In this document: positions 1 to 64,000 of the stretch, one piece after another
Layout: every line of letters starts with the position of its first letter
How positions within the stretch are numbered: the first letter of the stretch is position 1
From: Eubacteriales bacterium
Lineage (GTDB): Bacteria; Bacillota; Clostridia; Oscillospirales; CAG-382
Assembly (NCBI GenBank): GCA_045593165.1
Contig: JAZNWF010000046.1
Coordinates: forward strand, 23,404 to 87,403
DNA: 64,000 bases
Reading direction: 5' to 3'
Notes under the pieces: model-generated
The model's input: only the letters and a program-made list of their open reading frames with translations
Database searches by the model: none
Told to the model about the DNA's origin: nothing
Program-made: the position numbers and the translations under genes

Positions 1-815
1 AATTTTTCCGCCTCGTTGATATTCGCATTCCGTAAATATTCTGCATAGCCTCTGATAGAGGTAAGAGGGGTTCTCATTTCATGGGCAAGGTTATCAAGCA
101 TTCGTTGCTTGGTTTGCGCAACAGCCTCCAATTCTTCCATTTGATTACCTATATGCTCTGCCATTCGATTAAAATCTTCTGCCAATATGGAAAATTCATC
201 TTTTCCGCTTACAGGTGCTCTGGAATTGAAATTGCCATTTGATATTTCTTTGGTAGCGAAACGCAATTTTTCCAAAGGCTTGGCGAGCTTTCTGAGGATT
301 AAAAACAAACATATTGCCAATATGACCGAGGCAACAACCGAAGCGCAAATATATACCGCGGAAAGTTGTTTTAAATCCTCGTCCAAATAGCTTATATTTT
401 TCGCATATATCAAAATGCAATTTGTATTTTCGATAGGCTCGGCAACAACAAAAAATCTTGTGTCATTTATAGTTTGTATTAAATAAGTTCCGCTAACGGG
501 GATTTTGATTCCTTCGTTTAGATTGCTGTAAACGATATTGTTTTCGTCAACGTTAAAAAATGCCAAACTTATATTGTTATCATCGTAATGCTCGCAATAA
601 TTACGCATCAAAATCTTTTGTGTGGATGCAAGATTAAGATATTTTGAATCCTTTTGAAAGCCTTCGGCAATAACACGGCTTTCTTCTTGGCAAAGCGAAT
701 ACGCGGCTTTGGTATTGCTTGTATACGTGTAATACGCAAGCGAGAATATGCCGGTGTTAAGGAATATCAAAAACAGCAAAAGTGTGATTATATACGTTTT
801 TTCTCTGAATTTCAT
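1..815 (-). CDS. Sensor histidine kinase, N-terminal portion (catalytic C-terminus lies beyond window start)
   Basis: Minus-strand frame is open from ATG at 815 to the window edge; it is absent from the ORF track because it is unterminated. My translation gives TM segments (MKFREKTYIITLLLFLIFLNTGIF; VYICASVVASVILAICLFLIL), a HAMP-like linker and the HisKA H-box LAHEMRTPLTSIRGYAEYL. ATGA overlap with the response-regulator stop. Confidence 0.85.
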   Translation of the reverse strand, partial: MKFREKTYIITLLLFLIFLNTGIFSLAYYTYTSNTKAAYSLCQEESRVIAEGFQKDSKYLNLASTQKILMRNYCEHYDDNNISLAFFNVDENNIVYSNLNEGIKIPVSGTYLIQTINDTRFFVVAEPIENTNCILIYAKNISYLDEDLKQLSAVYICASVVASVILAICLFLILRKLAKPLEKLRFATKEISNGNFNSRAPVSGKDEFSILAEDFNRMAEHIGNQMEELEAVAQTKQRMLDNLAHEMRTPLTSIRGYAEYLRNANINEAEK

Positions 816-1459
816 AGTTCAAATCTGTATCCGGTCTTGTATAAGGTCTTAAGCCGGTCCTTTAGCCCCAATTTTGCGCGTATCTGCCGTATGTGAACGT
901 CAACGGTGCGCGTGTCGCCCTCGTAATCGTAGCCCCATACGAGAGAGATCAATTTCTCGCGCGAGAGTGCGATGTTCCGATTCAGCACAAGCGTTTCTAT
1001 AAGCGCATATTCCTTTGGCGTAAGTACGACCTCCGCATTATCCCGATATACCTTTTTTGCAGAAAAATCGATTTCGATATCGTCAAACGCGAGTCTTTTT
1101 TCGCTTCGGCTCGTACGTCTTAATACCGCACGTACACGGAGTAGTAATTCCTGCATTTCGAATGGCTTTACGATATAATCGTCGGCACCGAGGCTCAAGC
1201 CCTTTAATCTGTCGTTTATGCCGTCCTTTGCGGTAACGAATATTACGGGTGTTCCGTTTGCGTTCTTTATCAGCTCGAGCCCCGAAATACAGGGGAGCAT
1301 AATATCAAACAGCATCAGATCGAACGTCTCGCGCTCCATTATGCTTGTCGCTTCGTCGCCGTCGGACGCCGAAACGCAATTGTGTCCGACAAGCGTGAGG
1401 TTTTTGATTATAAGATTTCGTATAGGACGCTCGTCCTCAACAACCAATATTTTTGCCAC
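812..1459 (-). CDS. OmpR-family two-component response regulator
   Basis: 215 aa. Receiver domain (ILVVEDE...DLMLFDIMLP...KP) plus a winged-helix trans_reg_C end (TRTVDVHIRQIRAKL...GYRF). Coupled to the downstream kinase. Confidence 0.93.
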   Translation of the reverse strand: MAKILVVEDERPIRNLIIKNLTLVGHNCVSASDGDEATSIMERETFDLMLFDIMLPCISGLELIKNANGTPVIFVTAKDGINDRLKGLSLGADDYIVKPFEMQELLLRVRAVLRRTSRSEKRLAFDDIEIDFSAKKVYRDNAEVVLTPKEYALIETLVLNRNIALSREKLISLVWGYDYEGDTRTVDVHIRQIRAKLGLKDRLKTLYKTGYRFEL

Positions 1460-1597
1460 GCTAAAAGCACCTCCGAAAGCATTATAGCATATTTTACCCG
1501 ATAATTGTTATGAATCTATTAGAACGTCGATTTTTCTTGACTTTGATTTAAAATGCTTTATAATTGTTTTCGTGAAATAACGATTGGAGGCGGCATT

Positions 1598-2473
1598 ATG
1601 ACTTACGAAGAGATAAATAAGTGCAATACGGTTATATTCGACCGTCTTGCTCTGCTTTTGAACACGCGCCCCGATTTTGTCACGAAGGAAATGGTGTATG
1701 AGCTTGTTGATGGCTTCGGCTTGTCGGTTTTCGATGCATTTTCGCTTCTTTTTTGCGCTGCGTTGGGATTCGATACCGAAAACGAGTTTGACCGGGAGCT
1801 TTGGGAATCCTATTCGCCGCATATGCTTCATCATCTTGACGAAGCGTTTTTCACAAGCGACCCCTATTATTCCGCCGTTCGTATAAACGACGGCAAGAAA
1901 ATCGGCGAGTGGGAGCTTCGCGAGGATACTCTGCCGCCGTTTTCTGCGTTCGTGTGCGATGATCCGATAACTCTGCCCGACGGAAGAGTTATACCGCAGA
2001 TAGGCTTTTTTGATACCGAGTTTAAATTTTTAAGCGTGCTCCAGAACGGACGCGAGTGGATGACGATGATGCCGAACGAGCTTGTCACACAGCGCGCTCC
2101 TATTCTGAAGGCAAAGGGAAGAGTGGCGACCTACGGCTTGGGGCTCGGATATTTCGCGTTTATGTGTGCACGTAAGGAAGAGGTTGAAGGCGTAACGATC
2201 GTCGAGCGCGACGAAAGCGTGATAAAGCTGTTTAACGAGCTTCTTTTGCCGCGCTTTGTTAACCCCGAAAAGATAGAGATCGTGTGCGCCGATGCTTTCC
2301 TGTTTGCCGAAAAGGAAGCACCGAAGCGCAATTTCGATTATATCTTCGCGGACATCTGGCACGATCCCTCCGACGGGATCCCCGCGTATAAACGCTTCAA
2401 GGAGCTCGAGCACCTCTGCCCGAATACGAAATTCGATTATTGGATAGAAAAAACAATGAAATTGTATATGTAA
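1598..2473 (+). CDS. Class I SAM-dependent methyltransferase-fold protein (spermidine-synthase-like), function unknown
   Basis: GGAGG RBS sits 6 nt before ATG 1598; the track ORF starts earlier, at 1553. Motif I-like YGLGLGY, then VTIVERD and FDYIFADIW acidic loops typical of the Rossmann MTase fold. Confidence 0.6.
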   Translation: MTYEEINKCNTVIFDRLALLLNTRPDFVTKEMVYELVDGFGLSVFDAFSLLFCAALGFDTENEFDRELWESYSPHMLHHLDEAFFTSDPYYSAVRINDGKKIGEWELREDTLPPFSAFVCDDPITLPDGRVIPQIGFFDTEFKFLSVLQNGREWMTMMPNELVTQRAPILKAKGRVATYGLGLGYFAFMCARKEEVEGVTIVERDESVIKLFNELLLPRFVNPEKIEIVCADAFLFAEKEAPKRNFDYIFADIWHDPSDGIPAYKRFKELEHLCPNTKFDYWIEKTMKLYM

Positions 2474-2475
2474 AG

Positions 2476-2506
2476 AAAAACCGCTTGGTGATTCCCAATC
2501 GGTTTT
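2476..2506. terminator. Bidirectional intrinsic terminator between convergent genes
   Basis: aaaaaccgcttgg-tgattc-ccaatcggtttt: stem with A-run on one side and T-run on the other. Confidence 0.7.
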
Positions 2507-2508
2507 AT

Positions 2509-2530
2509 ATTATTATTATTATTATTATTA
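2509..2530. repeat. Trinucleotide microsatellite (ATT/TTA)x7, read as seven in-frame TAA codons on the minus strand
   Basis: attattattattattattatta read directly. The last unit is the stop codon of the 2528-3232 gene. Confidence 0.95.
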
Positions 2531-3232
2531 TGTAAACAACTGACTTGCCGTAGCCAAATCCTCGTGATTGTCTATTTCGAACCAACGTCCTACAAGAGGA
2601 CATGCGGCAAAATGCACGGTGGACAAAATATCGTTGAGAGCAACCTCGCTCCATAATTTGAGTTCGGACTTTTGTTCAATATATTCGGCACATTTGCCAA
2701 AGAACGCTTTTGCACCCTCAGCGGAAAATTTATATACGTCGATAGATGCACCCAACGCTTGTTCCTGCGGTATTGCCTTCGATATTTGAATTAGTCTTCC
2801 GTTATCCTCGACTACCTTCATAGATTCTTCAAGATATCTGCCAATGTCCGTTACGATTGCATTTTCCGCATTGAAATCAAGCAACGCCGTTATGACAGAA
2901 TTATCGAAAAAGACGTCGGCGTTCATCATAATAAATCCCTTGCCGTCCATCGCGTTTCTTGCCAAATATGCTGAATACATATTGTTTGTGGTTGCATAAT
3001 CAACACTGCGAATCACCTTGATATCGGGAAAATGTTCAGCGAGCCGGCTTTCAAGCACATCTGCCTTGTATCCGGATACAACGGTTATGTCAAAAATACC
3101 GTTTTTATGCAAATTATCGATCTGTTTAAACAAAATCGGCGTTCCGTTTACAGGAACCAATGATTTTGGACAATTATCGGTTATGGGTGCAAGTCTGGAG
3201 CCGAATCCGGCGGCTAATATCAAAGCCTTCAT
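2528..3232 (-). CDS. Sugar/alcohol-phosphate nucleotidyltransferase (LicC/GlmU-fold cytidylyltransferase-like)
   Basis: 234 aa. N-terminal MKALILAAGFGSRLAPIT...PKSLVPV nucleotide-binding signature. ATGA overlap with the upstream dehydrogenase gene. Confidence 0.8.
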   Translation of the reverse strand: MKALILAAGFGSRLAPITDNCPKSLVPVNGTPILFKQIDNLHKNGIFDITVVSGYKADVLESRLAEHFPDIKVIRSVDYATTNNMYSAYLARNAMDGKGFIMMNADVFFDNSVITALLDFNAENAIVTDIGRYLEESMKVVEDNGRLIQISKAIPQEQALGASIDVYKFSAEGAKAFFGKCAEYIEQKSELKLWSEVALNDILSTVHFAACPLVGRWFEIDNHEDLATASQLFT

Positions 3233-4263
3233 GTAGTTTCCTCCAATATTTCACGATAAATTTCAGGGAGAATATCGGAATCCAGATCGATTGCGTGCAA
3301 ATAAGTATATCTGCCGCTTCTCATAGAGGTTGCCATTTGCATACAGTTTACAAACGTCGCTTCATCAATACCCAAACGGGCAGGGTTAATATCAACGTCG
3401 AATTTCTTAAGATAATTCAAAACATCTGTGTGGTCGTGACCGATAAGCTTCAAAACGGCAACAGTGCCCAACGCCACCTGAATACCGTGAAGACTCGGCT
3501 TTTCGCAATAATAGTCAAGCGCGTGGCTGAATAAATGCTCCGAGCCGCTAACGGGGCGGCTGCTTCCTGCGAAATCCATAGCAATACCCGAAAGCACCAA
3601 TGAATTTGCCAAAACCTCTATAAATTCGGGACAAATCTCTTCATACTGGGTTTTCATCAATGCATCGAGCGAGGTTTGGGACATAAGATAAGCATAGCCG
3701 TTCATTTCGTCCTTGCCCTGCTGGCAAGCAAATTCCCAATCCAGAAGCGCCATATAATTAGAAATAGTATCGCCGATACCTGCCTTTATCAGCTGTGTAG
3801 GACTTTTGTAAATAAGCTCGGTGTCGAGAATAAGTATACTCGGCGTAGCACAGCCAAGACTTTTGGGCTTTCCGTCCATACGCTTCAATACCGCGATAGG
3901 CGAAGCGATACCGTCGTTTGCCATGGTGGTTGCAATAGAAACAACAGGCTTTTTGGAAATATACGATGCGTATTTACAAACGTCAAGAACCTTACCGCCT
4001 CCCAAGCCGACGATATAATCTATGTCGGTAGCGATAACTCGTTCCGCCACGGACATCGCATAGGAAATGGTGTTGTTGTCGACATATTCGCATTTTAATT
4101 TTCCAAGCCGCTCAAGCTGCGGGCGTATTTTATCACCAAAAAGCTCATCAACAACGGGATCTGTTACGTAAAGTATTTTTCCGCTGACGTTGTTTTCGGC
4201 AAGAATATCTGTTACATGGTCGATATATCCTGGACCTATTTTTAATACTTTGGATTTCAGCAT
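3229..4263 (-). CDS. sn-glycerol-1-phosphate dehydrogenase-like (EgsA/AraM family, iron-ADH fold)
   Basis: 344 aa. Motifs GLGGGKVLDV, TTMANDGIASP, GIGDTISN and SGSEHLFSHALD..LHG match the G1PDH signature as I remember it from archaeal EgsA and B. subtilis AraM. Confidence 0.72.
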   Translation of the reverse strand: MLKSKVLKIGPGYIDHVTDILAENNVSGKILYVTDPVVDELFGDKIRPQLERLGKLKCEYVDNNTISYAMSVAERVIATDIDYIVGLGGGKVLDVCKYASYISKKPVVSIATTMANDGIASPIAVLKRMDGKPKSLGCATPSILILDTELIYKSPTQLIKAGIGDTISNYMALLDWEFACQQGKDEMNGYAYLMSQTSLDALMKTQYEEICPEFIEVLANSLVLSGIAMDFAGSSRPVSGSEHLFSHALDYYCEKPSLHGIQVALGTVAVLKLIGHDHTDVLNYLKKFDVDINPARLGIDEATFVNCMQMATSMRSGRYTYLHAIDLDSDILPEIYREILEETT

Positions 4264-4314
4264 TTTATCACTTCTCCAATTAAACGGAATACTTATAAAC
4301 GCAATATTTAATAC

Positions 4315-4343
4315 ATTTTATCACAAAAACAGAATTAAATCAA
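4315..4343 (-). promoter_or_regulatory. Putative sigma-A promoter of the G1PDH/nucleotidyltransferase operon
   Basis: Minus strand reads TTGATT, a 17-nt spacer, then TGaTAAAAT (extended -10), about 50 nt upstream of ATG 4263. Confidence 0.55.
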
Positions 4344-4347
4344 CCAC

Positions 4348-4379
4348 AAAATAAAAAGAGGCATTATGCCTCTTTTTTT
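4348..4379. terminator. Intrinsic terminator of the ABC exporter gene (stop codon lies in the loop)
   Basis: aagaggca-tta-tgcctctt, flanked by A-run and T-run. Confidence 0.7.
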
Positions 4380-6109
4380 CTGTTGTAAAGTCCGGCGTAA
4401 ATACCGTTTTGCGCAAGGAGCGATTCGTGATTACCTCGCTCGGCAATGCCGTCTGCGGTCATAACGAGTATCTCGTCGGCGTTCTGAATAGTAGAAAGCC
4501 TATGCGCAACTACAATAACGGTTCTGCCCTTCGCGAGCTCCTCGAGCGATGCCTGTATCTGCATTTCGGTTACGTTGTCAAGCGCACTCGTAGCTTCGTC
4601 GAGAATAAGTATCGGGGGATTTTTAAGGAATACCCGCGCAATAGAGATTCTTTGCTTCTGTCCGCCAGAAAGGTTTATTCCGCGTTCGCCTACAGCGGTG
4701 TCATATCCCTTTTCAAGCTGCATTATATAGTCGTGAATGTTGGCACGCTTTGCCGCCTCGATTATTTCATCGTCGCTTGCGTCGAGATTGCCGTATGCGA
4801 TGTTTTCACGTATCGTGCCCGAGAAAAGAAATACATCCTGCGCAACCATACCGATGTTGCGACGGAGCGAATCGCGGGTAAGCGCGGTTATATCGTGTCC
4901 GTCTATTGTGATAACACCCTCGTCGGTTTCATAAAAACGGGGGATAAGATTGCAAAGCGTTGTTTTGCCGCCGCCCGAAGGTCCGACCAAGGCGACGGTC
5001 TTGCCGCTTTCGATGCTTAAGGAAAGATTCTTTAAAACGCCCTTGCCCGTGTCGCCTGTGGGATAGCTGAACGAAACGTTCTTGAATTCGATATCACCGT
5101 TTACGTCTGTCAGTGTAACAGCGTTTTCGGATTCCTGTTCGATAGGCGTTTCCATGATCTCGCGGAATCGTGCAAAGCCCGTCATACCGTTTTGAAGCTG
5201 CTCGAAGAGTGATATAAAGCGGTTTATCGGCTTTAAAAGCATCGCCATATAAAGAATGAACGCCGCAAATTCGCCGCTGTTGATACCGAATGCGCTTTCG
5301 GGGTTTTCGAAACCGTTGTAGAAGAATATACCACCCGCCACCAATGCCGCGAGGTAGAGAAAATCGGTGAAAAAGGTCATGACCGAGTGGAACTGACCCA
5401 TGGCCTTGTATGCCTTGCCGCGCGCAAGCTTATAACGCTCGTTTGCTTTGTCGAATTTTGCGTTTTCGTGGTTTTGGCTTGTGTAGGAGCGCGAAACGCG
5501 TATGCCCGAAACCGAGGTTTCTACATTGGCGTTTACTTCAGCAACCTCCTCGCGAGTGATGCGGAACGCTTCCTTCATACGTCTGCGCATAAGCACCGAG
5601 AAAAATACAACGAACGGGATGAGTGCGTAGATTATCAGCGTAAGCCAGATATTTATCGAGGAAAGAGCGATAAAAGATCCGATGAACATTATGATCGAAA
5701 GGAACAGATCTTCGGGACCGTGATGCGCAAGCTCGGATACGTCCATAAGGTCGTTTATAAGCCGCGACATAACCGTACCGGTCTTATTTTCGTCGAAGAA
5801 CGAAAATGGAAGCTTCTGCAGACGTCTGAACATATCGCGACGCATATCGCCCTGCATTCTTACACCGACCACGTGTCCCCAATAGGACACGAAATAGTTA
5901 AGTGCCATTTTCGCAAGATAGAGTCCGAGCACGACGCACGCCCACGTTATCACCAAACGGAGATTACGGTTGGGAACGTAGTCGTTGATTATGTTCTTCG
6001 TTATTATCGGGTAGAACAGGTCTGTCAGCGCGATAAGGAACGAGCAGAGCATATCGAACATAAACAGCTTTATGTGCGGCTTGTAGTATTTGATAAATTC
6101 CTTGATCAT
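4364..6109 (-). CDS. ABC transporter, fused permease/ATP-binding exporter (MsbA/ABCB type)
   Basis: Six-TM N-terminal domain; Walker A GPSGGGKTT, signature LSGGQKQR, Walker B ILILDEATSALD. Start chosen at MIKEF (GAGGAAA RBS); the track ORF extends to 6139. Confidence 0.92.
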   Translation of the reverse strand: MIKEFIKYYKPHIKLFMFDMLCSFLIALTDLFYPIITKNIINDYVPNRNLRLVITWACVVLGLYLAKMALNYFVSYWGHVVGVRMQGDMRRDMFRRLQKLPFSFFDENKTGTVMSRLINDLMDVSELAHHGPEDLFLSIIMFIGSFIALSSINIWLTLIIYALIPFVVFFSVLMRRRMKEAFRITREEVAEVNANVETSVSGIRVSRSYTSQNHENAKFDKANERYKLARGKAYKAMGQFHSVMTFFTDFLYLAALVAGGIFFYNGFENPESAFGINSGEFAAFILYMAMLLKPINRFISLFEQLQNGMTGFARFREIMETPIEQESENAVTLTDVNGDIEFKNVSFSYPTGDTGKGVLKNLSLSIESGKTVALVGPSGGGKTTLCNLIPRFYETDEGVITIDGHDITALTRDSLRRNIGMVAQDVFLFSGTIRENIAYGNLDASDDEIIEAAKRANIHDYIMQLEKGYDTAVGERGINLSGGQKQRISIARVFLKNPPILILDEATSALDNVTEMQIQASLEELAKGRTVIVVAHRLSTIQNADEILVMTADGIAERGNHESLLAQNGIYAGLYNRKKEA

Positions 6110-6238
6110 AGTTTTCCTCGGCATTACTTGTTTTAACATATTAATTATACACCCTGCGCGTTTTTTGTCAATAATCGTCTTGACAAAACAGAGGGGTTAT
6201 TATATCATCGAATTATAGAAACGAAAAGGAGTTTCGGT

Positions 6239-7300
6239 ATGGAAAAGCTAAGAATTGCAATAATAGGAACGGGCGGAATAAGCCATTGTCATATGGGCGG
6301 CTATAAGGCGTTGCCTGATAAATGCGAGGTCGTGGCGGTTTGCGACCTTGATGAAGGTAAGGTTAAAGCATATGCCGAGCAGTACGGTGTTCCCGCATAT
6401 TACACCGATTATAACGAAATGCTCGCAAAGGAAAAAATCGATGCGGTTTCGGTCTGCACGTGGAACTCCTCGCACAAGGGTGCAACTGTTGCCGCGTTAA
6501 AGGCGGGCTGTAAGGTTATTTGCGAAAAGCCTATGGCGATGAATACCAAAGAGGGCGAGGAAATGCTTGCCGTTTCAAAGGAAACGGGCAACCTTTTGAT
6601 GCTCGGCTTCGTTCGTCGCTTCGGTAACGATGCGGATATTATCAAAAAGTTCGTGTCGGGCGGCACCATGGGCGATATTTATTATGCAAAGGCGACTTAT
6701 CTGCGCAGAAGCGGATGCCCCGGCGGCTGGTTCGGCGATAAGGAATATTCGGGCGGCGGTCCGCTTATCGACCTTGGCGTTCATGTTATCGACCTTGTTC
6801 GCTATCTCGCAGGCAGTCCCAATCCCGTTTCGGTATACGGCGTGACCTATAATAACCTCGGCTCGGACCGCGCAGGCGGCGGACAAAGCTGGGTGTCTAC
6901 CACCAACGGCTTTGAGTTCAAATACGACGTAGAGGATTTTGCGTCGGCTATGATTCGCTTTGATAACGGACTCACTCTTACCGTCGAAGCGTCGTTCAAT
7001 TTGAATTTGAAGCAGGACCGTGGCGAAATCGAGCTTTTCGGTACCAAATCGGGTGCAAAGATAGATCCTCAGGTCGAGTTCTTCGGTGATATGAACGGTA
7101 TGTTTGTTGATATCAAGCCGTTTGGCAACAGCGCGCTTTCCTTTGACGGACTCTTCAATCGCGAAATTGCTCATTTCGTTGATTGCTGTCTCGGCAATTG
7201 CGAATGCATTTCCACTGCGGAGGACGGCGTAATGCTTATGAGAATACTCGACGCAATCTACGAATCGGCGCGTACCGGCCACGAGGTCCTTATCGGCTGA
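6239..7300 (+). CDS. Gfo/Idh/MocA-family NAD(P)-dependent oxidoreductase
   Basis: 353 aa. N-terminal Rossmann motif IAIIGTGGIS, and the EKP motif (CEKPMA) typical of this family. Confidence 0.88.
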   Translation: MEKLRIAIIGTGGISHCHMGGYKALPDKCEVVAVCDLDEGKVKAYAEQYGVPAYYTDYNEMLAKEKIDAVSVCTWNSSHKGATVAALKAGCKVICEKPMAMNTKEGEEMLAVSKETGNLLMLGFVRRFGNDADIIKKFVSGGTMGDIYYAKATYLRRSGCPGGWFGDKEYSGGGPLIDLGVHVIDLVRYLAGSPNPVSVYGVTYNNLGSDRAGGGQSWVSTTNGFEFKYDVEDFASAMIRFDNGLTLTVEASFNLNLKQDRGEIELFGTKSGAKIDPQVEFFGDMNGMFVDIKPFGNSALSFDGLFNREIAHFVDCCLGNCECISTAEDGVMLMRILDAIYESARTGHEVLIG

Positions 7301-7310
7301 AAATAAAAAG

Positions 7311-7338
7311 AAAAAAGAGTCCTTCGGGACTCTTTTTT
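7311..7338 (+). terminator. Intrinsic terminator
   Basis: agagtcc-ttcg-ggactct followed by tttttt. Confidence 0.8.
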
Positions 7339-7390
7339 GTCCACTTTATAGGTTTTTGTCTGTTATTAATAATGAAAGGGGGAATCTTGA

Positions 7391-7939
7391 GTGCTTTTGT
7401 TTCTTGCACTTTCCGACAAAACATCGGAACGTGAAAAAATATCGCTTCTTTACGAAAAATATAAAAAGAAAATGTTTTATACAGCCTATTCGGTTCTCAA
7501 TGAGCGCTATTTGGCAGAGGACGCCGTGCACGAGGCTTTTATTGCAATATCGCGGAATATATCGAAAATAAACGATGTGGATTCTCCCGAAACCGGAGCT
7601 TACGTATGCCGTGCGGCGAAAAGCCGTGCGTTAAACATATTGGAATCGAAAAAACGCGAATATGAACAGGGTGGATATCTGTATGACAGCGAGGAGATAG
7701 CGTTTGAAGAAAGCGAGTTTGAACGTATTTGTACCGAAAGTGAGCTATCACACATAATAAGATGTATAAACGCTCTGCCCGACAAATACCGTCACGTTAT
7801 CATCCTGCGTTATTTAGACGATATGGCGCCGTTGGACATCGCAGCTCTGCTCGGAAGAAATACGGAAACCGTAAAAAAACAGCTGCTTCGCGGCAGAAAA
7901 ATACTTATGGATTCGATAAAGGAGGAGGGAAGAGAATGA
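7391..7939 (+). CDS. ECF-type RNA polymerase sigma-70 family factor
   Basis: 182 aa with a GTG start after a GGGGGA RBS. Region 2 (AEDAVHEAFI) and region 4 HTH (ILRYLDDMAPLDIAALLGRNTETVKKQL). Confidence 0.88.
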   Translation: MLLFLALSDKTSEREKISLLYEKYKKKMFYTAYSVLNERYLAEDAVHEAFIAISRNISKINDVDSPETGAYVCRAAKSRALNILESKKREYEQGGYLYDSEEIAFEESEFERICTESELSHIIRCINALPDKYRHVIILRYLDDMAPLDIAALLGRNTETVKKQLLRGRKILMDSIKEEGRE

Positions 7940-8598
7940 ACGGTAAAGATAGATTAAAAACAGCCTTGCTTGAAGCTGAAAAGAACAAATACGCGTCGCT
8001 TCCCGAAGATGACTTAATCGATTGGACTCCATCTGCCGAATTTGAAGCAAAAATAAAATGCGTTTTAACAAATAACACAAAAACGCGCAGAAACAGAATA
8101 AAAATAAGACTGGCTGTTGTTGCGGCAGCTTTGGTTGTAATATCATCGGCGTGCATAGTGATGCTTTCAAACGGAGAAGACTCTGCAACAAGCGGTTCTT
8201 TGACTTCCGACGTATCCGATACAGATGTAAACACAAATATGGACATTCCGTTTATGCCCGACTACATCCCCGCGGGATATATGCTCAACAGCTGCAAAAT
8301 ATGGTCGGACGGGAGCTTGGAGATAGAATATATCAACGGTGAAAACCAACTGTATTTCCGTTCCTATCCCGCGGAAGAGGTTGACCTTTCTGTGTTTGAA
8401 GAGGTTTTGCATACGGAAAATATGAGCGGGCTTGAGATATTTCAGGCAAACAATTATAACGGCGTCGCAAACAATAACGTAGCCTGGAACAACGGCAATT
8501 ATTCGTTTGTTATCACGAATACCGACGGAATTCCTCTTGAGGAAATGATACGTATCGCTTTAAGCGTAAACGCTCAACCTTATGAAACGGAGGAATAA
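7936..8598 (+). CDS. Membrane-anchored anti-sigma factor (DUF4367-like C-terminal domain)
   Basis: ATGA overlap with the sigma gene and a GGAGGAGGG RBS. One TM helix (IRLAVVAAALVVISSACIVML). The extracytoplasmic domain ends ...NGNYSFVITNTDGIPLEEMIRIALSV. Confidence 0.7.
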   Translation: MNGKDRLKTALLEAEKNKYASLPEDDLIDWTPSAEFEAKIKCVLTNNTKTRRNRIKIRLAVVAAALVVISSACIVMLSNGEDSATSGSLTSDVSDTDVNTNMDIPFMPDYIPAGYMLNSCKIWSDGSLEIEYINGENQLYFRSYPAEEVDLSVFEEVLHTENMSGLEIFQANNYNGVANNNVAWNNGNYSFVITNTDGIPLEEMIRIALSVNAQPYETEE

Positions 8599-8599
8599 T

Positions 8600-9463
8600 A
8601 TGAAAAAAGTGCTTATTGTTATTATTGCAGTCTGTATCGTTTTGCCGCTTTGTGCCTGTGGCGGAAAAATCGATTCGGAATCATCAGCAGAGGATTTATC
8701 CGATACAAGCATCTCACGCGAATTGCCGGATTTTCTCACGCGTGAATTGCCCGAAGCTATCGAAAAATATAACGATCCGCCTTCATATACCGGTTCTGCG
8801 AACATGCCGTTTGAAATATGGTTTTCAGATACTCGTCTGCGCGAAACACAAAAAACAGAAAAGCTCGCCGCAAGCGGTGATGAGCTGTGTAAAATTTTAC
8901 TCGAAATGAAAGAAAGCGCGCATATATGTATGTATATGGGCAGTATCTGCTCTCATAAGCCGAATTATGATTATTATTACGTTAACCGTGAATACGAAGA
9001 AAGCGATTATGCATATTTGTCCGATATGTACGATTTTTCACGCAGAGGCATATATGATGCTTACAGCGTGTATGCGGAGATCGCGCTTTACCGCCTTACA
9101 GCCGTGCAGGAAAAATGTAGGATTTGTATTCCCGATTATCTATATCTGTTCACAGGCAGGGGTAAGATTTGTCCCGACAATATAGAGCAGCTTGATTCGC
9201 TTGTTGCGGAAATGATGTCAAAGCCGTTGTCAGAACTTGCAAATGCACCCGAAAAATACGGTTATCTTTCGGTAATACGGCTTGCAGAGGGATATTACGA
9301 TAGCGGAGAGAATGCAAAGGCTTGTAATGAAGGCTTGCTGAAAATCAAAGCAATTGCCGAAGAAGATGATTTATTCACAAAGGCATCGGATATTGATAAC
9401 TGGCTTCAGGACAACAGCGATATTTTTTACGGCATCAGAGCACTTCTCGAAAAGATAAAATGA
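8600..9463 (+). CDS. Lipoprotein of unknown function
   Basis: GGAGGA RBS. Signal peptide MKKVLIVIIAVCIVLPLCACGG has a lipobox-like LCAC. I recognised no other domain. Confidence 0.65.
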   Translation: MKKVLIVIIAVCIVLPLCACGGKIDSESSAEDLSDTSISRELPDFLTRELPEAIEKYNDPPSYTGSANMPFEIWFSDTRLRETQKTEKLAASGDELCKILLEMKESAHICMYMGSICSHKPNYDYYYVNREYEESDYAYLSDMYDFSRRGIYDAYSVYAEIALYRLTAVQEKCRICIPDYLYLFTGRGKICPDNIEQLDSLVAEMMSKPLSELANAPEKYGYLSVIRLAEGYYDSGENAKACNEGLLKIKAIAEEDDLFTKASDIDNWLQDNSDIFYGIRALLEKIK

Positions 9464-9475
9464 ACAAAAAGGCAG

Positions 9476-10147
9476 TTAAACCACTGCCTTTTTCTTATCG
9501 TAAATTTTTTCTGAGATGAAAACTATGAAGAATACCGTAATGCCGACAGCGACACCTGCGAAAACGTCCAAAATCGAATGTTGCTTTATAAATACGGTGG
9601 CGAGCGAGATGAGTATGCACATTACGAACGACAACGCCTTTATAAAGTATCTTTTTGCAAACGGGCGTAGCCGGAACGTGGAAAACATCAATGCCCACGC
9701 AACCGTTACGTGCATAGACGGCATACAGTTTCTCGGGGGCGAATCCGCCGTATAAATGAGCTGTACGAGCTTTGTTGCGATATTTTCTCTGCCGAGCGTG
9801 TTGAAATCGGGGCGCATCGAGATATCGATTCCGTTCGGTACGAAAATGCAGAATATCATCGGGATTGCCATACAAAGCGTCAAAAGCATATCGGTGCGGA
9901 TAAATTCGCGCTTGCCGTGATAAAGCGAATATATAAGCATAAACGCTATCCAGAAATACCAAAAAACGTAGGGGAATATAAACCACTCGCAAAAGGGTAT
10001 CTTGTCGTCAAGCGGGGAATATAAAAGCCAGACGTCCATATCGGCAAATATTTTGCCGAATAATCCGTAGGTTATAAAATGTATCGGCCAATAAATAAGC
10101 AAAAGACAGTATTTATTGGCTTTTATATAATCAAGTATTTTTTTCAT
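9476..10147 (-). CDS. PAP2-superfamily integral membrane protein (PAP2_C / phosphatidic-acid-phosphatase-like)
   Basis: 223 aa and polytopic. Motifs PSMHV and HSILDV (H-x3-D) near the C-terminus. Confidence 0.7.
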   Translation of the reverse strand: MKKILDYIKANKYCLLLIYWPIHFITYGLFGKIFADMDVWLLYSPLDDKIPFCEWFIFPYVFWYFWIAFMLIYSLYHGKREFIRTDMLLTLCMAIPMIFCIFVPNGIDISMRPDFNTLGRENIATKLVQLIYTADSPPRNCMPSMHVTVAWALMFSTFRLRPFAKRYFIKALSFVMCILISLATVFIKQHSILDVFAGVAVGITVFFIVFISEKIYDKKKAVV

Positions 10148-10239
10148 AAAACCTCATACGCGGAATATTGCAAATACCGCCGTTTTTCAACAAGAGCCGT
10201 AGAAGAAAAGCCGCGCGCGGCGGCTTTATGCGGTTTGCG

Positions 10240-11340
10240 TTAATCGATATATTGCAATTTTACTCTGTGCTTTAACGAACAGAGTATTTCGTAGTTTATC
10301 GTGCCCATTGCTTCGGCAAGACGGTCGATGTCCTCGCTCGTTTCGAATATAACGGCTTCGTCGCGCACCTTGCAATCACCGTCTATACCGATGTCTACCA
10401 TACACATATCCATACATATCTTGCCAACGGTGGCGTATGTCTTGCCGTTTATACGGATAAGCTCCTTGCCCGAATAAACGCGTGAAAAGCCGTCGGCGTA
10501 GCCTATAGATATTACCGCGACCTTGGTATCGTTTTCAGCGCGGTAGGTACAGCCGTAGCTTACGCAATCGCCCTTTTTCAATTCGTGCACGGCACAAACA
10601 CGTGCAGAAAGCTTCATCGCAAGCGATATATTATCGTTGCGCACCTGCTTCGACGGCATAAGTCCGTAAAGGATAATGCCTGCGCGCACCATATCGAGAT
10701 GCATTTCCTTGTATCTGAGCGTTGCCGCACTGTTGCAGCAATGCTTCGCCCCGACGTTTACGCCGTTTTGCTTTAGTTCGTCAAGCAAAGCGGAAAATAC
10801 GTTGAACTGCCTTTCGGTAAATTCCTTGTCGCTTCCGTCGCTGTCGGCAAAATGGGTGAATATGCCCTCTATGGAAATATTATCAAGTGATGCTATTTCC
10901 TTGATTTCGTTATATGCATTTGCGATATCGTCTTCCGAGTGGCAATAAATCCCGAGACGCGACATACCCGTATCCACCTTTACGTGAATGCGCACCTTGC
11001 CCTTTTTGGAGATCGCGCTTGCGTATTCAAGGCTGTCGACCGCCTGAATAAAGTTGCCCTCTATTACCTCGTGTATCAGCTTTGCATCGGTCGGACCCAA
11101 TATAAGAATGTTGCAATCGATTCCCGAGCTTTTCAGCTCCTGCGCCTCGCTTAAGCAGGCAACGGCAAAATCGCGGCAGCCGTTTTCATAAAGCGTTTTG
11201 GATATTACCTCCGCGCCGTGACCGTACGCGTCAGCCTTTACCACCGCCATTACCTTGCTGTCTCCGACAAGTGACTGTATGTAGTTGTAATTGCGTTTTA
11301 CGGTTGAAAGATCAACCTGCGCCGTTACTCTGTGCTTCAT
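10240..11340 (-). CDS. alr: Alanine racemase
   Basis: 366 aa. PLP-lysine motif VMAVVKADAYGHG; C-terminal ...SYGCTY...VGKICMDMCMVD. Confidence 0.95.
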   Translation of the reverse strand: MKHRVTAQVDLSTVKRNYNYIQSLVGDSKVMAVVKADAYGHGAEVISKTLYENGCRDFAVACLSEAQELKSSGIDCNILILGPTDAKLIHEVIEGNFIQAVDSLEYASAISKKGKVRIHVKVDTGMSRLGIYCHSEDDIANAYNEIKEIASLDNISIEGIFTHFADSDGSDKEFTERQFNVFSALLDELKQNGVNVGAKHCCNSAATLRYKEMHLDMVRAGIILYGLMPSKQVRNDNISLAMKLSARVCAVHELKKGDCVSYGCTYRAENDTKVAVISIGYADGFSRVYSGKELIRINGKTYATVGKICMDMCMVDIGIDGDCKVRDEAVIFETSEDIDRLAEAMGTINYEILCSLKHRVKLQYID

Positions 11341-11821
11341 ATGGCTCGAGCGTTATTATAACGAAATCAAAGCTTCGTCCGCTCTCCTCCGTTCCGATAC
11401 CTGTTATAAGCCCGGTATCCTTATCATAATACACCATAATCTCGTTTTCGTCAATAGTGTACTTCATACCGTTTTCGGTTTCAATGCCGTTTTCTTCACA
11501 CGCTGAAAGCAATTTGATTGCCTTTGCGAAGGATTCCTGTGCAGGAAATGTGCCAACGGCAACGTCACGGATAAAATCACCCGTTCCTGCCGTGTTTCCG
11601 TCTTCTCGGAATCGTAACGTGAGCCCCGAAAGCACGTGCTCCTCGTCGAAGGTGATATCACATCCGTCGGCACGGACGTCTGCGGTAAATAACGCATCGC
11701 TGTTGTCGAGCCGCGCGGTGATCTTCATCGGCAATGTGAAGCTTTCTCCGGGTTCGTATTTTGCCGTGCATCCGCTTAAAGCGGTCAACGTAAGAATAAG
11801 CAGAAGTAAAGCCTTTTTCAT
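11312..11821 (-). CDS. Lipoprotein of unknown function
   Basis: MKKALLLLILTLTALSGC lipobox. Start set at the second ATG (11821). The 3' end overlaps the alr start by 29 nt. Confidence 0.65.
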   Translation of the reverse strand: MKKALLLLILTLTALSGCTAKYEPGESFTLPMKITARLDNSDALFTADVRADGCDITFDEEHVLSGLTLRFREDGNTAGTGDFIRDVAVGTFPAQESFAKAIKLLSACEENGIETENGMKYTIDENEIMVYYDKDTGLITGIGTEESGRSFDFVIITLEPYEAQSNGAG

Positions 11822-11890
11822 TTCAAAACCGTCCTTTCGATAAAACGATATGCACATATGGAAAAAATATGCAGGACGGTCGAAGCTTTG

Positions 11891-12619
11891 CTAATTACAG
11901 CCTCTTACGGTCGGCAGACTGAATACTCCGTTTTGGTATATCGGCAGGATACGGTTGTAGATATAGCTTTTTCCGAAAAGCCCGTGTATGACGCCGTTTC
12001 CCGCGTCGATAAGCATTCTTAACGTGTGTCCTCGTTCGAGTATCGCGCCGTACGTGCGGTCACCGTCTACAACGGTTACCGCGCGGAGCCCGTCCTTAAG
12101 CGTGCTCATCGCGTAAAGCTCGTGATGCGGAGATATAAAGTCGGTTATTCTTTCATTTCGGTCGGCTTGGCATAAAAGCGACTGCCTGCGTCCGCAAAGG
12201 TCGTATAAATATACGCTTTTGTCGAATGCCGCGACAATAAACCGTTCGTTTCCGATGGTGGTGAACGATGCGTCGTTAAGCACGGTATCGCCCTCGCATG
12301 CTCCCCCACAGCCGCAATCGCGAAGCGTGTTCAGAATTACCGAATCGTTTTCGCGGAAATTTTCGTCGAGCATATACATTTCGGCGCGCTCACAGCAGGC
12401 AAGGGCGGTGTATCCGCACGAGCCGTCGGAGCGAAGCCGACGGTATGAGCGAAGAGTGTCTATCCGCCTGTTGCAACCGTTTTCGGCGTTGACGATATGA
12501 ATTTTGCATTCGTTTCCGTCGGTTGCGGCAATATGATCGGTATTTACGACGGCAGATACCGCCGCACGCCGATTATCAAGTATAAAAGTTTTCAAAACGT
12601 TAACATTCAAAGCAATCAC
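11891..12619 (-). CDS. Cysteine-rich hypothetical protein
   Basis: 242-aa ORF with a GTG start and a weak RBS, so the start is uncertain. No signal peptide. About a dozen Cys, including ACCERA and DCGCGGAC. No recognisable domain. Confidence 0.45.
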   Translation of the reverse strand: MIALNVNVLKTFILDNRRAAVSAVVNTDHIAATDGNECKIHIVNAENGCNRRIDTLRSYRRLRSDGSCGYTALACCERAEMYMLDENFRENDSVILNTLRDCGCGGACEGDTVLNDASFTTIGNERFIVAAFDKSVYLYDLCGRRQSLLCQADRNERITDFISPHHELYAMSTLKDGLRAVTVVDGDRTYGAILERGHTLRMLIDAGNGVIHGLFGKSYIYNRILPIYQNGVFSLPTVRGCN

Positions 12620-12669
12620 TCCCGATATAATTATATTCCGGAAAACGTATAAATGTATAACTATTCCTC

Positions 12670-12698
12670 TTGATTTTTGACAGTATAGTATATATAAT
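12670..12698 (+). promoter_or_regulatory. Putative sigma-A promoter for the SGNH/DUF4855 gene pair
   Basis: TTGATT, a 17-nt spacer, then TATAAT, about 50 nt upstream of ATG 12751. Confidence 0.55.
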
Positions 12699-12750
12699 CA
12701 TATATGTGGGAAAGTATACGTATATAAAGGCTGTGTAAGGGATTGAAAAA

Positions 12751-13758
12751 ATGAAAAAAATGATTTCTCGGTTGCTTTTTATTGCGCTTTCGCTCTCACT
12801 CGTTTCCTGCGGTGCTTTCGGTGATGCATCGGACACCTCAAAGGAAAAAGAACCCGTATCGGACGGAGCTCCCGTTGTGAACACGTCGGTGACGGTTCAG
12901 GAGGGAAGCGAGGGCGGTAAAAAGAAAATAGATATTCTTGTTCTCGGCGACTCGATTGCCCGCGGATATGGGCTCGAAGACGTTGATAAGGAACGCTTTT
13001 CCGCAATATTAAAGGATATGCTTTCAAACGAAAGCACCGAGGTGTCCGTAGCAAATTACGGCATCGACGGTCTTACGGGCGCAGAGCTTGTAACCAAGCT
13101 TCAAGATGAGGATATAAGCGAGCTTTCCGATTGCGATTACGTTATCATAAGCATCGGCGGCAACAATATATTGGGTCAGCTTCAGAACCTTCTCGGTATG
13201 CTCGTTTTACCGCAGGAATTTGACCCGAGCGTATTTTCGGAATACTTTTCCTACGTGTTCTCGGGTGAAACCGATTCCGAACGTGCGGCGTACGTGCGAG
13301 ATATGATCAACGAGCTTATAAAGAGCGTATGCGACGTTTTTGAAAGCGAAGAATTCAGGCAGATGGTTGTTTCCGCAGGCGAATCGCTCCGCGAGGAGAT
13401 ACCTGCGATCGTTTCGGCGATAAGGGAGAAGAATCCCGATGCAAAAATACTGCTTCAGACGGTATATAATCCGTACGGAAATATAAGCATATCTCTACCC
13501 GGAATAGAAGCCGTGCTCGATATGTCAAAATACGGCGAATTTGCCGTTTCGTCGCTTAACGAGGCGATACTTTCGCTTGCCGAGGAAAACGGATATACCG
13601 TTGCGCAGGTTCACGAGGAGTTCGAAAGATCCGACAAGCCGCTTACCAACGCGGGCATAAATCTCGGTACGGCGCAGTTCAGCGTCGATCCGCACCCCAA
13701 TGCCGACGGGCATAAAAAGATAGCAAACATTTACTATAAGATCATCAAGGAGGGATAA
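12751..13758 (+). CDS. SGNH/GDSL-family hydrolase lipoprotein
   Basis: Signal peptide with LVSCG lipobox. Block I LGDSIARGYG, block III GGNN, block V DPHPNADGH. Confidence 0.85.
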   Translation: MKKMISRLLFIALSLSLVSCGAFGDASDTSKEKEPVSDGAPVVNTSVTVQEGSEGGKKKIDILVLGDSIARGYGLEDVDKERFSAILKDMLSNESTEVSVANYGIDGLTGAELVTKLQDEDISELSDCDYVIISIGGNNILGQLQNLLGMLVLPQEFDPSVFSEYFSYVFSGETDSERAAYVRDMINELIKSVCDVFESEEFRQMVVSAGESLREEIPAIVSAIREKNPDAKILLQTVYNPYGNISISLPGIEAVLDMSKYGEFAVSSLNEAILSLAEENGYTVAQVHEEFERSDKPLTNAGINLGTAQFSVDPHPNADGHKKIANIYYKIIKEG

Positions 13759-13760
13759 AA

Positions 13761-15884
13761 GTGCGCAAAAAGCTTTCTGTGTTGCTTCTTACGCTGTGTA
13801 TGATGCTGAATTGCTTCGGCATATATGCATATGCGGACGAAGAGGGCTTCAATCTGGCAGAAGGCCTTTCATACAAGATATCGACGGGCGAGCCCGTCAC
13901 GATGTCTTACGCACTTTTTTCTCAAGACGGAATAAATTACGACGAGGATAATGGTCAGCTTACCGATTCCAAAACAGCTATGACGTCGCAGGTGTCGAAC
14001 GGTTGGTATCGTTCGTATAAGGGCAAAAGCAGGGTCGTAAGCTTCGATTTGGGGCAGGTATGCTCGATAACCCGTGTGGAAGCGGGCTTTTTGCATTCCA
14101 AGCAGGCGCAGATATACGCCCCTCGCTACATAAAGGTGCTCTTATCGCACGACGGCGTAGAATACGGCACGGTGACGGAATACGAAACCGGCTTTGATAT
14201 CAGTACCGAGCTTGTCAGCCGTCAGGAATTTACGGTGGATTTCGGCGCTACCTATTCGGCAAGATACGTTAAGGTCATATACTCCTGCGACGTGTTCAGC
14301 TATTGCGACGAAATAAGAATAATCGGCGAAAAAATATTGTTCGGCGGTGAAAAAACGGTCACTCCCGATAAAGATACTGCCAAGGGCGGCTATCAGACCG
14401 AGCATTCGGGCAATAAAAATATTGTCAAGCTGTATAACGGCAGTGTGAATAAGGCGTCGGCTCTTAATGAGGACGCGCTCATTCCTTACGTTGCATACGT
14501 AGGAGCAGACGGAAATATTTCGGGTATGATGTTTGATTCCGTTGCGTTCGTTCCCGATAAAAATGCGATAATCGACACGTCTGCGATAAGCGATTGGGAA
14601 ACGTATCTCGAAAATACCTTCAAGGCAGGACAGGACGTCGATGCGTTGAACCAAACCGCAGGCAAGGTGTATTCACATCTCAATATAGAACAGAAAATGG
14701 GAGTGTATCTCACTATTCCGTTCGTTGCTCCGAGTGACATTCCGTTCGGCGATATAAACGGCGACGGTATGATCGACGGACGCAGTACGGTAGAGGAACG
14801 CTATGCAATAGTTGAATGGTATATCAATCAGTGCACGAAGCTTTTCCTGCGCGGAATGTATGATAATTTAAAGCTGAGCGGCTTTATATGGGGCAATGAC
14901 GAGATATCGCTTTCGGTTTCCAAGGATGAATATGATTTTATCAGTCGGAGCAATGCGTATCTGAAGGAAAAAAGACTTTATCTTATTACCGAGTTCGGAT
15001 ATCTTTCCGAGGGCTTTGACGAATCGGGAGAGCTTGGGCTTACGGGTGCGGTAATGCGTCCCGAGGCGTTTGGCTCTGCGACCGATGAAAATTATTATTT
15101 CGATCCCGCAATGATAGAGGAGTTTGCTTACACCGCGAAAAATAACGGTCTTGGTGTAGGTATAGAAACCGATTCCGTTGCGGCATTCACGGGAGAAAAC
15201 TACCGTAAGGCAGGCAAGGAATACGAGAATTATCTGTTCGGCGGATATAAAAACGGATATATAAATGCGCTCAAGATTTTTTCGCAGGGCGAGGGTAAGG
15301 GTGCTTTTTATGAATTTTGCCACACCGATATAAGCACTCCGCGCGGAAGATATCTGCGCCGCCTTTACGACCTGACTTATCAGTTTATACACGGAGTTTA
15401 TAAAAACGATGCACCCATTGTTTCTATTCCCGATATGGAAATGTACGTCGGTGATTCAAGCATAACTACCGCGATTTCGATAAGCGATGCCGATTCCTAC
15501 CGCGAGGATATCGTTATTGAGTTTGCGATCGAGCCGCAAAACGGAAGCGTAGCAGTTGCGGCGGACGGAAGTACGCTTATATATCGCGCTAACGAGGGCT
15601 TTATAGGCAGTGACAGCTTTACCGTAAGGGTAAGTGACGGCTTCAACTATTCCGAGCCCGCAACCGTTATCGTTACCGTTTCCGAGCCCGAGCCCATCGT
15701 GAGCGAGGGCGACGTTTCGGATACGTTGTCGGACGAAAGTAAGCAGGATTCCGACGATTTGACGGGTAATACCGACGATAAATTAATAATAATGCTTGTA
15801 TGCGGATTGAGCGCGGTTATTGTTCTTATCGTTATCGTATCAAAAATAAAACGCTCACGCGCATCGAAAAAACGCAGAAGGTAA
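13761..15884 (+). CDS. Cell-surface protein: F5/8 type C (discoidin) domain + DUF4855-like domain + Ig/cadherin-like domain, C-terminal TM anchor
   Basis: 707 aa with a GTG start 6 nt after AAGGAGGG. It has a signal peptide. Discoidin-like segment VVSFDLGQVCSITRVEAGF...YIKVLLSHDGVEYG; Ig-like FTVRVSDGFNYSEPATVIVTV. The C-terminal hydrophobic helix is followed by KIKRSRASKKRRR. The DUF4855 assignment is from memory. Confidence 0.6.
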   Translation: MRKKLSVLLLTLCMMLNCFGIYAYADEEGFNLAEGLSYKISTGEPVTMSYALFSQDGINYDEDNGQLTDSKTAMTSQVSNGWYRSYKGKSRVVSFDLGQVCSITRVEAGFLHSKQAQIYAPRYIKVLLSHDGVEYGTVTEYETGFDISTELVSRQEFTVDFGATYSARYVKVIYSCDVFSYCDEIRIIGEKILFGGEKTVTPDKDTAKGGYQTEHSGNKNIVKLYNGSVNKASALNEDALIPYVAYVGADGNISGMMFDSVAFVPDKNAIIDTSAISDWETYLENTFKAGQDVDALNQTAGKVYSHLNIEQKMGVYLTIPFVAPSDIPFGDINGDGMIDGRSTVEERYAIVEWYINQCTKLFLRGMYDNLKLSGFIWGNDEISLSVSKDEYDFISRSNAYLKEKRLYLITEFGYLSEGFDESGELGLTGAVMRPEAFGSATDENYYFDPAMIEEFAYTAKNNGLGVGIETDSVAAFTGENYRKAGKEYENYLFGGYKNGYINALKIFSQGEGKGAFYEFCHTDISTPRGRYLRRLYDLTYQFIHGVYKNDAPIVSIPDMEMYVGDSSITTAISISDADSYREDIVIEFAIEPQNGSVAVAADGSTLIYRANEGFIGSDSFTVRVSDGFNYSEPATVIVTVSEPEPIVSEGDVSDTLSDESKQDSDDLTGNTDDKLIIMLVCGLSAVIVLIVIVSKIKRSRASKKRRR

Positions 15885-16010
15885 AGATACAGACCAAGAA
15901 AAACAAAGTTATTTTTCACGAAAAACGAGCATCGGCGTACGATTGTACGGCAGTCGAGTTTATCGTGAAAGTGCCCGAAAATACAATGAAATTTAATACC
16001 TTATAAAAAT

Positions 16011-16048
16011 AAGATATGCTTCTGATTTTAGTTTTGGAAGCATATCTT
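16011..16048. terminator. Bidirectional intrinsic terminator (12-bp perfect stem)
   Basis: aagatatgcttc-(14 nt)-gaagcatatctt, T-rich on both sides. Serves the + strand surface-protein gene and the - strand mazF. Confidence 0.75.
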
Positions 16049-16099
16049 ATCTTGTTTTATTCTTTCGGGCACGTAAAGAACGAGTTTTTCCTCGGTCTG

Positions 16100-16127
16100 A
16101 AGCTGTGCCCTATGACACAGCTTTTTT
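16100..16127 (+). terminator. Second plus-strand terminator-like hairpin abutting the mazF stop codon
   Basis: aagctgtg-ccctatga-cacagctt followed by ttttttatttt. There is no T-run in the minus orientation. Confidence 0.55.
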
Positions 16128-16133
16128 ATTTTC

Positions 16134-16520
16134 TTACATGAGACCGAAGCTTATGCCAATGGCGTTGTTTACCTGCTGCATGGTAACGTCGTCGAGCTTT
16201 CCCATGCGCTCTTTGAGCCTTCGTTTGTCTATGGTACGTATCTGTTCGAGCAGTATTACCGAGTTTTTTGCAAGTCCGCATCGACCCGTAACGCTTAAAG
16301 CCTCGCCTGCGGTTACCTCTATGTGTGTAGGTAGCTTATTTTTGCCGGTCTTGCTTGTAATAGCTGCGGCAATTACCGTGGGACTGTGCTTGTTGCCCGT
16401 ATCGTTCTGAACGATCAGGACGGGACGTATGCCGCCCTGCTCGGAGCCAACTACGGGGCTTAGATCCGCGTAATAGATATCGCCCCTACGGATACTGTCC
16501 TCGCTGTTTTGTGTCTTCAA
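16134..16520 (-). CDS. mazF: MazF/EndoA (PemK-family) type II toxin endoribonuclease
   Basis: [46 protein letters not shown]...KLPTHIEV...[16 protein letters not shown] closely resembles B. subtilis EndoA. Start set at TTG 16520, 9 nt after AAAGGAG; the track ORF extends to 16613. Confidence 0.9.
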
Positions 16521-16542
16521 TGTTATACACTCCTTTGTTTTA

Positions 16543-16571
16543 AGAATATGCAAGTGAGAACCGCTTTGCAA
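16543..16571 (-). promoter_or_regulatory. Putative mazF promoter
   Basis: Minus strand reads TTGCAA, a 17-nt spacer, then TATTCT, just upstream of the RBS. Weak -10, so tentative. Confidence 0.35.
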
Positions 16572-16580
16572 ATATATTTT

Positions 16581-16592
16581 TGCCATATGGCA
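16581..16592. promoter_or_regulatory. Perfect 12-bp palindrome TGCCATATGGCA, candidate operator upstream of mazF
   Basis: Read directly. It lies 9 nt upstream of the putative -35. Confidence 0.4.
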
Positions 16593-16637
16593 GAGGTTTA
16601 TTCCAAAGCGCAAAAGATAACAAAAACAGCAACAAAA

Positions 16638-16666
16638 AACCGCTCGACGTTAAACGCCAAGCGGTT
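16638..16666 (-). terminator. Intrinsic terminator of the RNHCP/membrane-protein operon
   Basis: Minus strand reads aaccgcttggcgtttaacgtcgagcggtt followed by ttttttg. Confidence 0.6.
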
Positions 16667-16683
16667 CGATTTAGTTTACATAA

Positions 16684-17751
16684 TCATTCAGTATCGAGAG
16701 TGCGTGCGATGAATTCGTTAAACTGATTCGACGTGCCTGCGTGCACGCGGTCGATTTTAAGCGGGGCATTGTATTTTATGTGGTTGCTGCTTACGGTTAT
16801 ACTTCTGCGAAGCCACGGGTTGACACCGCTTTTGAAAACTATCGTGTCATATTCAAAGCCGGAATCGTCCAATGCGATCATATAGCTTTCGACACGGTCG
16901 AGCATTTCGGGAATGCTCTGGACGCCCGAAAGATATACGTCGTAGGAAAGGTTTTGGTAAAGCGTTTTTTCCTTGGCGGAAAGAATTACCTCACCCGGCA
17001 TCGACGCTACGCGGTAGCATTCGACGCTGAAGGTATCGTTGGGGAATGCTTGACGGAAAATATCTGTCAATTCAAGGGAATACGGCTCGCAAAGCTTTTC
17101 CTTCATATGACGCTCGAAGCCGTCGTAAACGTTTCCGTTGTTGTAGGTTATCATTGCACCTTCGGTGGGGTGTTTCGAGCTTACGGCGTCTATCGCGTAT
17201 GCTCCCGTATCAAATCGGTAATATATATCCGAAAAGTCGAATTTGCCTAGGGCGGCGTTTTCGATCTGCGGATATTTGTTTTCGGCATATTCGTCAAGCG
17301 CGCTTTTTGCACTGATGGCGGTGAATGGGTTTCCGACGAGGAGCAAGCTGAGCGTAATGCATACTATGCCTCCGCAGACGGCAACGTAATATCCTGTCTT
17401 TTTATGCGCCTTTATTTTTGAAAACGAGTATTCCGCAACGATGCTCGCAAGTAGACATAATGCGGAAAACATCAGCGCGATTTTCATGTCCTCCTGCTCG
17501 ACGGTATTCGTAACAAACACCGACACGGCAAATATTGCGCTTTTAAGGCTTGACTTGATATCTATAAACGCTGCAACGGCACAAAGCAGAAAGGCTATGG
17601 GACACATCGCTATGATTCCCGAGGAGCGTCTGAACGTTATCGCCGCGATAAAGGCAAGCGCGATAACGAGCAGAAGCTTTAATGAATACCATTTCGTTTC
17701 GGTATCCGCTTCGTTCGGGCTTTCGTTTTCATAAAGCTTTTCTTCGGTCAT
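16684..17751 (-). CDS. Membrane protein of unknown function (N-terminal multi-TM region, about 220-aa extracytoplasmic C-terminal domain)
   Basis: 355 aa. Hydrophobic helices within residues about 20-150. ATGA overlap with the upstream RNHCP gene. No recognisable domain. Confidence 0.6.
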   Translation of the reverse strand: MTEEKLYENESPNEADTETKWYSLKLLLVIALAFIAAITFRRSSGIIAMCPIAFLLCAVAAFIDIKSSLKSAIFAVSVFVTNTVEQEDMKIALMFSALCLLASIVAEYSFSKIKAHKKTGYYVAVCGGIVCITLSLLLVGNPFTAISAKSALDEYAENKYPQIENAALGKFDFSDIYYRFDTGAYAIDAVSSKHPTEGAMITYNNGNVYDGFERHMKEKLCEPYSLELTDIFRQAFPNDTFSVECYRVASMPGEVILSAKEKTLYQNLSYDVYLSGVQSIPEMLDRVESYMIALDDSGFEYDTIVFKSGVNPWLRRSITVSSNHIKYNAPLKIDRVHAGTSNQFNEFIARTLDTE

Positions 17752-18077
17752 TTATATTCCTCCGCAAAATAGGGGTTGGTCAGCTTTATAAGCAGGCTTG
17801 TATCGTCGTCGGATTGCATCTTGTTGTTTCGTTCGGCTCCGCAAACGACGCATTTATGTGTAATTATGAACCCTTTTTTTGAATTTACCGTTACGGCGCT
17901 CGGACGCATCAGTCCGCCGCATTCACTTGCGCGGTCGCCGGGGTTTATATCAAGATGACGCGAATAAAGGCAGAACGGACAATGGTTGCGCGAGCTGTAT
18001 CCCAACGGGGCTACCTCGCGGCCGCAGTTTCCGCAAATAAATCCGCTGTCATTTTTTGTAAAAACCTTGTTTTCCAT
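17748..18077 (-). CDS. RNHCP-domain zinc-ribbon protein
   Basis: Literal RNHCPFC motif plus CGNC and CVVC pairs. Start set at ATG 18077 (AAGGA RBS); the track ORF uses TTG 18110. Confidence 0.8.
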   Translation of the reverse strand: MENKVFTKNDSGFICGNCGREVAPLGYSSRNHCPFCLYSRHLDINPGDRASECGGLMRPSAVTVNSKKGFIITHKCVVCGAERNNKMQSDDDTSLLIKLTNPYFAEEYK

Positions 18078-18184
18078 AGTAAAATCCTTAAAAGACTGTA
18101 AAATTTTCAAAAAAGGGTTTAATTTTCGGTTCGGATATAGTATAATACAAAATCAAGAGAAAATCAACCGTAAAGGAGTAGAAT

Positions 18185-19324
18185 ATGAGCAAAAAAGAAC
18201 AAAGCGCTCCTGAATGCTCGTTAAGACGCGGCGCCGTCGGCGGACAGGCGATAATCGAAGGCGTTATGATGAAGAGCAAGCAGCATACCGCAATCGCAGT
18301 GCGCCGTATGGATAATAAAAAGATCAGGGTCACGCGCAAGCCAAACTCGTCGATAGCGGATAAATGCAAGATATTGAAATGGCCTATTATCCGCGGCGTT
18401 GTGAATTTTGCGGAATCGCTTATACTTTCGTTTTCGACCATTACCGAGGGCACCGAAATGCTCGGACTCGACGTTGCCGAGGAGGAGCAGTCCAAGCTCG
18501 ATAAATGGCTCGAGGAGCACTGCGGAAAATGGCTTATGTCGGTAATTTCGGTAATATCCGTTATTCTCGGACTTTTGCTTGCCGTAGGATTGTTTTTCTT
18601 CCTTCCTACGCTTATTTGTGACTTTATTTTAGAGCCTATGTATCTCGCAAGAGCGACAGAGGGCGTATGGCGCGGAATCATCGAGGGCATTTTAAAGGTG
18701 GTTATCTTTATTGCCTATATCTGGCTTACTGCGCTTATCCCCGATATGAAGCGAGTTTACAAATATCACGGTGCGGAGCATAAAAGCATTTTCTGCTACG
18801 AGTCAGGGCTTGAGCTTACCGTTGAAAACGTTAAAAAGCAGTCCCGCTTCCATCCTCGTTGCGGCACGTCGTTTATGTTTGCGATGATATTCATTTCAAT
18901 AGCTATCGGTATAGCGTTTCTTTGGTCTATCGAAACTGTGTGGCTCCGTACGCTGTTAAAGCTCGCGCTTCTTCCCATAACCGTCGGCATCGGCTATGAG
19001 TTTATACGCTATGCGGGCAGACACGATAATAAGCTTATCCGTATTCTTGCAACTCCGGGTCTTTGGATGCAGAAGCTGACCACAAAAGAACCCGAGGACG
19101 ATATCATTGAGGTTGCCATAACCTCGCTTAAATGCGCGCTGCCCGACGATTTTCCGAACTTCTACGAGGAAATGCTGGCGGTTCAGGAGGCAGAGGATGC
19201 GGCTGAAAACGATTTGAATGACGAAAAATCTGCGGAATCCCTAGAAAATGCCGAGGCCGTTGCCGAAATAACGGAGGAGACCGTAAGCGAAGCCGAAGGT
19301 GCTTCCGAAAATGCGGAGGAATAA
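18185..19324 (+). CDS. DUF1385-family membrane protein (YqhQ-like), acidic C-terminal tail
   Basis: 379 aa. GGQAIIEGVMMKS and YHGAEHKSI motifs. It takes the usual position upstream of prmC. Confidence 0.8.
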   Translation: MSKKEQSAPECSLRRGAVGGQAIIEGVMMKSKQHTAIAVRRMDNKKIRVTRKPNSSIADKCKILKWPIIRGVVNFAESLILSFSTITEGTEMLGLDVAEEEQSKLDKWLEEHCGKWLMSVISVISVILGLLLAVGLFFFLPTLICDFILEPMYLARATEGVWRGIIEGILKVVIFIAYIWLTALIPDMKRVYKYHGAEHKSIFCYESGLELTVENVKKQSRFHPRCGTSFMFAMIFISIAIGIAFLWSIETVWLRTLLKLALLPITVGIGYEFIRYAGRHDNKLIRILATPGLWMQKLTTKEPEDDIIEVAITSLKCALPDDFPNFYEEMLAVQEAEDAAENDLNDEKSAESLENAEAVAEITEETVSEAEGASENAEE

Positions 19325-20172
19325 TGAAATTAAAGGATTACAGAAATAAACTGCGCGAGATGCTTTTGGAAATATCCCCCGAGGAGGGTGATGTTATTGC
19401 CGATATGCTTTTATGCGAGGCGTTATCGACCGAACGCGGATATTTACTCGCGCATCTCGACGATGAGGTGTCACGTACCATAGACCCGTTCATAAGCGGT
19501 GCGGTATTCGAGCTTTCGCTCGGAAAGCCGCTTCAGTACGTGCTCGGAAAATGCAATTTCTACGGCTATGACATCCACGTGGGCGACGGCGTGTTTATTC
19601 CGAGAAGCGATACCGAGATCGGCGTTAAAGCCGCCTTGGGCGTTTTGAAGGATGGCGATCTGTTTGCCGATATATGCAGCGGAAGCGGCTGTATCGCAAA
19701 GGCTATCGCCGCGGAAAAGCCTACGGTAAGCGGATACGCGCTTGAGCTTTCGCGCAAGGCCTTGACCTATACCGAAAAGAATTTGAGCGAGCAGAAGAAC
19801 GTGTCGGTAAGACGCTTCGACGCGCTTGACGAGGATGATTATATCGAGCTTGCTTCGATAATCGAGCGTCCGCTTGATCTGATAATATGCAATCCGCCGT
19901 ATATCCCGACCGACGATATCCGCACGCTTTCCGCGCAGGTTGGCTTCGAACCCGAAACCGCGCTTGACGGCGGCGAGGACGGACTTCGTTACTACCGCAC
20001 GGTCACCGCGCTCGTGCCTCATATACTGAAAAAAGACGGTATATTGATCTACGAAATAGGCATCGGTCAGTGCGAGAACGTTTCCAAAATTTTGCAGGAT
20101 AGCGGCTTCTCCGTGGCGGTGCTTCGCGATTACGGAAAAATAGACCGCATACTTTTAGCAAAAAGATATTGA
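19324..20172 (+). CDS. prmC: Release-factor glutamine N5-methyltransferase
   Basis: 282 aa. SAM motif DICSGSGCI and catalytic NPPY. Confidence 0.92.
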   Translation: MKLKDYRNKLREMLLEISPEEGDVIADMLLCEALSTERGYLLAHLDDEVSRTIDPFISGAVFELSLGKPLQYVLGKCNFYGYDIHVGDGVFIPRSDTEIGVKAALGVLKDGDLFADICSGSGCIAKAIAAEKPTVSGYALELSRKALTYTEKNLSEQKNVSVRRFDALDEDDYIELASIIERPLDLIICNPPYIPTDDIRTLSAQVGFEPETALDGGEDGLRYYRTVTALVPHILKKDGILIYEIGIGQCENVSKILQDSGFSVAVLRDYGKIDRILLAKRY

Positions 20173-20197
20173 CAATAAATAAAATCCGTACTATTAT
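20169..20197 (+). promoter_or_regulatory. Putative sigma-A promoter whose -35 contains the prmC stop codon
   Basis: TTGACA (20169-20174), a 17-nt spacer, then TATTAT (20192-20197). Confidence 0.5.
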
Positions 20198-20227
20198 TAT
20201 ATATTATAATGTAGTGCGGATTTTTTT
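20185..20227 (+). terminator. Intrinsic terminator after prmC (9-bp stem, AT-only loop, T7 run)
   Basis: tccgtacta...tagtgcgga followed by ttttttt. Confidence 0.6.
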
Positions 20228-20234
20228 GGTGCTT

Positions 20235-21038
20235 ATGAAACGTATTGAATCGAGAAACAACCCCACAATCAAAAATTCGGTTGCTCTGAACGCCCGACGC
20301 GAAAGAGAATTACAGAAAAAATTCTTCTTTGAGGGCGCGCATCTGCTCGAGGAATATCTCCGCTTCGGTCATAAACCGAACGCGGTCTTTGTCCGCGAGG
20401 ATGCGGTTTTAAAATATTCTTCGCTTATAAACAGATGTGAAAACGTGTTTGAGGTTACGCAGTCGGTTTATGATAAGCTGACCGAGGAAAAAGCACCGCA
20501 GGGTATATTTACCGTTTCGGATTATCTCGGGAACGTGATTTTCGTGGGAAAGGATATGCCGTACGATGAGCTTTCGGGCAGAATAAACGGTAATTCTATA
20601 ATGCTTGTCGATCTGCAGGACACGGGCAACGTGGGTACGGTCATACGTACCGCCGCGACTCTCGGCTGTGACGTGCTTTTGTGCGGAAGCTGTGCCGACG
20701 TGTATTCTCCCAAAACCGTCCGTGCCACGATGGGCGCAATATTTGCGAACGATATTTATATCTGCCCATCGCCCGAAGCCGCTGTAAAGGCGTTACAGCA
20801 GGGAGGTAAGCGTGTTATAGCCGCCGCGCTTTCCGATAACGCAAGCGTGCTCGGCAATTTTGAAATTTGCGAAACCGATTGCTTCGCGGTAGGAAATGAA
20901 GGTCAGGGCTTAAAGGATGAATTCATTTCGGAATGCGATATGACCTGCATCATTCCCATGTCCGGCAGGACCGAAAGCCTTAACGCCGCATCCGCTTCAT
21001 CGATATTGCTTTGGGAAGCAAAAAGAGGCAGAATATGA
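20235..21038 (+). CDS. TrmH/SpoU-family RNA 2'-O-methyltransferase (RlmB-like)
   Basis: N-terminal RNNPTIK substrate-binding region. SpoU motifs DLQDTGNVGTVIRTA, VGNEGQGL and IPMSGRTESLNAA. Confidence 0.88.
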   Translation: MKRIESRNNPTIKNSVALNARRERELQKKFFFEGAHLLEEYLRFGHKPNAVFVREDAVLKYSSLINRCENVFEVTQSVYDKLTEEKAPQGIFTVSDYLGNVIFVGKDMPYDELSGRINGNSIMLVDLQDTGNVGTVIRTAATLGCDVLLCGSCADVYSPKTVRATMGAIFANDIYICPSPEAAVKALQQGGKRVIAAALSDNASVLGNFEICETDCFAVGNEGQGLKDEFISECDMTCIIPMSGRTESLNAASASSILLWEAKRGRI

Positions 21039-22219
21039 AAAATGCAATATATCACATCTGGCTGCAGACAGCCATAGGACCGTACAGCCGTTTGGTAAAG
21101 GAAATATTCCCGAGGTTCGAAAGTATCGAGGAAGTATTCGCCTGCGACGATTTTTCATTTCTCGGCGAATCGAGAGAAAAATATATAAAGCGTCTTGAAA
21201 ATAAGGATACGTCCAATGCGTTTGAGATCGCAAAGCGATGCGAGGCGGTCGGCGCAAGAGTTACAGGCTATTACGATGCGCTTTATCCCGATTCGCTTCG
21301 CCGTATCGAAAATCCGCCGGTTGCGCTCTATTCGATAGGCGAATTCAGGAATCTTGATGAAGTACCTTGCATCGCACTGGTCGGCACTCGTAAAATGTCC
21401 GATTACGGAAAAACCACAGCCGAACGGTTTGCGTATACCTTTGCAAAAAGCGGCGCTTACGTGGTAAGCGGTCTTGCAAAGGGTGTTGATACTGCCGCGC
21501 ACAGAGGTGCGGTTATGGCAGACGGATATACGGTAGCCGTTTTGGGAAATCCTATCGGTGACGTCTATCCGAAGGAAAATTTAAAGGCGTTCGAAACGCT
21601 TTATAAGCGCGGCTTGGTAATGAGCGAGCTTTATCCCGGATGTCCGCGTACAAAGGCGGATTTTCCAAACAGAAACAGAATCATAAGCGGAATCAGCGAT
21701 TCCGTGGTAATAGCCGAGGCGGGTGAAAACAGCGGAGCCTTGATAACCGCGCGCCACGCTATAAATCAGGGCAAGCACGTTTATGCCGTGCCGGGTGCAA
21801 TAGGTGCCGAAAACGCGGGCACGAATATGCTTATAAAAACGGGAGTTCCCGCCGCTACCGAGCCTTATGACGTTCTTTCGGAGCTTGCGCTTGAATATCC
21901 CGAAGCGATGCATCCGTACGAACCGTCTGTTACCGAGGGTTTACGCTCCTACGGAAACGTGATGGCAAATAAAAGGACCGAGCCTGTGGTAAAATGCAAG
22001 CCGCTCGTTTCGGAAACGGTATTCGACTCGGATAAGATCGATAACGATCAAGGCTTAAGCGCAAGGATATTATCCTGCCTTAAGGGAAAAACACTTACGG
22101 CGGACGAAATAGCGAATGCCGTGGGCATGAATATCTCGGAAATACTTTCCGAGCTGACAATGATGGAAATAAGCGATTTGATAGTATCCTCCGCAGGCGG
22201 AAGATACTCCGCTAAATAG
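21035..22219 (+). CDS. dprA: DNA-processing protein DprA (Smf)
   Basis: Rossmann-like core VGTRKMSDYG...SGLAKGVDTAAHRGA...FPNRNRIISG...VIAEAGENSGALITA. ATGA overlap with the upstream gene. Confidence 0.92.
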   Translation: MKNAIYHIWLQTAIGPYSRLVKEIFPRFESIEEVFACDDFSFLGESREKYIKRLENKDTSNAFEIAKRCEAVGARVTGYYDALYPDSLRRIENPPVALYSIGEFRNLDEVPCIALVGTRKMSDYGKTTAERFAYTFAKSGAYVVSGLAKGVDTAAHRGAVMADGYTVAVLGNPIGDVYPKENLKAFETLYKRGLVMSELYPGCPRTKADFPNRNRIISGISDSVVIAEAGENSGALITARHAINQGKHVYAVPGAIGAENAGTNMLIKTGVPAATEPYDVLSELALEYPEAMHPYEPSVTEGLRSYGNVMANKRTEPVVKCKPLVSETVFDSDKIDNDQGLSARILSCLKGKTLTADEIANAVGMNISEILSELTMMEISDLIVSSAGGRYSAK

Positions 22220-22257
22220 ATTTTAAGAACAACGCGACTTTTTCAAGGAGAAAACAG

Positions 22258-24489
22258 ATGAACACACTCGTAATCGTCGAATCGCCCCACAAGGCGAATA
22301 CAATCAAGAGCTTTCTCGGTAAGGGCTATAAGGTCAAGTCCTCGAAGGGCCACGTGCGTGACCTTCCGAAAAGCAAGCTTGGTATTGACGTGGAAAACGA
22401 TTTTGAACCGCAATATATAAATATCCGCGGTAAAGGCGAGCTGATAAACGAGCTTCGCAAGGAAGCAAAGGCGGCAGACCGCGTTTATCTCGCGGCCGAC
22501 CCTGACCGTGAGGGCGAGGCTATAAGCTGGCATTTGGCAAACGTGCTTGCGCTCGACCCTGAAAAAACGAAGCGCATCACCTTTAACGAAATTACAAAAA
22601 ACACGGTAAAGGAAGCTATCAAGCATCCGAGGGATATCGATATGAATCTTGTCAACAGCCAGCAGACAAGACGTATTCTCGACAGACTCGTCGGCTACAA
22701 GATAAGCCCGTTCCTTTGGAAGCATATCAAAAACGGTCTTTCCGCAGGCCGTGTTCAGTCGGTCACAACGAGAATAATCGTTGAACGCGAGCAGGAAATA
22801 AGCGCGTTCGTTCCCGAGGAATTTTGGGTCATAGCGGCAACGTTCACCACCGAAGACGGCGAAAGCTTCAAGGCAAAATTCTTTGGTCGTGACGGTAAGA
22901 AGATAGAGCTTTCCTGCGAGGAAGAGGTAAACTCGGTTCTCAACGCCATCGATAAAAACAGCTTCAAGGTGGAATCGGTAAAGCGCGCAGTCAAGAACCG
23001 CCGTCCCGCACCTCCGTTTATTACCTCGTCGCTTCAGCAGGAGGCGAACAGAAAGCTTTCGTTCCAATCGCAGAAGACCATGCTTATCGCGCAGGAGCTT
23101 TACGAGGGTGTAAATATCGGCGAAAAGAGCACGCACGGTCTTATCACCTATATGCGTACCGACTCGCTCCGTATCTCCGATGAGGCGCGCGAGGCGGCAA
23201 AGAACGTAATTCTGTCGCTTTACGGCGAAGAGTATTATCCGAAAACGCCCAATAAATATAAGCTTAAAAAGAACGCGCAGGATGCGCACGAGGCTATCCG
23301 TCCCACCGACCCCTCGATAACTCCCGAAATGCTTCGCGGCAAGATCGGTAACGATCAATACAGACTGTATAAGCTCATCTGGGACCGCTTTATCGCATCG
23401 CAGATGTCGGCAGAGGTAATGGATACCGTTACCGCCGATATCGTATCCAACGGCTGTGTCTTCCGCGCAAACGGTCATACCGTTAAATTCCGGGGCTTTG
23501 CGGCCGTATACGGCGACCTTGCGGATGATAATACCGATGAGGAAAGCTCGTCGTCGCTTCCCGAGCTTAAGGAAAACGAGCGTGTGATCTCCGAAAATAT
23601 CGACCCGGAGCAGAAGTTTACCCAGCCCCCTGCAAGATTTACCGAGGGCTCGCTCGTAAAGGTGCTCGAGGATAAGGGCATCGGCAGACCCTCCACATAT
23701 ACTCCTACCATAACCACAATAATCTCGCGCGGATATATCCGCCGTGACGGTAAATTCCTTGTTCCCACCGAGCTTGGTGTGGTCACAACCGAAACGATGA
23801 AAAAAGCGTTCTCGCACGTTGTTGACTACAATTTTACCGCCGAAATGGAGGAGGATCTCGACAGGATCGAGGACGGCACCAGCGAATACATCGCGGTTCT
23901 GCACGAGTTCTACGGTCATTTCAAGGCACAGCTCGAGGAGGCTGAAAAGACCTTGGGCACGGAAAAGGTCGAAATACCCAAGGTGGAAACCGACATCATA
24001 TGCGAAAAATGCGGTGCGGTCATGGTTGAAAAAACGGGACGCTACGGCAAGTTTGCCGCCTGCCCGAATTATCCGCGCTGTAAGAATACAAAGCGTCTTG
24101 AATCGGAATCCGAAAAGAAGGACGAAAAGAAGACGGTAGAGGTCATCGCCGATGAAAAATGTCCCAACTGCGGCAACGATATGATACTCCGCAAGGGACC
24201 TCACGGTAATTTCTTCGCCTGCCGCAATTATCCCGACTGTAAGACAGCAATACCCTATCGCCGTGACAGCGGAATAGTATGTCCCGATTGCGGCAAGAGG
24301 GTCATGATAAAGCAGACCAAGAGCCGTAAGACCTATTACGCCTGCGAGGATTACCCTAACTGTAATTTCTCGTCGTGGGATATTCCCACCGAACGCCGCT
24401 GTCCCGTGTGTAATTCTCCCGTGATGAAGAAGAAAACGCGCGATCATTACTATTGCAAGAATGAATGCGGCTGGACCGAGGGTAAATAA
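22258..24489 (+). CDS. topA: DNA topoisomerase I
   Basis: 743 aa. TOPRIM VIVESPHKA...DPDREGE, active-site region YMRTDS, and four C-terminal CxxC...CxxC zinc ribbons. Confidence 0.97.
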   Translation: MNTLVIVESPHKANTIKSFLGKGYKVKSSKGHVRDLPKSKLGIDVENDFEPQYINIRGKGELINELRKEAKAADRVYLAADPDREGEAISWHLANVLALDPEKTKRITFNEITKNTVKEAIKHPRDIDMNLVNSQQTRRILDRLVGYKISPFLWKHIKNGLSAGRVQSVTTRIIVEREQEISAFVPEEFWVIAATFTTEDGESFKAKFFGRDGKKIELSCEEEVNSVLNAIDKNSFKVESVKRAVKNRRPAPPFITSSLQQEANRKLSFQSQKTMLIAQELYEGVNIGEKSTHGLITYMRTDSLRISDEAREAAKNVILSLYGEEYYPKTPNKYKLKKNAQDAHEAIRPTDPSITPEMLRGKIGNDQYRLYKLIWDRFIASQMSAEVMDTVTADIVSNGCVFRANGHTVKFRGFAAVYGDLADDNTDEESSSSLPELKENERVISENIDPEQKFTQPPARFTEGSLVKVLEDKGIGRPSTYTPTITTIISRGYIRRDGKFLVPTELGVVTTETMKKAFSHVVDYNFTAEMEEDLDRIEDGTSEYIAVLHEFYGHFKAQLEEAEKTLGTEKVEIPKVETDIICEKCGAVMVEKTGRYGKFAACPNYPRCKNTKRLESESEKKDEKKTVEVIADEKCPNCGNDMILRKGPHGNFFACRNYPDCKTAIPYRRDSGIVCPDCGKRVMIKQTKSRKTYYACEDYPNCNFSSWDIPTERRCPVCNSPVMKKKTRDHYYCKNECGWTEGK

Positions 24490-24507
24490 GCTATGGAGAA
24501 CAATCAT

Positions 24508-25524
24508 ATGAAAATAACCGTTGCGGTCGATATAATGGGTGGTGACAACCCCGCAAGCGAGCTTGCTACGGGTGCGATAAACGCTGCCAACGAATTTAAA
24601 GCAGACGGACTTTCGATAATCCTTGTAGGTACTGAAGAAGCAATATCGCAGTTAGGCGAGCTTCCCGCAAACGTAACGATCTGCACCGCCGAAAGCGTTG
24701 TTGAAATGACCGATGATCCTTCTGTGGTAATGAAGGAAAAAAAGGATTCCACGCTTGTTAAGGCGTGCACGCTCTGCCGCGAAAATCAGGCGGATGCCGT
24801 TGTAAGTGCGGGCAATACAGGTGCACTGTTTACCGCCGCATCGCTTATAATTCGCAGAGTAAAGGGAATAAGACGTGCCGCGCTCGGCTCGATAATACCG
24901 CTTGACAATCCGTTCGTGCTGCTCGATTGCGGCGCGAATCTCGACGCTACTCCCGAGATCCTTCAGCTTTATGCAAGAATGGGCTCGATATACGCCGAAA
25001 ACGTTCTTGATATAGAAAAGCCACGTGTTGCATTGCTTAATAACGGCACGGAATCGCATAAGGGAACTCCGCTTTACGTAGAAACCCACAAGCTTCTTGC
25101 AAGCGATGAAAGCATAAACTTCGTCGGCAATTGCGAGGGTAAGGCAGTACCTTTCGGCGCGTGTGACGTGCTTGTCTGCGACGGATTTACCGGTAATATC
25201 ACCTTGAAGCTTATCGAGGGAATGGGCAAGTTTATGTCCAAGGAAATAAAGGGCATATTCCATGCAAATCCCGTTTCAATGATAGGCGGCGCACTTACTC
25301 TTAATCAAACGAAGAGGCTAAAAAAGCGTCTTGACCCTGCAGAATACGGCGGAGCACCCTTTTTGGGACTCGCGAAGCCTGTGGTAAAGGCGCACGGAAG
25401 CTCGGATGCATATTCCTTCCGCTCGGCGATAAAGCAGGTGCTTTTGTATTGTCAGGGCGGTACGATCGAAAAATTCGGGCTTGCTATGGCTAAGAAAAAC
25501 GAGGAAAAAACCGAAAATGAGTGA
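24508..25524 (+). CDS. plsX: Phosphate acyltransferase PlsX
   Basis: MKITVAVDIMGGDN...SAGNTGA...CDGFTGN motifs. GGAGAA RBS before ATG 24508. Confidence 0.93.
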   Translation: MKITVAVDIMGGDNPASELATGAINAANEFKADGLSIILVGTEEAISQLGELPANVTICTAESVVEMTDDPSVVMKEKKDSTLVKACTLCRENQADAVVSAGNTGALFTAASLIIRRVKGIRRAALGSIIPLDNPFVLLDCGANLDATPEILQLYARMGSIYAENVLDIEKPRVALLNNGTESHKGTPLYVETHKLLASDESINFVGNCEGKAVPFGACDVLVCDGFTGNITLKLIEGMGKFMSKEIKGIFHANPVSMIGGALTLNQTKRLKKRLDPAEYGGAPFLGLAKPVVKAHGSSDAYSFRSAIKQVLLYCQGGTIEKFGLAMAKKNEEKTENE

Positions 25525-26236
25525 AGAAAAGAACTTTTCACTTCTTGAAAATGAAATAAATTACTGCTTTTCCGATAAAGAACTCCTTGTGACTGCGCTT
25601 ACGCATTCATCCTATTGCAACGAAAACCGCAAGAGAGGTATTACCGTAAGCAACGAAAGAAGCGAATTTTTAGGCGATTCGATCCTTTCCGTAATAACCG
25701 CGGAGTTTCTTTATCACCGCTTTCCCGAAGCGGACGAGGGATTTTTAACCCGTACCCGTGCCGCGCTTGTGTGTGAGGATACGCTTGCAATATTCGCGAA
25801 TAAGCTTTGTCTTGGCGATTATATGCTCTTCGGAAAGGGTGAATCGGCTTCGAGCGGAGGCAGACACAGAAAAAGCACGCTTGCCGATGCATTCGAGGCA
25901 CTTATCGCCGCGATATATCTGGACGGAGGTATGGAAAGTGCAAAGGAATTCGTGCTTCCGTTTATAACGTCTACCGTTGATACCGTAATAAAAATGGGCA
26001 CGGAGGATTATAAATCGCGACTTCAACGCATAGTTCAGCAGACCCCCGAGGAAACGCTTACCTATACGCTCGTCGGCGAGGAGGGCCCTCCTCATGACCG
26101 TACGTTCAGGTATGAGGTTTACCTCAATTCCAATCTTTTGGGCAAAGGTGAGGGCAGGACCAAGCGCGAGGCAGAGCAGGCCGCCGCGCACGAGGCGTTG
26201 ATATTGCTCGGTGAATTAGATGAGATCGCACCGTAA
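25517..26236 (+). CDS. rnc: Ribonuclease III
   Basis: Signature NERSEFLGDSIL, and a C-terminal dsRBD (GPPHDRTF...GEGRTKREAEQAAA). 8-nt overlap with plsX. Confidence 0.95.
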   Translation: MSEEKNFSLLENEINYCFSDKELLVTALTHSSYCNENRKRGITVSNERSEFLGDSILSVITAEFLYHRFPEADEGFLTRTRAALVCEDTLAIFANKLCLGDYMLFGKGESASSGGRHRKSTLADAFEALIAAIYLDGGMESAKEFVLPFITSTVDTVIKMGTEDYKSRLQRIVQQTPEETLTYTLVGEEGPPHDRTFRYEVYLNSNLLGKGEGRTKREAEQAAAHEALILLGELDEIAP

Positions 26237-27221
26237 TCTGCCGTTCTTCGTTCCGCACGCGGGATGTCCGAATTGCTGTGTTTTCTGCTCGCAGACAAAA
26301 ATCACGGGCGAAAGGGCAGAAAAGGATATCGATACGGAAATATCAGAGCTTCGCGAGCTTTTAACAAGCGAAAGCGCAGGCTTTGATAAAAGCCAGATAG
26401 CCTTTTTCGGCGGAAGCTTTACGGCAATCGAAAAAAACCGTATGGAAAGGCTGTTGACGGTTGCAAACGAATACATAGATATGGGCGTAGCCGACAGCAT
26501 TCGCATTTCCACCCGTCCCGATTGCATCGATGAGGATATTTTATCGGTTCTGAAAAAATACCGTGTTACGAATATCGAGATCGGCGTGCAAAGCACGTCG
26601 GATATGGTGCTTTCGGCATCGGAAAGAGGGCACACCGCAAGCGACTCCTTTAAGGCGGCGAGGATGATTGCCGAAAACGGATTCGCTTTCGGCGGTCAAA
26701 TGATGATAGGACTGCCCGGTTCTACCTTGGAAAGCGAGGTACAAACGGCGCGCGATATCGTAAAAATGGGCGCGAGTGAGGCACGTATCTATCCCACGGT
26801 GGTTTTTGAGGGTACAAAGCTTTACGAAATGGCAAAAAACGGCAAATATAAGCCGTTGGAATTGGAAGATGCCGTTGAAAGAACGGCGAAATGCTTCCGC
26901 GTGTTTTTGGATGCGGGCGTAAAAATGCTTCGCATCGGATTACACGCGTCGGAAAATCTTAAAAACGCGCCGTTGGGCGCAAACCATCCCGCAATCGGCG
27001 AGCTTGTAAAAAGCTTTGTCTATACCGATATCATAGCCGAGCAGGCAGGCGATTGCAGAGGGAAAAAATTAAGTGTCGGTATTCGAGGATCGGATATTTC
27101 GATGCTGTGCGGACACAAGGGTGTCGCAAAAGACAGGCTCAAGCGATTAACGGGTGCAACGGATATCGAGGTATATCCGGCAGACTGTGAATCGTTCAAG
27201 CCGAAAGTAAGGAGTGTTTAA
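26220..27221 (+). CDS. Radical SAM protein (ELP3/MiaB-like core), function unknown
   Basis: CPNCCVFC gives C-x3-C-x2-C near the N-terminus. It takes the usual Clostridial position between rnc and smc. Confidence 0.8.
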   Translation: MRSHRNLPFFVPHAGCPNCCVFCSQTKITGERAEKDIDTEISELRELLTSESAGFDKSQIAFFGGSFTAIEKNRMERLLTVANEYIDMGVADSIRISTRPDCIDEDILSVLKKYRVTNIEIGVQSTSDMVLSASERGHTASDSFKAARMIAENGFAFGGQMMIGLPGSTLESEVQTARDIVKMGASEARIYPTVVFEGTKLYEMAKNGKYKPLELEDAVERTAKCFRVFLDAGVKMLRIGLHASENLKNAPLGANHPAIGELVKSFVYTDIIAEQAGDCRGKKLSVGIRGSDISMLCGHKGVAKDRLKRLTGATDIEVYPADCESFKPKVRSV

Positions 27222-27224
27222 AAT

Positions 27225-30200
27225 ATGCGCTTAAAGGCCATAGAAATGCAGGGCTTCAAGTCGTTCCCCGATAAGACCCGCATTAGCTTTGACAACGGCG
27301 TGACCGCCATTATCGGTCCGAACGGAAGCGGCAAATCGAATATTTCGGATGCTATCCGCTGGGTTTTGGGCGAAATGAGCGCGAAATCGCTTCGCGGCAG
27401 TCGTATGGAGGACGTTATCTTTAACGGCACCGCAACGCGTACTGCCGCAAACTGTGCCTCGGTATCTCTTTGCATAGATACGGAGGAGGAATACAACCGC
27501 GCAAATCATATCACTATCGAGGCGGAGGAGGACGAAACCGCAAAAAGCGGCGCGTACCGTCTGTCCGATCAGACCGAGGTTACGGTCACCCGTAAGCTCT
27601 ACCGAAGCGGCGAAAGTGAATACTATATAAACAAAAAGCAGGTACGCCTTAAGGATATCTACGAGCTTTTCTACGATACGGGTATCGGCAGAGAGGGCTA
27701 TTCGGTTATCGGTCAGGGTAAGATCGCAGAGGTGCTTTCGCAGAAGGATGACGAGCGCAGAAGCATTTTCGAAGAGGCGGCAGGTATCTCGAAGATACGC
27801 TATAAAAAGCTCGAGGCGGAAAGAAAGCTTCGCGATACCGAGGCTAACTTGGTTCGTGTAAACGATATACTTTCCGAAATCTCCTCGCGCATCGGTCCGC
27901 TCGAAAAGGAAGCCGAAAATGCAAAGCAGTATCTCGTATTGAGTGAGGAAAAGAAGGGTATAGAAATTACCCTTTGGCTCGATAGAATAGAATTTCTCCG
28001 CGCGCGCAGAGTCGAATGCGAAACCGACCTTGCTGCCGCAAAAATCGCTCTCGAGGCGGCAGAGCGTGAGGTTGCGGAATGCGATGCGGCTACCGACAGA
28101 ATTCTTAACGAAAGCTATGAATATTCCCGTATAATGAGCGAATGCGAGCGCGAAAAGACCGAGGCTGTTCACCGCAAGGGTGAAGCAGAGGGTAAAAAGG
28201 CAGTCTGCGAAAACGATATCGCTCACGCCGAGGAATCTGCAAGTGACGCAAAGGCGGCTATAAACTCGGCTGTTACCGAAAAAGAAGAAGCGCTTAAGGT
28301 CACTGCCGAATGCGTTACGGCAAGGGAGCAGGCGGAAGCAAGGCTCAATACCTCGGAGGCGGAGGCGGCAAATGCCGAAAAGGCATATGAGGAAGCAAGA
28401 AACGCATCTCTTGCGGCAGATAAGGAAAGCGTCAACGCAGCGTTAAGGCTTGAAATACTCAATAACGAAAGAAGCACGATAACCGCACGTCAGGCGGCTT
28501 GCAATGCTTCGCTCGAGGCAGAAAAAAGAAGCGTTGCCGAAAATGCGGACCGACTCATTGCCGCGCGTGAGCGTATGGCATCGCTCGAAAACGAGCTGAA
28601 ATGTGTGGACGAGGCGTTGGCCGCAGCCACCAAGCTCGTTAACGATACTGAAAATAAGATAATATCGCTCGATTACGAGCGCGCTTCGCTTTTGAATGCG
28701 TTGCGTACGGCGGGCGATGAGATAACAGCCGAAAAAATAGCACTTTCTGCTGAGGAGCAGAAAAAGGAACAGCTTACTCGTTTGGAAAATCTGCTTGAGG
28801 GCTATTCCGAAAGCGTAAAGCGTGTTATTAACGATTGCAACACGGGCGATATCCGTAACGGCAACGATAAGATCGGTCTTTACGGCACCGTGTCGAATAT
28901 CATATCCTCCGACAGCGAATACGTAATTGCGCTTGAAACCGCACTTGCGGCATCGGTTCAGTTTATCGTTGTCGAAAAGGAATCGGATGCAAAGGCTTGT
29001 ATCCGCTATTTGAAGGAAAATAAGCTTGGCAGAGCAACGTTTTTACCTCTTGAAAGCGTAAACGGCAAGAAATGCGATGTTTCGGCTATTCAGGATATGA
29101 AGGGTTACATAGGCATCGCCTCGGAATTGGCGAAGTACGATCCCAAGTTCGAGGGCGTTGTAAACGACCTTTTGGGCAGAACCGTTATCGCCGAAAATAT
29201 CGAGCTTGCGTCTGCTATCGCACGTAAGAGCGGATTCAGAATAAAGATCGTTACGCTCGACGGACAGATAATCAATGCGGGCGGTAGCTATACGGGCGGC
29301 TCGTCTGCCGTAAAGGTAGGCGTGTTTACGCGTGCTATGGATATCGAACGCCTTGGCGAGCAGATAAAGCAGCGCGAGGAAAAAATAGCGCAGCTTGAAG
29401 CAAAGCGTGAAAAGCTTAATACAGACTGCGCGAATGCCGATAACGAAATCGAAGCGTTGCGCACCAAGCTTGCCGAAACGAATACTGCCAAGGCGGGACA
29501 TGCCGCTATGCGCGATTCGTTCGCAGAGCGTATAACCGAAGAAAAGAACCGAATCGACTCGCTTTCCTCTGGCAACGAAATACTTATTAAGCTTGAAAAC
29601 GAGCTTTCGGGTCTGTTGGCAGAGGCAGAATCCTCGGCAAATGCTATAAACGAAGCAACGCTTGCGCGTGATAATGCAAGAGCCAACGCCGAAGAGCTTA
29701 AAAAGGCAGAGGAAGCGGCGTTTGCATCGGTAAGCGAAGCGAGAATGAATCTTTTTACCGCCAAAAACGAGCTTTCGGTTGCGGGCGAGCGTCTTGCACT
29801 TTCGCAAAAACGCGAAAACGAGCTTAATGCGCGTATCGCACTCGGTAACGCTTCTATTGAAAGAGCGGAAGCGGTTATTCGTGAATGCGTTGCGGAAACC
29901 GGAAAGCTTAACGCCGAATGTGCTGAATGTGACTCGGTTATTGCAAATTGCGATAAGCGTCTGGCAGACCTTATCTCCGGCAGAGAGGAAAAGGAAAAGC
30001 AGTTAAACGAAATGCGCTCCAGGCAGAAGATAGTTGCCGCAACCAAGGAGGAGGCTTTCCGCCGTGTTACCGAAACTGAAATGAAGTGCACTTCGGTAAA
30101 TACCGAATACGATACGGTAACGGGCAAGCTCTGGGATGAATACGAGCTTACCTATTCCGATGCGGAACGCTTCAGACTTTCCAAGGAGAAAATGGACAAA

Positions 30201-30872
30201 GCACCGTCGCGTCTTGCATCGCTCAAGGCGAAGATACGCGCTATGGGTGTTATAAACGTAAATGCAGTTGAGGAATACCGTGTAACCAAGGAACGCTTTG
30301 ACTTCCTTACCGCACAGACAGACGACCTTAATAAAACGCGCGCAAGCCTCGACAGAACTATCGCGAAGCTTGCTTCGGGTATGAAGGAAACCTTCCTCGA
30401 ATGCTTCGAAAAGATAAATACCGAATTCAATGCCGTATTTACCGAGCTGTTCGGTGGCGGCAGTGCCAGAGCAGAGCTTACCGACCCGATGATGCCCCTT
30501 GAATGCGGTATAGATATCGTGCTAAAGGTACCCGGCAAGAGCGTAAGAAGCATTTCGCTCCTTTCGGGCGGCGAGCAGTCGTTTGCGGCAATCTCGCTTT
30601 ACCTTGCGCTTCAACGTGTAAACCCGTCGCCGTTCTGCGTATTCGACGAAATAGAATCCGCGCTTGACGACGTGAATATAGTAAAGCTTGCGTCTTACGT
30701 TCGCCGAAACAGCGATAAAACGCAGTATATACTTATAACTCACCGCCGCGGAACAATGGAGCGTGCGGACACCATCTACGGCATCACTATGCGTCAGAAG
30801 GGCATTTCGGATTATATGACTCTGAATATGGCGCATCTTGATGATATCATTAAGGAGAATTACATCGAATGA
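27225..30872 (+). CDS. smc: Chromosome segregation protein SMC
   Basis: 1215 aa. Walker A GPNGSGKSN, long coiled coils, a hinge, C-terminal LSGGE and Walker B FCVFDEIESALD. Confidence 0.97.
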   Translation: MRLKAIEMQGFKSFPDKTRISFDNGVTAIIGPNGSGKSNISDAIRWVLGEMSAKSLRGSRMEDVIFNGTATRTAANCASVSLCIDTEEEYNRANHITIEAEEDETAKSGAYRLSDQTEVTVTRKLYRSGESEYYINKKQVRLKDIYELFYDTGIGREGYSVIGQGKIAEVLSQKDDERRSIFEEAAGISKIRYKKLEAERKLRDTEANLVRVNDILSEISSRIGPLEKEAENAKQYLVLSEEKKGIEITLWLDRIEFLRARRVECETDLAAAKIALEAAEREVAECDAATDRILNESYEYSRIMSECEREKTEAVHRKGEAEGKKAVCENDIAHAEESASDAKAAINSAVTEKEEALKVTAECVTAREQAEARLNTSEAEAANAEKAYEEARNASLAADKESVNAALRLEILNNERSTITARQAACNASLEAEKRSVAENADRLIAARERMASLENELKCVDEALAAATKLVNDTENKIISLDYERASLLNALRTAGDEITAEKIALSAEEQKKEQLTRLENLLEGYSESVKRVINDCNTGDIRNGNDKIGLYGTVSNIISSDSEYVIALETALAASVQFIVVEKESDAKACIRYLKENKLGRATFLPLESVNGKKCDVSAIQDMKGYIGIASELAKYDPKFEGVVNDLLGRTVIAENIELASAIARKSGFRIKIVTLDGQIINAGGSYTGGSSAVKVGVFTRAMDIERLGEQIKQREEKIAQLEAKREKLNTDCANADNEIEALRTKLAETNTAKAGHAAMRDSFAERITEEKNRIDSLSSGNEILIKLENELSGLLAEAESSANAINEATLARDNARANAEELKKAEEAAFASVSEARMNLFTAKNELSVAGERLALSQKRENELNARIALGNASIERAEAVIRECVAETGKLNAECAECDSVIANCDKRLADLISGREEKEKQLNEMRSRQKIVAATKEEAFRRVTETEMKCTSVNTEYDTVTGKLWDEYELTYSDAERFRLSKEKMDKAPSRLASLKAKIRAMGVINVNAVEEYRVTKERFDFLTAQTDDLNKTRASLDRTIAKLASGMKETFLECFEKINTEFNAVFTELFGGGSARAELTDPMMPLECGIDIVLKVPGKSVRSISLLSGGEQSFAAISLYLALQRVNPSPFCVFDEIESALDDVNIVKLASYVRRNSDKTQYILITHRRGTMERADTIYGITMRQKGISDYMTLNMAHLDDIIKENYIE

Positions 30873-31777
30873 GCTTTTTCGATAAACTGAAAAACGGGCT
30901 GAAGAAGACCAAGGACGCTTTATTAAAGCCCGTAAACGACCTTTTTTCCTCGTACGATAAGGTCGATGAAGACTTTTTTGAGGAGCTTTGCGATCTGCTT
31001 ATTATGGCAGACGTCGGAGTGGAAACATCCGATTATCTCGTAAACGAGCTTCGCGAAAGATTAAATGAAAAGAAGATAAAGGATGCATCGGTTGCAAGGG
31101 ACGAATTCCGTCAGATACTTACCGAAGCGGTAGGCGAAAGCGGCGAATTGCAGTTCGGCGACGGACTGAACGTCATACTTGTTATCGGTGTAAACGGCGT
31201 GGGTAAAACCACCTCTATCGGTAAAATAACGCATTGTCTTGCCGAAAGCGGCAAAAAGGTAATGCTTGCCGCCGCGGATACATTTCGTGCCGCCGCGGCA
31301 GAGCAGCTTACTGTCTGGGCTGAAAGAAATGACGTTCCGATAATACGTCAGAACGAGGGCGCAGACCCTGCTGCAGTAGTGTTCGATGCCGTTGCCGCCG
31401 CAAAAAAAGCGGGCAGTGACGTGCTTATAGTCGATACGGCAGGCAGATTGCACAATAAGAAGAATCTTATCGACGAGCTTGCGAAGATCAATCGCGTTAT
31501 CGATAGAGAAGCACCCGGAAGCACACGTGAAACGCTTTTGGTGTTAGATGCATCTACCGGACAAAACGCGCTTATTCAGGCGAAGGAGTTCGGACGCGCG
31601 GCGGAAATAACGGGTCTTGTGCTTACAAAGCTCGACGGTACCGCAAAGGGCGGTATCATCCTTGCGATCAAGCGCGAGCTTGGTATACCCGTTAAATTTA
31701 TCGGCGTGGGCGAGGGCATTGACGACCTCCGCCCGTTTGACCCCAACGATTTTATAGGTGCGTTTTTCGAGGAATAA
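30869..31777 (+). CDS. ftsY: Signal-recognition-particle receptor FtsY
   Basis: NG domain with GVNGVGKTT, DTAGR and TKLDGTAKGG. ATGA overlap with smc. Confidence 0.96.
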   Translation: MSFFDKLKNGLKKTKDALLKPVNDLFSSYDKVDEDFFEELCDLLIMADVGVETSDYLVNELRERLNEKKIKDASVARDEFRQILTEAVGESGELQFGDGLNVILVIGVNGVGKTTSIGKITHCLAESGKKVMLAAADTFRAAAAEQLTVWAERNDVPIIRQNEGADPAAVVFDAVAAAKKAGSDVLIVDTAGRLHNKKNLIDELAKINRVIDREAPGSTRETLLVLDASTGQNALIQAKEFGRAAEITGLVLTKLDGTAKGGIILAIKRELGIPVKFIGVGEGIDDLRPFDPNDFIGAFFEE

Positions 31778-31780
31778 ATA

Positions 31781-32383
31781 ATGATAAAGATCGTTTTTGC
31801 AACAAACAATCAGCATAAGGTTTCGGAGTTCAAAAGCTATTTTTCGCAGATGGGAATAGATGCTGATATCAAAACCATACGCGAAACAGGCTTTGACGGC
31901 GAAATTATCGAAAACGCGGACACCTTCGAGGGTAACGCGTATATCAAGGCACATACGCTTTGCGAATATACCGGTATGATCGCAGTCGCCGACGACAGCG
32001 GCTTGGTGGTCGAGGGCTTGAACGGCGCGCCGGGCGTGTATTCCGCAAGATATGCGGGTGAAAACGCCACGGATGATGAAAATAATCAAAAGCTGCTTTC
32101 GATATTGGCAGAGGATGAAAGCATTTCTCGAAATGCAAAGTTCGTTTGCTCGATATGCGTATGCCGTCCCGACGGAGAAACACTTTACGTATCGGGCGAA
32201 AGCAACGGAATTATAATAGACGAATATCGCGGCGAAGGCAGATTCGGCTACGACCCGTTGTTCTATTATCCGCCTATGGATAAGACCTTTGCCGAAATGA
32301 CCAAGGAGGAAAAGAATTCCATAAGCCACCGCGGTCTTGCATTGAAAAAGCTTTTACAGCACAAGGATTTCTTCGAGGCGTAA
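31781..32383 (+). CDS. rdgB: dITP/XTP pyrophosphatase (RdgB/HAM1 family)
   Basis: 200 aa. FATNNQHKVSEF...DDSGL...GAPGVYSARY...FGYDPLF motifs. Confidence 0.92.
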   Translation: MIKIVFATNNQHKVSEFKSYFSQMGIDADIKTIRETGFDGEIIENADTFEGNAYIKAHTLCEYTGMIAVADDSGLVVEGLNGAPGVYSARYAGENATDDENNQKLLSILAEDESISRNAKFVCSICVCRPDGETLYVSGESNGIIIDEYRGEGRFGYDPLFYYPPMDKTFAEMTKEEKNSISHRGLALKKLLQHKDFFEA

Positions 32384-32429
32384 TCGGATCACGCCTTAAA
32401 AATAAACTCTCAGCGAAAGGGAAGCGGAT

Positions 32430-33305
32430 ATGAACGCATTTCTCGATTATCTTGAATATTTGTGGAACCAATTAAGGGGTATAGGCATTGTCGATATTAT
32501 CGATATATTGCTCGTTGCGTTCCTGTTTTATTGGGTATTTAAATTCGTGCGCGACCGCCGTGCAGGTAAGCTGCTTATCGGCGTGGTCTTTCTTGCAATA
32601 ATTTTACTTGTAAGTGATCTGCTTGAAATGCGTGCGATGAACTTTATACTTACCAACGTCTTCTCGATAGGTATGGTGGCGATAGTTATCGTGTTCCAGC
32701 CCGAGCTTCGAAGCGCACTCGAAAAGGTGGGCGGCGAATCTTTGAAGAACTTCAAGGGCAGATTGGACAGCGATGAGGAAACTGCTATCCGTGCCGCAAT
32801 AAGCGAGGTAAGCGTTGCCGCAGAATCGCTTTCGCAGACCAAAACCGGTGCACTTATCGTGTTCGAGCGCTCGACACGCTTGGGTGACCATATCCGTACG
32901 GGAACTACCATCGATGCGCTTACTTCGTCGTTCCTGCTCGGAAACATATTCTATAATAAAGCACCGCTTCACGACGGTGCGGTAATAATCCGCGACGGAA
33001 GAGTGCACGCCGCAGGCTGCTTTTTGCCGCTTTCCTCCAACGTGGAAATAGTCAAGGAATTAGGTACGCGTCACCGTGCCGCTATCGGCATGAGCGAAAA
33101 CAGCGATGCAGTGGTTCTGGTCGTTTCCGAGGAAAACGGTATCATTTCGGTTGCCGTTGACGGTGAGCTCAAGCGCGGATTCAACAAGAAAACGCTTGAA
33201 TCCTACCTCGTTTCTCTTCTTATAAACGATGATAAAAAGAATATTACCGACCGCGTAAAAGGCAAGATATTCAGAAAGGGCGGTAACACCAAGAATGAGC
33301 AATAA
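32430..33305 (+). CDS. cdaA: Diadenylate cyclase CdaA
   Basis: Three N-terminal TM helices. DAC domain with DGAVII and GTRHRAAIGMSE motifs. Confidence 0.94.
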   Translation: MNAFLDYLEYLWNQLRGIGIVDIIDILLVAFLFYWVFKFVRDRRAGKLLIGVVFLAIILLVSDLLEMRAMNFILTNVFSIGMVAIVIVFQPELRSALEKVGGESLKNFKGRLDSDEETAIRAAISEVSVAAESLSQTKTGALIVFERSTRLGDHIRTGTTIDALTSSFLLGNIFYNKAPLHDGAVIIRDGRVHAAGCFLPLSSNVEIVKELGTRHRAAIGMSENSDAVVLVVSEENGIISVAVDGELKRGFNKKTLESYLVSLLINDDKKNITDRVKGKIFRKGGNTKNEQ

Positions 33306-34602
33306 TCAGGTTGAAAAAACCAAACGTCCGTTAGAGCAGATGTCGAGCACGGCAAAGCTTTTGGCTCTTATCGGCTCGGTGCTCGGCGCGTTACTGCTTT
33401 GGATATATGCGATCGGCTACGACAGCACGATGTTTGAAAGCACGTTTGACGGCGTACCCGTTGTAATCGAGGGCGAGGAGGAGCTTAAATCCTCGAAGGG
33501 CTTTACGCTTGCGGATGCGTACAAGGAATTTTCCATAACCGTGGTTGCGAAGGGCAAGCGTTCACAGCTGAACGAATTAAATGCCTCCGATTTCCGCGCG
33601 GTTATAGACGTTTCACTTGCCGAAGAAGCGGGCGAGCAGACCTTTAATATAGTTGTTTATTCACCCAACGGAACGGAGGTCATTTCTCAGTCCTCTACCA
33701 CCGCAACGCTTTTTGTGGATGAATTTACAAGGCTTACAAAGCCGCTTGCCGTAAAGGTTGATACGGGCGACGGTAATGCCGTTATGACCGAGGGTGTAAC
33801 CTTTTTCACGGCTATGTCCAATCCTTTATTCGTTGATGTGTACGGTCCTAAATCGATGCTTGATAAGATCGACGGCGCGTACGTAAAATTCGACCTTGAC
33901 GGTCATATGATAAAGGACAGCCTCAGCGGCTACGGAGCTATCGAGCTTCGCGATAAAAACAACAAAGTAATCAATAATCCTTATATAACTCTGTCGGAAA
34001 GCACCGCCTACGTTGAAATAGAGGTTACAAAGGAAAAAAGCTTACCCGTGACGGTAGTATTCACGGGCGGCTTGGGATACGACCCCGTAGAGCGTGCGAT
34101 CCCGTCGGTGCAGTCGGTTATGGTAACCGGTACTCCTACTGCGCTTGATTCGATAAACAGCTTGGTGCTTTATATCGACGAATCGACGGTAAAAAATACC
34201 GCCACCTTTGATTTCCCCGTTTCGTCGTATCTGCCCGAGGGTGTATCGCGTGATGAGGGCAGTCCGTCGGTGGTGACCGTAACGGTGAATCTGCCGAGCG
34301 AAAACGTTTCAAAGAATTTCAGGGTTTCTGCTGACGATATAGTTATCGAGGGTGTGCCCGAGGGAATGACATATACGGTGAATAACGATATTACCGTTAC
34401 CGTAGTAGGACCTAAGGAGCTTTTGTCCGAAATCGACAGGAAGCTTATCACCGCAACCGTTTCGTACGATGCTTCGGAGCTGATAATAGAAACGAACGGT
34501 ACCCTTACCGCAAAGGCAACGGTATCGCTCGGCGCGGAATATAACGGAGTATATATTCTTACACAGGAATATCTTGTTAATTTCGAATTGGAAGCGGAAT
34601 AA
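33295..34602 (+). CDS. cdaR: CdaA regulator CdaR (YbbR-repeat protein)
   Basis: 435 aa. N-terminal TM anchor and repeated beta-rich YbbR-like modules. Overlaps the cdaA 3' end, which is the canonical position. Confidence 0.8.
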   Translation: MSNNQVEKTKRPLEQMSSTAKLLALIGSVLGALLLWIYAIGYDSTMFESTFDGVPVVIEGEEELKSSKGFTLADAYKEFSITVVAKGKRSQLNELNASDFRAVIDVSLAEEAGEQTFNIVVYSPNGTEVISQSSTTATLFVDEFTRLTKPLAVKVDTGDGNAVMTEGVTFFTAMSNPLFVDVYGPKSMLDKIDGAYVKFDLDGHMIKDSLSGYGAIELRDKNNKVINNPYITLSESTAYVEIEVTKEKSLPVTVVFTGGLGYDPVERAIPSVQSVMVTGTPTALDSINSLVLYIDESTVKNTATFDFPVSSYLPEGVSRDEGSPSVVTVTVNLPSENVSKNFRVSADDIVIEGVPEGMTYTVNNDITVTVVGPKELLSEIDRKLITATVSYDASELIIETNGTLTAKATVSLGAEYNGVYILTQEYLVNFELEAE

Positions 34603-34629
34603 TAAAATCTGATCAAAGCAGGTGAGCAT

Positions 34630-36723
34630 ATGAATAATCGAGAATGGCAAATACGCAAGCAGGATGAAGAGGTCTGCAAAAGGGTCGCAAAGGACTGCGG
34701 CCTTATGCCGCTTACCTCGCGCTTGCTCGTCAATCGCGGATTTACAACCAAAGAGGAAGTATTTGCGTTTCTCGACAGAGATTCTATGCCGCTTCATGAC
34801 CCTTTCCTTTTAAAGGATATGGATAAGGCTGTTGCGAGGATAGAGAAGGCGATAGCCGAAAAGCAACGTGTATGCATATACGGCGACTATGATGTTGACG
34901 GTGTTACGAGTACCGTGTTGCTTTATCAGTATCTCTGCTCGAGAGGCTTGGAATGCGAATATTTCATTCCCGAGCGTATATCCGAGGGCTATGGCTTGAG
35001 TCTGCCCGTTATCGAAAAAATGAAGGGCAGAGTAGACCTTATCATAACCGTTGATACCGGTGTGACCGCTGTTGCCGAAGCTGAATATGCTTCAAGTATG
35101 GGAATAGATATGGTCATTACCGACCACCATTCCTGCCGCGAGGTACTGCCCAAGGCAACGGCTGTTGTTAATCCTCATCGCGATGACAGCGAATATCCGT
35201 TCCGAAACCTTGCGGGCGTGGGCGTGGTATTCAAGCTTCTTTGCGCGCTTGAGGGTAATACCGAGAGAATATTGGAGCTTTATTCGGATATCATAGCTGT
35301 CGGAACGGTTGCCGACGTTATGCCGATAATCGATGAAAACCGCCGCATAACGAGCGTTGGACTGAAAAGACTTTCCGAAACCGATAATCTCGGCTTGCTT
35401 GCGCTTATGTGCCGTGCGGGTATAGTAAAATACGGAAGACGCGTTAAAAAGGTGACATCTTCTACCGTAGGCTACGTTCTTGCACCGCGTATCAATGCGG
35501 CGGGCAGAATCGCCTGTGCATCACGCGCTGTTGAGCTTTTACTTACAAAGGACGAAAACGAGGCGGAGATTATCGCAGAGGAGCTTTGCGAAATAAATAA
35601 GCTCCGTCAGGCGACCGAGCAAAAGATATACGAGCAGGCTGTCGAGCTTATAGAGGCGTCGGATTCCGACGACCGATTCATTGTTCTTGCATATGACGGC
35701 TGGCATCAGGGCGTTATCGGTGTCGTGGCGTCCAAAATAGCCGAACGATATTCGCGCCCCTGCATACTCTTTTCATTAGAGGGTGATACTGCAAAGGGCT
35801 CGGGCAGAAGCATAAAGGGCTTCTCGCTGATGGACGCGCTTTCCTCTTGCGGAGATCTGCTTTTGGAATACGGCGGACACGAGCTTGCCGCAGGACTTTC
35901 TATTGAAAGAAGCAAAATAGACGAGTTCAGAAGAAAAATTAACGAATACGCCGCACCGTATCTGGGAGAAACCGTTTCCGCATTCCCGATCGAGATCGAA
36001 TGCGCGGTGAATTTCTCGGATATGAACGAAAGAGTAATAGAAGAGGTGTTGAGGTTAGAGCCGTTCGGGCTTTCAAATCCACAGCCCGTATTTATGCTCA
36101 ATAACGTCACGCTTTGCGATATCGTTCCGCTCTCGCAGGGCAAGCACGTCAGATTCCGCTTGCAGAGAAGCGAAAACGGCCGTAACTATTCGCTGAACGC
36201 CGTGTGCTTCGGAATGCCCTTCGATACGTTTGAATTTTGCGAGGGCGATATATGCGACGTGGCGTTTACAGCCGATATAAACGAATATATGGGCACTCGC
36301 TCACCGCAGCTTTTCGTAAAGGCGATAAGGCTTGCGCGTGAGGAGGAGGAAAAAATAACCGCTTGCAATAAGCAATTTGAATTGCTTAAAAACGGCGGCA
36401 CGTACGAGGGTGATAGCGATGATATCCCCGACCTTTCCGATTTCCGTTCGATATTCCGTTATCTTCGCCGCGAGGCAGGTCACGACGGACGCGAAATATC
36501 CTTTACCTCCGCGGTAAGAGTGCTTAACGATGATTTCGATATACGCGTTTCACTCTGCAAATTGAAGATAATTCTCGAGGTATTGTCGGAGCAGAAGCTT
36601 ATAGAGCTCGATTATCGTTCGGGCGGCAATATACTCTTTATAAAAATGATACCCTCGTCGGGTAAGATAAATATAGACGATTCACCTTTACTGCGGGCTG
36701 TTCGCTCCGGCAGGAGAAGCTGA
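34630..36723 (+). CDS. recJ: Single-stranded-DNA-specific exonuclease RecJ
   Basis: 697 aa. DHH motifs (IYGDYDVDG, VITDHH) and DHHA1 GGHELAAG. Conserved position upstream of rel-dtd. Confidence 0.92.
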   Translation: MNNREWQIRKQDEEVCKRVAKDCGLMPLTSRLLVNRGFTTKEEVFAFLDRDSMPLHDPFLLKDMDKAVARIEKAIAEKQRVCIYGDYDVDGVTSTVLLYQYLCSRGLECEYFIPERISEGYGLSLPVIEKMKGRVDLIITVDTGVTAVAEAEYASSMGIDMVITDHHSCREVLPKATAVVNPHRDDSEYPFRNLAGVGVVFKLLCALEGNTERILELYSDIIAVGTVADVMPIIDENRRITSVGLKRLSETDNLGLLALMCRAGIVKYGRRVKKVTSSTVGYVLAPRINAAGRIACASRAVELLLTKDENEAEIIAEELCEINKLRQATEQKIYEQAVELIEASDSDDRFIVLAYDGWHQGVIGVVASKIAERYSRPCILFSLEGDTAKGSGRSIKGFSLMDALSSCGDLLLEYGGHELAAGLSIERSKIDEFRRKINEYAAPYLGETVSAFPIEIECAVNFSDMNERVIEEVLRLEPFGLSNPQPVFMLNNVTLCDIVPLSQGKHVRFRLQRSENGRNYSLNAVCFGMPFDTFEFCEGDICDVAFTADINEYMGTRSPQLFVKAIRLAREEEEKITACNKQFELLKNGGTYEGDSDDIPDLSDFRSIFRYLRREAGHDGREISFTSAVRVLNDDFDIRVSLCKLKIILEVLSEQKLIELDYRSGGNILFIKMIPSSGKINIDDSPLLRAVRSGRRS

Positions 36724-36739
36724 AGAAACGGGAAATAAA

Positions 36740-38944
36740 ATGCTTAAACAAGCCGAAGAACTGTTTGCACGGATAAAAGAAGCAGGCAGCTACGATTACG
36801 ATAAAATTTACAAAGCGTACGAATACGCAGATAAGCTTCACGAGGGACAAAAGCGTATCTCGGGAGAGGCATATATAGTACATCCGCTTTCGGTAGCGGA
36901 GGAGGTGTTCAAGCTCCAGCTCGATACCGATTCTATTTGTGCGGCATTTCTTCACGATACGGTGGAGGATTGCGCGGACAAGATAGACCTTACGCATATA
37001 CGTAAGGAATTCGGTGCGAACGTTGCCGAAATAGTGGACGGCGTGACGAAGCTTGTTCATATTCCCTTTGAAACCAAGCAGGACGAAAGCATAGAAAACC
37101 TGCGTAAGATGTTCCTTGCCATGAGCAAGGATATACGCGTTATATTCATAAAGCTCTGTGACAGATTGCACAATATGCGTACGCTCAGCGTACGCTCGCC
37201 GGAAAAGCAACGCTCGATAGCATTGGAAACGATGCACGTATACGCACCGCTTGCTCACCGTTTGGGTATGCAGAAGATCAAGCAGGAGCTTGAAACGCTT
37301 GCGCTCTTTTATCTTGACCCGATAGGCTATAACGAGGTAAGCGAGGATATAAATAAGCGTTACGGCGAAAACAAGGACTTCCTTGATAAAGCGACCGAAA
37401 AGGTTGCCGAAAGCCTGCGCTCGTACAACGTGGAGTTTACTCTTTCGGGACGTGTCAAAACGATATACAGCATCTATAAAAAGATGTATAACCAAAGCAA
37501 GAAGTTCGATGAAATATACGACTTCTATGCGGTTCGTATAATCGTTGATACCGAGCTTGATTGCTACACGGCACTCGGTATAATTCACGAGCAATTCAAT
37601 TCTATCCCCGGCAGATTCAAGGATTATATTTCCACTCCCAAGCCGAATATGTATCGTTCGCTTCATACCACGGTAATCGGTAAGGAGGGTATTCCCTTTG
37701 AGGTTCAGATAAGGACCTGGGATATGCACCGCGTTGCCGAATACGGTCTTGCGGCGCATTGGAAATACAAATCGGGCGAGCAGGCAAAGGCGGATATTGA
37801 CGCTAAATTGCAGTGGATACGCACCCTTATCGAAACCGAAAAGGATGCCGACGACCCCGATGAATTCTTCCGTCCGTTGAAGATAGACCTTTTCGAAGAC
37901 GAGATATTCGTATTTACACCCAAGGGTGACGTTGTAAACCTGCCCAACAACAGTACTCCCATCGACTTTGCGTACGCGATACATTCCGCGGTCGGCAACA
38001 AAATGGTCGGTGCAAAGGTAAACGGAAATATCGTTCCTATCGATACTATTCTCGAAACCGGACAAATAATAGAGGTGCTTACGAGTGCTTCCTCAAAGGG
38101 GCCGAGCCGAGATTGGCTTAAAATCGTTCGCTCGGGCGAGGCACGTAATAAGATCAGACAGTATTTCAAAAAGGAAATGCGTGCAGAGAATATTGCTGTG
38201 GGCAAGACCGAGCTTGAGCGTGAAATAAAGCGTTACGGCAGGCAGTATACCGAAGCTCAGAAGAACGAGATAATGAAAAATCTCGCAAACCGCCTTTCGC
38301 TTCCCGACGTAGAGGATATGTATAACAATATCGGCTATGGCGGACTATCGGTGTCGAAAATTGCGGTTAAACTCCGCGAGGAATTTATGCGCGTCGTCGC
38401 ACCTCAGGCCGAAACGGCTCCGTCGCTCACCGAGCTTCCCAAGGTAACCTCGCGTTACGAAAAAAGCTCGCGCGGTAATGCCGACAGCGTTATCGTCGAC
38501 AGCGTCGAGGGCTGTACCGTTAAATTCGCAAAATGCTGTAATCCGCTTCCGGGCGATAATATAATCGGATATATCACGCGCGGATATGGCGTATCCATTC
38601 ATAAATACGATTGTCCCAACGCGCAGTCGGGTCTTTCGCGTCCCGATGATAAGGACCGTTGGGTAGTTGCCTCCTGGTCAGAAAAGCTCAACAAACAAAG
38701 CTTTGGCAGCTTCGAGGCGGTATTGAGTATATTCGCGGTCTATTCACCGCATATTATTGCAGATATCACACTTGCGCTTACCGATATGAAGGTGGCGGTG
38801 ACATCCATTACCACCCGTGAAAACGAGGGCGAAATGCTTATGACGGTAGGTATAAAGTGCAGCGGCGTAGAGCATCTGCGCAACATTATCGGAAATCTCC
38901 ACCGTATAAAGAACGTGCGCGAGGTTACGAGAGGTAGTATATGA
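36740..38944 (+). CDS. relA: Bifunctional (p)ppGpp synthetase/hydrolase Rel
   Basis: 734 aa. HD domain (HPLSVA...LHDTVED), synthetase domain (YRSLHTTV...EVQIRT), TGS and ACT regions. Confidence 0.96.
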   Translation: MLKQAEELFARIKEAGSYDYDKIYKAYEYADKLHEGQKRISGEAYIVHPLSVAEEVFKLQLDTDSICAAFLHDTVEDCADKIDLTHIRKEFGANVAEIVDGVTKLVHIPFETKQDESIENLRKMFLAMSKDIRVIFIKLCDRLHNMRTLSVRSPEKQRSIALETMHVYAPLAHRLGMQKIKQELETLALFYLDPIGYNEVSEDINKRYGENKDFLDKATEKVAESLRSYNVEFTLSGRVKTIYSIYKKMYNQSKKFDEIYDFYAVRIIVDTELDCYTALGIIHEQFNSIPGRFKDYISTPKPNMYRSLHTTVIGKEGIPFEVQIRTWDMHRVAEYGLAAHWKYKSGEQAKADIDAKLQWIRTLIETEKDADDPDEFFRPLKIDLFEDEIFVFTPKGDVVNLPNNSTPIDFAYAIHSAVGNKMVGAKVNGNIVPIDTILETGQIIEVLTSASSKGPSRDWLKIVRSGEARNKIRQYFKKEMRAENIAVGKTELEREIKRYGRQYTEAQKNEIMKNLANRLSLPDVEDMYNNIGYGGLSVSKIAVKLREEFMRVVAPQAETAPSLTELPKVTSRYEKSSRGNADSVIVDSVEGCTVKFAKCCNPLPGDNIIGYITRGYGVSIHKYDCPNAQSGLSRPDDKDRWVVASWSEKLNKQSFGSFEAVLSIFAVYSPHIIADITLALTDMKVAVTSITTRENEGEMLMTVGIKCSGVEHLRNIIGNLHRIKNVREVTRGSI

Positions 38945-39390
38945 GAGCAGTAGTTCAGCGCGTTCACAGCGCAGAGTGCGTTGTGGACGGCGAGGTAGTG
39001 TCCAAAATCGGTCAGGGGCTTGTTGCCTATATCGGCGTTTTTGATGACGATACCGATGAGGATGTTGCCAAAATGGCAAATAAAATATCGGGCTTGCGCG
39101 TTTTCCGTGATGAATCGGGAAAGCTTTCGCTCAACGCGAGTGCGGTCGAGGGCAGAGTAATGCTCATTTCCAATTTCGTGCTTGCGGGCAGAGTCACACG
39201 CGGATTCCGTCCTGATTGTACCCACGCCGCAAAATACGACGAGGGTAAAAGAATGTTCGAGCTTCTTGCCGAGGAGATAAATAAAAATCTTCCTACGGTT
39301 ACGGGCGTTTTCGGTGCACATATGGATATTATGGTGCATAATGACGGTCCTATTAATGTAATAATAGATACGCGGGAGCTGCGCAAATGA
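38941..39390 (+). CDS. dtd: D-aminoacyl-tRNA deacylase
   Basis: 149 aa. MRAVVQRV start and an NDGP motif. The central motif reads SNFVL rather than the usual SQFTL. ATGA overlap with rel. Confidence 0.88.
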   Translation: MRAVVQRVHSAECVVDGEVVSKIGQGLVAYIGVFDDDTDEDVAKMANKISGLRVFRDESGKLSLNASAVEGRVMLISNFVLAGRVTRGFRPDCTHAAKYDEGKRMFELLAEEINKNLPTVTGVFGAHMDIMVHNDGPINVIIDTRELRK

Positions 39391-40880
39391 AGCTCATAAT
39401 AGACAACCGTACCCGATATCTTAACGATTATTATTTTCAAACGATGTGCCTGCTGTATTTCCCGGGCGAAAAGTTCAAGTTGGATTTTGTAAGCGATAAT
39501 TACGCCTCGTTTTATCTCGAGGAGACTGCCGAGCATATAATTACCGCACGCGTAACGCTTGCTTCGGGTGAAAGAAGTGCCTCGGGCGAATTCAGCGGAA
39601 AATATGAGCCCGTTATCCCGATGAACGACGATTTTTACGCGATGAATGCCGTAGGAAAGGCGTTTTTGGAGGCGGGCAGAGGGCTTTTCGGCTTTGGGCT
39701 TCCGTGGGGATATATCACGGGTCTGCGTCCCGTAAAGCGTGCGAAATATTATCTCGACAGAGGATACACCGCGGAAGAGGTAATAACGCTTTTTAATAAG
39801 GATTACGAGGTATCGCTCGAAAAATCCACGCTTTCGGTCGAAACTGCACTGACACAGCAAAAAATGCTTGCCGATATCGCACCGAACGATTGCGGAATGT
39901 ACGTTTCTATTCCGTTTTGTCCCACGAGATGCGATTATTGCTCGTTCGTTTCTTATAGCAACGCAAAGTTGTTTTCGCTTATTCCCGAATATCTCGAAAA
40001 GCTTATGGTGGATATTGCGGCAACGGGCAAAATGATAAACGAGCTCGGTATGCGGCTCCGCTCGGTATATATCGGCGGCGGCACGCCCTCTATTCTCGAT
40101 CCCGAGCAGATAAACCGATTGCTATCCTGCATCAATAAAAGCGTTTCGATGAGCTCGGATATCGAATACACCTTCGAAGCGGGCAGACCCGATACGATAA
40201 CACCCGAAAAGCTTATCGCTATAAAGCAAAACGGTGTCGGAAGAATAAGCATAAATCCGCAAACCACGAGCGATATAGTTCTTAATGAAATCGGCAGAAA
40301 GCATACGAGCGAAAAATTCTTCGAGGCGGCAAATCAGGCGTTTGCAGTTGGATTTGATACTATCAATGCCGACCTTATAGCAGGACTTCCGCGCGACACG
40401 CACGAAAGCTTCCGTAAAAGCCTCGAGGACGTTATCTCGCTCGGATTTCAGAACATAACCGTACATACGCTTTCCATAAAGAACGCCGCGAATATAAGGT
40501 TCGTCGGCGACGGGTATTACGATCCCGAGGGCGATTTTGCCCGTGAAAGCGTAGCATATGCAAGAAGGCGTCTTAATGATGCCGGCTATGCGCCCTATTA
40601 TCTTTACCGACAGAAGAATACCGTCGGCAATGCCGAAAATACGGGATATGCTCTGCCGGGTAAGGAAAACCTTTATAACGTACTGATGATGGAGGAGCAC
40701 TCCACCGTGTTTGCCTGCGGCGCAGGCTCGATAACCAAGCTTGTCAGCCCCAACCGTGACGAAATATTGCGTCACGCGTTCCCCAAATATCCGTTCGAAT
40801 ATCTGCGCGACGGCAAGGAACTGGGATTTGACGAGGCAAAAGGCTTTTTTTCTCAACATCGAAAGGATGAAATCAATTGA
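39387..40880 (+). CDS. hemZ: HemZ-type coproporphyrinogen-dehydrogenase-like radical SAM protein
   Basis: 497 aa with CPTRCDYC (C-x3-C-x2-C). Size and N-terminal extension are typical of HemZ. ATGA overlap with dtd. Confidence 0.72.
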   Translation: MKLIIDNRTRYLNDYYFQTMCLLYFPGEKFKLDFVSDNYASFYLEETAEHIITARVTLASGERSASGEFSGKYEPVIPMNDDFYAMNAVGKAFLEAGRGLFGFGLPWGYITGLRPVKRAKYYLDRGYTAEEVITLFNKDYEVSLEKSTLSVETALTQQKMLADIAPNDCGMYVSIPFCPTRCDYCSFVSYSNAKLFSLIPEYLEKLMVDIAATGKMINELGMRLRSVYIGGGTPSILDPEQINRLLSCINKSVSMSSDIEYTFEAGRPDTITPEKLIAIKQNGVGRISINPQTTSDIVLNEIGRKHTSEKFFEAANQAFAVGFDTINADLIAGLPRDTHESFRKSLEDVISLGFQNITVHTLSIKNAANIRFVGDGYYDPEGDFARESVAYARRRLNDAGYAPYYLYRQKNTVGNAENTGYALPGKENLYNVLMMEEHSTVFACGAGSITKLVSPNRDEILRHAFPKYPFEYLRDGKELGFDEAKGFFSQHRKDEIN

Positions 40881-41728
40881 ACGAAGCGATTCTTGAAAAA
40901 ATAAGAAACGATGAAAGCTCGTACGAGGCAACGCTTGCCGATATAGCCAAGCATATCGTAGGTAATGACCGGATAAAGATCATACTTATCGCAGGCGGAT
41001 CGTGCGCGGGAAAAACGACTACGACCAAAAAGCTGTCGTCGCTTATAACCGAAAACGGCAGAACCGCGTATACCGTTTCGCTTGACGATTATTACCGCAA
41101 TCTTGACGAAAGCGTATATCTCCCCGACGGCACGCGTGATATCGAATCTATAAACAGTCTTCGCACCGACCTTATCCGTGAATCACTTTCGGATATTCTC
41201 GAGGGCAGAGAGGCGAAAATACCGATGTACGATTTTATGACGAAATCGCGTACCGACGATTACCGCCGTATCAAGTTAGGTCCCGGCGAGGTGGTGCTCG
41301 TAGAGGGGCTTCACGCACTTGACCCGCAACTTTTCGAAAAATGCCCCGATGACGACGCTGTCTACCGTGTTTATCTGTTTGCCGATGCCGGCGACGGAAC
41401 CGATTGCCGATTCGTACGCCGTCTTGTGCGAGATGCAAGACACAGAAATGCCGATGCGGAGCATACCTATAACCTGTGGTTTAACGTAAAGGCGAATGAA
41501 TATGCGTCTATCGAGCCGTTTCGCAATACCGCCGACGTAACGATAAACACCTTCTTCCCGTATGAAAGAGCTATCCTCAACGATGATGCTGTGCATCATC
41601 TCAATACCGTATTGCCCGAAAGCGATCATTATTCGTCCGCGCGTGAGCTTATCACGGTGCTCGAGCCATATGAACAGCTGACCGACGATTACGTGCCCGC
41701 TAATTCGCTTCTCAGGGAGTTTATGTAA
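40877..41728 (+). CDS. Uridine-kinase-family nucleoside kinase-like protein
   Basis: P-loop GGSCAGKTTT, then LDDYY and PMYDF motifs as in Udk. TTG start overlaps the hemZ stop (TTGA), so the start is uncertain. Confidence 0.65.
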   Translation: MNEAILEKIRNDESSYEATLADIAKHIVGNDRIKIILIAGGSCAGKTTTTKKLSSLITENGRTAYTVSLDDYYRNLDESVYLPDGTRDIESINSLRTDLIRESLSDILEGREAKIPMYDFMTKSRTDDYRRIKLGPGEVVLVEGLHALDPQLFEKCPDDDAVYRVYLFADAGDGTDCRFVRRLVRDARHRNADAEHTYNLWFNVKANEYASIEPFRNTADVTINTFFPYERAILNDDAVHHLNTVLPESDHYSSARELITVLEPYEQLTDDYVPANSLLREFM

Positions 41729-41733
41729 ATAAA

Positions 41734-43452
41734 ATGAGTTCGGAAGTCAAAAACACAAAATCAGGCGCTGCTGAACAGGGAAAGAGCTTTCTTCGTGAAG
41801 CGATAATACTTTCGATTGCCAGCTTTGCCGTAAAAATAATCGGGGTGGTATTCAAAATACCGCTTACGAATATATTGGGAAAAAACATAGGAATATTCAC
41901 CGCCGCGTATTCTATCTACGCGATGCTGTTTATGCTCAGCACGAGCGGACTGCCCGTTGCGGTAAGTAAGCTCGTATCTGCGAGCAACGAAAAAGGAAGA
42001 GGCAGAGAAGCCAAGCGTATATCGATGCTTGCTACGGTGGTATTCGGGCTTATAGGCTTGGTGTTTGCAATTGCTTTGTACGCCTTTGCGGGCGATATAG
42101 CAAGGCTTACCAACCACGCCGACAGTAAGCTTGCTATGCAAATTATCGCGCCCGCGCTGTTCTTTATATGCATTTGCGCATCGGTGCGCGGCTATTTTCA
42201 GGGCTTGCGCAATATGTATCCCACCGCAATATCGCAGTTTATAGAAGCCTTCTTCAAGCTCGTAGTTGGTATGGGCGCAGTGCTTTATGCCGACCATTTA
42301 GGTGCAAGCGTCGAGGTAAAGGCGGCGTGTGCGATAAGCGGTGTAAGCGTCGGAACGCTGTTTGCTACCGTTTACATATTGCTGTATAAGCGATTTTCGA
42401 AAAAGTGCGTGCCTAATATGACCGATGATAGCGTCGATGATGATAAAAAGCTGGTTAAGCTGATTGCGCTCGTCGCGCTTCCCGTTACGCTTACAGCCGC
42501 CGCGCTTTATTTCTCGCAGTTTTTGGATACTCTTATAATAGTAAACTGCCTCGTCGGCTCGGGGATTCCCGTGCAGTCGGCGGAAACGCTTTATTCGGCA
42601 TATACGGGGCTTTCGGTTCCGATATACGATCTGCTTCCCGCTACGCTTGTGTTCCCGATAGCAACGAGCATTCTGCCTGCGGTTTCGGGTGCGCTTGCCG
42701 TGAAAAAGAACAAAAAGGCGAGCTATCTTACCGCGCAGGCGATAAGAATATCGGGAATAATCGCGGTTCCCTGCGGTGTGTTCTTGCTCGTTACGGGCCG
42801 ATCCTGCATTTCGTTGCTTTACGGCGCGGATAAATGGTCGGCTACAATAGATATGGGCGGTAATGCTTCGGCTATTCCGTTGGATTCCGCGACAACGGCA
42901 CTTGCTATCCTTGCATTTGCGGTGTTCTTTATATCGGTGGTTTCCACCTGTAATTCCTTGCTTAACGCGTACGGAAAATCGCATCTGCCGTTTATTGCTA
43001 CGATAATCGGTATCGTGGTGCTTATATTGACCGAGCTTTTATTGCTGTATAGCCCGTTGGGAATACAGGGCGCGCCGATAAGCTCGCTCGTTTGCTATTG
43101 TATAGTTATGCTTATCGACATATGGTTCTTGCGCAAGTATTGCGGAGTAAGATTGAAATTAGCGGGAATGTTTGCCCGTCCCGTGATTTGCGGTGCCGTA
43201 TCTGCAGGTATAACCTTTGCGGTGTATAAGCTGACGTATTCGCTGTGGAGCTATCCCGATACGCGTTCAGCGTCGTTTGTGATACTTATTGCATCGGGCG
43301 TGACGTTGGTGATATCGTATGTCGTGTCGGTGCTTTTGCTCCGCGCGATAAAGGAGGACGAGGTAAGGCTGTTGCCTATGGGCAATTTCCTTGCGGATAA
43401 ACTTATCAGATTGGGCTGGCTCAAAAGATCAGCGCCCATTTCAGAGGATTAA
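41734..43452 (+). CDS. MOP-superfamily flippase (MurJ/SpoVB/YabM-like polysaccharide biosynthesis protein)
   Basis: 572 aa with about 14 TM helices. It sits upstream of mazG, as yabM does in B. subtilis. Confidence 0.75.
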   Translation: MSSEVKNTKSGAAEQGKSFLREAIILSIASFAVKIIGVVFKIPLTNILGKNIGIFTAAYSIYAMLFMLSTSGLPVAVSKLVSASNEKGRGREAKRISMLATVVFGLIGLVFAIALYAFAGDIARLTNHADSKLAMQIIAPALFFICICASVRGYFQGLRNMYPTAISQFIEAFFKLVVGMGAVLYADHLGASVEVKAACAISGVSVGTLFATVYILLYKRFSKKCVPNMTDDSVDDDKKLVKLIALVALPVTLTAAALYFSQFLDTLIIVNCLVGSGIPVQSAETLYSAYTGLSVPIYDLLPATLVFPIATSILPAVSGALAVKKNKKASYLTAQAIRISGIIAVPCGVFLLVTGRSCISLLYGADKWSATIDMGGNASAIPLDSATTALAILAFAVFFISVVSTCNSLLNAYGKSHLPFIATIIGIVVLILTELLLLYSPLGIQGAPISSLVCYCIVMLIDIWFLRKYCGVRLKLAGMFARPVICGAVSAGITFAVYKLTYSLWSYPDTRSASFVILIASGVTLVISYVVSVLLLRAIKEDEVRLLPMGNFLADKLIRLGWLKRSAPISED

Positions 43453-43453
43453 T

Positions 43454-44272
43454 ATGATAACTAAGGAAGAGCTTTTAAATAAAACCGAATACAGCTTTGA
43501 CGATCTTGTCGCTATAATGAAGATACTCCGTGCACCCGGCGGATGCCCTTGGGATGCCGAGCAGAATCATCAGTCGATAAGACGCGATCTTATCGAGGAA
43601 ACGTATGAGCTTATCGAGGGCATCGATAAGGATGATGCTTCTATGATACGCGAGGAATTGGGCGACGTTCTGTTGCAGGTCGTATTTCATTCGGATATCG
43701 CCGAAAGCAACGGAAATTTCGGCATAAACGAGGTCTGCACCGATATTTGTAAAAAGCTTATCGTGCGTCACCCCCACGTGTTTGGCGACGTAGTCGTGAC
43801 CGGATCGGAGAACGTGCTTGCCAATTGGGATGCAATAAAGCGCAAGACCAAAAACCAGCAGACCGATACCGAGGCGTTGCGCTCGGTTTCTCCTGCACTT
43901 CCCGCATTGATGCGCGCCGAAAAGCTTGGCAAGAAGGCGCGGAAGCTCGGATTTGATTTCGACGATGCCGAGGAAGCAATGCAGAAGGTATACGAGGAGG
44001 TAAAGGAAGCAAGCGACGCGGTCGCAAGCGGAAATAAAGCGGATATCGAAGAGGAATTCGGTGATTTGCTGCTTGCCGTGGTAAATGCGGCAAGGCTTGC
44101 AGGCGTTGATTCCGAGCGTGCGTTGTATAACGCAAACGAAAAATTCCTTACACGCTTTGAGCTTGTGGAGGAGCTTTGCTGGGCATCGGGCAAGACGGTC
44201 ACCGATACTCCGCGTGAGGAAAAAGAACAATTTTGGTGCGAAGCAAAGAAAATTCTTCAAAAAAACGCTTGA
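43454..44272 (+). CDS. mazG: MazG nucleoside triphosphate pyrophosphohydrolase (tandem MazG domains)
   Basis: GCPWDAEQNHQSIRRDLIEETYELIE and a second EEFGDLL motif. GAGGA RBS before ATG 43454. Confidence 0.92.
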   Translation: MITKEELLNKTEYSFDDLVAIMKILRAPGGCPWDAEQNHQSIRRDLIEETYELIEGIDKDDASMIREELGDVLLQVVFHSDIAESNGNFGINEVCTDICKKLIVRHPHVFGDVVVTGSENVLANWDAIKRKTKNQQTDTEALRSVSPALPALMRAEKLGKKARKLGFDFDDAEEAMQKVYEEVKEASDAVASGNKADIEEEFGDLLLAVVNAARLAGVDSERALYNANEKFLTRFELVEELCWASGKTVTDTPREEKEQFWCEAKKILQKNA

Positions 44273-44309
44273 ATTAAGCGGTTTTTAGCCGAAAAAATGC
44301 AAAAAGCCC

Positions 44310-44338
44310 TTGCTTATGGGGAAAAATGATGATATAAT
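44310..44338 (+). promoter_or_regulatory. Putative strong promoter of hup
   Basis: TTGCTT, a 17-nt spacer, then TGaTATAAT (extended -10). Confidence 0.6.
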
Positions 44339-44380
44339 AATTTCACAATATTTTTATATTTATTGAAAGGAATTAACGTT

Positions 44381-44656
44381 ATGAACAAGTCCACTCTCGT
44401 AGAATTTGTTGCAACTAATGCTAATCTTAAAAAGAAGGATGCAGAAGCAGCTGTAAACGCAATGTTTAAGGCAATCGAAACCGAACTCGCTACCGGCGGC
44501 AAGGTTCAGATCGCAGGCTTCGGTTCCTTCAAGGTTAAGGAAAGAGCTGAAAGAGTTGGCCGTAACCCCAAGACCAAGGAAGCTATCACCATCCCCGCAT
44601 CCAAGGCTCCCGCATTCGTTGCAGGTAAGGACCTCAAGGAAGCAGTTAACAAATAA
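44381..44656 (+). CDS. hup: HU-family DNA-binding protein
   Basis: 91 aa. MNKSTLV...GFGSFKVKERAERVGRNPKTKEAITIPA arm motif. Confidence 0.96.
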   Translation: MNKSTLVEFVATNANLKKKDAEAAVNAMFKAIETELATGGKVQIAGFGSFKVKERAERVGRNPKTKEAITIPASKAPAFVAGKDLKEAVNK

Positions 44657-44671
44657 GATTGTTATTTGATC

Positions 44672-44706
44672 AAGGCAGGGCAACCCCCTGCCTTATTGGT
44701 CATTTT
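44672..44706 (+). terminator. Intrinsic terminator after hup
   Basis: aaggcaggg-caacc-ccctgcctt, then a T-rich tract. Confidence 0.65.
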
Positions 44707-44715
44707 TGGTATAAT

Positions 44716-44958
44716 ATGAGACTCGATAAATATCTTAAGGTTTCGCGTATAATCAAGCGCCGTACCGTTGCAAACGAGGCGTGCGGTGAAAATTTAGTGT
44801 CGGTTAACGGCAAGGTAGTAAAGCCTTCGTACGACGTTAAGATAGGCGACGTTATAGAGGTTCGCTACGGCAGCCGCGTCACCAAATTCAAGGTGGTTTC
44901 GATAATGGAAACCACGAAAAAGGCTGAAGCCTCGGAAATGTACGAGGTTTTGGAATAA
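44716..44958 (+). CDS. yabO: S4-domain RNA-binding protein YabO
   Basis: MRLDKYLKVSRIIKRRT... closely matches the B. subtilis YabO N-terminus. The track ORF starts earlier, at 44659. Confidence 0.88.
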   Translation: MRLDKYLKVSRIIKRRTVANEACGENLVSVNGKVVKPSYDVKIGDVIEVRYGSRVTKFKVVSIMETTKKAEASEMYEVLE

Positions 44959-45008
44959 AATCCGCCCCTCCGTCATAGGTATGAATATGTATCAACGGAG
45001 GAACGGTC

Positions 45009-45266
45009 ATGAATACTCAAAAGCATTCTCTTACACTCGAATCGCGTACGGCGTTAAACGTTACCGCCGTGGATGAGGTCATCAGCTTCGATGAAACGCT
45101 TGTCAGTCTTTCGGTAGGTGAAGCCGTGTTAAACGTAAGCGGCGAAGGTCTTTCTATTAAAAACCTTTCGCTTGAAAACGGCAATATCACCGTAAACGGA
45201 AGGATCGGCGCGATAGTGTATTTTGATGAAGCCCCCCGCAAAAAACGGTTTTTCGGCGGACGTTAA
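45009..45266 (+). CDS. yabP: Sporulation protein YabP
   Basis: 85 aa. HSLTLESRTALNVTAVDEVISFDE pattern and conserved position. Confidence 0.85.
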   Translation: MNTQKHSLTLESRTALNVTAVDEVISFDETLVSLSVGEAVLNVSGEGLSIKNLSLENGNITVNGRIGAIVYFDEAPRKKRFFGGR

Positions 45267-45770
45267 GTGCAAAGCGGCAACGAAAGCTCGTATTTAGTAG
45301 TAATCTGGTCGCTTGCAATAGGCGTGTTCCTCTGCGCAGTATATGATATATTCAGGATAACGCGGTTAAGGAAAAAGCAAAATGCGGTCACGCTGTTTTT
45401 CTTTGATCTGCTGTTTTGTATTATTGCGACGTGCTCGTTTTTACTGCTGTTTTTCAATCTTACGTACGGCAGGGTGAGGGTGTATTCGTTTGCTTTCGCG
45501 CTTATCGGCTTTTTAATATGGCGGTCTACCGTAAGCCGCTTGGTAATAGGAATTATTTTAAGGGTCATAAAAATAGCCGAAAAGCTTTTGAATTCGATAA
45601 AAATGCGTGTTCGCTCGTGTGTTCTGCTGGCGTCGCGCCGTATATATACCGGTTATTACTGCCGTAATACTGCCAATAAGGCAAAAAGCGGCTTTGGATT
45701 AATAAAGTTAAAAGGAAAGGAAAAAGAAGATGAACAAAAAAAGACCTGTACGCACCAGCCTTGTGATTAG
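45267..45770 (+). CDS. yabQ: Spore cortex biosynthesis protein YabQ
   Basis: GTG start immediately after the yabP stop. TM helices with the AVYDIFRI motif, in syntenic position. Confidence 0.72.
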   Translation: MQSGNESSYLVVIWSLAIGVFLCAVYDIFRITRLRKKQNAVTLFFFDLLFCIIATCSFLLLFFNLTYGRVRVYSFAFALIGFLIWRSTVSRLVIGIILRVIKIAEKLLNSIKMRVRSCVLLASRRIYTGYYCRNTANKAKSGFGLIKLKGKEKEDEQKKTCTHQPCD

Positions 45771-46017
45771 GGCGGCATTCGTATTGATTTTTATCTTCCT
45801 TTTCGTATCTGTTATCAATTTGCAGGTTGAAATGAACGACCTTCGCATCGCACGCGATGAAAAGCTCAAAGAGGTCGAGCATATTCAGGACGAAATAGAT
45901 GAGCTCGAATTACGTATTCAAACACCCGTTGACGATGAATTTATCGAACGCGTTGCGCGTGAGCTCGGATACAGAAAGCCTAACGAAATAATATTTATTA
46001 ACGATATAGCGGATTAA
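45730..46017 (+). CDS. divIC: Septum formation initiator (DivIC/FtsB family)
   Basis: 95 aa with one TM helix followed by a coiled coil (LQVEMNDLRIARDEKLKEVEHIQDEIDELE). Confidence 0.82.
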   Translation: MNKKRPVRTSLVIRAAFVLIFIFLFVSVINLQVEMNDLRIARDEKLKEVEHIQDEIDELELRIQTPVDDEFIERVARELGYRKPNEIIFINDIAD

Positions 46018-46035
46018 TTTGGAGGTTGCGGATAA

Positions 46036-46410
46036 ATGGCATATTCTGTGGGAGACCGCGTTTCAGGTGTGGTTAGCGGAGTTACCGCTTACGGCGCATT
46101 TGTGCGTCTTGAGGACGGCTCAAACGGAATGATCCATATATCCAAGCTTTCAAGGGATTTCGTTTCGGATATCCACAGCGTTATAAAAAAAGGCGATTCG
46201 GTAGTTGCAACGGTTATTGCGAATAACGATAATAAGATCGCGCTTTCGCTGATAGGTGAAACGGCAAAAAGTAACGAACCGCGTGAATACAAGCCGCGCA
46301 CGAAGTCAGAACCGAAGGATTTCGAATCGATGCTTTCGATGTTCAAATCCGCAAGCGACGAAAGGCTTGCCGATATTAACCGTGCTTCCCGCGGAAAACG
46401 CAGAAAATAA
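46036..46410 (+). CDS. S1 RNA-binding domain protein (YabR-like)
   Basis: VGDRVSGVVSGVTAYGAFVRLEDGSNGMIHISKLS S1 fold, in syntenic position after divIC. Confidence 0.88.
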   Translation: MAYSVGDRVSGVVSGVTAYGAFVRLEDGSNGMIHISKLSRDFVSDIHSVIKKGDSVVATVIANNDNKIALSLIGETAKSNEPREYKPRTKSEPKDFESMLSMFKSASDERLADINRASRGKRRK

Positions 46411-46416
46411 GACAAA

Positions 46417-46445
46417 AGAGGGCAAAAAGCCCTCTTTTATTTTGT
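46417..46445 (+). terminator. Intrinsic terminator
   Basis: agagggc-aaaaa-gccctct followed by tttattttg. Confidence 0.8.
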
Positions 46446-46495
46446 GGTTCGATTCGTGATAATGCACAAAATATTGTTGTTTCGGTAAAATATAG

Positions 46496-46524
46496 TTGAC
46501 ATAATTACGCATGCGTGGTAGAAT
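46496..46524 (+). promoter_or_regulatory. Putative promoter of hpf
   Basis: TTGACA, a 17-nt spacer, then TGgTAGAAT. Confidence 0.6.
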
Positions 46525-46569
46525 AAAGACGGACAGAGAGCTGTCTATTAAATAAAAGGAGATGGAGTT

Positions 46570-47091
46570 ATGAAAATCAGAATCATCACCAAAAAGTTCA
46601 CACTTACCGACGATGTTCGCGAATGGGTCGAGAAGAAATTAAAGAAGTTCGATAAATTCTTCTCCGAGGATACCGAAGCAACGGTGACCATCGGAAGCAA
46701 CAAAATCGGTGAGCGGATTGAACTCACCATCTACCGCAACGGCTCGATCTTCCGTTCCGAAATATCCGATAAGGATTATAAATGCGCGTTGGATACCGCG
46801 ATGGGCAATATCGAACGGCAGATCAGAAAGAACCGCACGCGTCTTGAAAAGAAGGTCCACGTAAAGAAGGAATACTTTGCCGATTCCGAAACCGAAATTC
46901 CCGAAGAAAGCATCGAGGTGGCAAAGGTAAAACGCTTCGAAATGCACGCGATGACGGTTGAAGAGGCTATTTTGCAGATGAACCTTTTGCAGCACAGCTT
47001 CTATATGTTTTTAAATTCCGAAAGCGGCAGGTACAACGTTGTTTATAAACGTGCCGACGATGCATACGGCGTTATCGAGCCGATAGAATAA
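46570..47091 (+). CDS. hpf: Ribosome hibernation promoting factor (long form)
   Basis: 173 aa. N-terminal RaiA/HPF domain plus the C-terminal dimerisation domain (MTVEEAILQMNLLQHSFYMFLN). Confidence 0.93.
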   Translation: MKIRIITKKFTLTDDVREWVEKKLKKFDKFFSEDTEATVTIGSNKIGERIELTIYRNGSIFRSEISDKDYKCALDTAMGNIERQIRKNRTRLEKKVHVKKEYFADSETEIPEESIEVAKVKRFEMHAMTVEEAILQMNLLQHSFYMFLNSESGRYNVVYKRADDAYGVIEPIE

Positions 47092-47103
47092 AGCGCAGAT
47101 ACG

Positions 47104-47137
47104 GCAGGCCGTTTTAATACGACCTGCTTTGTTTTTT
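47104..47137 (+). terminator. Intrinsic terminator
   Basis: gcaggccgt...acgacctgc followed by tttgtttttt. Confidence 0.7.
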
Positions 47138-47249
47138 CTGAATAAAAAGAACAATTCAAATTTGTTGAATACGTAGAAAATTTAGGGGGGGTGGAAAAAG
47201 CATTGTTTTTATGGTATAATTATATCGCACAAAGGAAGGAGGCAATCAT

Positions 47250-48917
47250 ATGAAAAGAATTATTATTTTGATATTATCGGTTTTGATGCTGATCTCGCTT
47301 TTTGCCGCTTGTTCGGAGGAAAAAGCCGATAAGGACAATACGTCAAGCAAAACAGAATCGGTAACAGACACCTCCGACGAAAAATCGGAAACCACTCCGA
47401 GTGAAAATTCCGATGAAACGTCGAGCACTCCTTCTGCCGATACTTCGAGCGAATCACCCGACGAAAGTGTAGATGCTCCGTCTGTTCCCGACGAACCCGA
47501 TACCCCTGACGAACCCGATGAACCCGACACCCCCGACGAACCCGTTGAATACGACCCTACACCGAGGGATTTGGAATATACCTACTACGATTTTAGCGAA
47601 GTGTTTACGGGATTTAAGGAATTAAGCAATATCGATGGATACGATAGCGACAACAGAGTTCTTGTGGTAGACAGCTACGATGTCTGCAAGCAGATACTTA
47701 CGTTGAACAAGGACCTGAAAGGTACAGACTCAAGCGAAACGTATAAATTTTTGAACGGTCTTGACAAGGATTATTTCAATAAAAAAATCGTTCTTCTGTT
47801 CGATGATTTTGCAAACCACAGCGGATATACGTACGAGATCACAAACGTTCACGCAGACGAAAACGGCGTGACGACGTATATAACGGAAATCGATCACCAA
47901 TTGGGCTTTGATATGCTTTGCTATCACGTTATCGCAGTCGAGCTCGATAAATCCGATATTTTGGGCTGTGACAGCTTTAACGCCGAGGTAGAAACGGTTC
48001 AATACGACCCTACACCGAGGGATTTGGAATATACGGAAAAAATCATTCCTGCAATGTTTAATGGTGACAGCAAACATAGTATTGTCGGTAATGAAACACC
48101 AACTCCTATCGTTATAAAAAGCTTTGATGACGTTGATACTTTGTTGTCGAATGTGTCCATTAACCAATCTGAAAAACTCGTAGAGTATTTGAACGATCTG
48201 CCGTCGAGCTTCTTTTCCGAAAAAATCATTTTAGTCAATGATTTTACTCATGGCATAGATTACACCGACTGCGGAGTGATAGGTGTGCGTGCAGATGAAA
48301 ACGGTGTTACCGTAAAGTATACGTATAAGCTTCCTTCGTCGGGGCATCCTTCGTTGCCTGCGGAATATCCCTGTGTATGCGTAATCGAGCTCGATAAATC
48401 CGATATTTTGGGCTGTGAAAGCTTCAACGCCGAGGTGGAAACGGTTCAATACGACCCTACACCGAGGGAATTGGAATATACTGCGCATATATCTGATGAA
48501 TCTTCTTATGGCTTCGAATACATCAGCAGTCTTGAAGATTACGACAGCGAGACTTGTATTTTAGTAATTGATAGCTACGATATTTGCAAGAAGGTTTTAG
48601 ACCTTCAAAAAAATGTAGATGAGAAATATAGCGAAACGGTTACGTTTTTGAAGAGCCTTGATAAATCTTATTTTAATTCAAAAACGATTTTGCTGATTGA
48701 TGCTCAAGTTCCGACCTCGGGATACAGCTTCGATGTTTCGAACGTTCGTGCAGATGTTGACGGCGTGACAGTGGAATGTATTAAAAATTATCCCATCGGA
48801 CCATTTGTTAATCAGGCATTGGGATATTTTATAATTGCAATCGAGCTCGATAAATCCGATATTTTGGGCTGTGACAGCTTCAACGCCGAGTTCGAGGTAA
48901 TTTATCCCGCCGCATAA
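47250..48917 (+). CDS. Lipoprotein with acidic Pro/Asp/Glu/Thr linker and three tandem modules of about 150 aa (PrcB_C-like)
   Basis: Signal peptide with LFAAC lipobox. Each module starts YDPTPR(D/E)LEYT, contains an SGY(T/S) motif and ends ELDKSDILGC(D/E)SFNAE. The PrcB_C similarity is from memory of that family's GGYS-type motif. Confidence 0.7.
   Translation: MKRIIILILSVLMLISLFAACSEEKADKDNTSSKTESVTDTSDEKSETTPSENSDETSSTPSADTSSESPDESVDAPSVPDEPDTPDEPDEPDTPDEPVEYDPTPRDLEYTYYDFSEVFTGFKELSNIDGYDSDNRVLVVDSYDVCKQILTLNKDLKGTDSSETYKFLNGLDKDYFNKKIVLLFDDFANHSGYTYEITNVHADENGVTTYITEIDHQLGFDMLCYHVIAVELDKSDILGCDSFNAEVETVQYDPTPRDLEYTEKIIPAMFNGDSKHSIVGNETPTPIVIKSFDDVDTLLSNVSINQSEKLVEYLNDLPSSFFSEKIILVNDFTHGIDYTDCGVIGVRADENGVTVKYTYKLPSSGHPSLPAEYPCVCVIELDKSDILGCESFNAEVETVQYDPTPRELEYTAHISDESSYGFEYISSLEDYDSETCILVIDSYDICKKVLDLQKNVDEKYSETVTFLKSLDKSYFNSKTILLIDAQVPTSGYSFDVSNVRADVDGVTVECIKNYPIGPFVNQALGYFIIAIELDKSDILGCDSFNAEFEVIYPAA
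47487..47543 (+). repeat. Short tandem coding repeat encoding PDEPDTPDEPDEPDTPDEP
   Basis: Reiterated cccgacgaacccga(t/c) units read directly. Confidence 0.85.
47937..48034 (+). repeat. Inter-module linker repeat, copy A (98 nt)
   Basis: gtcgagctcgataaatccgatattttgggctgtgacagctttaacgccgaggtagaaacggttcaatacgaccctacaccgagggatttggaatatac. Its last 34 nt recur with one mismatch at 47548-47581. Confidence 0.95.
48384..48481 (+). repeat. Inter-module linker repeat, copy B (98 nt, 5 mismatches to copy A)
   Basis: Aligned by eye to copy A. Confidence 0.95.
48839..48890 (+). repeat. Linker repeat, copy C (5' half only, at the gene end)
   Basis: atcgagctcgataaatccgatattttgggctgtgacagcttcaacgccgag. 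Confidence 0.95.
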
Positions 48918-48924
48918 AACCAAA

Positions 48925-48959
48925 TAAAAAACACGAGGTGAAAGCCTCGTGTTTTTTTT
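48925..48959. terminator. Bidirectional intrinsic terminator between convergent genes
   Basis: aaaaaa-acacgagg-tgaaag-cctcgtgt-tttttttt. Confidence 0.85.
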
Positions 48960-48965
48960 ATGAGG

Positions 48966-49670
48966 TTAAGGTGTCGGATCTTGCGATAATTCGTCGCCGT
49001 AGTATTTATACTCGTCGGGGAAATCGAGCGGTTCTACCGCTTCGGGAAGGAGAAGCGTCAATTCTATATCGGTCTTTCCGATATCTGCAGAAACGTTACA
49101 CACCATTTTTTCGTTATCGTAGGTGACGTCGATGCCGTTTATGTAGTTATCCAAAAGCATAACGGGGATATAATATTCGTTTTCCTTGTAAATAAGCGGC
49201 GCGGAAATACGAACGGGGTTGCCGTTGATTATCGCAAGCGACGAATTTACGGTGAATTCTATCTTGTTTTCCGTACCGACTATGAACATCGTTACGTCGT
49301 TGCCCTCGCCCGCAAGACCGAACGAGCCTATTTCCGAAAGGTATTCGAAGGGGATATACAAGCCGTATTCGTTGTTCGCGCTTTCGGCATTAATTTTATA
49401 AAGCGTTTCTTCGTCATAAATAACGTTTACCGAATAAATTTCGGTATTTTCCGCGGTATCATTGAAGGAATAAAGCACGAAAGCGGCGATGAAAAGACTA
49501 AACGCCAGATAAAATGCCAAGAATACGATAAGCACCGCTAAAATCTGGCTTCCTGAGCCGGTTGCACGCTTTTTTCTTTTCCTCGGAGGCGTTTTTTTCG
49601 ATACGGGCTTTTTCTGAACCGGGCGTTCTTCGGCTTCGCTGTGTTCGGTTTTGATCTCACGTTCGTCCAT
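48966..49670 (-). CDS. Membrane-anchored protein with copper-amine-oxidase-N-terminal-like (stalk) domain
   Basis: 234 aa. Basic N-terminus (PPRKRKKR) and one TM helix. The C-terminal INGNPVRISAPLIYKENEYYIPV pattern resembles the stalk domain. Confidence 0.55.
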   Translation of the reverse strand: MDEREIKTEHSEAEERPVQKKPVSKKTPPRKRKKRATGSGSQILAVLIVFLAFYLAFSLFIAAFVLYSFNDTAENTEIYSVNVIYDEETLYKINAESANNEYGLYIPFEYLSEIGSFGLAGEGNDVTMFIVGTENKIEFTVNSSLAIINGNPVRISAPLIYKENEYYIPVMLLDNYINGIDVTYDNEKMVCNVSADIGKTDIELTLLLPEAVEPLDFPDEYKYYGDELSQDPTP

Positions 49671-49752
49671 ATCTGCACCTCCTTTTATAAAAGTATATCA
49701 TATAGCTTTCAAAAAATAAAGGGGTATAAATAACCTTTTTGATTATTTTTTC

Positions 49753-49778
49753 ATAATCTGTATTTGCAAACAGATTAT
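49753..49778. promoter_or_regulatory. 9-bp perfect inverted repeat (ataatctgt-N8-acagattat) just upstream of the Clp ATPase RBS
   Basis: Read directly. It ends 3 nt before AAGGAG. Confidence 0.4.
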
Positions 49779-49796
49779 AGTAAGGAGTACGTTTCC

Positions 49797-52043
49797 GTGA
49801 GTGATATAACAAAACGATTTGCAGAAGGCGCAAGGCGTGTTATTACGGCGGCATTGCTTTGCGCCAAGGAGCTGGGGCATAGCTACGTGGGGAGCGAGCA
49901 TCTCCTTTTGGGTATACTGCGTGACGGCGAGGGCACACCGTGCTCCTTGCTTACCGAGCGTAGCGTTACGTACGATTCGGTAAAGCAAAAGGTAATAAGC
50001 CTTGTGGGAACGGGCTGTAAGACTTTGCTTTCGAGCGACGATATGACACCTGTCTGCCGCAGGATAATACTTCGCGCATCGTTTATTGCAGGCGCGGAGA
50101 ACGCGTCCTGCGTCGAAGTGGAGCATCTGCTTATGTCGATGCTGCGTGAGGAGTGCGTTGCGGTAAGATTACTGCGCGAGCAGGGCGTTGACGTTGACGA
50201 GCTCGATACCGTGCTTGAGGAGCTTTATTGTGACCAAGACACCGAGGCTGCAGAGGAAATATACGATTTTTCGCCTGTCGGTACAAAAAGAAAGGTCTCT
50301 ACGCCGTTGCTCGATTCGGTTGCGCTCGACCTTACGGAAAAGGCTAAAAAGGGTGGGACAGACCCCGTTATCGGCAGGGAAAAGGAGGAAGAACGTCTTA
50401 TTTCGATCTTACTGCGGCGTTCTAAAAACAATCCCTGCCTTGTTGGTGAGGCGGGTGTCGGCAAGACCGCCGTCGTGGAATCGATAGCCGCGCGTATTGC
50501 GAGCGGCAACGTGCCCGACGAGCTCAAGGATAAGCGTATTATGAGCCTCGAAATATCAATGGTCGTTGCAGGGACGAAATATCGCGGCGAGTTCGAGGAA
50601 AAAATAAAGAACATTCTTGAGGAGGTACGCGCCTCGGGTGATGTTATACTCTTCATCGACGAACTTCATACAATAGTCGGCGCGGGCGGTGCGGAGGGAG
50701 CAATAGATGCCTCGAATATATTAAAGCCCGCGCTTGCAAGGGGCGAGATAAGAATTATCGGTGCGACCACGCTGAATGAGTTTAAAAGCAGCATCGAACG
50801 CGATAAGGCGCTCGAGCGCCGTTTTCAGCCCGTGACGATTAACGAGCCGAGCGAGAGCGAGTGTATAAATATGCTTTCGGGCTTGAAAAAGCGTTACGAA
50901 AGCTATCATAATGCGATAATTACCGATTCTGCAATAAACAGTGCTGTTAAGCTTTCAAAGCGTTATATCGCCGACCGTTTTCTTCCCGATAAGGCGATAG
51001 ACCTTATCGACGAGGCGGCGGCAAGCGCCCGAATAGGCCGCAAGGGCAGAAAAAAGGTGGAGATAACCGAGCGTGATATTGCCTCGGCTATCGAATCACG
51101 CACGGGGATTCCCGTTTCAACGGCGGAAAACGACGAGGCAAAGGCGCTTTTGGGCTTGGAATCGGTATTGAGCGAAAGTATAATCGGGCAGGACGAGGCG
51201 ATTTCTTCGCTTTGCCGTGCGGTAAGACGCGCTCGCTCGGGAGTACGGTGCGGAAGCCGCCCGAATGCATCGTTTTTGCTTATCGGAAGCGCAGGCGTGG
51301 GGAAGACCGAGTGTGCAAAGGCGCTTGCAAGGGCGGTATTCAATACCGATAAGGCGTTTATAAAGCTCGATATGTCGGAGTTCTCCGAGCCTCACAGCGT
51401 TTCGAAAATTATCGGCTCGCCGCCGGGGTACGTAGGCTTCGGTGAAGGCGGTGCGCTGACCGAAAGGGTACGGAGAAGCCCGTATTCGCTGATACTGTTC
51501 GACGAGATAGAAAAGGCGCATCCCGACGTGCGTGCTCTGCTTTTACAGCTTTTGGACGATGGGGTGCTCACAGATTCCTCGGGTACGACTGTACGGTTCA
51601 ATAATACCGTGGTTATAATGACAGCCAATCTCGGCAAAGGCGCAGGCGGTATAGGGTTTGGCGGCGAAACGCAAAGGAAAGCGTCCGATGAGGCAAAAAA
51701 GCTGTTTTCACCCGAGCTTGCCGACAGAGTTGATGAGATCATCATATTCAAAGAGCTCAGCAAGCATGAGCTGTGTACCGTTGCCGAGCGTGCGTTGGCA
51801 ACACTTCGCGACAGCTTGCTTGATAGGGGCTTGACAGTCGACCTATCTCCCGATTTTGCCGAAAATACGGTTAAGCTTTGCAATGTCTGCAGTGCAAGAG
51901 CTGTTTCGCGTACGGCGATCAGGCTTGCGGAGGAGGCAATTTCGGAGCTTTTGTTGTGCGGAGAATCGCCAAACGGAAAAAGTGTAACGCTTTTTATAGA
52001 AAACGGCAAAAGTATTGCAAAAATAAAGCAAAACACCTATTGA
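49797..52043 (+). CDS. Clp/Hsp100 AAA+ ATPase, ClpC-like but lacking the middle (UVR/M) domain
   Basis: GTG start 9 nt after AAGGAG. Two Clp_N repeats. NBD1 GEAGVGKTA and NBD2 GSAGVGKTE. The NBD1-NBD2 junction is only ...[19 protein letters not shown].... IGF loop (GGIGFGG) is present. Confidence 0.85.
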
Positions 52044-52068
52044 CAAGCGCAAATTTATGTTGTATAAT
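52040..52068 (+). promoter_or_regulatory. Consensus sigma-A promoter for ylxM-ffh; the -35 contains the Clp ATPase stop codon
   Basis: TTGACA (52040-52045), a 17-nt spacer, then TATAAT (52063-52068). Confidence 0.65.
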
Positions 52069-52071
52069 ACG

Positions 52072-52111
52072 CCCTGTAAAGAAAATTGCTTTACAGGGTT
52101 TGAGTTTTTTT
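52072..52111 (+). terminator. Intrinsic terminator of the Clp ATPase gene
   Basis: ccctgtaaag-aaaattg-ctttacaggg followed by tttgagttttttt. Confidence 0.75.
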
Positions 52112-52132
52112 ATTGACAAGGGGGCGTGCACC

Positions 52133-52450
52133 GTGAACGAGGATAGGGCATACATCTGCCGCCTTATCGATATTTACGGCAACGCGCTGTCCGAACGTCA
52201 AAAGGACGTCGTTGATCTGTATTATAACGAGGATCTTTCTCTTGCCGAAATAAGCGAGCATTGCGGGATAACCCGTCAGGGCGTGCGCGATGCGATTCGT
52301 CACGGAGTGGAAATACTCCATTCTCTTGAATCGTCGCTCGGATTCAACGCCAAGATCGAGCGGATAGGTAAATACGCTTCCGAAATAGCAAAAACCGGAA
52401 ATATTATTGAGGCGCGTATGCTTGCCGAATGGATCATAGGAGAGCTGTAA
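52133..52450 (+). CDS. ylxM: YlxM/UPF0122 putative DNA-binding protein (SRP-operon helix-turn-helix protein)
   Basis: GTG start after AAGGGGG. LIDIYGNALSERQKDVVDLYYNEDLSLAEISEHCGITRQGVRD is the typical YlxM sequence. It lies immediately upstream of ffh. Confidence 0.88.
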   Translation: MNEDRAYICRLIDIYGNALSERQKDVVDLYYNEDLSLAEISEHCGITRQGVRDAIRHGVEILHSLESSLGFNAKIERIGKYASEIAKTGNIIEARMLAEWIIGEL

Positions 52451-53772
52451 TGTTTCAAAGTCTTGTAGATAAAATGCAAAACGCCTTTTCGAAGTTTCGT
52501 AACAAGGGCAAGCTTACCGAAGCCGACGTAAAGGCAGGTATGCGCGAAATAAAGCTCGCGCTTTTGGAAGCGGATGTAAACTTCAAGGTCGTTAAGGAAT
52601 TCGTTTCCCGTGTATCCGAGCGTGCTGTCGGCAACGAGGTGCTTGAAAGCCTTCTTCCCGCACAGCAGATAGTAAAGATAGTCAACGAAGAGCTTATCAC
52701 TTTGATGGGCGGAACGAATCAGAAATTAAATAATTCATCCAAGGGTCCTACCGTAATATTGATGTGCGGTCTTCAGGGCTCGGGTAAAACGACACACTGC
52801 GGAAAGCTCGCAGGTATGTTCAAAAGGCAGGGACGCAATCCTATGCTCGTTGCATGCGATATATATCGTCCTGCGGCTATCACACAGCTTCAGGTAGTCG
52901 GCGAAAAGGTTGGTGCTCCCGTGTTCGAGCGCGGCACAGCCGATCCTGCCGAAACCTCAAAGGAAGCAATAAAGCACGCTATAAAATACGGATATGACCC
53001 CGTAATAATCGATACCGCCGGCAGACTTCACGTCGACGAGGAGCTTATGAACGAGCTCAAGCGCGTGAAGGAAACGGTTGAACCTACCGAAATATTGCTC
53101 GTTGTCGATGCTATGACGGGTCAGGACGCGGTAAACGTAGCGAAAAGCTTTAACGATCTGTTGGATATAACCGGTGTTATACTTACCAAAATGGACGGCG
53201 ACACCCGTGGCGGCGCGGCACTTTCGGTAAAATATATCACGGGTAAGCCGATAAAGTTTATCGGTACGGGCGAAAAGCTTGATTGTCTTGAGCCCTTCCA
53301 CCCCGACAGAATGGCATCACGTATACTCGGTATGGGTGACGTGCTTACGCTTATCGAAAAGGCAGAGCAGCAGATAGACGAAAAGAAAGCGCTTGAAATG
53401 GAGCGCAGACTGCGTGAGCAGAGCTTCACGCTGGTCGATTTCCTGGATCAGCTTGCAACGCTTAAGGATATGGGCTCGATGGATTCGCTTTTGGGTATGA
53501 TGCCGGGCGTAAAGCCCTCGGCATTACAGAATGCCAAGATAGATGAAAAGGCGTTGGCGCACACCGAAGCGATAATACTTTCGATGACTCCGTACGAGCG
53601 TGAGCATCCCGACGTGCTGAATTCCTCGCGCAAGCGTCGTATAGCGGCGGGAAGCGGCAGATCGGTAGAGGAAATCAACCGCTTGTTAAAGCAGTATGAT
53701 CAAACCAAACAGCTTATGAAGCAGTTTATGGGCAAAAAAGGTAAAAAAGGGAAATTCAGATTTCCTTTTTAA
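52450..53772 (+). CDS. ffh: Signal recognition particle protein Ffh
   Basis: GLQGSGKTT, DTAGR and TKMDGDTRGG motifs, plus a Met-rich M domain. TAATG overlap with ylxM. Confidence 0.97.
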   Translation: MFQSLVDKMQNAFSKFRNKGKLTEADVKAGMREIKLALLEADVNFKVVKEFVSRVSERAVGNEVLESLLPAQQIVKIVNEELITLMGGTNQKLNNSSKGPTVILMCGLQGSGKTTHCGKLAGMFKRQGRNPMLVACDIYRPAAITQLQVVGEKVGAPVFERGTADPAETSKEAIKHAIKYGYDPVIIDTAGRLHVDEELMNELKRVKETVEPTEILLVVDAMTGQDAVNVAKSFNDLLDITGVILTKMDGDTRGGAALSVKYITGKPIKFIGTGEKLDCLEPFHPDRMASRILGMGDVLTLIEKAEQQIDEKKALEMERRLREQSFTLVDFLDQLATLKDMGSMDSLLGMMPGVKPSALQNAKIDEKALAHTEAIILSMTPYEREHPDVLNSSRKRRIAAGSGRSVEEINRLLKQYDQTKQLMKQFMGKKGKKGKFRFPF

Positions 53773-53809
53773 ATAAAATTCATTAATAATTTTTTGGAGG
53801 ATACTCAAA

Positions 53810-54055
53810 ATGGCAGTAAAAATGAGACTCAGAAGAATGGGCGCAAAGAAGGCTCCCCACTACAGAATCGTTGTTGCGGATTCCCGTTACCCCCGCGATG
53901 GCAGATTCATCGAAGAAATCGGTTACTACAATCCTATGACCAACCCCGCAGACGTTAAGATCGACGCTGACAAGGCAAAGCAGTGGATCCGCAACGGCGC
54001 ACAGCCTACCGACACTGTAAGAGATCTTCTCAAGAAGAGTGGAGTATTGGATTAA
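53810..54055 (+). CDS. rpsP: 30S ribosomal protein S16
   Basis: [26 protein letters not shown]. Confidence 0.97.
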
Positions 54056-54282
54056 TGAAACAGATCCTTCTCGACATCACAAAGGCTATCGTTGAAGATC
54101 CCGATTCGGTACTCGTTACCGAAAAGGTAAGCGGCGATACCGTTGTTCTCGAACTTTCGGTTGCAAAGCACGATATGGGCAGAGTAATCGGAAAAGAAGG
54201 CAAGATCGCAAAGAGCATCCGTACCGTGATGCGCGCGGCTGCCGCAAGAGAGAACAAGCGTGTCATTGTGGATATAATCTGA
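54055..54282 (+). CDS. KH-domain RNA-binding protein (YlqC-like)
   Basis: 75 aa with the GRVIGKEGKIAKSIR KH motif. Canonical position between rpsP and rimM. Confidence 0.9.
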   Translation: MKQILLDITKAIVEDPDSVLVTEKVSGDTVVLELSVAKHDMGRVIGKEGKIAKSIRTVMRAAAARENKRVIVDII

Positions 54283-54770
54283 TGAGACGCTTTCTTGAAG
54301 CAGGAAGGCTTAATTCCCCGCGCGGTATCAAGGGCGAGATACGCTTCGACTGTTGGTGCGACAGCATCGAATTTTTGTCGGGAGTAAAGTATCTTTATCT
54401 TGACCGCGAGGGTAAACGCCCTTTGGAGGTTAAGGCTTTCAGAGAAACAGTTTCAACCGTTATTTTTGTCGGCTACGAGGATCGTAATCTGGCGGCATCG
54501 TTGAACGGCAGAACGGTTTATTTCGACCGCGAGGACATTCCTCTGCCCGAGGGCGTGTTCTATAACGACGATCTTATCGGCGTTTCGGTCACCGATGAGG
54601 CTTCAAATACCGTAATAGGCAAATTGAAGCGCATTGAGGAGGGTGTCGCCTCCGACATTTATTACGTCGAGGGTGAAAAAAAGTATGTAATCCCTGCGGT
54701 AGATGAATTTATCGTAAGGGCTGATCCAACGGGAATAGTTATCCGTCTTATCGACGGCTTGGAGGCGTAG
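54282..54770 (+). CDS. rimM: 16S rRNA processing protein RimM
   Basis: 162 aa. GRLNSPRGIKGEIRF start, PRC-barrel C-terminus, syntenic position. Confidence 0.9.
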   Translation: MRRFLEAGRLNSPRGIKGEIRFDCWCDSIEFLSGVKYLYLDREGKRPLEVKAFRETVSTVIFVGYEDRNLAASLNGRTVYFDREDIPLPEGVFYNDDLIGVSVTDEASNTVIGKLKRIEEGVASDIYYVEGEKKYVIPAVDEFIVRADPTGIVIRLIDGLEA

Positions 54771-54776
54771 GCGAAG

Positions 54777-55487
54777 ATGAATTTCGAGGTACTTACGCTT
54801 TTTCCCAATTCTCTTGAGCCGATGTTCTCATCGAGCATTATCGGAAGAGCCGCCGCAAAGGGCGTTATTTCGGTGAAATGTACCGATATCCGCGATTATA
54901 CCAAGGACAAGCATCGCAAGGTCGACGATGCTCCTTACGGTGGCGGATACGGAATGGTTATGATGTGCCAGCCTGTCGTTGACTGTATACGCGATGTCAA
55001 ATCGCGTCTTAACGGCTCGACAAGGGTGATATATATGTCACCGCAGGGCTCGCTTTTCGATCAGAAAAAGGCACAGGAGCTTACGAGCTACGATAATCTC
55101 ATTCTTCTTTGCGGTCATTACGAGGGCATAGACGAGCGTATTATCGAGCTTGAAATCGATGAAGAGCTTTCTGTCGGTAACTACGTGCTTACAGGCGGAG
55201 AGCTTCCTGCCGCAATCGTTGTCGATTGCGTTTCGCGTCTTATCGACGGTGTGCTTCCGTCCTCCGAATGTTATTCCGAGGAAAGTCTGCAAAACGGCTT
55301 GCTGGAGCACGCACAATATACGCGTCCGCGCGTTTTTGAAGGGTTAGAGGTGCCCGAGGTGCTTATAAACGGCGATCATGCAAAGCAGCGTCGCTGGAAG
55401 GAAGAGCAAAGTCGACTCCGCACCGAAGCCAAAAGACCCGATCTATTGGAGATAAACGATGAACAGAGCGAGGAAAAAAACGTATAA
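54777..55487 (+). CDS. trmD: tRNA (guanine37-N1)-methyltransferase
   Basis: FEVLTLFP, YGGGYGMVM, CGHYEGIDER, VLTGGELPA motifs. Confidence 0.96.
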   Translation: MNFEVLTLFPNSLEPMFSSSIIGRAAAKGVISVKCTDIRDYTKDKHRKVDDAPYGGGYGMVMMCQPVVDCIRDVKSRLNGSTRVIYMSPQGSLFDQKKAQELTSYDNLILLCGHYEGIDERIIELEIDEELSVGNYVLTGGELPAAIVVDCVSRLIDGVLPSSECYSEESLQNGLLEHAQYTRPRVFEGLEVPEVLINGDHAKQRRWKEEQSRLRTEAKRPDLLEINDEQSEEKNV

Positions 55488-57234
55488 GATAGCCGCATCA
55501 AAAAGGCTCGTAAGCGAGAGTCTCTTTTTGTCGTGCACGCGTTTTGCTTCCTCGCGCATCGTTCGTTTTTTCAAAACGGGCTTTGTATCACCGTTGATAG
55601 CTTCGGTTAAAAAGGTCGATAGCTTCGCTCGTGATAAAATCACCGGACCGTTGCTTAAAATGCTCGGTATCCGTAAAAAGTTTTATATGCCTGCGCGTAA
55701 TGCTGTGGCAGCGGCGATATCGCGCAGTCCAGTAATGAAAAAGCTGTCCGCATTTATGAAAGCGTGTCTTAATATGTCGATGCGCTCCGTCGGTGTGTTT
55801 CTTATAACGTTTGGCTTGTATACCGCAGGTATATTCCTGTTGAAGCGTTATATTTCCTCTACCTTGGGCGTTGCCGATACGAACGATCTTGCTTTCGGTG
55901 CGATATCCGCTCTTGTAGGTCTGTTGCTTGCAGGATTTGGCGATAAAAGCGTTATGCATACGCTCGGTACGGGTAGGATAACGGGCTCCTTGCTTTACGG
56001 CTGTTTAGGTATGAATCCCGCTACCGTTGAACGTTATTCGGTAGTCGGAAAGGAAACGCACGTCGGAATCGGGTTTATCATAGGCTCGTTGCTTGGTGCG
56101 GCAACCCTATTTTTTACGCCTGCATCGGTAATGCTTGCCTTTGCGGCGGTTGTTCTGGTGATTTCGGTATTAAATATACCCGAATTCGGTTTACTGCTGC
56201 TTATTGCTACGTTTACCTTTGTGCCGGTTGAATATTCTGCGTTGCTTTCTGCAGTAACGCTTGCGTCATTCCTTATTAAATGCGTTCGCTTGAAGCGGAA
56301 CTTTCGCTTTGGTACGGCGGATGCGGTCGTGATGGTGACGTTTGTATTTATGCTTATATCCTTCCTCGTTTCGGATTCGGCAATTACGGTCGGGGAACGG
56401 TACGTTCTTTGCTTCACCTTTGTTTATTTCTTGGCAAAGAACCTTTTATGTTCGGAAAAACTTGTCTTTCAGGCATTTAATGCACTTACCGTCGGTTTGT
56501 CCTTCGGTATGGCGCTATATATATTGGGTGAATTTGCGTGGCATATCCCGCATGAGCATTTTCGTAATGCGGCGGTGTGGATGACACGATTCACGCTCTC
56601 GCACGAAATGATGATAATGCTTGCTTCCGTTATCCTGCCCTTTGCGTTCTTTTCGTATTCGGGTCAGGGCACGAAGAAAAGCGACAACAAATTTGTGCTT
56701 CTCGCTATAACCTGCGCGGTCATAACCGATAGCTTTATTGCATACGCGATCGTTTTATCATCGCTGTTCGTGTATATTCTGTTCACGCGTAAAGCCCCTG
56801 TCGGTACGATAATTGCCGCAGGAGCAATACTAACACCGATGCTTGTGGTCATAAACGACTTTACCTCATCGTCAATTGTTTCTGCAGGCAAGCTCACCGC
56901 GATAGATTCGATCTTCGGTACGGTGACGAAGGCATACGGAAGCTTCTGGACGGGCATGTCGGATATCTGCGGTCCGTTGATCAACGTGCTTGTTGCGGTT
57001 GCTATAGTATTTATGCTTCAGCGCGTTTTGGGCGCATGCATTATTGATAATTCGGTAAGGACTACCCGTGTATGCGGTACGGTTGCCGCATCTGCGGTGA
57101 TGCTGCTTGCGTGCTTGCTTATGTTCAATCCGTTTTCGGATATCAGAACGCTTCTGTGTATATGGTTCATATTCGGGCTATGCGGATCTGCGTATAAGGT
57201 CTGTTCAAATTCAAAATACGTTCAGGAGGTGTGA
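55459..57234 (+). CDS. Large polytopic membrane protein of unknown function (possibly O-antigen-ligase/Wzy-like)
   Basis: 591 aa. Basic cytoplasmic N-terminus, then at least 10 hydrophobic helices. Overlaps the trmD 3' end by 29 nt; the start is uncertain. Confidence 0.55.
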   Translation: MNRARKKTYKIAASKRLVSESLFLSCTRFASSRIVRFFKTGFVSPLIASVKKVDSFARDKITGPLLKMLGIRKKFYMPARNAVAAAISRSPVMKKLSAFMKACLNMSMRSVGVFLITFGLYTAGIFLLKRYISSTLGVADTNDLAFGAISALVGLLLAGFGDKSVMHTLGTGRITGSLLYGCLGMNPATVERYSVVGKETHVGIGFIIGSLLGAATLFFTPASVMLAFAAVVLVISVLNIPEFGLLLLIATFTFVPVEYSALLSAVTLASFLIKCVRLKRNFRFGTADAVVMVTFVFMLISFLVSDSAITVGERYVLCFTFVYFLAKNLLCSEKLVFQAFNALTVGLSFGMALYILGEFAWHIPHEHFRNAAVWMTRFTLSHEMMIMLASVILPFAFFSYSGQGTKKSDNKFVLLAITCAVITDSFIAYAIVLSSLFVYILFTRKAPVGTIIAAGAILTPMLVVINDFTSSSIVSAGKLTAIDSIFGTVTKAYGSFWTGMSDICGPLINVLVAVAIVFMLQRVLGACIIDNSVRTTRVCGTVAASAVMLLACLLMFNPFSDIRTLLCIWFIFGLCGSAYKVCSNSKYVQEV

Positions 57235-57236
57235 CC

Positions 57237-57683
57237 GTGCAAAAGCAAAAATTCAAGGTGAATATACTTGACGTTGCGATTTTTATTGTAATAATCTGCT
57301 GTGTGGCGGTTCTCATTTTCCGTGACACTATAAACGAATTCTTCGGTGAACCCGAAATTACGCATATAAGCGTAACCGTGTCGTTCGACGGCACGCTTCC
57401 TGCCGAGCAGGCGGAGGCAAGCGAGGGCACGAACGTTGTGTTCAAGCCGATAAGAAGTGACGAGCTTAAGCTTGATGCGCGTATCCGCCGTCCCGTTACG
57501 GTGAATAGCTCCGCAAACCCCGCTACGTCGCAGATGACTATCACCTGCAAGGGATATAAAAAGCTTGGCAGATTCTATACCGAAAGCGGTGAGCTTATTG
57601 CGCTCGGCTCCGAATGCTCGCTCAGCTTTTCGGGTTCCGAGGCGTATGGAAGAGTCACAAAGGTTGAACTTTCAAACACATAA
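57237..57683 (+). CDS. Single-pass membrane protein, DUF4330-like
   Basis: GTG 57237 lies 6-7 nt after AGGAGG; the alternative GTG 57231 overlaps the upstream stop. N-terminal anchor ILDVAIFIVIICCVAVLIF. The family call is from memory. Confidence 0.5.
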   Translation: MQKQKFKVNILDVAIFIVIICCVAVLIFRDTINEFFGEPEITHISVTVSFDGTLPAEQAEASEGTNVVFKPIRSDELKLDARIRRPVTVNSSANPATSQMTITCKGYKKLGRFYTESGELIALGSECSLSFSGSEAYGRVTKVELSNT

Positions 57684-57760
57684 TAATGTTAATGGATAAT
57701 ATCGACAAAAAAAGCGTTTGATGCAAACGGTATTTTGGCAAATCGTCCATTAAGTTTCTA

Positions 57761-57789
57761 TTGATTTGATTATTTCGGTTTGATATAAT
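57761..57789 (+). promoter_or_regulatory. Putative promoter of ptsH
   Basis: TTGATT, a 17-nt spacer, then TGaTATAAT. Confidence 0.6.
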
Positions 57790-57811
57790 AGGATTGTATG
57801 GGGGTACATAT

Positions 57812-58075
57812 ATGACTACTAAGAATATTGAAATCCAAAACGAAGTGGGTCTCCACGCAAGACCTGCAACATATTTCATACAAAAGGCAAACTCCTTCCG
57901 TAGCTCGATCTGGGTCGAAAACAGCGATCGCAGAGCAAACGCAAAGAGCTTATTGGGCGTACTTTCGCTCGGTATTTCGAAGGGTGACATTATAACCATA
58001 CTTGCTGACGGGGCAGATGAAGAAGCGGCTGTTGACGGTCTTGTTGCGCTTATTCTCGGCGGCTTTAACGAATAA
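57812..58075 (+). CDS. ptsH: Phosphocarrier protein HPr
   Basis: 87 aa with His15 in GLHARPA and Ser46 in AKSLLGV. Confidence 0.95.
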   Translation: MTTKNIEIQNEVGLHARPATYFIQKANSFRSSIWVENSDRRANAKSLLGVLSLGISKGDIITILADGADEEAAVDGLVALILGGFNE

Positions 58076-58089
58076 TATTTTGAATCTAT

Positions 58090-58120
58090 CGCCTTGACCT
58101 TTTGGTTCAGGGCGTTTTTT
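58090..58120 (+). terminator. Intrinsic terminator after ptsH
   Basis: cgccttgacc-tttt-ggttcagggcg followed by tttttt. Confidence 0.7.
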
Positions 58121-58133
58121 GTAGGTGTATATA

Positions 58134-59996
58134 ATGACTCGCGAGGAGCTTTTTGAAAAAGCACGCCTGCTTCCTGCAACCCCCGGCGTGTATATAATGC
58201 GCAATAAATCCGGCAGAATTATCTATGTCGGAAAATCAAAGGCGCTCAAAAACCGTGTTTCGAGCTATTTTTCGCCCTATTCGGAGCACCGCGGAAAGAC
58301 CGAACGCATGGTCGAATCGGTGCACGATTTCGAGGTATATTACACGTTAACCGAGCTCGAGGCACTCATTCAGGAAAACCAATTTATAAAGCAATTTCAG
58401 CCGCGTTATAATATTAAGCTAAAGGACGGCGGCGGTTACCCGTATATAAAGCTGACAAATTCCGCATATCCCGAATTTTCGATAGTATATAAGCGTACAT
58501 CGGGCAACGATAAATATTTCGGACCCTATTCCTCGCATCACGTTGCAAGAGATATTTTGGAAACTGTTCGCAAGGCGTTCGGGCTACCATCCTGCGGAAA
58601 GGAATTCCCGAAGGATATCGGAAAGGGAAGAGCATGCTTGAATTATCATATCGGCAGATGCTGTGCCCCATGTATTAAGGGAAACGTGTCGAGCGATGAA
58701 TATAAAGAGCTTTATGGCCGTGCGGCTTCGCTTTTAAAGGGCGACGGAAAAAAGCTTATATCACAGCTTGAGGAGGGAATGAAAATTGCCTCCGAGGGCT
58801 TGAATTTCGAGCTTGCGGCAAAGCTTCGCGACTGTATTTACGCGGTTAAAAAGTTAAGTGATAAACAGCAGATAGTCTGTTCACCCAATGTAGAGGCGGA
58901 TATAATCGGAATTTACGCCGATGACCTCGGCAGCGCGCTTTCTTTGCTGTTTGTACGCGGCGGTGCGATAGTCGACCGTGAAAACTTCTTCTTCGGCGCG
59001 GATGAAATAATCAGTAGCTCGGCTCTCGTTTCGTTTTTTCAACGCTATTACGAGCTTCGCGGATATATTCCAAAGAAGATTTATATCGATTACGAGCTCG
59101 AATCCGCCGATAAAGAGCTGTTTACCGAATGGCTTTGCTCCAAAGCGGGCTTTAACGTCAGTGTTATCAAAGCCGAGCGCGGTGATATGCGTGCTCTTTC
59201 GGTTAGAGCAAGCGAAAACGCAAAGCAATTGATACTTCATAAAAGAAAAAGCGACGATAAGCAAAAGGATTTTCTGCTTTCAATCGCCAATCTGTTGGGA
59301 CTTGAGGTGTTACCCGACAGAATAGAATCTTACGATATTTCGCATTCCTCGGGCGAATATACTAGCTGCGGAATGATAGTGCTTGAGCACGGCAGATTTG
59401 CCAAACGGAAATACCGCGGATTCAATATAAACACCGTGCAGGACGGCAACGACCTTGCCGCGCTTGAGGAATGCATACGACGCAGGTTCGCGCACGATAC
59501 CGATGAGCAGGGATGGGAATATCCGGATCTGATGTTTATCGACGGCGGCGCAAATCAGGTCAACCGTGTTCGCTCGGTGCTCGACGAATACGGGCTTTCG
59601 ATACCGATATTCGGTATGGTCAAGGATGAGCATCACAAAACCCGCACGCTTACAGACGGCGAAAACGAAATATCGCTTATAACCCGTCAGGACGCGTTCG
59701 TGTTTATTTACAAAATACAGGAAGAGGTACACCGCTATTCGCTTTCGCTTATGGACGCGAAGCGCCGTAACGCCGTAAAGAAAAGCAGTCTTACCGAAAT
59801 AAAGGGCGTAGGAGCTACAAAGGCAAACGACCTTATGCTGCATTTCGGTACGCTTAACGCCTTGAAGTCGGCAACAAGGGACGAGCTTTTAGAGGTAAAG
59901 GGTATAAACGAGGCGGTAGCGGATAATATAATCGAATACTTCGGAAGGGAACAGGATGAGAATAATAACCGGAACGGCAAGGGGAACAAAGCTTAA
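58134..59996 (+). CDS. uvrC: Excinuclease ABC subunit C
   Basis: GIY-YIG (PGVYIMRNKSGRIIYVGKS), UVR domain, endonuclease V-like domain and a C-terminal HhH pair. Confidence 0.96.
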   Translation: MTREELFEKARLLPATPGVYIMRNKSGRIIYVGKSKALKNRVSSYFSPYSEHRGKTERMVESVHDFEVYYTLTELEALIQENQFIKQFQPRYNIKLKDGGGYPYIKLTNSAYPEFSIVYKRTSGNDKYFGPYSSHHVARDILETVRKAFGLPSCGKEFPKDIGKGRACLNYHIGRCCAPCIKGNVSSDEYKELYGRAASLLKGDGKKLISQLEEGMKIASEGLNFELAAKLRDCIYAVKKLSDKQQIVCSPNVEADIIGIYADDLGSALSLLFVRGGAIVDRENFFFGADEIISSSALVSFFQRYYELRGYIPKKIYIDYELESADKELFTEWLCSKAGFNVSVIKAERGDMRALSVRASENAKQLILHKRKSDDKQKDFLLSIANLLGLEVLPDRIESYDISHSSGEYTSCGMIVLEHGRFAKRKYRGFNINTVQDGNDLAALEECIRRRFAHDTDEQGWEYPDLMFIDGGANQVNRVRSVLDEYGLSIPIFGMVKDEHHKTRTLTDGENEISLITRQDAFVFIYKIQEEVHRYSLSLMDAKRRNAVKKSSLTEIKGVGATKANDLMLHFGTLNALKSATRDELLEVKGINEAVADNIIEYFGREQDENNNRNGKGNKA

Positions 59997-60516
59997 AACC
60001 CTTACGGGAACAGATACAAGACCTACAACCGAAATGTGCAAGGAAGCGGTTTTTTCGGCAATACAGTTCGAGCTTCACGACAGAAACGTGTTAGACCTTT
60101 TCGGCGGATGCGGTCAGATGGCGCTTGAGGCGCTTTCGAGAGGTGCCGAAAAGGCGGTTATAGTGGATTCGTCGCGTGCGGCTTGCGAGGTCATAAAGGA
60201 AAACGCGCTTAAGACAAAGCTTATGAAGCGTTGCCGCGTTGTAACAGCCGATTGGAAGGAATATATAAGAGGTGCATCGGGCAAGGAAAAGTTCGATCTT
60301 GTTATTCTCGATCCGCCTTATGCGGAAAATATACTTGATGACGTGCTTCACAGATTGCAGTATTCCGAGCTTTTGTCGGATAATGCGATAATCATAGCCG
60401 AATCCGACCAAAACGGAATCCCCAAGGAAATAGAGGGATTTAAAAGCAGGCTTTATCGCTACGGCAAGACCTACGTGACCATGTACCGTGTCTCGGAGGA
60501 GGGAAGCGAGGAATGA
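59956..60516 (+). CDS. rsmD: 16S rRNA (guanine966-N2)-methyltransferase RsmD
   Basis: MRIITGTARGTKL...TRPTT...LDLFGGCG...DPPY motifs. 41-nt overlap with uvrC. Confidence 0.92.
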   Translation: MRIITGTARGTKLKTLTGTDTRPTTEMCKEAVFSAIQFELHDRNVLDLFGGCGQMALEALSRGAEKAVIVDSSRAACEVIKENALKTKLMKRCRVVTADWKEYIRGASGKEKFDLVILDPPYAENILDDVLHRLQYSELLSDNAIIIAESDQNGIPKEIEGFKSRLYRYGKTYVTMYRVSEEGSEE

Positions 60517-60989
60517 AAACTGCCGTTATCTCGGGTACGTTCGATCCGATAACAGTCGGTCATTTGGATATTATAGAAAGAGCTTCAAAGCTTTTCGATA
60601 ACGTTGTGGTTGCGGTTTCCACGAATAATTCGAAAAAGGGATTTCTTCCCGACGATATTCGCGTTTCCGCGGTCGAAGCAAGTATAAAGGATATAAAGAA
60701 CGCAACGGTTATGCTATGCGAGGGTCTGCTTGCCGATTTTTGCAAGCAGTTCGAAAATCCCGTTATCGTGCGCGGAGCTCGCAACGGAAGCGATTACGAT
60801 TACGAGCGTAGTCTGTTTATTATCAATAAGGGCTTGGGTACTCCCGAAACGATAGTACTCCCTGCCGAAAGCGGAATGGACCATATCAGCTCCACTTATG
60901 CCCGCGAATTGATAAAGTACAATAAAAGCCTCGAGGGAGTAATTCCCGAAAGTGCAAGGAAGATTATAGAGGATCATCTGAACAAATGA
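60513..60989 (+). CDS. coaD: Pantetheine-phosphate adenylyltransferase
   Basis: SGTFDPITVGHLDII (T/HxGH) and ISSTYARE motifs. Confidence 0.95.
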   Translation: MKTAVISGTFDPITVGHLDIIERASKLFDNVVVAVSTNNSKKGFLPDDIRVSAVEASIKDIKNATVMLCEGLLADFCKQFENPVIVRGARNGSDYDYERSLFIINKGLGTPETIVLPAESGMDHISSTYARELIKYNKSLEGVIPESARKIIEDHLNK

Positions 60990-62281
60990 AAAATATCAGA
61001 ATCACTAAAACCGATTTAAAATTTGTACGCGAGCCATTGCTTGCTCCGTTCGGGTTCAAGGGTAAATATCTTACCGAGCTTTGGCAGTCGGTGGTATACG
61101 TTGCAAGCGATAATTTCGAAGCCACCTGCCCCGGCACCATTTCGGTGCTCTGGTCGGACGCAGAGGTGTTTGCCGAGCATTCACCCGAGGAATCGAGTGC
61201 GCTGATGAATCAGGTAACGGCACGTGCGTTACAGATGATAAACGGCGAAAGCTGTGCACGTCCCGATATGCTTATCCGTGCAATAGTTCCCGAGCTGAAG
61301 AAATATGCGGATAAAATATGCGGCAGAAACGTCGCCGAAACCTTCGTGCTCAATTCGCTCGTAGGGCTTGATTACGCGCTTTGGTCGGTTTACGCCAAGG
61401 AAAACGGAATAGACAGCTTCGATGGAATAATTCCCGATCACGCACGCGAGGCGTTGTCCTTCCGCCACGAAAAATTGGCACATATTCCGCTTGTAAGCTA
61501 TGCGGTCGATAAGGACGGATTAAAGTCGCTTCTCGATTCGGGTACCGGACTTTTAAAAATAAAAATAGGCAAGGCTTGCGGTGAAAATCTCACACGTGAT
61601 GAGGATATGCGCTCGATGCTCGAATGGGACAAGGCGCGTCTTACCGAAATCCACGAGGTTGCAAAGAATTATCACACCGACCTTTCCAAAAACGGCGGCA
61701 TAAGATATTATCTCGATGCAAACGGCAGATACGACGATATAATCCGCCTCGAAGCTCTGCTCGACCACGCCGATAAAATCGGAGCACTTGGCTCGATCGA
61801 ACTTATCGAAGAACCGTTTGCACCTGAAAACGAAGTGTTCGTCGGCAATCTGCCCGTAACGATAAATGCCGATGAATCCGCACATTCGCTTGCCGACGTT
61901 GAGCATAGATTGTCGCTCGGTTATAAGGCTGTTGCCTTGAAGCCTATTGCGAAGACTATGTCGATATCCTTTGATATGGCGTCCGCGATCTATAAGGCAG
62001 GCGGTCAGTGTCTTTGTGCAGACCTTACCGTTGTTCCGCTTCTTGCAGAATGGAACAAGCAGTTCGCATCGCGCATCGGTGCACTTTCGGGTATGAATTG
62101 CGGATGTATCGAAATCAACGGTAATCAGAATTATAAAAATTGGAGTCTTTTAGGCGAAATGCTTCCCGATGGCATTGAATACAAGAAGGAAGTTAACGGT
62201 CGCTTTACCTTGGAGGATTACTATTACTCCAACGGCGATAAGCTCTTCAATACAAACGGATATTTAAAATTATTTAAATAA
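60986..62281 (+). CDS. Enolase-superfamily protein, MLE-subgroup-like (racemase/epimerase/cycloisomerase candidate)
   Basis: 431 aa. The ordered barrel motifs are LKIKIG (KxK), LDANGRY (DxN), IEEP, NADES and ALKP. ATGA overlap with coaD. Confidence 0.65.
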   Translation: MKNIRITKTDLKFVREPLLAPFGFKGKYLTELWQSVVYVASDNFEATCPGTISVLWSDAEVFAEHSPEESSALMNQVTARALQMINGESCARPDMLIRAIVPELKKYADKICGRNVAETFVLNSLVGLDYALWSVYAKENGIDSFDGIIPDHAREALSFRHEKLAHIPLVSYAVDKDGLKSLLDSGTGLLKIKIGKACGENLTRDEDMRSMLEWDKARLTEIHEVAKNYHTDLSKNGGIRYYLDANGRYDDIIRLEALLDHADKIGALGSIELIEEPFAPENEVFVGNLPVTINADESAHSLADVEHRLSLGYKAVALKPIAKTMSISFDMASAIYKAGGQCLCADLTVVPLLAEWNKQFASRIGALSGMNCGCIEINGNQNYKNWSLLGEMLPDGIEYKKEVNGRFTLEDYYYSNGDKLFNTNGYLKLFK

Positions 62282-62297
62282 AGAAAGGCTCACACTT

Positions 62298-63284
62298 ATG
62301 AAAATTGCGCTTATTCTCGACCCCGGCACCAGAAATATGGTGTTCAACGAAAAATGCCTCAAAAGACTCGAAAAGAGCGGCGAGGTAGTTATTAACGAAG
62401 GCGGTACCGATTTTGAATCCATCGCACCCGTAATCAAGGATGCAGATGCAATCGTTACGTCTTGGGGCAACACTCCCATTGATGAAAAATGCTTGGAGCT
62501 CTGTCCTAACCTTAAGATCCTTCTCCATGCAGCAGGCAGTGTAAAGCCCGTTGTTTCCGACGAGCTTTGGAAGAAGGGTGTACGTGTTACCGCAAGTGCA
62601 AACGTTCTCAGTATGGGCGTTTCCGAAACCGCACTCGGCTTTACCATTTCCGCTTCCAAGAACTTCTACAACCTCAATGAAAACATTCATAACGGCGGTT
62701 GGGCAGAGGGTAAGGAAAACATCCGCGAGCTTTATGATCTCACCATCGGCGTTATCGGCGGCGGCTGGGCAGGCAGACACTATATCGAGCTTATGCAGGC
62801 GTTCGACGTTGATATACTCCTTTACGACCCGTTCCTCACCGAAGAAAAGGCTGCGGCTCTCGGCGTTCGTAAGGCAGAGCTCGAGGAGGTTCTCAAGGAA
62901 AGCGATATCATCTCTATCCACGCTCCTCAGATTCCCGAAACCTACCATATGTTCAATGCAGATACCTTGAAGCTTATGAAGAAGGATGCCGTTCTCATCA
63001 ATACCGCTCGCGGTACTATCATCGATGAAAAGGCACTTTACGAGCATATGAAGGCGGGCAACCTCAAATATGCGTGCCTTGACGTAACCGATCCCGAACC
63101 CCCTGCAGTTGACAATCCTCTCCGTACCTTGAAGAACTGCATTATGACTCCTCACCTTGCAGGTCTTGCAAACAACGGCTTGAAGAAGATCGGTCAGCAC
63201 GTATGCGAAGAGCTTGAATCCTTCCTTGCAGACGGTACTCTTACCACCGAGGTTACGGAGGATATGCTCGCTCGTATGGCGTAA
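62298..63284 (+). CDS. D-isomer-specific 2-hydroxyacid dehydrogenase family protein
   Basis: 328 aa. NAD motif GVIGGGWAGR. Catalytic region INTARG...D...PH (TPHLAG). Confidence 0.85.
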   Translation: MKIALILDPGTRNMVFNEKCLKRLEKSGEVVINEGGTDFESIAPVIKDADAIVTSWGNTPIDEKCLELCPNLKILLHAAGSVKPVVSDELWKKGVRVTASANVLSMGVSETALGFTISASKNFYNLNENIHNGGWAEGKENIRELYDLTIGVIGGGWAGRHYIELMQAFDVDILLYDPFLTEEKAAALGVRKAELEEVLKESDIISIHAPQIPETYHMFNADTLKLMKKDAVLINTARGTIIDEKALYEHMKAGNLKYACLDVTDPEPPAVDNPLRTLKNCIMTPHLAGLANNGLKKIGQHVCEELESFLADGTLTTEVTEDMLARMA

Positions 63285-63310
63285 TACCCCAAAAATAAGG
63301 AGATACCGAT

Positions 63311-64000
63311 ATGAAAAGGATAATAGCTGTAATACTTGCGTCGCTTTTCTGTATCGCATCTGCATTCTCGGTTCTTGCCGCATATTATACTATTGCCGAA
63401 AACGGTGATGCCGTATATGAAACTGCTATCGGATATTGCTTTGATATCGATGACGTTAACGGAACGATAACCGGCGAGGACGCTACGATAATCACCACAA
63501 ACGAAGCGCTTGCAAACGTAGGCAGTAAATGGGCTATCTGGTTTACCGCAGAAGAGCTCGACGACAGCGGTATCTATAGGGTGCATACCGATGGCACCGC
63601 TATGGGTGGAACTATTCCCGCTATCACGCTTTTAGAGGGCGAAATTTTCGTTGCAATACACTCCGCAACCTCAAATCCCGATCAGGCAAGTCAATATCCC
63701 AATTGGGAGGATAAGGTTGCCGCGCTTGCAGTAAAGAGCGGCGATTGCCTCGCGTTCGACGGTATCGACCTTGATGCAGGCACCTGCGAAAACGGCAGAA
63801 TGCTTGTGGTTGAGTATGAAGACGTATTGGCAGGAAACATAGTCTTCCCCGATGCAGAGGAAGAATCGATTCCTCCCGTTGAAAGCGAAATCACGTCAGA
63901 GCCCGAGGAATCCGAAACGGTTAGCGACGTATCGGTTGAAGAGGAAAGCAATATCGCAACCGACAACGCACCCGAGCCCGATAAGGATAAATCCCAGGCA
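63311..64000 (+). CDS. Secreted protein of unknown function, 5' portion (continues beyond window end)
   Basis: AAGGAG RBS. My translation gives the signal peptide MKRIIAVILASLFCIASAFSVLA, a globular region of about 190 aa, then an acidic Glu/Ser/Pro-rich tract. The frame is open to position 64000. Confidence 0.7.
   Translation, partial: MKRIIAVILASLFCIASAFSVLAAYYTIAENGDAVYETAIGYCFDIDDVNGTITGEDATIITTNEALANVGSKWAIWFTAEELDDSGIYRVHTDGTAMGGTIPAITLLEGEIFVAIHSATSNPDQASQYPNWEDKVAALAVKSGDCLAFDGIDLDAGTCENGRMLVVEYEDVLAGNIVFPDAEEESIPPVESEITSEPEESETVSDVSVEEESNIATDNAPEPDKDKSQA

Follow-up and report, generated by a model that had tools for sequence, protein, structure and literature searches.

By common assumption, bacteria draw the glycerol phosphate on their surface polymers from CDP-sn-3-glycerol, the product of TagD, or from phosphatidylglycerol; to our knowledge, the only other donor described is the CDP-2-glycerol of pneumococci, and we know of no TagD-type enzyme that uses glycerol 2-phosphate. 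The pneumococcal proteins Gtp1, Gtp2 and Gtp3 presumably belong to the same three families as the cassette analysed here, being a glycerol-1-phosphate dehydrogenase (G1PDH)-like reductase, a LicC-like cytidylyltransferase and a HAD-IIA protein. Wang et al. are said to have found in 2010 that this pathway yields CDP-2-glycerol, with Gtp1 reportedly reducing dihydroxyacetone, not dihydroxyacetone phosphate, in vitro. The genes lie in the order wzx-wchX-gtp1-gtp2-gtp3 (PMC5581491; PMC1391919). TagD-type enzymes act on sn-glycerol-3-phosphate and some also take the sn-1 form, and CDP-1-glycerol is, in the published view, probably absent from bacteria (PMC8262930).

The locus compared here with these systems lies in a 64,000-nucleotide stretch of DNA from a Eubacteriales bacterium (the whole stretch being termed the window), and consists of two intact open reading frames, gene 1 and gene 2 (Table 1). 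The ATGA overlap that joins them is preceded by GGAGG, 8 nt upstream, and gene 1 has a ribosome-binding site (GGAG) of its own. An earlier note on this DNA had described a two-gene minus-strand operon with its own promoter, insulated from upstream by the terminator of an ABC exporter gene, and each of these elements was recovered: the promoter-like site matches 9 of 12 consensus positions plus the TG in a consensus scan, and the exporter terminator separates that gene from the operon. The motifs quoted at the time (GGGKVLDV, MANDGIASP and SGSEHLFSHALD in gene 1; MKALILAAGFGSRL in gene 2) are likewise all there. A second terminator, absent from the earlier note, closes the operon with a hairpin of −12.9 kcal/mol (z = −3.7; 0 of 200 shuffles equally stable). 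Seven TAA repeats precede this hairpin, in a run that starts at the gene 2 stop codon. The pair is placed between the ABC exporter and regulatory genes, outside any glycan locus, and neither a HAD gene nor a transferase adjoins it in the window.

Table 1. Features of the two-gene operon and its neighbours, in window coordinates.
Feature	Position	Strand	Basis
Convergent gene, weak likeness to spermidine synthase	1553..2473	+	Weak Spermine_synth/aminopropyltransferase matches
Terminator closing the operon, just past gene 2: hairpin then U-tract UUUUUCUUU	2470..2506	−	RNA fold
Gene 2, LicC/PntC-type nucleotidyltransferase, 234 aa	2528..3232	−	Pfam NTP_transferase PF00483, E 1.5e-12
ATGA overlap of gene 1 stop and gene 2 start (translational coupling)	3229..3232	−	Sequence read directly
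Gene 1, glycerol-1-phosphate-dehydrogenase-family (Fe-ADH_2) enzyme, 344 aa	3229..4263	−	Pfam PF13685, E 2e-30
Promoter-like site, TTGATT, 17-nt spacer, TAAAAT; TG before the −10 (extended −10)	4315..4343	−	Consensus match only
Intrinsic terminator of the ABC exporter gene	4353..4377	−	11-pair hairpin then T-rich tail ATTTTGTGGT
Fused ABC exporter, membrane and ATPase domains	4364..6139	−	Pfam ABC_membrane and ABC_tran

Gene 1, as judged from its sequence and predicted structure, is a member of the G1PDH lineage and not of the glycerol dehydrogenases. The EgsA/AraM signature claimed for it is borne out by NCBIfam profiles (262.9 bits for G1PDH, NF002022, EgsA/AraM; 77.8 for GldA), G1PDH being the best-scoring family by far, still below the curated equivalog cut-off of 413. 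Searching the PDB with phmmer returns 3ce9 (E 3e-54), archaeal G1PDHs 5fb3 and 4rgq (1e-41) and GldA enzymes (1e-9 to 6e-17). An AlphaFold2 model (pLDDT 96.9) gives the same ranking, 3ce9 ahead of G1PDH, AraM and GldA, with Foldseek E values of 1e-22 to 1e-23 for G1PDH (28–31% identity) and 1e-17 to 1e-19 for GldA (17–20%); by sequence and fold, gene 1 is also nearer to the solved G1PDHs than to dehydroquinate synthase. Gene 1 has the segments NDGIASP, GIGDxxSN, SSRPxSGSEHLFSHALD and RYT in common with the G1PDHs of M. jannaschii and P. calidifontis, and conservation of these segments extends to 58 members of the family; the SRPxSG(S/G)EH motif aligns with both of these enzymes and with AraM. 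D165, H243 and H259 are invariant in the 58 relatives (R236 is Arg in 49 and Lys in 4), and we take this Asp/His/His set to be the metal ligands. S235, S239, R315 and R318 belong, like R236, to the conserved positions. Gene 1 thus shares fold, metal-ligand positions and the long SSRP motif with archaeal EgsA (PDB 4RGQ, solved with DHAP and NADPH, and 5FB3; 28–31% identity) and Bacillus subtilis AraM (9H4X), but differs from them in scoring under the family cut-off and in having no PcrB/GGGPS partner: no such protein scored above cut-off in its own genome (73.6% complete) or in 20 relatives. From the assembled genome and these 20 relatives we reject ether lipids as the destination of the gene 1 product.

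Gene 2 is probably a cytidylyltransferase. The LicC/GlmU-fold assignment made in the earlier note could be sharpened, since the closest proteins by both sequence and fold are PntC and LicC: sequence searches of the PDB match LicC (1jyk, E 3e-16) and give full-length matches to PntC and IPCT, and the top Foldseek matches of the AlphaFold2 model (pLDDT 95.2) are PntC (TM 0.88) and LicC (TM 0.84). LAAGFGSRL at residues 5–14 supplies the N-terminal G-x-G-x-R-L signature of the LicC/PntC subgroup, and the protein matches neither PF01467 nor TIGR01518, which places it outside the TagD/TarD family with its CTP_transf_like fold and HxGH motif. Its nearest relatives PntC and LicC take small phosphorus-containing head groups, a phosphonate and a phospho-alcohol, and not sugar-1-phosphates. 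LicC (phosphocholine) and PntC (2-aminoethylphosphonate) are its best structural matches (TM 0.82–0.88, with GxGxRL shared), yet only 20–24% identical to it, and its partners are a dehydrogenase and a TagF-like protein, with no choline kinase, LicD or phosphonate genes in the immediate neighbourhood. Both genes are under purifying selection, with dN/dS of ~0.05–0.06 for gene 1 against its two nearest relatives (dS ~2, near saturation) and dN of 0.17 for gene 2, for which no ratio is given because dS is saturated.

Comparison with 65 related loci from species-representative genomes reveals a recurrent cassette. Thirty-five combine the dehydrogenase and transferase with a HAD-IIA hydrolase, 13 have the pair with no adjoining HAD gene, 11 have the dehydrogenase alone, and in 6 a TagD-type glycerol-phosphate cytidylyltransferase replaces the LicC-like transferase. 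We dropped 'dehydrogenase alone' as a single class when neighbour clustering put TagD beside six such loci. The pair is co-conserved, the LicC-like transferase lying directly downstream of the dehydrogenase in 48 of 65 loci, with the TagD-type partner in 6 more. Partners of the latter kind (129–141 aa; 190–216 bits on TIGR01518, glycerol-3-phosphate cytidylyltransferase, cut-off 165.4) stand by the dehydrogenase in L025, L026, L032, L037 and L055 (same strand, 20–160 bp), L019 and L011, with no kinase or HAD gene between the two in any of these. Even a switch to another protein family leaves the dehydrogenase with a cytidylyltransferase beside it. Cassettes usually sit inside Wzy-type polysaccharide loci, those with a LicC-like transferase often adjoining TagF-like or LicD transferases; a TagF-like gene lies within 5 kb of 7 of the 13 pair-only loci, and at the genome level 9 of 12 carriers of a cytidylyltransferase partner have TagF-like genes, against 1 of 8 genomes without one.

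The G1PDH and LicC/PntC families, their co-conservation and the TagF-like and LicD neighbours lend good support to the earlier proposal, by which the pair provides glycerol phosphate in activated form for a glycopolymer of the envelope, and we regard such a role as probable. The database names point elsewhere, close relatives being called 'phosphocholine cytidylyltransferase family protein' and 'iron-containing alcohol dehydrogenase family protein', and 3ce9, the top-scoring PDB entry for gene 1, being deposited as 'glycerol dehydrogenase'. With the solitary dehydrogenases of several genomes, they are consistent with gene 2 serving phosphocholine, another phospho-alcohol or a phosphonate and gene 1 being a catabolic glycerol or polyol dehydrogenase. 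This is most improbable: the ATGA overlap couples the two genes, 48 of 65 loci keep them adjacent, gene 2 gives way elsewhere to a genuine family of glycerol-phosphate cytidylyltransferases, the usual neighbours are TagF-like (CDP-glycerol-type) transferases, LicD is absent from the assembled genome and gene 1 is far closer to G1PDH than to GldA.

Within its sub-lineage the dehydrogenase is inherited with its flanks, as synteny with L019, L020 and L084 attests. The ABC exporter is a conserved upstream neighbour of the dehydrogenase there (L019, L020, L084 and L098; 85–88% identity), and the spermidine-synthase-like gene, whose orthologues flank the slot in L010, L019, L020 and L084 (77–82% identity), marks the far edge of a variable cytidylyltransferase slot that in the closest relatives is empty or holds TagD or a LicC-like gene. 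Vertical inheritance across the whole order is ruled out by the dehydrogenase occurring in 0 of 200 sampled members, 4 of the same genus among them. Farther afield, it occurs in 1 of 401 sampled Lactobacillales genomes, an Enterococcus, and no streptococci were found among the relatives by protein or cluster name, or when the Enterococcus homologue served as query. Cultured carriers are Selenomonas ruminantium ATCC 12561 and S. infelix ATCC 43532, both with the three-gene cassette, and Acutalibacter caecimuris, with a TagD-type partner. A patchy record of this kind (the pair is missing from 4 same-genus and 6 same-family genomes, and just 1 of 299 further genomes sampled from the class has the transferase), together with the position outside any glycan locus, could mean that the pair is a stranded remnant that has lost its hydrolase and transferase and now serves no polymer. 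We judge this very unlikely, given that both frames are intact and are served by a promoter, a terminator and ribosome-binding sites of their own, and given the low dN/dS of the dehydrogenase (~0.05), the same ABC exporter, dehydrogenase and transferase arrangement on a second metagenome contig at 77–85% identity, and a TagF-like consumer in a genome whose assembly holds no other source of donor.

That consumer qualifies the earlier statement that no transferase is adjacent: none stands beside the pair, but a single TagF-like gene lies on another contig (C74), inside a Wzy-type polysaccharide locus. Of the TagF/LicD-like transferases for which the earlier note had advised a search, the assembled genome has the TagF-like kind only. 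The assembly is 73.6% complete, so absences from it are weak evidence, and within it TagD, LicD, TarI and PcrB were not found. Three CTP_transf_like (PF01467) matches read as NadD, CoaD and RibF, an assignment made on N-terminal motifs and not on family models; IspD, considered as a source of CDP-ribitol, is the true isoprenoid enzyme and adjoins IspF; and the further nucleotidyltransferases appear to be an enzyme of sugar-1-phosphate type, carrying an additional domain, and a protein akin to RmlA. The assembled genome (73.6% complete) contains no other source of CDP-glycerol or CDP-ribitol.

We favour, tentatively and at a little short of an even chance, a reading in which the operon is a self-contained CDP-glycerol supply module. 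With a bound metal and NAD(P)H, gene 1 would convert dihydroxyacetone phosphate to sn-glycerol-1-phosphate; gene 2 would join this with CTP to give CDP-glycerol bearing an sn-1 ('archaeal-handed') glycerol phosphate; and the sole TagF-like glycerophosphotransferase of the genome, that on C74, would place glycerol phosphate from this donor onto the polysaccharide. In this scheme we infer which substrates are used, that the nucleotide is cytidine, that the configuration is sn-1 and that the C74 locus is involved. In its favour stand the G1PDH lineage of gene 1, the kinship of gene 2 with PntC and LicC, the TagD-type partners of other loci, the 13 pair-only loci, the lone TagF-like gene and the co-occurrence of such genes with cytidylyltransferase partners. 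The scheme resembles the TagD/TarD and TagB/TagF route, in which glycerol phosphate and CTP give CDP-glycerol for a PF04464 transferase, and a true TagD-family enzyme takes the place of gene 2 in sister loci; it differs in that gene 2 has an RmlA/GlmU-like nucleotidyltransferase fold, not that of TagD, and that the glycerol phosphate would come from a dedicated G1PDH-family enzyme, not GpsA or GlpK. Two observations on gene 1 count against the sn-1 route. Its score lies below the curated cut-off, and no cytidylyltransferase was found anywhere in eight genomes among the 11 dehydrogenase-only loci, so the dehydrogenase must also have another role.

The closest described relative is the Gtp1–3/WchX system of capsule types 15 and 23. 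The order Wzx, TagF-like, dehydrogenase, transferase and HAD in Lacrimispora, Christensenellales and Enterococcus loci equals wzx-wchX-gtp1-gtp2-gtp3 in Wzy-type loci (PMC5581491; PMC1391919), the purpose in each case being a CDP-activated glycerol phosphate passed to a glycerophosphotransferase. The three-gene cassette lies beside a glycerophosphotransferase in a Wzy-type locus in L001, L003, L004 and L085; the window, unlike these, holds the first two genes only, off the polysaccharide locus and with the transferase on another contig. Where the earlier note had drawn on Gtp1–3 as a parallel, the parallel seems to go beyond analogy: judged by gene order and protein families only, the two genes probably correspond to gtp1-gtp2 within the pneumococcal cassette itself, reduced and relocated, which lowers their novelty.

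This likeness raises the possibility that the genome follows the pneumococcal route, with a HAD-IIA protein playing Gtp3 in trans to yield CDP-2-glycerol and polymers carrying glycerol-2-phosphate as in types 15 and 23. The HAD gene is kept in 35 of 65 loci, and cassette and dispersed HAD-IIA genes have a complementary spread: in 9 of 10 three-gene genomes the cassette copy is the sole one, whereas a dispersed copy (36–49% identity) occurs in 5 of 5 pair genomes tested, in the present genome and in 4 of 5 dehydrogenase-only genomes, a distribution confounded by taxonomy. The present copy (contig C39, 259 aa) has top NCBIfam models that overlap those of the cassette HAD, TIGR01457 ranking first for both. 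Nor could pair and three-gene cassettes be split by sequence: no transferase column tells them apart beyond a V/I change, and their TagF-like partners interleave on the tree, where the label needs 5 changes, a number matched by 51–61 of 500 shuffles. By these sequence comparisons, the two types of cassette may make the same donor. Both the missing separation and the dispersed HAD-IIA proteins of pair genomes, which could act in trans, count against the sn-1 route, as do the CDP-2-glycerol product and the use of dihydroxyacetone by Gtp1 that are reported for the pneumococcal pathway. We nonetheless consider a pneumococcal-type route rather unlikely. Cassette HADs are 55–67% identical among themselves, yet the C39 protein shares only 40% identity with them and sits among housekeeping genes, TagD-type partners are known for sn-glycerol-3-phosphate and not for the 2-phosphate, and orthology to the Gtp proteins is read solely from the order of the genes and the families they encode.

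Among gut Clostridia and Selenomonads, linkage of a dehydrogenase of the G1PDH family with a cytidylyltransferase recurs, the latter coming from either of two unrelated families. Possibly, though we would not put it as high as even, gut Clostridia make a mirror-image CDP-sn-1-glycerol with a constant G1PDH and an interchangeable cytidylyltransferase, pairs adding the sn-1 form to surface polysaccharides and three-gene cassettes converting it to the 2-phosphate. A few recombinant enzymes and the cultured carriers make the question directly testable. If true, a CDP-sn-1-glycerol reading would contradict the published view (PMC8262930) and mean that G1PDH homologues of bacteria have a role apart from ether lipids. 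Should the product be the sn-1 enantiomer, bacteria would use an 'archaeal' glycerol phosphate for glycan decoration, and many of the bacterial G1PDH homologues in 'lipid divide' surveys would have no link to lipids.

Both window genes are intact and form the two-gene minus-strand operon described in the earlier note: the gene 1 stop and gene 2 start share an ATGA in the sequence, an extended −10 match and the ABC-exporter terminator lie upstream, and every motif quoted there is present in the two ORFs. With a promoter-like site and terminator upstream and a hairpin and U-tract after gene 2, the unit is bounded on both sides.

Gene 1 matches Pfam Fe-ADH_2 and scores 262.9 bits with the NCBIfam glycerol-1-phosphate dehydrogenase (G1PDH) model (below its curated cut-off of 413) versus 77.8 with that for glycerol dehydrogenase. 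The nearest solved structure by sequence is 3ce9 (E 3e-54), which structural genomics deposited as 'glycerol dehydrogenase' from Clostridium acetobutylicum, followed by the archaeal G1PDHs 5fb3 and 4rgq (E 1e-41), AraM and then the GldA enzymes. The AlphaFold model (pLDDT 96.9) gives the fold ranking 3ce9 (TM 0.90), G1PDH (28–31% identity), AraM and GldA (17–20%). The NDGIASP, GIGDxxSN, SSRPxSGSEHLFSHALD and RYT motifs align with archaeal G1PDHs and are conserved across 58 family representatives. Neither profile, sequence nor fold groups the protein with glycerol dehydrogenases, and the G1PDH-like assignment proposed earlier is supported. Gene 2 is an NTP_transferase-fold protein (Pfam) and does not belong to the TagD family; its closest solved relatives are PntC (TM 0.88) and LicC (TM 0.84), with sugar-1-phosphate transferases and inositol-phosphate cytidylyltransferase ranking below them.

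Coordinates of the operon elements, in window positions unless a locus (L) or own-genome contig (C) is named
Feature	Position	Strand	Detail
Gene 1 ORF (dehydrogenase), intact	3229–4263	−	344 aa
Gene 2 ORF (LicC-like transferase), intact	2528–3232	−	234 aa
Candidate promoter, TTGATT-17-TAAAAT with TG extension	4343–4315	−	consensus match only (scan)
Terminator of upstream ABC exporter gene	4377–4353	−	11-pair hairpin, then T-rich tail (scan)
Second hairpin and U-tract, 3′ of gene 2	about 2506–2470	−	−12.9 kcal/mol, z −3.7
Seven TAA repeats	2507–2530		start at gene 2 stop codon, directly 5′ of terminator hairpin
Fused ABC exporter	4364–6139	−	
Cassette HAD-IIA example	L001:9752–10591		distribution versus dispersed copies almost mutually exclusive
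Sole own-genome HAD-IIA gene	C39:105638–106396	−	amid replication and tRNA-modification genes
NAGPA-domain protein, C74 polysaccharide locus	L008:12586–17199	−	1537 aa
G1PDH-family and TagD-type genes side by side	L025:10001–11438; L026; L032:10199–11518; L037; L055:10001–11469; L019:10001–11468		

Relatives of either protein number in the thousands at roughly 70–75% identity and come from Clostridia of the gut and rumen, from Selenomonads and from a small number of other groups; after clustering at 50%, P0110 (72%) is the sole full-length representative to exceed 50% identity with the query, the next full-length one reaching 47%. On long relative contigs the setting is a Wzy-type polysaccharide locus, in which a Wzx flippase and a PF04464 (TagF-like) glycerophosphotransferase precede the dehydrogenase and an HAD-IIA hydrolase follows the transferase; the order in Candidatus Enterococcus ferrettii is Wzy ... 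Wzx, GNAT, TagF-like, dehydrogenase, transferase, HAD. Among the pneumococcal proteins, Gtp1 is AraM-like, Gtp2 LicC-like and Gtp3 NagD-like, and Wang and co-workers reportedly traced in 2010 a pathway from dihydroxyacetone through glycerol and glycerol-2-phosphate to CDP-2-glycerol. The pneumococcal genes run wzx, wchX, gtp1, gtp2, gtp3, with NDP-2-glycerol synthesis attributed to gtp1–3 and glycerol-phosphate transfer to wchX (PMC5581491; PMC1391919). Judged by gene order and family rather than direct alignment, the likeness is such that the window pair is best filed as a putative gtp-type CDP-glycerol cassette in shortened form and at a different location. Selenomonas ruminantium ATCC 12561 carries two separate three-gene cassettes (L075, L076), each with a TagF-like gene nearby, and having both in one cultured strain makes it convenient for analysing the polymer chemically.

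One scan of species-representative genomes returned 79 loci, 65 of which were kept (complete dehydrogenase, at least 46% identity, enough flank). Dehydrogenase, transferase and HAD occur together in 35 and the pair only in 13, so the transferase co-occurs widely with the dehydrogenase; the LicC-like gene is missing from the other 17. Neighbour clustering revealed that in six of these 17, and on one further contig, the dehydrogenase adjoins a 129–141-aa gene exceeding the TIGR01518 (glycerol-3-phosphate cytidylyltransferase) curated cut-off (190–216 bits versus 165.4). This TagD-type gene lies on the same strand, 20–160 bp downstream, in five loci; the setting in L032 and L055, both of the loci annotated there, is housekeeping, with a DNA polymerase I gene upstream. 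In the literature open to search we found no description of a G1PDH-family ('archaeal-type') gene paired with the canonical teichoic-acid cytidylyltransferase. Because a TagD-type gene replaces the LicC-like one, the dehydrogenase retains a cytidylyltransferase partner even from an unrelated family, and we regard this swap as the strongest computational evidence that its product would be a glycerol phosphate headed for CMP activation. A custom HMM applied within 5 kb detected TagF-like genes at 20 of 35 three-gene and 7 of 13 pair loci, and none near TagD-type or solitary dehydrogenases; loci without them have LicD-family genes in the neighbourhood, plus glycosyltransferases, flippases and acyltransferases. 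Gene families, co-conservation, the swapped partner and the TagF-like or LicD neighbours together support the activated glycerol phosphate proposed in the earlier note.

A direct sn-1 glycerol phosphate route is our tentative reading, close to evenly balanced, because gene 1 carries G1PDH motifs, the alternative partner is of TagD type and cassettes without an adjacent HAD gene are frequent. In the field's stated view bacteria probably lack CDP-1-glycerol, although TagD-family enzymes are able to take both enantiomers (PMC8262930). A 2-phosphate route of the pneumococcal type, for which a hydrolase would act in trans, is in our view the less likely of the two; it would fit transferases of pair and three-gene loci that are at most one V/I column apart, TagF-like neighbours of the two locus types that interleave on a tree, and a complementary distribution of HAD-IIA genes that is, however, confounded with taxonomy. 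The cassette HAD-IIA copy stands alone in nine of ten three-gene genomes, and a dispersed copy (36–49% identity) is found in the window's own genome, all five pair genomes and four of five dehydrogenase-only genomes; the own-genome copy is 40% identical to cassette HADs. In Bacillus subtilis, too, a HAD-IIA phosphatase gene (araL) adjoins the G1PDH gene araM.

The search for TagF- and LicD-like transferases suggested earlier returned, in the own-genome assembly (1.71 Mb, 75 contigs, 73.6% complete), a single PF04464 (TagF-like) gene on contig C74 and no LicD. Its operon encodes a GT1 glycosyltransferase, Wzy, a TupA-like ATP-grasp protein, a hexapeptide acetyltransferase, an epimerase, UDP-glucose dehydrogenase and a 503-aa protein without Pfam matches. 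The NAGPA phosphodiester-glycosidase protein of this locus, which has a weak choline-binding-repeat match, could trim phosphodiester-linked groups from the same polymer. Neither TagD (the three CTP_transf_like matches read as NadD, CoaD and RibF by N-terminal motifs), TarI nor PcrB was found in this assembly; an IspD match was ruled out as TarI, since it adjoins IspF and passes the IspD model. With no TagD or TarI found, the window pair is the one plausible donor source for the C74 TagF-like enzyme within the assembled sequence.

Eight genomes (L020, L084, L067, L068, L073, L077, L080 and L088, including the isolate [Eubacterium] cellulosolvens LD2006) carry the dehydrogenase (46–83% identical) with neither a LicC-like nor a TagD-like partner, and because of them the enzyme must, judging from gene content, have a further role. 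A TagF-like gene is absent from seven of the eight, and PcrB from both of the two tested.

A quick tree of 76 dehydrogenases (SH-aLRT support only) places the window protein in a six-member clade with full support, and none of the five others has the LicC-like transferase. Around their dehydrogenases the gene order is that of the window (GFO oxidoreductase, ABC exporter, dehydrogenase, a variable slot, spermidine-synthase-like gene, response regulator, kinase), and the flanks are 77–88% identical, similar to the dehydrogenases (82–86%). The slot is empty in L010, L020 and L084 and is taken by TagD in L019; in the window and on metagenome contig L098 it contains the LicC-like transferase. The fused ABC exporter, a constant upstream neighbour in L019, L020, L084 and L098 that is present also in same-genus genomes lacking the dehydrogenase, might possibly move a glycerol-phosphate-bearing lipid or glycan. 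The dehydrogenase is absent from four same-genus genomes; in one the spermidine-synthase-like and GFO genes stand side by side, and in another a polysaccharide deacetylase comes next after the ABC gene. The transferase was found in one of 299 other genomes sampled at class level. Such patchy presence marks the pair as an accessory trait, as is usual for genes behind variation in surface polysaccharides. The pair is under purifying selection (dehydrogenase dN/dS about 0.05, with dS near saturation).
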